A stretch of DNA of 58,422 bases, filler included, from Porpidia crustulata (Eukaryota), in NCBI GenBank assembly GCA_964255105.1. It is 5 parts of 5 records of this genome, joined end to end, with 100 filler letters (N's around TTAATTAATTAA, not from the genome) between each part and the next. Parts side by side here need not be neighbours in the genome. Positions count along the whole stretch, not along the records: positions 11,717 to 23,324 come from CAXUWE010000630.1; positions 23,425 to 35,030 come from CAXUWE010000631.1; 3 more parts are not named here. One strand, 5' to 3'. This document shows, in pieces, positions 1 through 58,422 of the stretch. The notes under the pieces were generated by a model, which was given only the letters and a program-made list of their open reading frames with translations, made no database searches and had not been told where the DNA came from. The number at the start of each line of letters is the position of its first letter. The stretch's first letter is position 1. A program made the position numbers and the translations under genes.

Positions 1-201
1 GACATGACCTTCAACAAGATTGATAGATCACTAGTTGTATATCGCATCTTACACTCCTACACGATCGCAAAACGAAAAAGCCCTAGAGCTATAATTGAGT
101 ATGATAGGGGAGGGGGTATCTCAGAAAAACAACAACGCCTTTACCCCCGTCGATTCCCGCACTATGCCCAGATCCCAACGTCCCGCGTCTACCGCCGGAG
201 C

Positions 202-2499
202 TTATAAGCCCAATGACTCGCCCAGACTCCCTAGATATCTGCCTAGTCCCTTTCCGCCAGTGTCCTCGTGCGGCTGCGGTGAGGGAGTCGCTGAGTCGAG
301 ACTATCCAGGTCGTCATCTTCGTGGAGTTTGTGCTCGCTGGCCTCGCGCTGATTTCCTTGATCGTGCTTATCCTGTTCCTCGCCGTCTTTGCCTCGCACA
401 AGTTCCCAGGGGTTCTGCTCCCTTACTGCGCCTTCTAGGCTCGGGCTTAACAGGCCCCTACCCCGCTCACTCCACCCTTCCTCAGGCGTTAGCACCCTTC
501 CCCCGAGCGACTCCAGTTCTTCGATGTTCACTTTATATTCGAGCGCCCTTTTGGCGTCCGTAATCATTTCCTCTGTGCGTCCGAGACAGCGTTTGAGGGA
601 TTGGTTAAGTTTTTGGCTATCGATCAATAAGGCGCGTTGGCGCGATAGATCCAGTAGAGGCTTTGAGACTACCTTTTTGACGCGTGTAGCGACGGGAATG
701 GAGGAGGTGCGGGCAGACGGAGGGGAGAGGGTGGATTCCGGGAGAGACGTGGCGTCGGTAGATTCAAGATCCGAGTCAAAATCGTCATCGTAGGCAGCGG
801 ACGAGGGATCATCGGATAACTCGTCTTCGCCGCTTTGGGCTTGATTCTCGCCGATCGTGGTACGTTTGTTAGAGATTCCGGAGCGTCGAGACATTCGTCT
901 GAAGCGCCGAATCTCAAGCGCTTGCTTTCGCATCTCGCGCTCGAGGGTTTGATTGATGGCAAGAAGAGAGGAGTTGCTGATTTCAAGATCAAGGACTTTG
1001 CGTTCACGGCGGGCGGATGCGGCGAGGTCGTTCATTTGGTCGATCTTAGATTTTCCAGAAGCAGGCTGGGTAAGTTTTGTTGGGGATTCAGGCTGGGAAG
1101 GAGGGACAGGAAAGGGCACTGGGGAAGGCGGTTCGGCTTGTGTAACTTTGAACGGTGCTTGCGGAGACGACTTGGGGCATTCCGTGGATCCAGCTATAGA
1201 AAAGCCCTGGTCATCTATGAGGAGATCTTTCTTGAAGTCTGTTGGCGGAGATTCCCCATAGCCTGTTGGAGATAATTCCGAATATGTGACGCTTTTACGA
1301 ACTGGAATGGAGCCAACAGCATTGACGCTTGAAGATCTAGCATGACCGGTATTTCGTTGGCTCGGGGTGCTAAGACTTGATCTCCTCGATAGATTTAAGT
1401 CTGGTTGATTATTGGCTGGAGTACTGAGGCTCGACCTTCGAGACGAATTGAACGCTAGTGCCACTGGCGATCTGAGCTCGCCTGCTGCTCCATTAGACAC
1501 CAAACGCGTGTGCCGTCTGGGTGAAGCTTTGTTTATCGAGGATTTCCTAGTGATCGCTCCATCTTTTAGTGGCGAACTTGGACGTTGCTGGGTCGGCCTT
1601 GACGGAGGGTTGTTTTTGAGAGGCGACGGCGACCGCTGGCGCCCACCAACAGATTGAGCGCTTGGGATTGTCTCAAGTATCGGCCTGCTTGAATTTCTAC
1701 CATTTGGAAATCTGAAGGGAGATGATTCTGACTCAGTAGCGGCATTGGAGTGGAAGAACTTGGATTGCCGCTCTTCAGCGGGCGGACTAATACTTAGAGG
1801 CGATCCATTGACTTCATGCTCATACTCTCCGTTGGCGTATTGAAAACTCTGAGTCCCGACTGGTGGAGCAACACGCTGCGTGGAAGTCTTGGAGGATACT
1901 TTGACACTCATATCGCTAGCATGGAAGAACTTTGGTGAGCTCTCAGAACCCAAGTTTCTTGCAGTATAACCATGGGGATCCGAAGATGCCAGACTGAAAG
2001 ATAGTGAGGAGCTTCCACCATCACTAATAAGGCTGCGAGGGCGTGAAGTGCGCCCTCCCCTGATACCAAGTCCAGCTATGCTACTTGTTTCATCTCTTCC
2101 CGGACCAAATCTATCGATCGTAGAACTTGGCCTTGAGTTCCTAGGCGTCCCATCTGGTGTACCAGTCGGGGTGGTCGACGCGCTGTCAACTCTTGCCTTC
2201 CTTGAACTAGACCTTGGTGTTATATTCGAACTTAGAAACGCCTTGACCGGGGTTTCAAGATCCTCATTCCGTTTCGCTGTTGGTGTACCATTGAGTTCCG
2301 TCCGTGAATCTCTCCTTCCTGCATGTGACACGGCAGATGCTGGTGACCCCGCAAGTCTTGGAAGACGTAAGCCTCTACCACCCAGTTGAGGCGAATTCGT
2401 TTTTTCGATTGGGCGGCCATTACTCGCAGTCGATTGGGTCGTCGTTGAATTGCCAATACCTCCCAGGCTAGGAGAGTAGACTTGCATTGGGCGCATCAT
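202..2499 (-). CDS. Uncharacterised Ser/Pro/Arg-rich fungal protein with C-terminal coiled coil
   Basis: 765-aa uninterrupted ORF. Low-complexity N-terminus, then a coiled-coil-like block RRERKVLDLEISNSSLLAINQTLEREMRKQ and a second helical block (LLIDSQKLNQSLKRCLG). Confidence 0.75.
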   Translation of the reverse strand: MMRPMQVYSPSLGGIGNSTTTQSTASNGRPIEKTNSPQLGGRGLRLPRLAGSPASAVSHAGRRDSRTELNGTPTAKRNEDLETPVKAFLSSNITPRSSSRKARVDSASTTPTGTPDGTPRNSRPSSTIDRFGPGRDETSSIAGLGIRGGRTSRPRSLISDGGSSSLSFSLASSDPHGYTARNLGSESSPKFFHASDMSVKVSSKTSTQRVAPPVGTQSFQYANGEYEHEVNGSPLSISPPAEERQSKFFHSNAATESESSPFRFPNGRNSSRPILETIPSAQSVGGRQRSPSPLKNNPPSRPTQQRPSSPLKDGAITRKSSINKASPRRHTRLVSNGAAGELRSPVALAFNSSRRSSLSTPANNQPDLNLSRRSSLSTPSQRNTGHARSSSVNAVGSIPVRKSVTYSELSPTGYGESPPTDFKKDLLIDDQGFSIAGSTECPKSSPQAPFKVTQAEPPSPVPFPVPPSQPESPTKLTQPASGKSKIDQMNDLAASARRERKVLDLEISNSSLLAINQTLEREMRKQALEIRRFRRMSRRSGISNKRTTIGENQAQSGEDELSDDPSSAAYDDDFDSDLESTDATSLPESTLSPPSARTSSIPVATRVKKVVSKPLLDLSRQRALLIDSQKLNQSLKRCLGRTEEMITDAKRALEYKVNIEELESLGGRVLTPEEGWSERGRGLLSPSLEGAVREQNPWELVRGKDGEEQDKHDQGNQREASEHKLHEDDDLDSLDSATPSPQPHEDTGGKGLGRYLGSLGESLGL

Positions 2500-2863
2500 C
2501 GCATCTTTATCGCGAACTCAGAAACCGTGGCTTCATAGCAACCGGCGATGAAATGTTGAACGTGGAAAAGTGCTTCTTGATGTTGCGATCATAGACTTGA
2601 TGCTCATGTTACATACAGTAAACACCCACCTTAGTTCCACTTAGCGTTGTGGTGACCGCATTACACCTTTTTACGCGGAGTCACATGATTAGGAGCCGCA
2701 TCAATACAGGAACGGGTGTCCTATACCTACACGTCCTCTTGTGGACTCTGCTATTTACTACCAATTGGTGAAGGCTTTGGTTGAAGCCACAAATTCACAA
2801 CCATGAAGAAAATCGGTTAAAAGAGTATCGTGCTGACGTCGAATCGAAGTAAGCGCTCCGGAT

Positions 2864-4878
2864 ATGCCATCAGATGAAAGGAATTTCGCTCAAGATATCT
2901 TATCAAATGGGGCTTCCACCAGTGTCGAGCTCGCGGAACATGCGTCTCTCAAACATCATCTATTGGGCCCGTCCTTGACGAAAGCTGGTCAAGACTCGGT
3001 CGATCAGCAGAAGGTTAGCCAACTACATTCCTGTACGATACTCCACAACAATGCTAATGGCTTGAAAAGGTTTCGGAGATCATCTATAATGCTTCAAGAG
3101 GCTCAAAGTTCTTCAATAATGAAGAGAGTAAAGACAACATCCTTACACAGAAAATCGAAAAGATTCTGTCAAGGAAAAGACAATTGGAACGAGTCGATTT
3201 GGCGTCTGACCTTCGTCGCGCGGACGAGTACATAGCTGAAGTGGAGCTTTCCCGAGACCTTTCTCAAACAGTCGTCCACATTGACTGCGATGCCTTTTAT
3301 GCCGCCGTTGAAGAGATTGATCGTCCAGAACTGAAAGACGTCCCTATGGCTGTAGGGAAAGGGGTGCTCACAACATGTAATTACCATGCAAGGAAATTTG
3401 GCTGTCGAAGTGGGATGGCAGGCTTTGTTGCTATGAAGCTGTGTCCGCAATTGATATGCTTACCGTTGAATTTTGAGAAATACACTGCAAAAGCCCAAGA
3501 GGTTAGAGAAATCTTAGCCGACTATGATCCACGTTTCGAAAGTGCTAGTATTGACGAAGCCTATCTAAACATTACTCGGTACTGTGAGGACACACAGATG
3601 AAACCTGAAGCTGTGGTTGCGCAATTGCGGGCAGAGGTCCACGAGAAGACTAAAATCACCATCTCTGCTGGTATCGCTGCGAATGCGAAGATCGCAAAGA
3701 TAGCCTCGAACCGAAATAAGCCTAATGGGCAGTTCCGAGTTGCTAACGATAGAGCCACAATACTAGCCTTCATGCGTGAGTTGCCCACTCGCAAAGTCAA
3801 TGGCGTTGGTCGAGTATTTGAGCGGGAACTCGACGCCATTGGTGTCAAAACATGCGGTGATATCTATTCCCAACGGGCTTACCTTTCCAAGCTCTTTGGA
3901 GAGAAAGCATTTCAATTCCTCATACAATGCTATCTCGGTCTTGGAAGGACCAATGTTCAACCAGCTGAGGAACCCGAACGCAAAAGTGTTGGAACCGAAT
4001 CTACATTTCGAGATATGAGCGGCAAGACCGAACTACGTGAGAAGCTACGATGGATTGCTGAAGAGCTTGAAAAGGACCTCAGCCGCACGAAATATAAGGG
4101 CCGCACGCTCGTGCTCAAAATCAAGCTACACACGTACGAGGTCTTGACTCGGCAGGTCATCCCGCCGAAAGCTGTCAGTACGGCGGACGATTTATATACC
4201 TACTCCTTACCTATGCTAGCAAAGCTAGAACGTGAGATCCCAGGAATGACGCTCCGACTCATGGGGTTACGATGCACGCACATCGTCAGCACCAAGAAGA
4301 GTGAAACTGATTTCTTTGGCATACGGCGGCAAGACTCAGCTGACGGAGCCTCGACGAGCTCGGGCAAGCGCAACAGTGCCGGTGATAAAGGCGAATGGGA
4401 AGTTTGGCCTGAGGAAGAATTCGAAGCAGCAGCGCGACAAGAATTGCAAGATGAGATGAACGAGCTGGAGCGACTTAGCCAGGAACGGATCTGGGACAGC
4501 CCCACACAAGAAGATATCGAAGAAGCCAACCGGCGGCGCAAGCATGGAAGAGAAATCCTGCCGAATCCCAAAAAATCAAGCGAAGGAAACCGGCAAGAAG
4601 AAACACCTCGAGATCATTTATGGGACTGCCCCATCTGCGCCCGTCCACAACCAGCAAATGACCGCGATTTCAACGACCACATCGACCACTGCCTCTCCCG
4701 GCAAACTATCAAAGACGCCATCAGGGAGACATCGCCAGCGCTACCAATGGTGGAACTAGCCAAGGCCTCGCCATTGAGAGAAGCCAGTGCAGCAGCATCA
4801 CAAGGTAGGGGCAGAGGAAAGAGAAAAGGACAGATTCCAGTCATGCAAGCGAAGAAGCAAAGGCTCTTTTTCGGGTGA
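2864..4878 (+). CDS. POLK: Y-family DNA polymerase kappa (DinB-like)
   Basis: Catalytic motifs HIDCDAFYAAVE and SIDEAYL, C-terminal UBZ zinc finger (CPIC...HIDHC) and PIP-like end KKQRLFFG. One intron 3014-3069 (GTTAGC...GCTAAT...AAG) joins ORFs 2864 and 3184. Confidence 0.95.
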
Positions 4879-5884
4879 CGAACGGAGAGCTTCCGCCACA
4901 CCATCGCGCGGAAAGTCGGGCGCATAGCCAAGGCAGGCTTTCAACGTCTCCGTCAGCTCCACCTGCAATGCAACGACAAACCCAGTGCCGTTGCCAGCTT
5001 GGTATTCAGCACTATACGTCGGATCGCTCTCCATGAGTCCTAAGACGAAAAACTGTCACAACCTCCCTATCTCGCAATGCAGAGGGTATCAAAAGTTATT
5101 GGATTACTTGAGCAAGATGAGTAGCCAAGCACCGATACAGAACGGGGACATAAATGCGCACCTCTCCGGAACAGATTGGACGATTGCCTATCAATCTCTG
5201 CGGATCACACGGCCCTACTTACGATTTATTGCATAGCGATGGCGTCACGAACGGAGTGCATGGGCAGGGCGCTCTTTTTTGTTGTATAGACGTTACGGCT
5301 TTGGAAACGCAGTGCTGGATTACATAGCATGTACCACGAATTTCTCACGAGGTCATGAGGGTGAAATGTGTGTTGTAGTAAACCCTTTTTGCTTTTAACA
5401 TTCAGGAGACCCAAGAGCAAAAGTAAACGCCGACAAAGAAAATATCGAGATCTGAAATAACATTTGGCAATCTAGCATCTTGTGAACAAATGTCCAATAT
5501 CTTTCACTTCCGGGAATTCGTGACTATCTGGCATCCCCGTTTCCCTTCCTCCACTCACGAAATTCAGCCCACAACCCGGGTTTGACGGTAATGACTGATT
5601 GGCAGGCTGAGAGATATGAGCTACCTCCTCGGGACTATTGGAACAGCTTCTCGGGTCTCGTAGATTTACGGCCCACCATGGTGACACGGAATCTTAAGAA
5701 ACACGGAACTCCTGTGCAATTGTAGACGTTCGGGCATATTCTGTCTAGAATACAGTATAGCAACCGAAGGTACAAATTCGCTTATAGTTGCGGTAAATGA
5801 AACCTGGTTGTTAGCAGTGAATACGGTCGAACGTCTTTGAGCATTTCGTCTTTCGCATGGTAATCTCAACAGCCATGCACCGTC

Positions 5885-7986
5885 TTAGGGAACCCATAAT
5901 TTCCCCTTGCCACGAACCGAGCCTCTGGTGTTTCCAGACTTCAGGACGTAATCCAGCTCAGGCTCCTGAGTACCAATAGCTCGGCGAGGGCTCCCGCGCG
6001 GAGAATATCGAGAGTAAGGGTGATTGTTGTGTACATTGGCCTTTGGGTTCGTCGCAAATGATCGTCCGAAAGCATCGGGGTCGATAATTGCAGGGGCATT
6101 GGGCGGGGTTTTGTTCCGAGGCTGACGATTTGGTATTGCGTTTTTCGGGCCGCGTTGGATATGTCGCTTCGGACTTTGGCTGGCATTTGGTTTGGGGCTT
6201 CGAATAAGATTCTGTACAACGTTTTGGGCAATATTCTGCGCGGCACCATGAGCGACAATCGGGGCGACATTCTGCGTGACATTTTGAGTGGCGGTTTGGT
6301 CGACATTTCGAGCGGCGATCTGTTTCGGACTTGGCTGCGGCGATTTCGTTTGAGCAGACAGGCGCTTGGCTTTCGGGTTGAAAACGATTTCTTCATCATC
6401 ACTGTCTCCATCCTCCTTGGCGGATGCCGGCGCTGGGGAAGCGATTGGAATTTGGCGGGGAGATGGCGTGGAGAATTCGGCTGTTCGTTGTAAGACCACT
6501 GGATGGGTTGTCTGAGCCGACGTTGGCTGTGAAAGTCCCTCACTCTTGGTATATGTCTCCATGTGTTGTCGCGACTTCAAGTTTGGTTCCATGTTTGGAC
6601 TCAACTTTGGTGCCAAGTTCTTGATCCATGCCGTTATATTGCTAATCTTCTCAGCAACGAATGCATTAGATCCAGGGTCAGTTGATTTCAGGATTTCAGC
6701 TTTTTGTTGAGCGTCAGTCTCTTCAGCAATGTCAATGATAGTAGGATAAGTCTGCACTGCAATGTCGGGGGACACAATCTCGAGCTCTGCTGCACTTGGA
6801 ATTAATGTGTCGATCGGTTTTTCCACTGCGATGCTACCTTCCAAGCCATTGTCAATGCGTTCCTCAATTCGTACCACCGGCTCAGTAGGATCTTCTTCTT
6901 CTTCTTCTTTACTATTGGCTGTACGGCTCAAGACACCATCTTTCAATAGACTTCCATTCAAATTGTCATCTCCTACCGACGGTGATTGCAGGGCATCTTT
7001 GTGATGAACGGCGTCCTTTTCATCAACATGTACCGATCCATTTTGCGAGACTCCCCGTCGAGGCTCTATCACACCAAATGTTCGTTCAAGATCGCCCAAA
7101 ATATCGCAGTCATTCTGCTTGATCTGCGCGTTGATTGTACGGCGAACCTCTTCCATGGACTGCACTACAACATCAAGCTTCTGACCCACAGTAAATGCCT
7201 TCAGATCATCGCTGAGAACGATCAAGGAGGTAGCGTCAGCACGGCGTTTGCTACTTTCATGAAGCCGCCACAGCACATAGCTGAAAACGGGTCTCACATC
7301 TGAAGGCACCTCTCTTAGTGGGATTTGGGGAACCTTCCTACCAATATTCCATGGTACTTTGTCGCTTCCTGGAGCTCGAGCAACAAGTTTAGGCTTGACA
7401 GGACCTGCGTCAAACTTTTTGAGCAATGACGACAGCAAGTATAGAATTTTCACAAACCTTTTACAACTTCGCCATTTTCCTTCATTTGCTTCGCCAAATT
7501 TGATTTGGCAACAGCCTGCGCAAACGTAGCGGGACCGTTTTCTGGGGATTCCTCACGCTTGTCGCCTCGCTCTTCAGCCAGTTTCCAAGGTGAGTACACT
7601 TCACCTGATTGCTGAAACTCTACAGCACAAGGCAGCTCGGGATCCCAAGATTCCTTGTCGCGCTCCAGCCATGCGAGGAATGCCTTGGTTAAGCGAGCAT
7701 TAATATCGAAACTGGGATGTTCCCTGCGTACGGTCTTGCCTGATGACTTCGGGCGCGTGGATTCTTGTGGTTTTTGTTTTGGCTCAATCGACTTTTGGAA
7801 AAGCTGTTCAACACGCTCCGATGCTTGAAGAGGATTAAATATACGAGAGGCGTTGTGAGGGAAGCTGAGACACATACTGCTCGAGGGCACAACAAGACGA
7901 ATATGGCCATTGTATACCCACTTCTTGAATTCATGGATATGTTCAACGAGGGTGGCAGCGTCAACGACGCAGTATGGGGTTTGCAT
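5885..7986 (-). CDS. PIN-like domain protein with long disordered C-terminus
   Basis: N-terminal CVVDAATLV...IRLVVP and later LIVLSDD resemble PIN-fold strands. Introns at 7824-7877 and about 7406-7458 join the ORFs. The protein ends GKGKLWVP. Confidence 0.65.
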
Positions 7987-9081
7987 TTTACTAGCAACTG
8001 CAATGTCTGCAAGTTTTCGATCTCATGGAGACGGTTTCGTAATGCGGGTAGGCCAGACCGAAGGGCCTGCACAAGTATTGTGAGTGAACGTCCGATATTA
8101 ATGAGAGCTCTTCAATAGCGCAACTCGAAGACAATAGGTAGATTGCAGGCTGGCACGGATGTGAATAAATAACGCACCTGAATCAAGTCTTCCGAGAGAC
8201 AAAGCGCATTCGTACATCTTGCAAATTGTGACACGCCTCTCGAGTATCCAAGAGGCTTAAGTAATGCCTCAACTCGACCATTAGGCGTAGGAAGGTAAGG
8301 TAGGACTTAAATATACAGAAAAGGAAAAGGATGGGCTGTGTGTCAGAGGAAGGCAAATGATCCGTGAATGATTTCGAGCATAAGCCGCTGCGGGAATGGC
8401 CGGGGGCTGAAAGTAGCTTAGTTCGAGATTGGCGCCATGGTACGAATAACTCAGCCTTACCTTGGCACGGAAATACTTCGGGCTTCATGACCATGGATCA
8501 ATATATCAATTAACCATACAAGTAAAAACAACACCAATCTCACACATCGAGCGCTTAGTATTTTGGAATTTGGGCCAATAAGTATGCCAGGAAGTATGCA
8601 AGGTAGTGAATGTTGATCGCCTCCTATCTGCATGGGCAATAAGTCCCTCGCAATCACGCCACAACAAAATTGCTTACAGGACCCCATTGTGAGAGGAAAG
8701 TGGCAGAAAGATAAACCTGGCTGAAGACTTTGATTCGTATGCCTGAGGTATCGTGTGGTCATACGTCTGACCTTTGTCGATGGTTGTTGACTGGCTTTCT
8801 ATCACCCCCAATACAGCAGCTACCAAGACAGTGCGACTCAAGTCATAAATATGCCATGTTCGTACAAAGAAGCTCTTATTCAGGAAATTCAATGAATTTT
8901 CGTCGGAGGGGAAAGTCTTAATACCTACCATAATAATTGCCAAGAACGCAGGGCTACTTGAATTATTCTGGAATTCAACGAAGTATTCAATCGAGCAGCG
9001 TTTACTAGTACAAGGACCGTTATAGCTTCTCCTCAATGAACTTGCTCACGCAAGAAACGTCAGACACTCTAACATTGGCAT

Positions 9082-10170
9082 TCATGTGGCCTTTTGAATT
9101 AGTCCGTCGGCTTCTGAGACTCGTTGAGCCCATTCCCTAGACCCACTTGTTAGCAAAATTCTCGAGCATAAACACTACATCTTCACGTACGTCCAGCTTC
9201 CATCATACAGCTGCCAGTCTTCCGCCTTACCATAGTTGGCTTCTCCGAGCGCAACATCGATGACAGCAGCCGTAACGCCAGTACCGCAACTGCAGATAAT
9301 TGGCTTCTCTTTATCTATCCCTTTGCTTGCAAATATTTTCTCAAGCTCAGGTCCTGGCAGAAGAGCTCCCGTCTTTGGATCCAATAACTCGGAGTGTGGA
9401 ACGCTTATACTACCAGGAATATGTCCACTGGACAAGCCAGGCCTTGGCTCAGGAGCTGTACCTGCCCAGCGTCCCTGCGATCTTGCGTCAAGTATCTGAA
9501 TTCCCTCTGCCCCTTCCTTATTGTAATCCTTTGCAATACTCTTTACTTCCGCAAACTTGACCACCTTTCCAGGATCGACATTTGGGACGGGGTAATGAGT
9601 CTTCTCTGCAGGTAATTCCGGAAGCATTCCACTTTCCGTAGGGAAACCTTGATCAACCCATAATCGGAAATTGTTGAGAACGTGGACCGCAGGATGACCA
9701 AATACTTTCAAGGTCCAGCCCACTCTAGGAGCGCTAAATATGCCTAGCTCTTGCGTATCATAGACCACGATTTGGTCATCTTTCCTTATTCCTAACGATT
9801 CCATAGCCTCAGCAAATACCTCCGCCGTGGGCAACATGTGCGGATATGACGAGTCATGATCTCTGACACCATCTATGTCAAAGAACTTCGCGGACGCAAT
9901 CCGCTGCTGTCTGAAGGCTTGCTTCCCCGTACGACCTTGAGGATCATTTGGGAGGAACCAAGCTGCACAAAGGGGAATCACTCGAGGTGCTGTAGAAATA
10001 GTTGTAGGGACATTTCGCTCTAGAGCATATGCTAGCTCTTTTGGAGTGACTATGTAGGAGCTCAATGAGAAATGGCGAGTTTGGCCCATGGACATTGGGA
10101 TTCGTGCATGAGCGAGGGTCCGCTTTGCATAGAGATTGGGCGTTCGCATTCGCGCTAGTAATAAAGCCAT
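9082..10170 (-). CDS. TUM1: 3-mercaptopyruvate/thiosulfate sulfurtransferase (tandem rhodanese) with probable mitochondrial presequence
   Basis: Active-site loop CSCGTGVTA, GHIPGS, and YDGSWTEW after removing intron 9137-9190. Arg-rich, acid-free N-terminus. Confidence 0.93.
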
Positions 10171-10532
10171 CTCATAGACTGCTTCAGGATCCGCTTTGGG
10201 CGCATCTCAATCCTGTGACCAAGATCATAATGATACCTATCTAGGATACGGTAGGTTGTACCGATTGGACGGAAGAGAAAGGAACGAGAGGTGTTGAAAA
10301 GATCATGTCGTTAAGAAAGAACAAGGTCATAGCTCAAGCTCCGCTCTTATCGATAGACCGGATCGCCCCGCATCCACCCCCGGTGCTCGAAGTAAACAAA
10401 GCAGATCATACAAACGTTATACCTGACCGTATGATGTCTTCCTGCTAAGAGGTGGAAGGTCACACAATACCTGTGGAAATCAGCAGCACTACCTATTTCC
10501 GCGGACCTTACCTTGCCAGCGATCTATCCACC

Positions 10533-10962
10533 ATGAAGGTTACCATCAGAGAATGGAACGCAGTCGCATCTTGGCGATGGGATATGCCAGAGGACGACGT
10601 CTGCGGCATTTGTCGAGTTCAATTTGATGGAACTTGCCCTACTTGCAAATATCCTGGTGACGATTGCACATTGCGTGAGTCGTCTCTCAAGAATACCTAT
10701 CTTCTCAACGAGATACACGCTAACACGGTGATCAGTGATTGGAAAGTGCGGCCACTCCTTTCATATGGTATGGTACTACTCGAGTTTATGATATAGAGGC
10801 GAGTACTAATTCAGGACAGCATTGCTTGCTCACCTGGATTCAGCAAGATTCATCCAAGGGTTTATGTCCTATGTGCCGGCAGAGTAAGATCCAATATGTC
10901 CCTCCTTGAACATCTACTGATGCAATCCATCAGAGTTTGAATGGAAGCAGAGTGGAGAATGA
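10533..10962 (+). CDS. APC11: Anaphase-promoting complex RING-H2 subunit Apc11
   Basis: Four exons splice to MKVTIREWNAVASWRWDMPEDDVCGICRVQFDGTCPTCKYPGDDC...CGHSFHMHC...CPMCRQKFEWK. Confidence 0.93.
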
Positions 10963-11616
10963 CAGTGCTCCTCTTGGGCGCTATTGAGCCAGGATACCTT
11001 GCCATTCAATCACCAGTATTGCTCCAGCATTCACACTACGCTGTTGGCTACATACCCAAATTGGTGTTACTCATAAAGTTATTTCGAAAAACCCTCTACA
11101 ACAGAAGATATACGCAAATCTTCGACACTATTCTCTACCGAAACCTACACATTGTCTATCCATGATATCCCTACCTTTGCGTGACAGACAGACGCAGGCT
11201 TAGCTTTTAAGAAACGCTGGAAGCGCGCCTGGACTATGCGTTGGTGTCTTTGAAAATCCCAAAACCGGGGTGGCAGTTTCTCTAGGGTAGCAAATGAAAG
11301 GGTGCAAAGGAACTAGACAGAACCGCTGGGCGAATGTTCAAGATCTATCACGGGCCTTTTAGTAGACTTCCGAGAGATGTAAACCCAAGCCTCGAAGATC
11401 ACAATAAAAGCAGCGTTTGAGTGGAGTCGAGAAAAGCCAGCATCTTTCTCAAACGTATACATTCCTTGCGCGCGGCCGCTGCGCATTGGATCATCCAACA
11501 CTCTCTCGCTTTGAAAAGTCCACAAATGGTCCAGCAACGCTTCCAGTCGAAGCATCGCCATCGTCATCGCGAGATTTCATCTCATAAAAACTTCAACACA
11601 TACAGCGGAAAGCATC

Positions 11617-11716
11617 NNNNNNNNNNNNNNNNNNNNNNNNNNNNNNNNNNNNNNNNNNNNTTAATTAATTAANNNNNNNNNNNNNNNNNNNNNNNNNNNN
11701 NNNNNNNNNNNNNNNN
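11617..11716. other. Artificial contig linker (N44-TTAATTAATTAA-N44)
   Basis: Palindromic 12-mer giving stops in all six frames, flanked by Ns. Identical at four positions in the window. Confidence 0.97.
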
Positions 11717-14700
11717 GGTTGGGTGAGGTGTTATCCTCGATGTCCGAGGTGTCTAGAGGCTGGAGGGGTATGGCGTCGGGGGACTCCATCAGGAAGGAAA
11801 CGGACTCACGGATCTCGGCAAGGCTGGCTGGTTTCTTTGAGGGTTTCGTGCGGCGAGCTGCTGGGGGTGCACGATTCGCCGTGGTTTCTTCGAGGGGACG
11901 TTTGCGTTTCCCGAGTTGGGCGTCTTCAAGCATGGGCTCGGTTTGGGAGTTGGGAACTTCCTGAGTATCCGGTAGAAGCTGAGAAGCATCCTCAGGTAGT
12001 TCCTGGAGGAAAGCGAGATTCTCTTCGTCGTCGCGGTCTTCGATGGCCCGAAGGAAAGCGAGTTTCTTGGGGTCCTCTGCGATTTTCCCTACGTTTTCAT
12101 TTTCGAGTAGGGCTTTTCTCATTTTTACGAATTCTCGTCGCTTTGCTCGTTGGCGGGCTTCGGTGTCGTCTTCGGAGTCTGAGAGGTCCAACTCAGCGCC
12201 GCGCTTTCGGCGGAGGAGGCCATTGTTGATGTCTTTGAACAGCTTCTCAACAGCTTTCTCGTCGGTGGTCCGTTCTTTGTCACTGCATCCGCATGGTTTA
12301 GTTTGTATAAAAGCACAGGGTACAGGGGGCGATTTTACTCACGCGTAAAAGGCAGCCAATTCCCCTTCATCAACATCCACTTCCCCCACGTCTATGATCT
12401 TTCGAACTTCTTCGTCATCTCCTCCGCTACTCTCGTCATCACTAGCGCCTCCAATTCCCGCATACTCATCTTCAGACTCCTGAGCCTGTTCTTCGACCAT
12501 GGCCTTGGCATTACTCTTCTTTTTGTCGAAAATATCAACCGTACGTGATTGCTTTCCCTTAGTCTTCTTCAGAACATCGAATGCATTGGCTGAAATTTGG
12601 AACTCAGCGTTGTCCTTTCCATTTACCGCGTTTGCTTCGTCATTAGATTCATCCGCTGTAGCTACTATCCGCCGCCTTATACGACCTTTTCGTAATGCTT
12701 TCGGCATTTCCTGTCCAGAACCCCGCGACAATATGACCGTGTCTACGGTCGACGGAGGGACAGATACGAAACGCTGTTCGGGTCCAGGCGAGGACAATGC
12801 GAAGCCAACATCCTGTGTGGGATCTGGAATGTCGGAGCACTGAGTAGGCGTTGGAGGCGGGGCCTGAGTATCTTCCATCCCAGATTCTTGCGTTTGCAGT
12901 TGGGATAGGTGCAATTGGATGTCCGTCGAAAGAGTTCCGGTAGAGTCCTGTTGCCGGCAGGTTTGGCTATCCATTACAATTGGCTGTGAACATTCGAGGG
13001 GAAATATTGGAAAATCAGGCTCTGGCATAGGTCCAAGGAAGTCCAAGGAATCCTGGTCCTGCTCTTCACTCGGAAAGCCGCCAAGTGCCTGGGTTTGCGA
13101 CTCTGCCATGGTGGCAGCAAAAGCTTGTGTCATACCTAGAATACCAATCCCAGGCCCGGCTGGCATAAGCGGCTCTAGTAGTAGCGGATTATGCATAGCT
13201 TTGGTACTCTCCGACTGGGTTTGGCTTGCATTTGGCTGGTCGTCCTCGTCATCGTCTTCGTCGATAATACGGTTGCATCTACGTTTTCGCTGGACCGGTA
13301 ATTCGTCAAGCTCTTGGTCGATGTCTTCGTCATTCATAGAAATGTCTGCATATTCCCCAATGCTATTTTGGTTGGCTTCAGTCTTGATAAGAGCTTCCCG
13401 TCGACTCGTATCATCTGCTGGATCGGTGCCGCCAGTCTCATCATCGCTTTCAACATCCAACCCTGCTTCCATCCGTGTATTATCATGTTCATCCTCCCCG
13501 AATCCCTCTTCTTCGGACCCGGAAAGCTCAATATCTGAATTATCTACTTCATCATCTTGGTAGTCTGCATCTTCATCGCTTGTGTCAGGCAGCACATCAA
13601 GCTGTCCATCCACATCCTTCTTTCGAGCAGCCTGTTTCTCCTTCTGTTTGATCTGCTGCGCCTCCATTCGAGCCTTCTCAAGCAAGTTCTCGACTTCCAC
13701 TTGATCTTTCTCACGTTCCTCCGCCGTCTGCACTATCACGCCTCTTGCTTTCAGACCTTGAATCTTCTCTGCACGCTCTGCCGCTGCCTGCTGTCTTGCC
13801 CGCTTTTGCAGAGAAAGCTGCATCTCAGAAAGACTCATAGATACTTGAGATCTTGTGCCGTGCTTGCCCGGCGATGTCAGATGAGCAAGTGCTCTCAAAG
13901 TCCGGAGGGAGCGCCCTTCGCTAGCGCTCCCCGCAGGTAGGCGGTCAAAGACATTAGCTTTGAGGTTTTTAGACATCTTCATAGGCACGATCTCAAGGTC
14001 GCTATCTGAGTCACGCCCATTCTTCTCAACCACTGGCCACCTTTGGAGCTGGACTCGCGTGCTAGGCTGTGTGGGGACTACTCCGCTTCCTATCTTCGAC
14101 GCCTGTGCGATACCTCTCTCGTTCATTTGCTTGCGGCTACTTTCCGTCATCGTAATCTGTCCTTTGTCAATCTGGTTCTCCGGGGGGTTAACAATTTCGA
14201 ACATAGTTGGAAACTCGTCTTGCGAACTCTGCTTATGCGGAAGTGACATATCAGTCGTAGATCCTTTAATACCAAAGTTCAATGCATCCATGATGCTCGA
14301 TTGGTTGAGTTCTGGTAAGTTTGTCGAGTGCTCAGGAACTTTACTATCGCCTACAGACTGTGGAGGACTACTTGGGGGAGTCTCTCCAGCGTTGGCGTCT
14401 TCCAATTCCGAGGCTGGAGCTGAGCTAGCAGCAGTTGAAGACTTGCCAATGTCTATAATACCTTCACTTGGTAAATTTACCCCTCTAAATTTAAAGCGTG
14501 CGAACAGACTCTCCTTCGTAACTTTTTTCCTCGTCCTGGCCTGGTGTGCTAGTTGCATGTTCCTACTCATTCTTTGGGTCTCCCTATTCATCTCTTCCAA
14601 TGCCTTTTTACTCGCCTTTCGAGCGGGTCGAGTTTGCTGTGTTAATCTACTCTCTCCTTCTTTGTCGTCAATGTCTCCCTCGGACTCAGCTAGAGATGTA

Positions 14701-15482
14701 GGGCGAGAACATCCCGTTGATTTCTTGGTAGCTCTGCTCCGATTTTCCCCCCCTTCTCTTGCCTCCCGCTTAGCTCTTTCCTGAGCCACTAATCGGAGAA
14801 CTTTATTGCTTGTGCGAGGATCAGGTGGTAAGTCGCTGTCCGATGTATCTTTATGGTCTGAGTTACCAAAGTGTGCAGGCGATGATGCTGGCTTCCGCGA
14901 TACAAACAATCCGGGGGATGATCTCTGGCTAGTGTTTTGTCGCCTTGAAGGTGATTGAGACTGACTGAGGTCCTTCGTGACTCGTTCAATCCTTCGGCAT
15001 GCCCTCAGCGGCTCATCATCATCCTCAGGCCCGGAAATCATCGAATCAGGCAATACGCGCTGTGCTCGCTTTAGAGGTTCACCTAATATCTGAGATCTTA
15101 TCCTTTGATACGCAGTAGCGTGTTCCTCGTTCGCAGTCGAGGTGCGCCCGGTCGTGCTATACTCTTGCAGACGCGCAGCTATCCTTCCCCTCGGTTGCAC
15201 AGGTACAATATCACTTTCTTCATCCTCGGCATAATCTTCGCGAGACTCGTGAAGACTTAGATTCGTATCTGTTGATATCTTTGTCGTAGGACCTGATCCC
15301 AGGAGATTACTTTCATGAAATGCCGCTTCTGTATTAGTTTCAAGATCAGACTCGTCATCAATTGCTGCAAGCATTGCCTTGACTTTGCTCCTCGGCGTGA
15401 GCTGCAGCGACGAACTCTCATTCTGGGAATTGGACGGCGAGGAGAAGGCCATCGGAGAATCTGATCGCTGAGGGAACACCAT
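11717..15482 (-). CDS. MRC1: Replication checkpoint mediator Mrc1/Claspin (3' end truncated by contig end)
   Basis: RKASKKALEEMNRETQRMSRNMQLAHQA block and MRC1-domain MVEEQAQESEDEYAGIGGASDDE...LFKDINNGLLRRKR, with many SQ/TQ sites. Intron 12283-12342. Start ATG is 15482 or 15452. Confidence 0.9.
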
Positions 15483-15572
15483 GCCTACTAATAACAATCA
15501 GTCCGAGTAGATATGCGTTGGTGCTGGCTCATTCTGGAGGATCCGTACAGTCAAGCGTATTTGGGTTGGGAG

Positions 15573-15615
15573 ACGCGTTACTTTGTGTGCAGGCGCGCTT
15601 AATCACTGTACGCGA
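15573..15615. promoter_or_regulatory. MCB-like elements (ACGCGT at 15573, ACGCGA at 15610) upstream of MRC1
   Basis: Motifs lie about 90-130 bp upstream of the MRC1 ATG. MRC1 is a known MBF target in yeasts. Confidence 0.5.
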
Positions 15616-16019
15616 CACGAATCACCACGCATGGATACTCTTAGCCACGTTTGGCTAGATCAAGTTTCTTTCGCAGCATAAAGGGACCTTAGGTAACACT
15701 TTCACACTTCACTAAGTCGCTATTTCGGTCTTCCATACGCTATTGAGTAAAGACGTTCATACATGGTATTTACCTATACCGCTAATAAATGATGAGACGC
15801 CAGATTAATGCTTGAAATACGGCCTGAATATGCAGGAAGTCGAAAAATGCTTTGGTGGGTATCCACAGAGCCATACATGACGGACAGGAGACACGTGAGT
15901 GCTGAAAGAGGGTAAATATGGTGGTCGGACGTCAAGATAGGCTATATCATCCAGATGAGGATCGAGTGCTCAAGCTGAAGCTGGAGGGCATTCTCAAATC
16001 TTGGTATGGCGGAATATGC

Positions 16020-17759
16020 TCAGTATTGCGAGCTTTCGCCTTGAGAATGATTATTCCCGTTGGTCCCTGGGCGTCTCAGTGTTGAATTTCTGTAACTTGA
16101 GTTTGGGGGTTGTGGTAGTGGTCCTGAGGGAGGGGGCGCCGGACGAATTGGTAGATTGAAGCTATCATTATCTTTGGGCCTCGACTGTAAACCAGATGCC
16201 GCATTGGTACCATCATGATCCCGTAATCTGCTTGAAGAGCTACCAGGTATACTACCAGATGTACTCGACGTTCGAGGCGGGAATGCTTGACGCGCAAACG
16301 CTGGATTCGGGGAGGCATATTTGCTCGCGCCATTAACATCAACGGGCAGCGTACGCTGAACAACGACAGTATCCGATGGCGGTGATGGTTTCATGTCATC
16401 GCCGACAATGGGTATTTCACCAGAGGTTGGAGTCTTGGATGCGGAAGATTCTTTGGAAGGAGAAGATATCGGATCGCTGCGAAGTAATTCTTGAGTTGAC
16501 GGTGACAGTTGGGGCGCAAGGTGGGATTTGCGGTTATGGCGCTCCATCATTTGGACCGCCCAGTCTTCAAGGTCGACTGGTGTACGCTTAGCGGCTTGGA
16601 GAAACGCATCTTGATCCTACATCATTGTCAGCAATGAACAGCAAATGCCTAATGGTATACCTACGTATAGCTGTCGAGGCGATGGACGCTCCTCCGGGTT
16701 CTTGAGGAGGCATTTTTGTATCATTTGATCAAGAATTGGAGGGAATGCGTCACTCTGTGGTAGTCTTGGAGATTCCTCAAATACGATATGTTGTAAGAGA
16801 TCAAGTATGCCCACAGGCCCTGCACTCACTCTATCTCCAGCCGCTGTATCGCTGTCATCAAATGGGAATCTCCCGATAGCGAGCTCCATCAGAGTCAAGC
16901 CTGTGCTCCACACATCGGATTTGATCGAATAATTGTGACCTTGGATACGTTCAGGTGCCATGTAGGTCGATGTGCCGACGAAGGTATCTGCGACAGAATT
17001 CACAAGTTCGCCCGAGACGCCAAAATCACAAAGCTTGATATTGCCCCGAGAATGGACTAAAACATTAGAAGGTTTGATATCGCGGTGCATAATACGGTGA
17101 ACCTCATAAAGATAAATCAGACCGCTGAGAATTGCTTCAGCTATTTTCCCTAAAACATCTACGCGAACAGGGCCGAAATCTTTAGAGATACGATCTAGCG
17201 AGCTAAGGTGGTGTCAGGTAATTCAGAGAAAGCTTGCCGAAGAGTACGAGCTCACCCGCAATCCATATATTCCATACACATGATTACGTCCCCAGCGTCG
17301 TTCAAGAAGGCGCCGTAAAAGTTGACAATATTAGGTGAGGTACACTCATGCATTATCTGTAATTCTCGAACAATGTGCTTTCGCACTTTACTGTTCGCTT
17401 CCACGCGAATCACCTGCCAGATCGGTCAGCCAGATGAAGTCTCGAAGTATTACCTTGTGTTGCAAAGGTCGTACCTTTTTCGCCATGATGACCTTTGTCG
17501 CCGCATGCATAACCTTACTTACAGTTCCTCCATTTCCAGCTCCGAGCTCTTTTTGGACGATCAAGTCTTCACTTCTGAGATCCAGCTTAAATTCTACCCC
17601 AATCTCAAGTGTGTCCGGTCTTGTAACATCATTGCCAATTCCACCAGGGATTTGTGCATCACCCGCTGAAGGTGCAGCAGCTTTTGGAGCTGGTGCATTG
17701 AGTGCAAGCCCCTTCTTATTTTTGCGGTCAAAGGTACGAGCTTTCTGAATGCCCGACAT
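16020..17759 (-). CDS. STE7: MAP kinase kinase Ste7/MkkB
   Basis: N-terminal docking motif RKNKKGLALN, ELGAGNGGTV, HRDIKPSNVL, and DFGVSGELVNSVADTFVGTSTYMAPERI. Three introns. Confidence 0.93.
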
Positions 17760-18363
17760 GTTATCGGATGTTCTGGGTGGTAGGGCTTGACCCTGAGGAC
17801 GTTGCTCGGAGAAGAAGTTCACCAGGAGAGCTCAAGGATGGTAGCGCAGTTTCAGTCCCTATTACATGAATTATGGGGGCCAATGAGTCTGTAATTATAC
17901 GTTGGGAAGTGTGCCAATCAGTAGGTCAAGTCTTGGAATCCTATTCTTGATCTCTTGAGGACGCGGACACTTCGGAAGTGAAATACCACAGCCAACGAGT
18001 AATGGTATTGCTAAGCTTCAAGTAATATGTGCTGAAAGTTTATGAATGAATGTTTGGAGTGAAAGGAAGTAGGTAGCGGTTAATCGTGATGAACCGCATG
18101 TAGGATGAGCTATCTCGGCAGACTTAGTACCTTCATAGGGCTGACTCTCATTGTCTTAGGTTTGCCCTTCCAATGACAAAGCTACCAGCGAATATATATC
18201 ACTTTTGATTTCAACATAGCAAACGATGTGAATTGCAGTTCCTACTTGATAAATTGAAAGCATAGACTTTTATCAGCAATTCGACACATGGATGTGCAGC
18301 CGAGATTACTAAGTAGAATATCTACGGTCTACCGTTTGATACATCTAGAGTTAACTAGGGTGC

Positions 18364-18617
18364 CACGCGCCAGGCAAAAAAAGCCGCGCACCCAAAATTT
18401 TCTGCCTATGTTAAAGCGACAAGAATTGCGAATTGCTACATTTAGATTCTTTTTCAGTCTATAGGTATCATGTTCGATAAATCTTCAAAATTTAATAAAC
18501 GACGAGAACAAAATAACGAGTCATTAAAACAATAAATCTTCTGAGATTCAGTAGTAAATTTGGTGGTGGAGTGCGGGGGGGAAATTTGGGTGCGCGGCTT
18601 TTTTTGCCTGGCGCGTG
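18364..18617. mobile_element. MITE-like element A, 254 bp, 33-bp perfect terminal inverted repeats
   Basis: TIR CACGCGCCAGGCAAAAAAAGCCGCGCACCCAAA at both ends, AT-rich non-coding interior, and direct repeat GGTGC at 18359-18363 and 18618-18622. Confidence 0.85.
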
Positions 18618-18755
18618 GGTGCCAGTACTTTTTGTTCTTTGGCAAGGTACGAGGCCATCATACCGCCCACTACCTATGAGCAAGGCAAATTGGAAATTCT
18701 TTGATAGTATATTCCACTTGCGCGTATATCCCACCTCGACGACCTCATAACCACC

Positions 18756-21700
18756 ATGAGCGCTCTAGATCTGATTGTGGGAGAGGCTGAACTTGACGAT
18801 GACGAGGGGGAGGAGTCTTTCGATGACGAAACTGGTGAAGTGAGGCGGAAAGCTAATGGTACGAATGGGGTCAATGGCCATCTTGACGATTCAAGCGAAG
18901 AAGAGGACGACGATGATCCAGAGGCCGCGCGACTGGTAGGCTGCTCATTGTTCATCTCAGAGATTTCTTGCTAAGGGTAGCCTGTGATCACACTAGATTA
19001 GAGAGGGTTTTATCGTCGAAGATGAAGAGGAACCAGAAGAAAGAGATAGGCGTAGAAGAGAAAGGAAGAAGCGGAGAAGAGAGGAACGAGAGGAGGAGGA
19101 AGCTGGTCTGGACGAGGAAGACTTAGATCTGATTGGAGAGGCCAACCCTGACTTCGGACGCCGGGAACCAGTTGAGGTAATGGTAATGCATTAGCAGAAG
19201 GTTTCAGTGCTGACTACTCTCAAGCCTAAACTCAAACGCTTGAAGCGAGGGCACAAGGAAGATCGGGAAGGAAGGCCTTCAAAAGGAGTTGGCGGTATAT
19301 TTGATTCTGATGAAGAAGAAGATATTCCACACACGTATGAGCCTCAAAGGCCTAATCGAGCAGAACCACGGACCGTGGAAGATGAGTTTGCTGATTTCAT
19401 TGAAGAAGACTTTTCTGGTGACGAAGGGCGAGATGGAGCTGACGACGATGCTGAGGTGGCTCGACACGTCAACAGGGCTTTGATTGGAGCTAACGATGCC
19501 GCGGGTCTCGATGAGATGACACTGGAAGACATGAAGGAAGCATTTGGTACAGGAGCTGAGTACGACTGGGCACTAGAACTTCAAGAGCAGGAAGAGGATG
19601 AACAGCGGCGAGTGGATGTTGATGATCCCGACGGACTAGTCAAAGGCATCGAGCTCAAAGACGTCTTCGAGCCTTCTCAGCTTGCTGAAAGAATGTTGAC
19701 CGACGAGGATAATCAGATCCGCTCTATTGATGAACCGGAGCGCTTCCAGATAGCCAGGAAACCTTACAGGGATCTTATTCTCACAGAGGAGCAATTCAAG
19801 GAAGAGTCGCTTTGGATATCAGACTTGATGCTACTCAAAAAACGCCTGGAGGCCGATCTCCGAGAGCCCTTCCAAAAATCTGTTGCAAAAGTGTTGGAGT
19901 TTATGATTACGGACGAGTACGAAGTTCCATTTATATTTCAGCATCGCAAAGACTACTTGATCCATGCCGCAAAGATACCGAGCTCACCGGACGCTTACAA
20001 TCAAGGTGCTCCACAATATGTGGTCAAGGCTGAGAAATTACTTACTCAATCGGACCTTTGGGAGATATTTGAGCTGGATCTGAAGTTCAGAGCCCTTGTT
20101 GAAAAGCGTAATGCACTGCAAAAGACTTATGACAATTTGACAAGTATATCTGAAATGCATGATGGGGTCTTCGAAGAGATGATACCTACAGCAGTAACCA
20201 TGGAGGAACTACAAGATGTGCAGGATTACATGCATTTCCAGCACTCTTCACGCCTTGCAGATCTTACAGTGCTTAATGGCTCAGGAGTCAATGGAACCCA
20301 GCGCCGGCCCGGTGCATCAAAGCTAATCTTCGAGCGCGTACGCAATGGAAAGGTATACGGCTTGGTGCGTGCCTTTGGTATTTCCGCGGATGCGTTTGCA
20401 CAGAATGCGCTTAAGAAGGAAGGCAGAAGGCAATATACCGAGGATCCCCCAGAACGGCCTGACGATATGGCAGACAGTGACACGATCCTAGACCCGCCCG
20501 ACTATTCTTCTGGCGCACAATGCCTTAGGGCAGCGAAAGCCATGTTTGCGGAAGAAATTTCCCTCAGTCCTAAGATGAGGAAGGTAATGCGTCGCGCATA
20601 CTACACGAACGGAGTAATCGATTGCTTCAGAACAGAAAAAGGCTTGCGTAAGATTGATGAGCAACATCCTTATTATGAATTCAAGTATTTACGAGATCAA
20701 CAATTGAGCGACATTGCTCGACAGCCTGATCTTTTTCTCAAAATGTTCAGGGCCGAAGAAGAAGGCCTTGTTGACGTGAGAGTACGGATGCAGAACTATG
20801 AAAACTTCAGAAACAGACTTTACAGCGATATTGAGTCTGACAATTTCAGTGAAGTGGCTGATGCATGGAACCGTGAGCGACGAGACGCGGTAGACATGGC
20901 CCTTCTGAAATTAGATAAGATCATGGCAAGAGGTGTCAAAGAGAATCTGAAGACGGAATGCGAAAACCAAGTCGCTAAGTCTTGTAGGGAAGAATATGCA
21001 AAGAAGCTCGATCAAGCGCCATACAAGCCGAAAGGAATGATGCTAGGCACGGTCCCCAGGGTTTTGGCGCTATCTAACGGCACTGGCACGTTCGGACGAG
21101 AAGCAATCTGCTGGGCATGGGTTGAAGAAGACGGGCGTGTGCTTGAAAATGGCAAATTCATCGACCTTTCCCTTGGCAACGTCGACAGAGGCACCGAGGA
21201 CGGAGCGGACGTGAAAGTCTTCGTGGAGCTCGTGGAGCGACGCAAGCCTGATGTAATAGGTGTTTCAGGCTTCTCGGTCGAGACTCGAAAGCTTTTCAAG
21301 CAGATTGAAGAGATTGTCGAGTTCAAGAACCTCCGAGGCCCTGATTACGAAGACGAAGACGGCAACGACAATAGCGACAAGCTGGAAGTTGTTGTAGTAA
21401 ACGATGAAGTCGCGCGACTGTATCAGACCAGTGATCGAGCTAACATCGAGCATCCCGGCTTTACGCCTCTAACCAAGTACTGCGTAGCGCTCGCAAAGTA
21501 CTTGCAAAACCCGATGAAAGAGTATGCAGCTCTTGGTAGAGATATTGTGTCTATCTCTTTTGACCCGTGTCAAGGATACGTACCTCAGGAAAAGATCATC
21601 AAGCAATTGGAGACGGCAATGGTTGACATGGTCAATCTTTGCGGTGTTGACATCAATGACGCCGTAAGCGATATCAATACAGCCAGTCTGCTCCCTTACG

Positions 21701-23252
21701 TTTGCGGTCTCGGCCCGCGAAAGGCATCGCAATTGCTTAAGGTCATCAACCTTAACGGAGGCATTGTATCTACACGAGCCGAGCTCGTTGCAGATCTGGA
21801 TCAGGGCAGACTTGGTGCGGTAGGTCCCCGTGTCTGGAACAATTGCGCCAGTTTCCTCTTTATCGATTTTGATCCTTCAGAACCTGAATCGGATTATCTT
21901 GACAATACCCGTGTACATCCTGAAGACTACGATCTTGGGCGCAAGATGGCAGCAGACGCATTGGAGCTGGATGAAGAAGATATTGAAGCTGAGCAACAAG
22001 AGAATGGGCCGGGAGCCATTGTGCGAAAATTAATCAAAGACGAGGCTCAGGAAAAAGTCAACGATCTTATCCTCGAAGAATATGCCGAGCAATTGGAGAA
22101 AAACTTCAATCAGCGAAAACGTGCGACATTGGAGACCATTCGTGCAGAATTACAGCAGCCATACGAAGAGCTGCGCAGAAATTTCGTGTTACTCCCACAT
22201 AACGATATTTTCACAATGTTCACTGGCGAAACTCCCCAATCGCTTTGTGAAGGCATGGTTGTTCCAGTGTCTATCAAGAGGGTAGGCGACGACTATGTGG
22301 ACGTTAAGATGGACTGCGGTATTGAAGGAACAGTATCAGCGTCTGAGCTCTCTAATAGACCTGAGATTTCCGCCAAACAACTTTTCGCATTACACCAAAC
22401 AGTCCAAGCAAAGATCATGAATCTGAATAGAAAGCAACTCTCTGCAACATTTTCCCTACGAGACGACGAGCTCCGAAGACCTTATCGCAAGGAAATCGAT
22501 CGATCTCAGGATGAATGGGACGAAGGTCAGGAAATGCAAGACAAAGAGTCTATGAAGGAAAAGAATGACGTATCTGGCCGAACTCAGAGAGTTGTCAAGC
22601 ATCCCCTATTCAAACCCTTTAATAGCGCCCAAGCAGAGGAGTACCTAGGCTCCCAGGCAAGAGGTGATGTAGTGATCCGTCCTTCGTCCAAGGGAACTGA
22701 GCACCTTGCTGTGACGTGGAAAGTCTCCGACAATGTATATCAGCATATTGATGTCCTCGAGCTCAACAAATCCGGACCATATGCGACGGGTACAACTCTC
22801 TCGATTGGCGGCGGTCGCTTCACCTACAGTGATCTGGATGAGATGATAGTCAACCACGTAAAAGGCATGGCAAGAAAAGTAGACGAGATAATGCTGCATG
22901 AGAAATACCATATTACTAGCAAAGCGGAGACTGGTAAGTTGAAACTATCTCATCCCCTCGTTTCAATCTTTCAATCCTATGCTGACATGGTTGCCGTTCC
23001 CAAGAACGATGGCTCACCACCTACACCGAAGCCAACCCCAAACGCTCCGTCTACGCCTTCTGCATCAACCCCAAACACCCCGGCTACTTTTTCCTTTGCT
23101 TCAAAGCCGGACAGCATGCGCCCGTGCAGAATTGGCCCGTCAAAGTCGTGCCGAACGCATTTGAGCTGCAGAAGAATCCGTACCAGGACATGCGGGCCCT
23201 GTGCAATGGGTTCAAGCTGCTTTTTCAGAGTTTGCAGAATGGGAAGCGGTGA
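18756..23252 (+). CDS. SPT6: Transcription elongation factor / histone chaperone Spt6
   Basis: Acidic N-terminus, [18 protein letters not shown], YqgF-like and HhH regions ([11 protein letters not shown]), S1 and tandem SH2 ([12 protein letters not shown]). Three introns; the last starts at 22934, so the true C-terminus differs from the ORF track. Confidence 0.95.
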
Positions 23253-23324
23253 TAATGGGGGGTGGTGGGTCGTAGCGTTGTCCTTTCTTGCAAATGTCTC
23301 TGGGAGTATCGCGGTGGACGGTAT

Positions 23325-23424
23325 NNNNNNNNNNNNNNNNNNNNNNNNNNNNNNNNNNNNNNNNNNNNTTAATTAATTAANNNNNNNNNNNNNNNNNNNN
23401 NNNNNNNNNNNNNNNNNNNNNNNN
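23325..23424. other. Artificial contig linker
   Basis: N44-TTAATTAATTAA-N44. Confidence 0.97.
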
Positions 23425-23709
23425 GTGTAGGGTGTTGGGGCCTCTCATTCGGTCCATGTTACGAAGTACTGTGACAGCTAGTTCGTGGACCAATAGTCAG
23501 CCCGTCAACATCGAACTTTTGAGAAATGGGAAACACACGAAGGCTGAGTAGCATATCCATAAGGTTCTCAAGCTGCCATAAGTGAACAATACCAGCGAGT
23601 CCAGCAAATCGTTTGTATGTCTCACTTTGGGGCAAAGTAGCGGTGCCCCATTTCAATGCTATCATTGAGATTCCTCTACATTTATTCTGTAAGCAGCCAA
23701 CTCAAGTAA

Positions 23710-26291
23710 TTACACCTTCCCCCTAACGATGAATGGGTGCTTCAACGCTTCTGCCGGTGTGCACCTCTTGTCCGGATTCAAACTCAGACACCTCTCCAGC
23801 AGATCCACAAACAGGTTGAGTTCCTTAATATCCACATCATCCATCCCTTTCATGTTGGCCATCAGCCTTGTCTTAATATCTCGCGTAGGCTTTGTAAGAT
23901 TCAAGATGCGAACGACATCCTTTCCGTTCAACCTATCCTTCTCCACACTTCGGAAGTTGAGCAGGTCATCAAAGTGCAACCCGGCGAATTGCGCCTTCCG
24001 AAGGATCTTGTGGCTGAATTTACCGCGACATTCCATGATGGCACGAAGCATCTGATTGTTGCTGCGGCCGGTAAAAAGGATCTTGCCGGAGTAAAGCTCG
24101 AAGAGGGTACAGCCAACGGACCAGATATCGATGGCAAAGTCGTACGGCATCCCGAGTATGATCTCTGGAGCTCGGTAGAAGCGACTGACTAAGTAGGGTG
24201 TAATCTCGTTCTCAGAAGCATCCGATGCGGAGCCAAGATCGCATATCTTGAGGACGTTGCGCGACTCATTGACGAGTACGTTGTCCGGCTTCAGATCTGC
24301 GTGGAGAACATTGCATCTTCGAAGTAAGCTTAAGCCCATGAACATTTGCTGTGCGTAGATTCTGACGGCCTTGAGATTGATGCCAATGTCCCTTCCAAAT
24401 TTCTTCAAAACTTCGCGAAGATTAATGTTTAGATTCTCAAAGACCATGCAAAGATGTCCCTTATGCTCGAAAAATCTCTCGAGTCTAATCATGTGTTTTC
24501 TATCTTCAGGATCAGCTTGCAATAGCTTCTGAAGTATCTCGATTTCTTTAAGCCCGGCTTTCTTCCTGAGAACTATTAATATGAGACAATAGACGGAAGA
24601 CTTAAATCATTACTCACATTGACTCATTATTGCGGATGATCTTGATAGCTACTAATCTCTTCAATTTTTGGTCCAATGCCCGCACTACGCCGGAGAACAT
24701 TCCCTTGCCCAGATTGGATTGAACGTGATAACGGCTGTCGAGCAACTCGCCCAGGATGACTTTATAGTAGCCTTCAGGGTCATCCCAGTCATCAAGCATA
24801 CTTAAGTCAAGTGCCTTAGTCTGAGATACTGCTACTGCAACTGCCTTCGCGGATTCTTTATCGGGCCCCCGTTCAACGAAGGTTGGAGCTTCGGCGAACA
24901 TGTCAACGTCATCGCCGTCTGCAAACATATCAAATTCATCGCTGAGCTTTCGCGCAGTTGACTCATGATTGATATGATCGGGCAAGAGAATGTCTTGTCT
25001 AGCACTCGTAGTCTCATCGTAGGCACCTGAGGGAGTTTCCTCCGCTTGATGACGCTGATCGTTGCGCCGTCGATCTTCCTGCATGTCCATTGTAGGATCA
25101 TAATCAGCCGCGGAAGGTTCATCTTCTTGCACTGCTTCCGCAATTACAGTACCTCCATTAGCAAGATCAGAATCTCGAGTGACGATGAAGGCCATTGGCG
25201 AGTCTTCGCCAATGGCATCAGTAGGCGTGGTGTGAGACGATTTTTGTGGTGAAGCTGTCCATTAGTTAGCATCACCAGACAGGATGGATGAGGGCAAGAT
25301 TACCGAGAAATTCAAGATGAGATTCGAGATTGCTTTGCTCAGGCGTTGCTGGAGCAGAAGCGTGCTCCAGAGCTAAAACCTCCAATTGTAGGGGTATTGC
25401 TTGACCTTTGTACTTAGCTTTTATGGCTTCACGCTTCTTGCGACGCTCTTCGATCAGGTTTGCCTCGTCAACAGAATGTGTATCAAAAGCTTGTGGCTGT
25501 ACTTGCTCATTATCAATAGGCTCTGTCGGAGCTCTATGTAAATGTAGTTTAGTGAGAGATTTCGAAAATGCTTAGACTACATACCTATTTGAGATCTGAA
25601 AAGAAGTTGATTTAGATGTATTGAGATGCTGTGTCTGGTTGTGTCGGGTTTCAGCCTCATGTGTTACAGATGCAGTAGCAACTGGGGATTGTCCCCGATC
25701 GCTCACTGACTGTTGTGATGAAAGCTTGCCACTGCTTTCCCTATACCCGTGACGACTTCGCCCACTCCGACTGTGGCCATCTGCTAGGCTGATTCTATCG
25801 TCCCAGGGCTTCCGTAGTTGTTCTGCTCTAGTGGCCCTCAGTTGGAAGGGAGACCTACTCCGGGCTCTTGATCTCTTGTCTCTCAGTCTTCCACCACCAC
25901 TTTGATCATCGTAGCGAAACTTCGTATCCGGGCGTTCAGCCCGATCTATGTCATCGAAATATTTCCGTGAATTTCGCTGGCCCCCAACTGTAGGATTTTC
26001 GTATCGGACTTTGAAGCGTCGAGGATCATCTCGTGTCTGGTCAGTGTGATGGTCGTCCTCCCATAATCGCTTTGCTCCTCGAGGCTCTCGATAAGGTGAA
26101 CGAGATCGGGTTCGAGACTTGTAACGTATGGGAGACCGAATTGGTGTAGGAGACCGTGACACTGAAATGCGTTTTCTGGATTGACGGTCAACGTGGGTGC
26201 CATTAACTTTCATCAGCGACGTAGTTGCCTTGTCTGAGTCTGATTCGACTATCTCGCCCTCAGAAGGAGTCGACTGCGGTGAAAGAGCCAT
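23710..26291 (-). CDS. PRP4: Splicing kinase Prp4 (PRP4K)
   Basis: RS-rich N-terminus, DDWDDPEGYY, LGKGMFSGVV, HADLKPDN, and ITPYLVSRFYRAPE. Three introns. Confidence 0.93.
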
Positions 26292-26694
26292 CCGAAGCTA
26301 CGAATAGTATTGAAGTCCTAGGTTTCGAAGGTTTCGGTCAATTGTTAGCCACTGTCGCAAACACTTCTGAGGCTTTGGTAAGAAACCGGTGATGATTGTC
26401 CTCCTGGCGCTTTCACCACATCCAGCTTAGATTTATACTCTCCACGTTGCATTCGAACAAAGTAGACTAGCCTTGCTTTTGCAATTGACCAGATCTTATT
26501 ACAGGATAGCCAGATTTGGCTTAAGTTTTACACTTCAATCCTGATGGGCGTGGAACAAGAGGCCGCCCGTCCTCGGTAAATTTGGTCTAACTTGATTCGA
26601 GAGCCAACCTTACTACGTAGAAACCTCAAAAATTACTCCATCAACCGAAGTCACACATTCCAACCCCTCCCTCCAATCCAATACTTCTAACAAG

Positions 26695-27015
<321 letters not shown>

Positions 27016-27351
27016 GATTAGTCTCGCAGGATACTGGACGCATTGTTATCAACCGGCGTTTGGTGGAGTCAGAGCGTTATCAAGTTGAAAGAAGTTGCAT
27101 CTCAAATGGCAGCTAATCTAACTACCAAATAGTCGGTTTGCTTCTCCGAGTGAATGGATGTCTCCACATGTATGGCTATGATTTCCACTATCAATCTAAC
27201 AAGCGCAGGAATATGTCTTGGATGGTGGTGATTCTGCACAAGAAACCGTATCGGTCTATTGTCCGCAGACTCTAGTCATCTGACAGGCAATATCTACATG
27301 GAGCCCATCGTACAGGTATAAACTTACATTTGCGCTACTGCCTTGTCGATT

Positions 27352-29386
27352 TTAAGAAGCAATACGACGAACCCAAAGTACCGATTCGAAAGAATTGTCG
27401 TCACTTCGCTTCCAAGCTCTGTGCAGCTTAAGACCGGTCTCGTGCTCTTCCTTCATAACCTCTGCTAATTCTTTGCTCAAACCGTCGACCGTTTTCCTGA
27501 TCTCTTGCCTAGATGCTATATCGTACGCGATGGAAGACGGTTGCACTACATTGGTGAGCTCATGAATAACTGTCTGAAGGTTACTTCGTCGGCGGCGCAA
27601 ATTATCTAGTTGTGCTTGAAGGCGCGCAACCCTGGAGACTGCATCTACCTCTGGAGGAGATTTAGGCAATGCTTTTGTGTGTCTTTCATTACCCAATTCA
27701 GATTTCGAGGAGACTTCCATCTCAGATGGCGTAGGCTTGCGTGCAATAGCTTTCGAACCAGTCGTCCCAGAAGTTGGGACCGGCCGCTTTCGATTCAGTA
27801 TTGATGGAGAATCGGCAGACATGGGAGGTGTTGGCACGGGTTCGGATTTTACTTCAGGGGTCATTGGGGGGCTGTCATAAGCCGTTGTAGCGTAGGTCGT
27901 CGCACTAAATCGACTTCGAGGTTGGTCTTCCAAATGTAGATTTTGCATGGTCGTCCTAAATGTGTTTTCGTCGGTGACTGGGACTTGTCTGATGCTATCA
28001 CTGGAAGGTGTAGATTCAGGTGTGGCCTGCTGACATTCGTCCTTTATCACCACAGTGCTAGGGTTGCGTTCTAAAGGAGACCTAGTGTCTTCCGGGGACA
28101 ACCCCGTAGGAGTTGGATATAGATTTTGGATAGGTCTTTGGCTTGGCTGTCGCGGCGCTTTTGGGTTTGGCTCCGGAGCCAACGCTTGAGGTGCCTGTTG
28201 AGGTGCCTCGGTAGTCATTAGTATTGGCCGATTGGTCTTGCCAGCATCAATTGGACCGCTCTTCGGTGGACGTCTCTTGATGGCATCGTGAACATCTAAT
28301 GATTTCCTGTGAACGGCCTGACGAGACGATGGCACAGACTGGCTTGTCTTGCGTTGATGTAAGCGGCCTGCTGTTGGGGATGTAGTTTCTACACCATTTA
28401 CTACTTCCAGTGGACTTCCAAGCCGTTTGTGCATACCAGCCGGGAACGTGGGAGATTGCCCTGGTGGTAGAGGTTTATCCACTAGGGGATTCACAATCTT
28501 ATGACGCCCGCTCGCGCCTTTCCATTCTTCTCGAGGTGGCCAAGGTGCTTCACTAGTACCCTTGCTCCCAACTCGTTTCCTTGGAACGGTCCCGCCACTT
28601 ATAGTAGTGGATACACCAAGACCCTCGGTTCTTGCCGTTGAATTCGAATCGGAGTCGAAATTCACAGCCCCGGGAATAGCTTGCGCGGGCTTGCCCTTCT
28701 CGCTGGTTGTAGGTTCACCGGAAAAGTCATCCCATCTCGTCAGATTGGTCGAAGGCGACTCTCCACCTGGCGAGCTCGTTCCTGGGTTTTTTGTTTTCCA
28801 ACCAGAAAATAGCTCTCTCGCACCACCATACTTTTGCGGTTTCTTGAGAACAGGTATGTGGCTGCTGGGTTTGCCATTCGCTGGATGACCATCGTCTATT
28901 GCGTGTGGGAACTCGCCTACTGGTGAAACATTGATACTGCTCCGTCGACTCCTGAGTTGTCCACCTTCGTGCACTGTAGGCGAATCGGGCGGCGATACGT
29001 CATCCGGGTAGACCGAGGAAGTCCTTGGGATGTCTAGTTTCGGCATGCTCCCTTTCAATGGTGGTGAGGGTTTGGAATACACGGAGGATACAGTCGGAGC
29101 GTCCGAGATAGGCCTGCGATATGAGCCTGCTTGCATCTGAAGTGCATTACTGCTCTACAGTCAGCGCATACCCCCACGAGACAGCAGATTTGACATACAA
29201 AGGCAGTTTAGGTAGTCCTTTTAGCACGTCGTCTGTACTCTTTCTTCCGAATGCGGGCCTCGAGCTAATACTGAAGTCTCCCTTGCTCAAGTCCGTTGCA
29301 TTGTCCAGAACGGCATTGTCCACATCTGTTTCGATAAGTGCAGGACTCCCGATCCGGTCAGGTTGGCGATTGAGACGTTTCCACAT
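27352..29386 (-). CDS. Uncharacterised Pro/Ser-rich protein with C-terminal coiled coil
   Basis: ORFs 29147-29386 and 27352-29136 join in frame through intron 29150-29198. Conserved-looking motifs TRWDDFSGEPT and EEHETGLKLHRAWKR...LWVRRI. Confidence 0.75.
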
Positions 29387-29942
29387 TACTCATCGATCGA
29401 CTCAATGTTATTTGGTGCCTACCAGAGATTTATTTGCTCTCGACGTTGGAAACAGTTATGTCGGGTCGAACTCTCCTTATAGATGATGGAGTGAAAGATA
29501 TGAAGGGCCGAGTTTAAGTATTGCTGCTCTAATTTCCAGATTGAGAGTAAGTAGGCAAAGAAGATTCAATGAGAGATATCTGGAGGGTTTGAAGATGTGC
29601 ATAGATGAAAGATTGGTGAGTGAAGATGTACCTCTTGCGAAGACATCTAGAAGTATGTATAATAACTATCAATAACATTGCTGCCCACTAATTTAGGGGC
29701 GAAACGGCGAAGTTGTAGGGTGGCTAGGGCGGCGGCTGATCCCGTAGAGTAGTTGAGGTTTCATACCTGCGCGATTCGTGTCACAGTTATCTCCAGGAAC
29801 CATGTCATCCCGTCCTGCCATTAGCACACTTTATCATTATATCAGTTCCTACTAACCGTACAGACAGAATACAAATCTTCGTCACCACAGGCAATTCATA
29901 TAACGAGAAGGTCCCAACAGCTCTATACAATCTTCAACCATC

Positions 29943-30562
29943 ATGTCTGAAGGTGAATGTGATCCGAGCGCTTCCGGCGACATGTAGGTTGACATCTAAA
30001 TAGCAGACAACGCCAGCACGGTAGTACCTGCTCAAGCGTAGGTTTTGCCCCCAAATCCATAAGTGATATCTAATAAGATGTTCTCAGAGCTCCGATTGCA
30101 ACACCGATCAACTTCGTCCTTATTTCACTACTCATCCTTCTTGCTTACTATCGTTTGCGTCCGCAAGCTGCGCAAACTCTCCCTAAGCCCCCCTCGCCCA
30201 TTGTCTTCCGAATATTTACACCTCCCGATTTGAAGCCATACAATGGAGAGAATGGCATGCCAGTATACCTTGCAATGAGAGGCAAGGTTTTCGACGTCAC
30301 TTCTGGCAGAAATTTCTACGGTCCAGGTGGACCTTACGAGAACTTTGCTGGGAGAGATGCAAGTAGAGGCCTGGCATGTGGTAGCTTTGATGAGGATATG
30401 TTAACAAAAGACCTTGAGGGACCTCTGGATGATCTAAAAGGTCTTGGGGATGATGAAACACATGCGCTGCAAGATTGGGAAGATCGATTCTCGGAGAAAT
30501 ATCTTGTGGTAGGGAAGTTAGTGCCTGTTGGAAGCGCAGAGACTTCAAAAGCTAGTCCATGA
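29943..30562 (+). CDS. DAP1: Cytochrome b5-like heme/steroid-binding membrane protein (Dap1/PGRMC family)
   Basis: VYLAMRGKVFDVTSGRNFYGPGGPYENFAGRDASRGLA. Two short 5' exons splice in frame to a hydrophobic anchor (NFVLISLLILLAYY). Confidence 0.9.
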
Positions 30563-31452
30563 GGTGTACCCCTACCTACTGTACGGAACATGATGCCACG
30601 ATCATAAAGAATACCTGGTGTTGGTTGTCTTGTGCGACTTAAGGTTCCGCAGACATTGAGGAAATGGAATTTCGATTCAAAAGCTCGCATCCCATGCTAC
30701 AGGTACCGTGGGTCCCACAACGACCCAGTATATCATTACGATCAGCTTCTCACAGTTAGCACCAATTCATACCATCAGACATCTTGTTTCGTCCGCATTG
30801 ATACTGAGAGATCGAACTTCACGCTCTGTCTCCGCGCACTATAACCAGCGCAGCCGTCAAAACTTGGCGTTGGAGCACAGGGGGTGCCATGAGAATGCAA
30901 ACTACTCATCTCAGCTCTTGTCTGCTTTTCTGGATTCCTAAATGTTGTTTTCAAATTCAGTACGCCGTGACTTCTGAACGACCACAAACGTACACATCCA
31001 CGCGCATAGCTTTTGATTTCAGTATTCATTATACGCGATAAGATTAAGTGTCTGCAAAGATCTTGTGTTAAGTATCTTCTGCCGACCTATCTGACCCCTT
31101 ACCAAAGTCCTCCTCTATATCAGATTCCCTGCTCTGACCTCTGAGCTACCCTCTCTTTAATTCGGCCAACCCTAGCCCGCCTTTGACTGTGTGCTCTTAT
31201 CGAACGATTTTCACATAAGGCCTGATGGTAGTGTAGGTCTAGATTACTTGTAAAAAAAATATGTAAGGGACACTGACATATCCCCAGTTATGTTGAAATG
31301 ATCAAATCACTAGACAAACAATTCAAAGAGGATTGACCAAACTACGAACTCCGCAACTCATCACGCTCATCGAGCCCTGTTGTAGAACAAACCGCTCCTC
31401 TCGGTAAAAACTCCCGATTTTACGCCACACCGGGGCCTAAAGCCCGAGGTAT

Positions 31453-31753
31453 GACGCGGGAGACAAAAAAATCTTGACCGAAAATGTCAATCCTTCGCCC
31501 ACATCACTAGATTTACTACCGCATTTTTAAAGAAATCTACTGATTTGATAGTCAGTCATATCATTCTCATCATTAATGATTGCGCTCATGAAATTTAATA
31601 ACACTCTGAATTCTAGCTTGAGTAAATGAACCATGATCTCGATCAGAGCTCGATATTATGTTATTGAGTTTTTATCTCCAAAAATCAATAGTAAATTTGG
31701 TGGTGTGGGCAGAGGATTGACATTTTCGGTCCGGATTTTTTGTCTCCCGCGTG
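31453..31753. mobile_element. MITE-like element B, about 301 bp, imperfect terminal inverted repeats of about 65 bp
   Basis: Left end GACGCGGGAGACAAAAAAATCTTGACCGAAAATGTCAATCC... matches the reverse complement of the right end ...GGATTGACATTTTCGGTCCGGATTTTTTGTCTCCCGCGTG. Flanks are GGTAT and GGTGT; the interior is AT-rich. Confidence 0.8.
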
Positions 31754-32009
31754 GGTGTCTACTCACGCAATCACGGTACTCCCGTAAGATAATTCAGCCG
31801 CATCCCTGTAATGCCTAAGTAGCAACTAGGTGTGCTCACCATCACATATTAAACTCTGAAACTCGATCCACCTTTTTGTTGACTATCTGCAAGACGAGTG
31901 AACCAAGTGATGTCCGCAGAGATTCTTGAAGGAAATAAGATCTGTAGCTACTAGCATGCATCTCTCAAGAATCCCAGAAGCGATACTAGATCCGAGGTAG
32001 GGTCCTACA

Positions 32010-34713
32010 ATGGTCTTCATGTCGAACGAGAAGCCCAACAAATACGAAGAACAATCTTCTCTTCCTATACCCACATACGAGGAAGCAACGATATCCCGGC
32101 CATCCTCCTCTCAATCCTTTCTTGGAACCTCAGAAATCAGCCATGAGGCGGAAAGGCAAGGCCTCCTTAGCCGAACGCAATCGCAGCACAATGGTTATGA
32201 AGGGCCAAGAGTTGAATCAGCAAGGTCGAGTCTTGACATGTTACGGTCACCCAGTGATGGATCTCTTGGAGACGGTATACAAGGCCTACGGAGTGAGATG
32301 ACGCAGATGGTCATGCTTGAGCCTGGAGAGGGAGAATCAAGTGGACGTTCATTACGAGCTACTCGACTTTCCAAACGAATTACTAGCTTGACACATAGCC
32401 TTTCGTCTATCAATCTTCCTTTTCGCCAATTCTTACCGTCGTCCGAGTACATCAAGGCGCGAGTATCTTTGTGGCCCGAGATGAATTGGATCCTTGTAGG
32501 CCGCTTTTTCGCTTTATTCCTAGTACTAGGCTTGGTATATCTGCTATTCGTGTCTGATATATTCACCATGGGTCGAAGGCGGGGTATGCACATGTATGAT
32601 CCGGAGTCTATAAGAACATTCCTTCAAGAGAACGTAAACGAAACACAAATAAGTCAATACTCCGAGCATGCTACAAGATTCGACCACATGGCAGGGACGA
32701 AGGGTAATTTTCTTCTTGCACAATGGGTGGAGGATAAATTCCAAGATGCCACCCTGGAAACGGTTGGCTTAGAAAGATTTGACGTGTACCTGAATTACCC
32801 AAGAAAGGGCGGCCGACGTGTAGCCATTATTGAGCCATCTAATATGGTATGGGAAGCGCTAATTGAAGAAGAGCCTCTTTATACAGACCCACCACGAGAG
32901 CAGAACCTTGTGTTTCATGGCCATTCAAGATCAGGGAATGTTACAGGTCCCTTGATCTACGCGAATTACGGTTCAAGGCAGGATTTTAAAAACTTGAAAG
33001 AGGCTGGTGTTGATTTGAAAGGCTCAATTGTGCTTGTCAGGTACTATGGTAGTCAAGGAGACCGAGCGCTTAAGGTTAAAGCCGCCGAACTAGCTGGGGC
33101 CGTTGGTTGTATAATCTACAGCGACCCGGCTCAGGATGGCTTCCGCAAAGGAGATGTCTTTCCACACGGCCGTTACATGCCCAGCGATGGGGTGCAGAGA
33201 GGTAGTGTCGCAATGACTGCTTGGGTCGTTGGTGATGTACTGTCTAAAGGCTTTGCTTCTCTTCCAGGGGAGGGTGAAAGGGAGCCCAAAGATGGGAATG
33301 CCGGTCTCAATAACATTCCCTCTATTCCTCTTTCTTGGAGAGATGCACAAAAATTGCTTCAGGCTCTCAAAGGGTACGGCATAGAGCTTACTCGGTCATC
33401 AAATAATCCAATAAGCGAGGACTGGATCGGCGGCGTGCCAAATGTTACCTGGTGGACTGGGAATCACAACTCTCCCGTCGTCCACCTTAAGAATGAACAA
33501 GATGAAGAAGATAGGCAGCCTATCTACAACGTGCTGGGCAGAATATCAGGCCTTGAGCAGCCAGAAAAATCCATAATTGTTGGGAACCATCGTGATGCAT
33601 GGGCATTTGGGGCTGTGGATCCTGGTAGCGGAACAGCTGTGTTTCTCGAAGTTACTAGGATTTTTGGTGAGCTTAGAAAGCGCGGTTGGGCTCCTTTGCG
33701 AACAATCGAGTTCGCCTCCTGGGACGCTGAAGAGTACAATCTGATTGGGTCTACTGAGCATGTCGAGTCAAGGATAGATGATATCCGACGCAATGGCTTT
33801 GCATACCTGAATGTTGATGTCGCCGTTGCTGGGAGTGAATTCGAGCCTGCTGGTTGCCCGGTTCTGAAAAAAGCTCTATTACGTGTCCTTGATCGCATTC
33901 GGGATCCCATTACTAATAACACGCTACGGTCTATCTGGGATGAGAAAAATACTTCCCTTCGAGGTCTTGGCGCTGGTAGCGATTACGTGGCGTTCCAATA
34001 CATTGCTGGGACATCTTCTATCGACCTTAGTTTCGCAGGTCCCCCTTTTCCGTACCATAGCGTTTATGACAACTATGATTGGATGCGTTTGTTTGGAGAT
34101 CCGGGCTTCAAATATCATAAGGCGCTCGCCCAAATTTGGGCCCTGCTGATCCTTGAGATGGCTGACGCCCCGGTTTTACCTTTTGATTTCAAGGATTACG
34201 CGCAGGCGGTCAAACAGTATGTCGAAGAACTCGACGAATATGCTGATACAAAAGATCCATTAAAAAACGCCTTCAGTTTGGAACTATTGCATAGCGCAGC
34301 TGATGAGTTCATCGTCAGTGCAAATGAATTTCATGGCTTTGATCAGGATTGGTCGGACGGAGTATATGAGCGAGGAGGACTTGAGACGAACGTCATGGCT
34401 ATCAAACGAATGAGCCATAATACACGAATGGCGAATTTCGAGACCAATCTGCTTGACATTGACGGTGGTGTAAGTGAAGACGACGCTCAATACCTAATTA
34501 TACCTGTACATGACTGATATCTTGGCTTAGCTTCCGGGCCGAGAGCAGTACAAGCATGTCATTTTTGCACCTCAAGCATGGTCTGGTTATGACGAAGCCA
34601 AATTCCCTGGCGTTCGGGACGCCATTGACGATGGAAATTGGACCCTAGCGCAAGAGCAGGTGGTCAAAGTTGCAGGGTTCTTGTCACACGCAAGCCAAAG
34701 GCTGATTCATTGA
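32010..34713 (+). CDS. Glutamate carboxypeptidase II / transferrin-receptor-like membrane protein (Tre2/Vps70 type; PA, M28 and dimerisation domains)
   Basis: Single TM segment, YANYG PA domain, GNHRDAW, DPGSGTA, SWDAEEY and YHSVYD. One intron at about 34469-34530. Confidence 0.9.
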
Positions 34714-35030
34714 GATTCAGGCGAGTGTTAAATGATGTAAGATGCAAAACTGGGACTCTGTACAATTTGGTGGTATGTTTCTCATTGCCTCTGGTGCTCA
34801 AATGAATAGTCGTTCTACGTGCAAAATGGCGTATTTCATTCTCGATATCTTTAGCATGTGCTTAGCACAAAAATACCCGATGGGTCGCCGGTCTTCGCCG
34901 CCGGCATTGGCAGCAATCTTTCTCGAACTTTTTGACCACCTCAAAGTCTGAATGCTCTCGAAGCTTTTTTTTTTTATTTTTTTTTTATTACTTCATTTTT
35001 ACGTGCTTATGCAGCCTAGGGCTATGAAGC

Positions 35031-35130
35031 NNNNNNNNNNNNNNNNNNNNNNNNNNNNNNNNNNNNNNNNNNNNTTAATTAATTAANNNNNNNNNNNNNN
35101 NNNNNNNNNNNNNNNNNNNNNNNNNNNNNN
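35031..35130. other. Artificial contig linker
   Basis: N44-TTAATTAATTAA-N44. Confidence 0.97.
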
Positions 35131-35573
35131 GGTCCGCGCTAATACCTAGGGTTAGGGTTATAAAGATTTTAATTCGCCCACCATGCAAAAACGATCGGAT
35201 TTTCGAAATTTTTAGGCTCATTTATAGCTCTGATCTAGATATAAACAATAAGCTATTTAGATAAAGATTACATCGATGACGCATTGCGGTTACATCAGTC
35301 AAAATAATTTCAAAATTCTGATGTTCGTTATGTAATAAGGTTTCGAAAGCTAATTAATTAAGGTTTCGAACGTCTGCGCGTCTCATCGCATTTCAAACAT
35401 TCAATCGATGTAATTGCAATGCGTCATCGATGTAAATTTTATTTCAATAGTTCATTATTTAGATATAGATTAGAGCTATAAATGAGCCCCAAAATTTTGA
35501 AAATCCGATCGCTTTTGCATGGTGGACGAGTTAAAATCTTTATAACCCTAATCCTAGGGCTTAGCGCGGACCG
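35131..35573. mobile_element. Foldback/MITE-like element with 166-bp inverted arms (left end clipped by contig start)
   Basis: 35131-35296 aligns without gaps to the reverse complement of 35407-35572, with scattered mismatches. The right end is followed by TA. Confidence 0.8.
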
Positions 35574-36381
35574 TAGGGGGTGCCGACCGGGGCTGATAAC
35601 GAGTACAGCGAGTTGATAACGTCGGAGCTAAGTACCACGCATGCCACGTACCTAGTGATCGTCAGGAGTCGGTATCGATACTCTAAGTATCAGACCAAGG
35701 AATACCACTGGTCATTTAAATAAATAGAAACGGCAGACAACCATTCAGTACACTTCAACCATCTTCCACTCGAAGTACTTGCTTACCCACCGGTGACTAT
35801 CAGACCATCCAATCAGAAGGTCTTCAAGATAACCACTGGGGCGGACCTGTTGAGCAGTAAGCTGCCCTGTGTAAGGAATGAATTGTCCGTTCGCAAGAAA
35901 AGGAAAAGTAAACGCCTAGTTTTGTTAGATATAGAGTATATGGAATCTCTACGTCAAGGTGCCGTCAAGCATTTGTGTTAAGTTTTTATCCTTGTTCAGG
36001 TGGCTAAGGTACATATCATCTTTGTCTCAGGACATAATTCTTACTCCACGACATGGTTGAGCGGAAACAACAAAGTGTCTTTTGACGTTGGACCAACATC
36101 TAACCCGCGCTGAAACTTCTCCTCTTCACCAGTAATCTAAATGTGCACAAGTATTTGGTATTTTCTAATTCTCATGAGACTTATTTTTCCATCGCTTATC
36201 CTCTCAACGGAAACTTTAAATGTCTCAAGATTCAAAAGACCAATCGTGTGGATCCTCAATTGCCCATAACTGTCTCCAGGGATACACAGATCGTTACCTC
36301 GGCTTTTTGACTGTGAACCTGCATCAGACAAGATACTTTAGATTCTATTCATGACTTGCGTATGGCTTGTGAGAGATAATT

Positions 36382-38065
36382 TTATCGTCTGCGCGATTTA
36401 GTCTGACCCTTCAACGGCCCTGGAGCGTTCGATCGTTTCAAGCGGCCTCGCTCTTCAACACTTTCACCACTCTCTGCTCCGTTCATCCATTCCCTACCTT
36501 CGCCGGGACTTTTTCGTCTCATTGTACCGGGACCAATTGCAACAATTTCTTCTTCACTTTCACTGTCAATTATGTCTAGTATCACGGGCATTCGAAAAGC
36601 CTCTTTTTCGAATTCGCTCTTTACAGGTTCGATGGTCAAAACGTCGACAATTTCGTCTTCTAGATCCAATCGACGCTTGTGAATTTCTTCTATTGGATGG
36701 ATATCGAACTCATCTTCTCGTTCGACGTACTCAACGTTTTCTTCGACTTCCGCAAAGTCAGGAGCGAGGGCTGACCACCGCTGAGGCGTAACTATTGACC
36801 ATAGATAAACACGTCCCGTTTCAAGACCACATGCAGCAACAAAAGGACGATGTGGGTGCCACTGGCCTTTCTTAGCTTACCACGGCTTAACTCACATGCA
36901 AACATACCTCTACGACGCCAAGCTCTTCTTTCGGACCCTCTAGAATCTTTACTAAGCTTCCATGGCTTCTTTCCCATACGTAAATATCATGATTCATGTA
37001 CGTTGATGCAGTAACATATTCTCCAGTCGAGCTGAAGGCCACATGATTCCACGAAAGCCTATTCACCACATCTTGAAACTTATGTTCGACCTCTACTTTG
37101 ATATTGTCAAGATCTAAATTCGCTTGTGATAGGTTCGGGATTGGAATTGTACGAATGACTCGATCACTGGAATTGGAAACCATATCACGTCCAGATGGTG
37201 TGAGGCGAAGATAGATAATAACACCGTTACACAAACGGGTAGAATGTATGACAAGACAAGATTCTGTGTCTACGATATTTAACCAGCCTTTGCTGGTCCC
37301 GGCAACGATGTGGCTGCCTGTGGCGCTGAATATCGTGACGCAAGTCGTTTGCTTTGCATCAATTGCTGCTTGTTTCTCGCTGGATTCTTCACCATCAACG
37401 CGAATTCGCCTCGGCGCAGAGGGAAGTTGACGCTTCACTGGAACTACATTGGACACATCGACTAGCATTGGCTGATCCTCAAAAAGTGATGCCACGAATA
37501 GTAAGCTGTCAACACGTTCAGCCGATTATCGTGGATTAGACATTTGAACTTACTGGTTGCATGGATGGAGTTCAGCAATATATACAGGCGCTTGGAAGCG
37601 AACGGTGCGTATTCTTTCCCCATGCTTGAGGTCCCACAGTGCACATTTCCAATCCTGGGAAGAGCTGAGCAGATATCTTCCGTCTCTTGACCAGCTGAAA
37701 GTTTCAGCAGCTGTAGTGCTGGGAGTATACCGCTTTGGCATACCTTAACGATTGAATCTGGCGAGTGTGACCACGTAATTTGCGTGCAACTCCATTTGTC
37801 TCGACGTCAAATATTACAATCGTTCCGTCAACCTTCTCTACGTCAGCGAATCATGTTTGTCGATCTAGAGTATACTATTACCCTGCCAGACGCAAGAAAG
37901 TCCCCTTTACGATTGAATCGGATGCATGTAGCATGTCCAGATCCTTCATAACCATAAGCTTGACCTTAGAGACGAGTTGATCTTCATGAGCCTACTGAGT
38001 TTCCCAGTAAGAGACTCGGGATAGTCTTGTGCAAGAATAAAGGGATCGATCAAAGACAAGTTCAT
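36382..38065 (-). CDS. SWD1: COMPASS/Set1C WD40 subunit Swd1 (RBBP5)
   Basis: MNLSLIDPFILAQDYPE, HKFQDVVNRLSW, LVKILEGPKEEL, and WSALAPDFAEVEENVEYVEREDEFD. Five introns. Confidence 0.93.
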
Positions 38066-38710
38066 ATTGTCAAAAAGTAGGGCTGCAGCAGCCGCTTACG
38101 GTCGCCGACACTCATAAGTTCGTGGAAAATCTTGGCCCTGGTGAAAGAAGATTGAATTTCAGAGATTGTGTTGTCATGGTATTTGGGTTCAATCATGAGT
38201 GATCTGCGTGTGAAGTGATAGTCAGGAATAGTTTTATTGTTCCGCTCTTCACAGTGCGGCTCCTCCGTGCAACACGCTAAATTAGTCATACCTAGAATCG
38301 ACCACCTAACCACGTACCTTACTACGAACCGCACAATTTCCGTCTCCTTTCCATCAACACACACGTGCGGAAATCTCACCAAGTCCACGACTGCAGCTGA
38401 TCCAGTTGCAATATCAGCGACAAGTGTATGCGTTTACCCCCAGATCAAGCTTTCATCTCCTTGAACGAAAATTGGAGTGAGCAGTATCGAAAAAGCCGCC
38501 TTGGCGGCAAGGCCACGGCCTACCGCTGTCGCGAGATTATTTAGCCAAAGTCGTGTCACTACTAAGGTTTCCCTGACTCTAGGCGTTATATATTGATATT
38601 TGGGATTTATTCTATGATATCTCAATCCGACATTTACTCCGGCACAACCAGCTTACAGGAGCTACCAGAACCTCGTTGCCATCTTCCGCTTTGTGCAACC
38701 GACGGCAGCG

Positions 38711-41700
38711 ATGGCAAACCTAAATTTTCAGTATTCGAGCGCGCAACTGCGCTCGATTCAAGAGATTCAATTTGGGCTTCTATCGCCAGAAGAGATCAAA
38801 AACATGAGTGTGGCCCATATCCAGTATCCTGAGACCATGGACGATTCAGGTCAACGTGCACGAGATATGGGACTAGCCGATCCCCGACTTGGATCCATTG
38901 ATAGGACTACGAAATGTGGAACCTGTGATGAGAACATGTCGGAATGCGCCGGTCACTTTGGGCATATCGAGCTTGCCGTCCCAGTCTTCCATATCGGTAT
39001 ACCAATTCCTGCTTAGCACCATCTATCTTTCATAGCATGGACTAAATATGCTTAGGCTTCATGACCAAAATAAAAAAGCTACTTGAGACTGTCTGCCATA
39101 ATTGTGGCAAGATTTTGGCAGACGAAGTTAGACATCCCTTACGGGGTGACCGATCTTCCTGTGAAACCTGCGCTAATATTCTTCAAATATAGAGCACCCC
39201 AGGATTTCGAGACGCTTTGCGCTATCGAGACCCCAAGAGACGCTTCGATGCAGTCTGGCGGCTTTGCAAGCCCAAGACAAAATGCGAAACTTCAGCCGGT
39301 GAAGATGTGGACAATTCAGATAAGGGCAAAGAACCAAAGCATGACCACGGTGGCTGTGGGAATCTTCAGCCGGAGGTTCGTCGGGAAGGCCTTAAGCTGA
39401 TCGGAACGTGGAAGATACCAAAAGGTGATGATGAAAACGAAGGGCAACAGCCAGAAAAGAAACCAATCACGCCACAAATGGCACTCAATATTTTTCGTCA
39501 TATATCAATAGAGGACATAAGGACCATGGGTCTGAGTAGCGACTACGCGCGCCCAGAGTGGATGATCATCACGGTTTTGCCAGTGCCGCCACCACCTGTT
39601 CGACCTAGCATATCTGTAGACGGTGGTAACGGCTCGCGCGGAGAGGACGACTTGACCTACAAGCTCGGAGATATCATTCGCGCAAATGGTAACGTTCAAC
39701 GTTGCGAAACAGAAGGATCCCCAGCGCATATTGTAACCGAATTTGAGCATCTGCTGCAATTTCATGTGGCAACATACATGGACAATGATATTGCCGGTCA
39801 GCCACAGGCTTTGCAGAAATCTGGACGACCAGTCAAGTCTATCCGTGCTCGTTTGAAGGGAAAAGAAGGTCGTCTTCGAGGAAATTTGATGGGAAAACGT
39901 GTTGATTTTTCTGCCCGGACAGTCATAACTGGAGATCCCAACCTATCCCTTGACGAAGTTGGCGTACCAAGGAGTATTGCAAGGACCCTGACTTATCCTG
40001 AGACTGTGACTCCATACAATATCGAAAAACTCCACCAGTTGGTCACGACTGGTCCCACTGAACATCCTGGTGCAAAGTACGTAATACGTGATTCGGGGGA
40101 AAGAATCGATCTACGACATCATAAACGAAAACAGGAGATCTCGCTGCAATATGGATGGAAGGTTGAGCGCCATATCGTCGATGGGGACTACATCATATTT
40201 AATCGGCAGCCATCGTTACATAAGGAATCTATGATGGGGCATCGTGTCCGAGTAATGCCATATTCAACTTTTCGCCTCAATTTGTCGGTCACATCGCCAT
40301 ATAACGCAGATTTTGATGGCGACGAGATGAATTTGCACGTTCCGCAAAGCGAGGAAACCCGGGCAGAAGTCAATCAGCTCTGTATGGTACCGCTCAATAT
40401 TGTTTCGCCTCAGCGCAACGGCCCTTTAATGGGCATCGTACAAGACACTCTTGCAGGCATCTACAAGATGTGCAGACGGGATGTCTTTATGACCAAAGAG
40501 CAAGTCATGAATATTCTGCTTTGGGTTCCCGAATGGGACGGCACAATCCCCCAGCCTGCTATCCTGAAGCCGCGGCCCAAGTGGACCGGAAAACAAATCA
40601 TAAGTCTAGTGGTGCCTCAAGGCCTGAATCTAACACGTGTCAGTGATGAAGGCTTATCACCGATTAACGATGATGGCCTGATGGTGTCTGGGGGAGAGTT
40701 GATGTACGGACTTTTCAGTAAAAAGTCAGTTGGCGCTACTAGTGGCGGAGTGATACACATCATCTTCAACGAGAAAGGTCCAGACGCTGCCATGACCTTC
40801 TTCAACGGAGCTCAGATGGTTGTCAACCATTGGCTCCTCCACAACGGCTTCAGCATTGGCATTGGCGACACTATCCCAGATCGAAATACCATTCGACAAA
40901 TTGAAGATGCCGTCACTAAGCAGAAGGAAGATGTTGCTGAGATTACACGAAGCGCAACTGAGAACGAGCTTGAGCCTCTTCCTGGGATGAATGTGCGTGA
41001 AACATTTGAAAGCAAGGTATCAAAAGCACTGAACAAGGCTCGTGACGATGCTGGGACTGTCACGGAAGACAGTCTCAAAGATCTGAATAATGCTATCCAA
41101 ATGGCCCGCTCTGGATCGAAAGGCTCCACTATTAACATATCCCAAATGACCGCTGTTGTAGGCCAGCAGTCTGTGGAAGGCAAACGAATTCCATTTGGCT
41201 TCAAGTATAGGACTTTGCCACATTTTACAAAAGACGACTACTCGCCTGAGTCCCGAGGCTTTGTAGAGAACTCCTATCTTCGCGGTCTGACTCCCACCGA
41301 GTTCTTCTTCCACGCTATGGCTGGCCGTGAGGGTCTCATTGATACTGCAGTGAAAACCGCCGAAACGGGTTACATACAACGCCGCCTGGTCAAAGCGCTT
41401 GAAGACGTCATGGCAAAGTATGATGGAACCGTACGCAATTCGCTGGGAGACATTGTGCAATTCGTTTATGGCGAAGACGGTCTCGACGGTGTGCATATTG
41501 AGGCCCAGAAATTGGATATCATCACGAGTTCGCATGAGCAGTTTGACAATAAATTCCGTGTCGATTTGATGGATCCTCGACCTGAAGCAAGTATATCTCC
41601 TGATTATTTGGAACAAGCAAATGAGATCGCCGGTGATCTTGAGGTGCAAGCGTTTCTAGATGAAGAATTTGAGCAACTTCAAGCTGCGAGAGACTTCCTA

Positions 41701-44109
41701 CGGAAGAACAAGCAGGACGATAACGAGCAGCTCCAGCTTCCAATCAATGTACTGCGTATCATTGACGCTGCGAAAACCATATTTAAGATTAAAAATGGCG
41801 CTCGAAGCAATCTGCACCCCGCCGAGGTTATTCCCCAAGTGCGAGACCTTCTCGACCGTCTTGTGGTAGTTCGTGGCGACGATGAACTCTCCAAAGAGGC
41901 CCAACATAACGCCACATTACTTTTCAAGGCCCAGCTTCGTTCGCGTCTGGCTTTCAAGCGCCTGGTGAAGGAGAATTCTCTGAATAAGTTAGCGTTCCAG
42001 CATGTCATTGGCGAGATTGAGAGTCGATTTTCACGAGCTCTTGTCAATCCAGGCGAGATGGTTGGGGTTCTTGCTGCGCAGTCCCTTGGGGAACCGGCCA
42101 CTCAAATGACATTGAACACCTTTCATTTTGCCGGTGTTTCCTCGAAGAATGTTACACTCGGTGTGCCGCGTCTGAAAGAAATCTTGAATGTGGCGAAGAA
42201 CATTAAGACTCCTTCGATGACGGTATATCAAGAGGAGGGCAATACTGGGAATAAAGAAAGTGCAAAGCTTCTGCGAAGCGCCGTAGAGCATACGACGTTA
42301 CGTTCTGTAACAGAGAGTACCGAGGTCTATTATGATCCTGATATCCAATCGACTGTTATCGAGGCGGATAAGGATATGGTGGATTCCTATTTTATTCTGC
42401 CAGAAGCTGACGTAGATGACCAATTCCGCCAATCGAGGTGGCTGCTCCGTATAATCCTTGGGCGTCGTAGTCTACTTGACAAGGGTCTCACCGTGCAGGA
42501 TGTTGCTGCTAAGATCAAGGAAAATTATGCGAAGGATCTAGCTGTGATTTTCAGCGACGATAACGCCGACGAACAAGTTGTCCGTATTCGTATGATACAG
42601 GATCACAGCAAAGGGGACGAAGACGAGGATCTTGAAGAAGATCTCATGCTGAAGAGATTAGAAGCCCATATCCTTGACACACTTACGCTGCGAGGAGTCC
42701 CTGGTATTGAAAGAGCCTTCCTCAACAAGAGGACAAAGCTTCGTTTGGCGGACGATGGTGCGTTGATCATGAGGGCTAAAGATCCCCTCTGTGAAGAATG
42801 GTTCTTAGACACTAGTGGTTCATCTCTTGGAGAAGTTCTAACCATTCCTGGCGTGGATACGAAACGCACCTACTCTAATTCTTTTATCGAAGTCTTCGAA
42901 GTCTTCGGCATCGAAGCTACCCGATCCGCTCTTATGCGCGAATTGACGCAGGTGTTGGCATTTGATGGCTCATATGTCAATCATCGGCATTTGGCGCTTT
43001 TGGTCGACGTGATGACTTCTCGAGGACACTTAATGGCCATTACACGTCATGGTATTAATAGAGCCGATACTGGTGCATTAATGAGATGCTCCTTTGAAGA
43101 GACTGTGGAAATTCTACTCGAGGCTGCTGCTAGCGGCGAGCTGGACGATTGTAGAGGCGTGTCCGAAAACGTCATGCTTGGTCAGCTTGCACCTCTGGGA
43201 ACTGGTGAACTCGAAGTTTTCCTTGACCAGGATATGCTAAACACTGTTATTTCGGACAATGCTAGGTTTGGTATCATGCCCAACATCGGGATCAAAGGCA
43301 ATATGGTCCCTGATGGCGCAGCCACGCCTTATGATAGTGGCTCACCTCTGGGCGACAGTGGGTACCTTGGCACATCTGACGGTGCAGCGTTCTCACCCAT
43401 TGCTCAACCCGGTGGCGGGACTCCAGGTGGTTTCTCCGAATACCAGCCTCAAGGGTTTAGCGGTAGCCTTAGCCCTTACTCTGGTAATCGAAGTCCAGGT
43501 GGTGGCTATTCGCCGAGCAGTCCTTTCCACACAAGTCCTTCGTCTCCTCTCTTTTCTCCGACGTCTCCTGCAGGCTACTCACCAACGTCCCCTGGCATGA
43601 GTATCAGTAGTCCTGCGTTCGCAGTGTCGCCTCGCTTCTCGCCTGCGAGCCCCGCATTTACACCGACATCGCCCGCGTACTCTCCAACATCGCCAGCCAT
43701 AGGTCAAGTTGGTATCTCGCCTACTTCGCCATCATACTCTCCAACCTCTCCGAGCTACTCACCAACCTCTCCAAATTCGTATAGTCCGACTTCGCCTAGC
43801 TACAGTCCTACTTCCCCAAGCTATAGCCCAACGTCACCAGTGTACAGTCCAACCAGCCCGCAATTCGGGGGTGCAGCAGTTGCGAAACAACAATCGCCAA
43901 CTTCTCCGACATCACCAGCAAGTTACAGTCCCACATCTCCGGTATACAGTCCTACGAGCCCTGCCGGAAGCTATTCACCGACTTCCCCAAACATGGCTGG
44001 ATCCCCAACTTCTCCTGGCTCAGCACCGTACTCAGCCTCATCTCCGAAATGGTCGCCAACCTCCCCGACCTCCCCTGTCTACTCTCCTACATCTCCTAAA
44101 GGCAATTAG
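38711..44109 (+). CDS. RPB1: RNA polymerase II largest subunit
   Basis: Catalytic [16 protein letters not shown] and heptad CTD. Two 5' introns (38998-39056 and 39128-39193, approximate). Confidence 0.98.
43480..44100 (+). repeat. RPB1 CTD heptad repeats (degenerate YSPTSPS)
   Basis: Repeated SPTSP units in the translation. Confidence 0.9.
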
Positions 44110-44694
44110 TCTCATATTAAATCACAAATTCTGAACCCGTAACATTCCGGCAGAATTCTTGTTCTGGGCTTCAAAGCAAGCACGTGCAGCCGAACTAGTC
44201 TCCATCCATGCAACCATCCTCGCCCTGGTGTACTTTTACTATTTAATTCTGCGTTATGGATGAGAAAGACAGGCTCTGACTTTACGTGCACGTCGCATTG
44301 ATTTAGGGGGGGCGACTTGCAATCTTATTCCGTCTGGCGTTGTCGTATATTCCGTTTCCCAAGCTCTTCCCGGAGGAAATGTTTGTCGCGAAGACTTATC
44401 ACACTGTGCTTGGTCGGGCTCTTGTTTTCCAGAGCTCTTAATCAGACTGAAAATTTAGATATCCGCGGGAGCGCATCAGCATGGCGTTGGGGTGATTGGT
44501 AGCGTCTGGAAAACAAGGCTTGAGAATTGCAGACCGTGGGCCATAGAATTTGAAACTGCCGTTTTCCTTTGCAACTTTGTGCTTGTAATTTGTCCCGGAT
44601 AGCATTGTAGTCTGACAGATGTGAGATCTTTAAACCAAGACCACCATATCTTAGAATTCTTTTCTGACTAAACGTCTGTGCGATCCAACCCCAA

Positions 44695-45987
44695 ATGGCA
44701 AAATCCAAGTTTGTAGCCCAAACTATCTAATGCCTCATCCTTGTATATCGACTAATGTTCTAAGATATGAATACGTAAAAAGCTTTGAGCAATCTATCAG
44801 CCTTCTCTACAATACGTATATGGTTGTCAGGATCGATGGTCGTGGGTTCCATAAGTACAGACCTCAGCCCGTTGACCCCCTTTTGTTAGCATGAGCTGTG
44901 GCTGTATCAGTCGCTCACTCACCCAGACTTTCTGCCAAATATGGCTTCGAGAAACCCAATGACAGTATGGCGCTGGGATTGATGAACGCAGCCGCGGTGG
45001 GCGTCATGAAAGAATTAGTGGATATTCAGGTTGCTTACGGTATCAGCGATGAGTTCAGGTATGATGATTCTTTGCAATCAGTAGTCCCAAATCGTACGCT
45101 GAGATGGGACTGTCAGTTTTGTTTTCGATCGATCTTGCAATCTGTTCCAAAGACGTGAGAGGTACGTATCCCGCCTACTTCTTGCTTCATTTGAGACTTG
45201 GTGAGACTGAGATGGAAAGCGCAGTAAAATTCTCACCACTGTCGTTTCTACATTCACCTCCCACTACGTCCACTTATGGCCCTCCTATTTCCCTTCGAAA
45301 CCGCTTTCCATGCCCATGCCATCGTTTGATGGAAGGGTGGTGCAGTATCCGAGTACAGCGAATCTGAGGGATTACATGAGTTGGAGGCAGGTCGATTGTG
45401 AGTAGCAGCTCGTTTGTTGTGAGGCAGAGCAGATACGATCTTATTGATCGTGACAGGCCATATCAACAATCTCTACAATACTACGTTTTGGGCTCTGGTC
45501 CAGAAAGGGGGGATGGACGCTACGAAAGCAGAAGAGCAGCTCAAGGTATTTTCGCCTGAGTACAACGTACAAAATGATTTTCTAATTTTCCATTAGGGGA
45601 CACTTGCGGCTGATAAGAATGACATTTTGTTCTCAAGGCTTGGTATCAACTACAATGATGAGCTAGAATTATTTAAAAAGGGTAGCGTGGTCTTTCGTGA
45701 CGTGTGTTATCCCATCTTTTTCCGCTTCAAAAGTCTAAAATGACTCTTGAACAAAGATTGCATCGAAGGTTGGGTTGAGCCTAGATAGGAGGACTACTAA
45801 GGCCGCCGACGACATACCCAGCACCGGTCCGCTCGAATTATCGAGTACAGAGGCAGAGAAAGGAGGGAAAAGGCAAATGAGAGCAATCATTAAAGTGGAA
45901 CATCTTGATATCATCAAGGATGATTTCTGGGAACAGCGACCATGGCTGTTGAACAGTAAGATGGCCATATCGAAATACGAGCCCTGA
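44695..45987 (+). CDS. THG1: tRNA(His) guanylyltransferase
   Basis: Eight exons splice to [13 protein letters not shown]...[11 protein letters not shown]...[10 protein letters not shown]...PSFDGR...[21 protein letters not shown]...[10 protein letters not shown]. Confidence 0.92.
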
Positions 45988-46265
45988 CTGAGGAAAACGG
46001 ATTACTAGAGTGTCTCGGGCTGGCTTCTGACATCGGCCCCTTTCCATTTGGTCATCTGATCCAAAGTCGCCGAGCTTTACTCCAGTCAGACTACCATAAG
46101 TTGGCCAATCAAATGCCTCGAACAAATGACATGTGTGCCTTCATTCCCGAGCTCTCAAGGCGATGCCTCACAAGCTCTTGCAGTTGATAGTCGCCAAATC
46201 CCGGCAAATGTTTCGCAGCTTTCCTTGTCGAGTAAGCCGTAGAACCATCCCAAGCATAGTAAGAG

Positions 46266-46730
46266 TCAAGCATCGTCAGTGCTTTCATTCCTTCGCTTCT
46301 TCCTCCGGGCCGGTAGTGATGCTATAGAGAGATCTACGGAAACTTTGCTCTTTCCGAAGACTTCGGCCGTCTGCAGAGGCCTTGCTGCACATGAATTGCG
46401 CCAATCCTCCTTCGCTAGTTTCTCTACTCCTTGATCGTTACTTATCGTAGCGTCCATGACCTTTCCTTGCTTCCTTTGCTGCTCAACCGAAGATACATCT
46501 TCACAGAGAGTCTCGACGGATTGCGTAGCTAAGGGCTTCAGTAATACCTGCGATCTATCACCTGTAGACCTTTTCTCCCTCTGCTTCCGCTTCCTTGCAC
46601 CTCGCTCTTTGATGCTTTTACTCTTCCTACATTTCTCCTCATCCCCTTTCTTCCCTTCTATAATATCTGGCGGGATTGTGCCCTCCAGTCCTTGCCCCCT
46701 GATGAAAGCCCCGTACAATCCCCCATCGCC
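46266..46730 (-). CDS. 3' fragment of a basic, Lys/Arg-rich protein, possibly Tma23-like (5' part lost at contig end)
   Basis: Frame is open to the contig edge. LYGAFIRGQGLEGTI followed by a K/R-rich tail resembles fungal Tma23-like nucleolar proteins (from recollection, not verified). Confidence 0.4.
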   Translation of the reverse strand, partial: GDGGLYGAFIRGQGLEGTIPPDIIEGKKGDEEKCRKSKSIKERGARKRKQREKRSTGDRSQVLLKPLATQSVETLCEDVSSVEQQRKQGKVMDATISNDQGVEKLAKEDWRNSCAARPLQTAEVFGKSKVSVDLSIASLPARRKKRRNESTDDA

Positions 46731-46830
46731 NNNNNNNNNNNNNNNNNNNNNNNNNNNNNNNNNNNNNNNNNNNNTTAATTAATTAANNNNNNNNNNNNNN
46801 NNNNNNNNNNNNNNNNNNNNNNNNNNNNNN
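46731..46830. other. Artificial contig linker
   Basis: N44-TTAATTAATTAA-N44. Confidence 0.97.
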
Positions 46831-47602
46831 ATCTTGGCCCCACCATTTCCTCCCCAAAGCAGCAGAGGTAGGTAAATAAGTGGAAGCCTAGAACGTCGTT
46901 CTTGCAGGCGGAATCTCTGTGTAGAAGCGAGTGTTTCGTGGAAAGGTGTTCTAGTAGGGAAGTGGAAGGGGGAGCGAGGAGATTGTTTTGGGATGTATAG
47001 TATCGGCGAGGACGAACGAGGAATTGGCGTATTATCATCCCAGGACAGTAGATACATGCAAATAAGACCATCACGACACAACACAACACAAGCAATTCAC
47101 ATCTCCCCCGTCTACCATATCTTATCATGAAAAAACCACGTTTCCATACCTCGATTCCTATAAACCTCTAGGCTTTTTCTAAAAATCCCCTTCTCATCTG
47201 GATACCTAGACGCCTCCATCAAGCATGTTAAATAGTGAATATATCCACAACCCATCATCCAAAAGAACATGTCCAAAACAAGGAAGAGAAGGAAAAGATA
47301 TATAGGTTCCCTTCCCTCCGCCAAGATTTTGAATGAAACCAAATTGCAGGCAGTATCGGCATGTCATCGCCAGGCATGTAGGGGATATCGTTATGTATTC
47401 CATGCCCCCAGAAACAAATGGGAAGGAAAAAAAAGTATACCGCCTCGATCGTGGAAACAGTATAAAGTAGGCCAAAAAAATATGTCGCAAGCTCGAACAA
47501 ACCAAAAGCCGCCGACATGGTCATTATAAACACCTTCCTCGCGCCAACAACAAGACCACATCCCGAGAAAATATTCAAAATCCCAAATCTATTACCCACT
47601 CG

Positions 47603-50600
47603 TTAGAACCCCCTACCGACGACCTTTCTCCTCCTGCCGAAAAACCCTCTCAGCCCACCTTCTTCCCTGCCCGCAAAATTCGTCCCCGTTGACCTCTGCT
47701 GCACCGGCGGCGGCGGCGGCGCGCTGTTCTTCAAAAAATCCGCAAGGTCGCTCACGCCGCCACCGTCTTCGCGTTCGGACCGCGGCTGCGCGCCCTGCCT
47801 CAGCCGTCCGTTGCTGCCATCGCGCTCGGCCCGAGCCGGACCGTTGCGCTCGCGGTCGACGTGGGCGGCGTACGTGGGTTTGGTGGGCTTGTAGGTGTCA
47901 AATTTGGAGCCGATCTGGGTGATGAGATGTGGAGACGTTTCGCGAGGGTTGAGAGGGGGAAGCTGGGGCGCTTCCGTAGCGCGGCCGCGGGAAGCTGTGG
48001 GGACGGACGAGGTGCTTGCTTGTAGGGATTTGGTGCTGCTTGGTATGGCGTTGAGGTTTCGTGGAGGGTTTGCGGATCCGTTTCTACTGGAACGTTCGCG
48101 CGTTGTCGAGCCACCGGCTTTGCTGGCTTCCCTTTTGACTCCGTATCCTTTTGGCTTGGGGATGCCATCAAACGCCGAAGGAACTCTTGGTAGTCCCGAG
48201 GGAGGAGGTGTCACGCTACGCAGGAAATCCATGAGGCTCTCTTCCTTATCCTGCGGATTCCGTCTGCCCGAGTATTCCTCATCGCTATCAGAATCAATCG
48301 CGTAGGGGTCTTTGACCCGGCGCTGCCTGCGTTTTGGCGCTTGGGGAGGTTCATCGAGACGTGTGGATGGATTTTGGGGCGCTAAATTTCTCTTGGCACT
48401 TGATTTGCCCGAATTACCGAGTAAGCCTGTCCTCGAATTTGTTGAGACGACCGACTGGGTTGGAGCTGAGCTATCCAGCGTGCTTGCGACTGAGCTACGT
48501 GAAATATCCTTGGAGTTGGCGTATCCAAGACTACGAGCCTCTTCAGAATTCGCTTTGGCACGGTGCCCAGCTACAGACGTGGGTGCACGGGCGGTGCCGT
48601 TTTTCCAGTCATTACCCGGTCCTTGGCGAATGAAATCTATCAGCTCGTTCGTGTCCCGGGACGACACCGTCGGCTCACGAGCCTGAAGTTTAGATCTTGA
48701 CCGTGTCGAGCCGTTCTCTTCATTTCTTGCGGGTGCTGAAGTTGAATCCGATTGAACATACTTACGAGGCAGTGCTTGCCCCTGTCCTTGTCTTGACGCC
48801 GGCCGCGAATTTTGCTTGGGCGTAACGTTCGTTCGAGATGCATTTGCATACTTGGCTATGTCTGGCTGAGGCTTTGCTTCATGCTCTGGTCCCGTAGACC
48901 TAATGAAATCTACAAAGTCTCTGGTAGTCTCCTTTTCAAGCCTAGCATCACGAGCGGCAGCGTGAGCAGATCGCCCACTGCCAGGGCTCCTAGGCGCAAG
49001 TGCCTGTAACGCTGGCCCTGTCGAGGAGAACGTGGCTGCAGATGGTGACTTTGGTTCCTTGAGACTAGTAGTAGGATTCGACCGGAGCCCATTCGTTCCC
49101 TTAATAGAAGCACTAGAGCGGCCGGTTGCTGGTCGAGCGTGGTCGTTGTTTGATTGCGAAGTATTTCTCGAAATATTGGAAGATACTTCGGCCTCGGATC
49201 GCTTCTGCACATTTCTTCTCGGGGACTCCGGTCCCTGCAATGAATTAGAAGGCTCTGTCGGAACGGGAGTATCACTTGTTCTTACCTCCATTTTCTGGAT
49301 GCTATGCGGTGTGAGCGTATACTGGATGGTCTCGTCACTGTTAATGAGTTGCTCGAAGCTTTGTTGTTTATCGTCGACCTTTGGCGTCCTCAGTGAGTGT
49401 TTGTCACTGATAAAACTACTGTTACCCTCGGAAGAGTTGCGCGACAGAACTTGCTGTCGGTTGACATCGCCAGACTCTCGACCCAAGAAACCTTTCAATT
49501 TCTGGGATACTTGTGAAGTACTAGAGCTAGAGGTATGTGCAGGACGTAGGTCGCGATTGCTACTTGACGAGGTCCTACCCTGAGGCGTCAGTGGATCGCG
49601 AGGGCCAGCCGGGGAAGGCACGACACGTTGCAAAGTAGCTCGCTCTGCCCCTGTATATACGGGGGGAAGCTGATCGCGATAGTCAGAAAGCTTAGAAGCT
49701 GGTTTTGCGTGAGCGAATATCGAAGGGGAGAACATTCCAGGCATGGCTACTTCAGCATTCTGCAGGCGATCTGCAGGTGTGAAAACTCCAGATCTGGACG
49801 TGTCATGGCTCGGAGCCAGCGATGAGGCTTCGTCAGATGTATCGTGAGCTGCATCTACCAATTCTCGCAGTGGAGTAAGAGCCGGAATGCCTTGTTCTAT
49901 TCCTATTGTGGGGTTGCTAAGGTTGACGTCTGATCTAGGTGAATCCTCCTGGAAAGTCTGTCGCGCAATCGGTGTCGAAGCGCCATCTCGCTGGTGATTA
50001 CGATCAACCACTCCTTCATACATATCAGATGATTCAAAGTTCTCATTACGGAGCGACTGAGTTTGCGTTGTTGCAGCGCTCGCAAGGTTGTCAAAATGCC
50101 CAGAACGTCTCAACTCATTTCCTCTATCGTTTCTCGAACTTTTTGAGTTCGATACACCATCCTTTTGCAAAAAAGTTTCGTTCTCGTCGTCATAGCCTTC
50201 CCCAGATGTGACCACCTTGGATGCAGGTAGCTGCTTTTCCTCGTCTATTAAGCGGGCGTTGGCAGTATCGGCAGTCGTGAGACTGTAGTTACTAGAAGCA
50301 GCGCGAGACAGCGTTTCAGCCAGTCCTTGAGAGTAATTCATGGCTTGGGGTATTGCTTGAAGGTCATAGTCTTCTTTTTGAATATCCGATCTCCTATCCA
50401 CTACACTTCTAGCGTTTTGTGCCGGTGCCTGTGGCGTATTCATGGAATTTCTGACACTTGAAAGTTGCAAACCATCAGCTGCAGCAATTGGTCGAGCAGC
50501 AAGACTTGAAACCTCGGACTCGGACGTTGATTTGTCCGCAAGCCAGGGGAGGTCTTCCTTAGTGTATACGCGACCCTCGTGTTTATGTGTTAGAGAATCT

Positions 50601-52015
50601 GCTCCTTCGGCGGGCGAAGAGATAAATCCCCCCATTGGTGGTTCACGATGTGTTTGCTGCAGGTTGGGCAGAGATGACGATCTATGGCGGCGCACTGACT
50701 GGATATTCTTAGGTTTTTGCTTGTCCGCATCCGCATCCACTGGTCGTTGAAGCTGTGACGGTTGTACTTGCGTTGGGTGCGCCGACGCCTTTGGGTACTC
50801 GAAGACACTAAGAGGACGGTCCTTGCCCCTAGGATTCTCTCTCCTACCAGCAATCTCTGACGAGTAATTTGGCACCTCTATCTCAGCGACATCATCATTT
50901 GTGGAAGGAAGGGGAACCGACGCAGGATCCATTTCTGTTTGGAGCACTGCCGCGACTGAAGGCCGGTTTGCAGCGTCATAATAACCATTAACTCCGTCCA
51001 TCTGATTGGGACTGGCGGTTCTACTGCTGCGATTACTGCCAGTGGTTGAAGTCGCTCTCGTACCGGATAATGGCCTGTGGCTGGAAACGCTGGAAGATCT
51101 GACTCTTTTCTTCCATGACCTCCATAATCGGCCCAATGTTGTATTGAAGGCCAATTTTTCCATATCGACGTCTTCCACAACGACCCGATGTGCTTTTTGT
51201 GTGCTTGAATTATGTACTTCACGAAAATGAAGCCCACTTCTCTGCCGATTATAAGCCGCTTCGCCAGCCATTATCAAAGCGTGCTCGCCGATAAATTCCA
51301 ATATGGAAGTGAGAAATATCGCTGCCGCAGGAGATACTAGGCCAATATCCCGGGAAACCCGACGACGGTCGTCGTTTACTTCTTCCAGGCGTTCCCGTTC
51401 AATATACAGCTCCTCGTCTTCTTCCTCCATGTCACCTAAACGAGTATACACCATACACCGTAACCTTGTCCTTCTCCATATCAGGTTCAGATCATAATTT
51501 CCCCGTGATTCTTGACCATGATGAAACGCTGTCAACTCTTCATCATCTCCACCTCCGAGGAACTCCTCAAGTTCCTGGTCGGCTCCATCGATGGCATCCT
51601 TGGCGAGACGAGGCTTGAGCACTTCCTGCACCGCAGGCCTCAAAGCCGCAATCGAAGTTGACCGCGAGCTGGCAAGGATACTGAATAAGAGATTGTCGAG
51701 GAAGGCATTGACAAGTGCCAACGATGCAGGTGAGACCAAGGCCGCCTCCGTCTCGACACCATTTCCCGCTCCATCAAACCAATCAGTCTCCCTGTTTTGA
51801 TGATCACTGGTAACAATTTGCGAGGCGGCAGATGCCGCAATAAAGGCTGGCTCCGGGTCGATCATCGGCGGCAATGCCAGCGGCGAGGTGACCGACATCG
51901 ACGAGAGTCGGTCACTCGAGAGACTCTGAGTTCGTTGCATTGCCACTGAGGGAAGGTCTGGCCAGGAGAGGGAGTGACTCGTCTTCCGAGATGACACGGC
52001 GGAATCTCGTAGCAT
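47603..52015 (-). CDS. Large uncharacterised protein with histone-fold-like N-terminal region and disordered C-terminus
   Basis: 1470-codon ORF with a probable in-frame 51-nt intron at 49235-49285. VSPAAAIFLTSILEFIGEHALIMAGEAA resembles the H2A central helix. Confidence 0.8.
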   Translation of the reverse strand: MLRDSAVSSRKTSHSLSWPDLPSVAMQRTQSLSSDRLSSMSVTSPLALPPMIDPEPAFIAASAASQIVTSDHQNRETDWFDGAGNGVETEAALVSPASLALVNAFLDNLLFSILASSRSTSIAALRPAVQEVLKPRLAKDAIDGADQELEEFLGGGDDEELTAFHHGQESRGNYDLNLIWRRTRLRCMVYTRLGDMEEEDEELYIERERLEEVNDDRRRVSRDIGLVSPAAAIFLTSILEFIGEHALIMAGEAAYNRQRSGLHFREVHNSSTQKAHRVVVEDVDMEKLAFNTTLGRLWRSWKKRVRSSSVSSHRPLSGTRATSTTGSNRSSRTASPNQMDGVNGYYDAANRPSVAAVLQTEMDPASVPLPSTNDDVAEIEVPNYSSEIAGRRENPRGKDRPLSVFEYPKASAHPTQVQPSQLQRPVDADADKQKPKNIQSVRRHRSSSLPNLQQTHREPPMGGFISSPAEGADSLTHKHEGRVYTKEDLPWLADKSTSESEVSSLAARPIAAADGLQLSSVRNSMNTPQAPAQNARSVVDRRSDIQKEDYDLQAIPQAMNYSQGLAETLSRAASSNYSLTTADTANARLIDEEKQLPASKVVTSGEGYDDENETFLQKDGVSNSKSSRNDRGNELRRSGHFDNLASAATTQTQSLRNENFESSDMYEGVVDRNHQRDGASTPIARQTFQEDSPRSDVNLSNPTIGIEQGIPALTPLRELVDAAHDTSDEASSLAPSHDTSRSGVFTPADRLQNAEVAMPGMFSPSIFAHAKPASKLSDYRDQLPPVYTGAERATLQRVVPSPAGPRDPLTPQGRTSSSSNRDLRPAHTSSSSTSQVSQKLKGFLGRESGDVNRQQVLSRNSSEGNSSFISDKHSLRTPKVDDKQQSFEQLINSDETIQYTLTPHSIQKMEVRTSDTPVPTEPSNSLQGPESPRRNVQKRSEAEVSSNISRNTSQSNNDHARPATGRSSASIKGTNGLRSNPTTSLKEPKSPSAATFSSTGPALQALAPRSPGSGRSAHAAARDARLEKETTRDFVDFIRSTGPEHEAKPQPDIAKYANASRTNVTPKQNSRPASRQGQGQALPRKYVQSDSTSAPARNEENGSTRSRSKLQAREPTVSSRDTNELIDFIRQGPGNDWKNGTARAPTSVAGHRAKANSEEARSLGYANSKDISRSSVASTLDSSAPTQSVVSTNSRTGLLGNSGKSSAKRNLAPQNPSTRLDEPPQAPKRRQRRVKDPYAIDSDSDEEYSGRRNPQDKEESLMDFLRSVTPPPSGLPRVPSAFDGIPKPKGYGVKREASKAGGSTTRERSSRNGSANPPRNLNAIPSSTKSLQASTSSVPTASRGRATEAPQLPPLNPRETSPHLITQIGSKFDTYKPTKPTYAAHVDRERNGPARAERDGSNGRLRQGAQPRSEREDGGGVSDLADFLKNSAPPPPPVQQRSTGTNFAGREEGGLRGFFGRRRKVVGRGF

Positions 52016-53701
52016 TCACAAAATCTCTAATGACTCCTACTTATATACTCAGACATGCTGATGCGAATGGGGCCAGAGTCATCCCGTCCTTCTGATTGGC
52101 CGCCGAGTGTCGTAAGCGAATGATGAGAAGGTAAGGTAGATCGTTATAAGACCGTCATTCCACTCAGACTCGGTTTAATGCATCAGGAGACGGAGAGTGC
52201 AGCTCGATAGATTCGAAGTCGAGAAGCAAAAGAGCTTGTAAGGAATTGGTGGTAGTCTGGGTGACTGGTAGCGACCACACCGGTAGCTTTGAAGCGAACT
52301 ATCTACCTCTCACCCTTCCAGCCTTCCCCCGGCTTAAGCACGGAAAGGTCCGAGGGTTCCATTTAGATACCGTAACTTAAAGTGCTTCGGTAGTACTAGA
52401 TAAAGTAACCCCCTGCGGCAGAGATTCCGCTCAGTCAATTCAGAAGCCTCTACTCTAGCCTCATAACTTGATGTGAGTTCAACTTTTGCCGAAAGTACTT
52501 ACCGCCACAAGGGAAACGCCCCCAAATCAAAGTACCTCAGCCCGGTCGGTACATCCTTATGGCCCTAGTCTTGAATAGTCCTAGCCTCACTACCAAATGA
52601 TCGGACGAAGGATTCTTTCCAAAGTGACCACCATGACCATCAGACCGCCGATATCAACTCAGTTCTCGAGCAAACGAGCAGCCAACAACATGCTGGCCTC
52701 TTGTTGCAGAACGACGCAAAACATTTACGAACGGCACCATGATGGTGCTGATGAAGACAAAGCAAAAGAGAAGATTGTGTCGGCATCACAAGGACCTGCA
52801 ACCACTGCACCACTGCACGACTTGCACCATCAGATTCAGACCAACTTCCCGACGCATTTGCTCCGGGTAAGCCCAATCAACCACCACGCTATGCCGTTTC
52901 ACAAGCAGTGACAACTCCACTATGAAAACTAAGCTACGACATCATCCCTACCACGGTAATCCAGGTCCTCAAGACTTCGCTTCAATATCTCGGAGCGACT
53001 CCATCTTCACTGCAGACTGCTGCAAAATGAAAATTAATGAATCTGAGGAATCTAAGACTGGTGATAGGAATACATGCGCGATGATGCAATAGCGGTCAAG
53101 GTTCAAAATGTTCCTGTGCAACAATATTTATCGATCTTACAAGTCTCTTAAAACATCCATTATCAACAAACCCGGTTGTCTGTCCTTCTCTTATCACCAT
53201 AGCTCTACATGTCAACAGATCCGCTCCTCTCTTGCAACTCCCTTCGAAGCATAAGTTCAGTTCTTGGCTACTCCACGGAACCTGATGCAAGTTTCCCACA
53301 AACCGGAAGTTTCAAAAAGAGGGTGACGCCGGGACAGGAGATATTTGTGGGCATATAATTTCTACGATTTTGATGTCTGACAGAAATTAACCTTCGCTGA
53401 CATCGATGATGCATAAGATCTACGTTTTCCTATTTGAGGCACTCAGTGATTTTGCGGTCGGAAAAATACTGGCAACTAAAGAGTAAGACTATCTGGAAGG
53501 TACGCTGCATCTATGGTGCTGGGTATCTGAATAACAATAGCGAGTGTTACTATGTAAGTGGCTAGCTGCTCCGGCCGTCATAATCGTACACCGAGGGTAT
53601 ATGTAAAACAACAATTACTCATAATGCAGAATTTGGAAGCTCTTAATGCCAAACATTGGCGAAGAGCCTTGGTATCATTGAAGTCACAATTCCTAATCGA
53701 A

Positions 53702-54055
53702 TCAGATCTGAACTGCCACTTGGGATCGACTAGGAGGAAACGAACCTTGCCTATTTGGTGCATGCCCCCCAGGCGCCGATGGCCATAGATTCTTAGATCT
53801 ATAGCCATATCTCCTATCCAATATGCTGAATTCTGCTCCTGGATTCGTGCTGTCCCAACGACTTCTTTGATCCCATACTTGCTTTCTTTGGCAAGATTTA
53901 CATGCCGAGCTCACCCTGTTGGTCCCATCTTCTACACTATTCCAGCAGCCGCGGGCCAAACCAGGTCGTCCCATTGCGACTGCGCATGGCTCAACATTAA
54001 GTCTCGGGCCCCAATGACCGCATGGAGCATGGTAAGTATTTTGGAGGTAGCACAT
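53702..54055 (-). CDS. Small Cys/His-rich protein (putative zinc binding)
   Basis: ATG in good context (CGAAATG). Pattern MC...Y...CGH...C...C...CxxC. The upstream leader is C/A-rich. Confidence 0.55.
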   Translation of the reverse strand: MCYLQNTYHAPCGHWGPRLNVEPCAVAMGRPGLARGCWNSVEDGTNRVSSACKSCQRKQVWDQRSRWDSTNPGAEFSILDRRYGYRSKNLWPSAPGGHAPNRQGSFPPSRSQVAVQI

Positions 54056-55893
54056 TTCGTCTTGTTCTTCTATGAGCTTTCATACATCCACTGCCTCTTT
54101 ACAAGGTGCAATTCGACGCTTGGGATGGTATTGGTTTTGGTGTATTTGCGCGCGTTCTTGGATGGTGAGCAATGTTTTTGGGTTTGGTAATAGATGGCTC
54201 CATTGCAAGATAGGGAGGCTTTTTTGATTCGTTGTTCACTTATATCCCCATCTACTCGTTGTCCGTCGGTGTGTTGTCGAGTTCCGAATGTACAGATACG
54301 TAAAATGTAGGCTGGGGGAGATTTGGGGGGGGAGTTGACAGCAACTTTGTATTGCCTTGGTATGACACACAAAGGATTGTGCTCTAGCTGCGTACAATCG
54401 CCGTGTTTGCAGCTGTACGATTTGGTTCTTACGATTGCCGTAGACCAATGTTTTCTCTTTGTCCAGCAAGACGTGTTTGTGAGCACTGCTTCCTCGCGGC
54501 AGCCTGTTCATTTCGCCTTGCTATTGCTTTACAGAGTGGCCAGGGAGTTCGATCCTGCCGACATCTTCACTCCACAAGCCCTGAGCTTCTCCGCATCGTC
54601 TATGCTACGGCAGGATGCATGGGGGTTGACATTGCCGCGAGGAAACTAGATTGTTACCTCTGATGAGGGTGCAATGCGTCAATCAGACCAATCGAATCCG
54701 CCGCACAGTTAGCAGATCATCTCCAAACCAATGGGGCAGGCGCTGTCATCGGGAAGCCGCTTCTTTACTCTAGGAAATACCTTGCAGACATAAGGCACTG
54801 CAATAGCATCGCAGCACGTTGACGGACAGAACACAAAGTAGTAACAGCACTTCGGATAACGCACTACGATGGGCCAGCATCATCCCCAAGCCAACAAATG
54901 GTGTCCCTCTCGCAGCCAATGGAGGCTGTGCACCTGGCAAGATATCTCGTTTTGGGGAGCATTCCCAGCGTTGAACAAACTTCATGAGTTTGACGGTAAC
55001 GTGATCTGACGGCTCACGTGTCCTGAGCATTGGGACTGTTAGCAATATCATCTCAGAGGTGAGCAAATTGCACGATTCTGGCCCACTCAACATTCCTGGC
55101 GTATTGAGTCTGGACTACATCATCGAGGGGGTTTTGGGTGATAAATTGCTTTTGCGCAGGAAATCAAAGACTCAGGGTTATGGTCCGTGATCAAATCAAA
55201 TTGGGCTCTCACGTCTCTCTACTTTCACTACGTATAATTTTCTATTGGTACAACGATGATTGTATTGGACCATGATTGACTGAAGTCGCTTATACAAAGC
55301 GAACAACCGCCCAAGTCGGACAAGGGAGGTCTTGCCCTACTACTCCTCATAGTTGAAGAAATTTAACTAAAAGGGGTCATTCTTATGACTAAGGCCAGCC
55401 GACTACCGATAGTCTAGCGCAGTCGACCAATAACAACGTTGCGATAAAGAATGAAGCTATGACTGGATGTACCGCTGGAGAAGTTGTGTTTTCGTTGCTC
55501 CCCCTCGTCCGCGTGGGGATGGCAGACTGATGGCGGCGACGTATGCGATGGGCAAGAATATCTATGTGTCAACGGTCGTGAAGGGACTCTGGTCTAGTCC
55601 ACGTCGCGTTTGACAGTGCTCCAGGACATCGACATGGTTGTCCATCAAGTTTCCAGATATCGACATTGTTATATCTGCCGTGTGGCCACCCGTCAGCGAG
55701 CATTTGCTTCTTCCGCTCCGTGATGAGACAGCAGATGAGATTTCCGAGATGCACATGTGCGTAATACGTTCGACGGTCCAATAGGCACATATGAGAGTTA
55801 TTCCGAAATCGGCAGGGATCTCTTCCTACGTGCAGCCTCTCAAACATAGCGTGCTTGAAGCGGGGTGGTTTGACTCCTAGTATTTGACGGAGT

Positions 55894-56321
55894 CTTATCG
55901 ATATTCGCTATGGATATCTGCCAAACGTGCGCAGTCGTGCCTCATGCTTAAATAGATTTATGGTCAGGTTGGAGATGGTTTACTGGTCTTGGATCTAACG
56001 TTGTAGGCAAGTAAGTATCCGTCGCCCTTCCAGATTTGATACTTTGCTTGGTATGCCAGGTACGGCTCGTCTGTAGAAGAAATGGTGGCAGTCGGAAGTA
56101 TCTAGTGTAGCCTTTGTGTAACCGAAGGCCTGGGTCGAAGATCAGCCAATGGTATTTTAAGAACATACGCCCCTCGCACCCACCGCCCACGCAATCCCAT
56201 TAGCCGTGATCCCTATCGACTTAGGTGCTTAGGTAGGTACTTATCGATACATCCCACTAAGCTATCTACTCCCTAGTGCCATGCCGCCGACGCTTCAGTC
56301 CTCTATAACTATTCACTTATC
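55894..56321. promoter_or_regulatory. GATA (CTTATC) sites upstream of glutamine synthetase
   Basis: CTTATC at 55894, 56240 and 56316, matching the HGATAR consensus of AreA/NIT2 nitrogen regulators. Confidence 0.45.
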
Positions 56322-56460
56322 TCCCAGCTCGTGTTACTCTATCATCTTCCTCCTCTTTTAGAGCTTTGCTTCTGCACTCACCTGAAAATCTCCTCATAGC
56401 TCACTAGACCGCCCCCAACTACCTCGAATCTTACTGCAAGTCCTGTAATAGTACGCAATC

Positions 56461-58000
56461 ATGGTCAGTGAAGCTCGAAAGCTCCTCCAAAAGCTACATG
56501 ATACTAATCAATTACTCAGGCTGAATCTACAACGGTCTCCAACACGGAGAATGTCAGTACAACGCTCAGCGTGGAGGCACGCAAGCTCAATGCTGACCGA
56601 TGGACCAGCTTATGAAATACCTGAGCTTGAACCAAAAGGGTAAAGTTCTGGCAGAATACATCTGGATTGATGGTACCAACGGTGTTCGCTCAAAGACCAA
56701 GGTATGTGGGAACACGCTGCTACCTGATTGCAAATCTTTGCTATCATCGCCTTGCGATCTGCCTTGTGAATGTGTTGCTGTGTTTGCTTTTGTTGAGGCG
56801 CTTATCGTGTCCCATGTCACCGATAAGCCTCACATCGCCCCAGCCTAGTCATTTGCTGCGCTTGAAGCACCACGGAAAATAATCGTGGGTTGTGCTAATT
56901 TTGGCCGCGATGATTTAACAGACCCTATCAGGCCCAGTCAAGAGCCACAAAGAACTATCAGAATGGAACTTTGACGGCTCATCGACCGGTCAAGCGCCAG
57001 GCGACAACTCCGATGTCTACCTTCGACCGGTTGCCATATATCCCGATCCCTTCCGCCAAGGTGACAATATCCTGGTGATGTGCGAAACCTGGGACCATGA
57101 TGGAAGCCCAAACAAATTCAACTATCGACATGACGCCGCCAGGTTGATGGACGCCAATGCCGACCAACACATATGGTTTGGACTTGAGCAAGAATATACC
57201 CTGCTAGGTCCGGACGGTTGGCCATATGGCTGGCCCAAGGGCGGTTACCCAGGTCCTCAAGGCCCATACTACTGTGCCGTTGGAACCGGAAAAGTCTACT
57301 GTAGAGATATCGTGGAAGCACACTACAAAGCCTGTTTGTATGCCGGCATTGAAATCTCTGGGATCAACGCAGAGGTGATGCCCGCTCAATGGGAATTTCA
57401 AGTTGGCCCTTGTGAAGGCATCAATCGTAAGTGATTTACATCTGCGCCATTCGGTGAGACCCGAAGCTAAGTAGCTACACAGTCGGTGACCAACTCTGGA
57501 TGGCGCGTTTCTTGCTCCACCGCGTCGCTGAGGAGTTTGGTGTCGTCATTACCTTCGCGCCCAAGCCTATTCCAGGAGATTGGAACGGTGCCGGACTTCA
57601 CACCAACGTATCGAGTGAAGCTATGCGCCAAGAGGGTGGAATGAAGCACATCGAGGCAGCCATGAAGAAGCTCGAGAAGCGTCATGTGGAACATATTGAA
57701 GTTTATGGAGAGGGCAACCGCGAGCGGCTTACCGGGCGACATGAAACTGGAAACATTGACGAATTCAGCTGGGGTGTTGCCAATCGTGGTGCCAGTATCC
57801 GGATTCCCCGACAATGCGCCATGGAGGGTAAGGGTTACTTCGAGGATCGAAGACCCGCAAGTAACGCATGTCCCTACCAAATCACCGGCATGATGATGGA
57901 GACTGTAAGTCGTTCCCCGCGTGCTACTGTAATATTCTTCAGCTAACCTGCTCCTGCTTAGATCTTCGGCGGACTGCCAGAGGAAAAGTTGCAGAAATAG
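56461..58000 (+). CDS. GLN1: Glutamine synthetase (GSII)
   Basis: [45 protein letters not shown] and YFEDRRP. Exons 56461-56463, 56520-56552, 56609-56701, 56922-57426, 57483-57904 and 57962-58000. Confidence 0.96.
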
Positions 58001-58422
58001 ATGAATCAGAATTATGAGGGTATGCTGGAACGGTACTTGCGCTTGGCGAGATCAGGGTTATGCTTGTGCCTGGAAAGCACACAGCGGAGGCGGGTTGTCG
58101 TCTTCTCGCTCCTCTTCAAACGTCAATAATCAAGCATAGAATCAGACGGCGTCTACAAGCAAGTGACCGCATTTCCCAGATCTGAGAACCACTATAGTCG
58201 TGAACGTATGTCTTCTTTCATGGCTCGTTTGGTTTGAGTACACCAAGGTCCCGCAGTCGTCTTGCTTGAATACACTAACCAATCACATCGTCTCTGGCTT
58301 TCAAAATTCAACAGTCGTATGGACAAATTTCAGGACGTATCATTCCTCGTCAAAAAAGCCCGCATCAACCCACAGCACCTCACATACAACCACCACCACC
58401 ATAAAAAAACACTCCATCCACC

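Follow-up and report, generated by a model that had tools for sequence, protein, structure and literature searches.

Two short inverted-repeat elements, A and B, in the genome of Porpidia crustulata (GenBank assembly GCA_964255105.1) are best explained as old, transposase-less MITEs of an ascomycete IS630-Tc1-mariner lineage, whose Tc1-type transposase would cut and paste with a stagger of 5 nucleotides (nt) instead of 2 nt at TA. We put the probability of this reading at roughly 0.87. Members of the family share their ends, sit within variable 5-bp duplications of the target site (TSDs), lack TA flanks, and favor a loosely palindromic target, and long elements with the same ends encode a protein of Tc1 type in sequence and predicted fold. 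By the tallies of their duplications and ends, these are not TA-directed elements, whereas their protein and layout are those of Tc1/mariner.

The window, which is the whole stretch of 58,422 nt that was analyzed, consists of five contigs with N linkers between them, taken from an assembly of 22.9 Mb in 2447 contigs. An earlier note on this DNA had placed A and B on different contigs, and both placements were confirmed. Element A (18364..18617, unoriented; contig C630) is 254 bp long, with termini CACGCG...CGCGTG and a perfect 33-bp TIR. Its left TIR core (18364..18396, plus strand) carries the terminal CACGCG, an A-rich block from position 12, and the outer repeat; the right core lies at 18585..18617 (minus strand). 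On both sides the plus-strand flank reads GGTGC (18359..18363 and 18618..18622). Element B (31453..31753, unoriented; contig C631) is 301 bp long, with an imperfect TIR and a first base mutated from C to G, and its plus-strand flanks, GGTAT on the left (31448..31452) and GGTGT on the right (31754..31758), match at four of five bases. The left long imperfect TIR of B (31453..31527, plus strand) contains a diverged inner motif near 31502-31518, and the right one (31680..31753, minus strand) contains a 17-mer at 31689-31705. The same 17-mer occurs at 18552..18568 (minus strand) as the inner subterminal motif of A, so the two positions given earlier were correct. A and B are only 56% identical globally, which places B in another subfamily, and the nearest copy to A is 85% identical. 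Rfam yielded no match within 17500-32500.

That A and B belong to one non-autonomous family with CAC termini and 5-bp TSDs, as the earlier note had proposed, was borne out across the genome. An end-pattern scan returned 96 matches, compared with 20 for the reversed control, and further copies were indeed found: 38 had both ends placeable and were extracted by their ends, ignoring the flanks. Outside this set are L004 and L009, whose terminal bases are damaged (both are within the 18-copy set used for the 7-bp reading below), and about ten copies with one decayed end. Unpaired end matches (40 genome stretches) are decayed MITEs or chance, and none extends into a long element. Like MITEs generally, the copies are short (178-323 bp), non-coding, bounded by TIRs and TSDs, and dispersed in number. 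Their median nearest-neighbor identity is 83%, and the family is old, with several subfamilies. The end consensus is CACGYG, followed by five variable bases and, from position 12, CARAAAA. Of 76 ends, 74 have C as their first base, with a varying base just outside, and 57 have the A-rich block beginning at position 12.

The 17-mer is shared by A and B, as originally described, but it does not extend across the family as an exact sequence. It is a variable motif rather than a fixed one, because only 2 of the 38 copies carry it exactly and 19 carry it with at most three mismatches. In transposase-coding elements it lies 47-48 bp from the ends with one to three mismatches, although it is absent from L130, the element with an intact reading frame. 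Since the motif recurs in the TIRs of coding elements and, in the end alignment, resembles the outer TIR repeat, it is plausibly a second transposase-binding site.

Target-site duplications of 5 bp were reproducible when flanks were aligned. They are perfect in 21 of 38 copies and agree at four or more of five bases in 34 of 38. Mean flank identity is 88% at a length of 5 bp, compared with 21-30% at lengths of 1-4 and 6-9 bp. Shuffled pairing of the flanks gave a mean of one and a maximum of seven perfect 5-bp matches; the 5-bp duplication is thus far above chance. Taken by itself, element A is compatible with 3, 5, and 7 bp, since its site reads GG-GTG-CC, and the ends could conceivably have been misdrawn, the true termini being ACGCG with a 7-bp TSD, which the earlier note had offered as an alternative, or NCACGCG with a 3-bp TSD. 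At 3 bp, 13 of 18 copies do match. However, the 7-bp reading is perfect in only 2 of 18 copies and was abandoned, the first base is nearly always C with a varying base outside it, and the 52 elements supply 28 informative sites, of which 19 agree with a 5-bp TSD and 2 with one of 3 bp and an additional terminal base. Misdrawn ends are therefore very improbable. No empty site was present in the one sequencing run compared, which is probably the source data of the assembly.

None of the 52 elements has TA on both sides. For comparison, we examined another Tc1 family of this genome, a DD34E family with an intact 344-amino-acid (aa) ORF that is 25% identical to the L130 protein. TA lies outside 21 of 24 of its ends, and therefore the method detects TA where it is present. 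A 232-bp repeat on contig C122 was also tried as a control, but was single-copy with no clear TSD and was dropped. The targets of the MITE family vary. Counted in either orientation, GGTGY, previously suggested as a shared target, accounts for just 3 of the 38 sites, including those of A and B. Instead, the preference takes the form of a loose palindrome, TAS-SYWRS-STA, with SYWRS as the duplicated core. TAC or TAG stands directly outside the TSD at 21 of 76 ends, against a background of 3% (P of about 1e-14), and targets are 59% GC, compared with 47% in the flanks. A possible orientation bias at the targets had a P value of 0.003 when scored with the left TSD copy and 0.09 with the right copy.

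Long copies with the same ends around a transposase ORF, which the earlier note had recommended looking for, were found in metagenome contigs. The end pattern, scanned against these contigs, gave 28 rows corresponding to 27 loci, some of them overlapping, which contained further MITEs together with seven elements of 1274-1468 bp bearing MITE-family ends. All seven have a single ORF in a TIR-ORF-TIR layout. The ORF is intact in L130 (368 aa), interrupted by one stop in L112, and broken in the other five, which along their length share 72-95% identity with L112 or L119. When 33 MITEs (those neither short nor diverged) were searched by BLAST against the full-length elements and 32 of the 33 were examined, most matched their ends at 70-88% identity.

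None of the seven long elements is flanked by TA, and a perfect 5-bp TSD surrounds four of them (9 of 14 when all metagenome elements are counted). The four are decayed and represent two families. The flanks of L112 fit a near 6-bp duplication better than one of 5 bp, and those of L130 and L125 do not match, which may reflect assembly joins between different copies. The absence of a matching TSD from the element with the intact ORF, together with the restriction of perfect TSDs to decayed copies, counts against our reading. The same pattern lends some support to an alternative in which the Tc1 ORF is cargo, captured by a non-autonomous element that is moved by a transposase not seen here. Yet the space between the TIRs is filled by the ORF: in L112 (TIRs of 80 bp) 104 bp separate the ATG from one end and 91 bp separate the stop from the opposite end, so that a nested element would have no room. 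Transposases of different hosts that are only about 50% identical (49-50% between L130 and a relic in the Porpidia genome) lie between the same end motifs, which fits coevolution better than a single capture. Tc1 elements have a two-site TIR layout, as these do, and their length is also matched here. We consider captured cargo highly unlikely.

The enclosed protein is a Tc1-type transposase, which would mobilize its own element. It matches Pfam DDE_3 (35.2 bits against a cutoff of 28.6; E = 1.4e-8), its only sequence match in the PDB is Sleeping Beauty (E = 1e-7), and a Foldseek search with the predicted model returned Sleeping Beauty and Mos1 as top matches, with SETMAR also matched. The elements share with the Tc1 family a length of about 1.3 kb, a single ORF, HTH_Tnp_Tc3_2-like and DDE_3 domains, FSDE and SPDLxPIE motifs, and the fold, and the length agrees with that given for Tc1 in the available text of Dupeyron et al. 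2020 (PMC7325037). The elements depart from that family in their variable 5-bp TSD in place of TA, their CACGYG termini, and two CxxC motifs. The second catalytic D and the E are separated by 37 residues (DD37E), and spacing among relatives is mostly 37-38, unlike the DD34E of canonical Tc1. The same source, as far as its available portions go, describes TA as the target common to ITm elements and lists the fungal impala group as DD37E.

The CAC termini and 5-bp TSD had originally been read as a Transib/RAG-like signature. A MITE family mobilized by such a transposase, or by another of the CMCT clade, would share these features and a GC-leaning target with a central W (PMC1131882 and PMC9435367, in the parts available). 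Likewise, CMCT lineages are described as having CA..TG ends and TSDs of 2-5 bp (Kojima 2025, PMC12730594, available text), and one ascomycete element of the CMC superfamily exists, Sly1-1 of Neurospora (Wang 2015, PMC4592977, available text), a TIR element with a TSD above 2 bp that differs in its length of 11.5 kb, its two genes, and its CMC-type transposase. The superfamily assignment nevertheless failed, since each long element found with MITE-family ends codes for a Tc1-type protein. At 368 aa this is also unlike Transib transposases, for which a length of about 700 aa is given, D and E being separated by 206-253 residues. The heptamer differs, and there is no A-rich nonamer at a spacing of 12 or 23. 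At positions 30-38, where the nonamer would fall by the definition of Transib ends and 5-bp TSD in Kapitonov & Jurka 2005 (PMC1131882, available text), only 2 of 76 MITE ends are A-rich. RAG1 (PF12940), Transposase_21, and Plavaka profiles had no match in the genome, a weak negative given a fragmented assembly in which two of three control panels were also matchless. Reports on fungi, so far as their available text extends, range from an absence of Transib (Muszewska 2017, PMC5751038) to 20 fungal Transib-like proteins, one of them ascomycete (Tao 2022, PMC9435367). We give a Transib or CMCT origin very little chance, and the likeness to Transib/RAG ends appears convergent. For annotation, a fungal element that combines CAC ends and a 5-bp TSD need not be a Transib.

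Relatives of the Tc1-type transposase are widespread. With L130 as the query, 512 proteins matched, the named ones in Dothideomycetes, Sordariomycetes, and Leotiomycetes (Pyrenophora, Colletotrichum, and Clonostachys have named homologs), and 455 representatives (50% clustering) reached an E value of 1e-30. For motif scoring, 268 relatives and 120 relatives of the control family were retrieved. The D-E spacing could be scored in 124 relatives, 58 of which have 37 residues and 39 of which have 38, compared with 34 in 96 of 96 control relatives. Both CxxC motifs, one in the linker and one in the clamp-loop region, were present in 139 of 185 scorable relatives and in 0 of 118 control relatives. 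As judged from these sequences, the transposases make up a lineage that is broad among ascomycetes and has a pair of CxxC motifs missing from the TA-type control. A FastTree tree of 55 proteins, which gives a rough separation only, placed a long branch between the lineage and a single TA-type fungal clade. In prokaryotic genomes there were only distant matches, the nearest 24-36% identical and probably of IS630 type; viral contigs had neither a relative nor the end pattern, and plasmids gave none. We tentatively suggest, at odds a little short of even, that this is an undescribed ascomycete-wide Tc1/mariner lineage without the TA rule, marked by DD37/38E, an added four-cysteine (probably zinc) module, integration at loosely palindromic, GC-leaning sites with a stagger of 5 nt, and convergent Transib/RAG-like CAC ends. 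TSDs were read in lichen-type hosts only.

Mobilization of the MITEs might proceed as follows. The parent would be an element of 1.27-1.47 kb in which TIRs reaching about 80 bp flank a single ORF, intronless and coding for about 370 aa, with a predicted helix-turn-helix (HTH) DNA-binding region and a DD37E-type catalytic domain. The transposase would bind two related sites, one outer (about positions 12-35) and one inner (the 17-mer, about 49-70), excise the element at CAC, and insert its ends into the two target strands at points 5 nt apart, instead of 2 nt at TA, leaving gaps that host repair would fill. More speculatively, the two CxxC motifs could bind zinc and alter the geometry of target capture, widening the stagger and abolishing TA specificity; such a role for a zinc module is speculation, and the CxxC residues are poorly modeled (pLDDT under 50 at 179-200). 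There is precedent for a changed stagger among ITm-type transposases, since Zator, the ciliate TBE elements, and Tc4/Tc5 of C. elegans are ITm relatives with non-TA duplications, although theirs are 3 bp and AT-rich, unlike the 5-bp GC-leaning ones described here.

No intact active partner of the MITEs was found in the fragmented Porpidia assembly. The genome does contain one transposase relic, on contig C312, which is 50% identical to L130. Its end motifs are the same but decayed, its ends are partly lost, and the second catalytic aspartate is gone.

The TA duplication is regarded as a defining mark of Tc1/mariner (PMC7325037 and PMC2817418, available text). Fungal surveys, in their accessible portions, give TA or make no statement on the TSD (PMC3441728, PMC2836289, PMC4188875, PMC5576322, PMC3538342, and PMC8773270), and the accessible portions of PMC2817418, PMC13004909, and PMC10085805 contained nothing on Tc1/mariner with 5-bp TSDs. 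The literature covered, with Repbase Reports, Dfam, and most subscription papers outside its scope, contained no such family, and a prior description is quite possible. Surveys of fungal Tc1 that demand TA flanks would miss these elements. With Sleeping Beauty-like proteins and a 5-bp non-TA duplication together, it becomes directly testable which structures underlie the choice of TA and the stagger of the cut, and a natural non-TA lineage could yield a gene-transfer tool with different target preferences. As a separate observation on the window, one protein encoded there has its closest named relatives in lichen-forming ascomycetes, at 74-77% identity.

In its own genome, the Porpidia crustulata assembly (G000), the 5-bp family of MITEs, whose parent is most likely a Tc1/mariner-type (DD37E) transposon, is also represented by a relic (L132; contig C312:2003-3274) that is present as a single copy. 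The terminal inverted repeats of this relic have decayed. Its ORF is free of stop codons, yet the second catalytic aspartate is missing, and the locus may have been domesticated or have a regulatory role. Among the ascomycete proteins that form the 5-bp-family transposase clade, two (P0008 and P0084), from Pyrenophora tritici-repentis and Rutstroemia, carry the label "HMG box protein", apparently in error.

As a control for the 5-bp family, we used the family of a canonical, TA-flanked DD34E Tc1 element (L143; C180, about 16900-18390). This element contains an intact ORF of 344 aa, and its MITE family is large, with 33 end matches.

Other repeats were found in the same genome. A repeat starting with GGGAAAG (L077-L083) interrupts the assembly at the ends of seven contigs (C667, C1860, C921, C1237, C1594, C513, and C1929). 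Its copies are near-identical and young, their flanks are AT-rich, and one copy sits within a MITE of the 5-bp family. A single 232-bp element (L138; C122:2626-2857) carries a 29-bp inverted repeat without mismatches and lacks a clear target site duplication; a decayed transposase fragment adjoins it.

Within the window, the contig linkers (11617-11716, 23325-23424, 35031-35130, and 46731-46830) are artificial rather than biological and consist of N runs flanking a TTAA repeat. The heptad-repeat tail of an RNA polymerase II large subunit (43554-44109) is ordinary. At a contig start, a foldback element (35131-35572) has arms of 166 nt with 87% complementarity, and telomere-like TAGGGTTAGGG occurs close to its ends.
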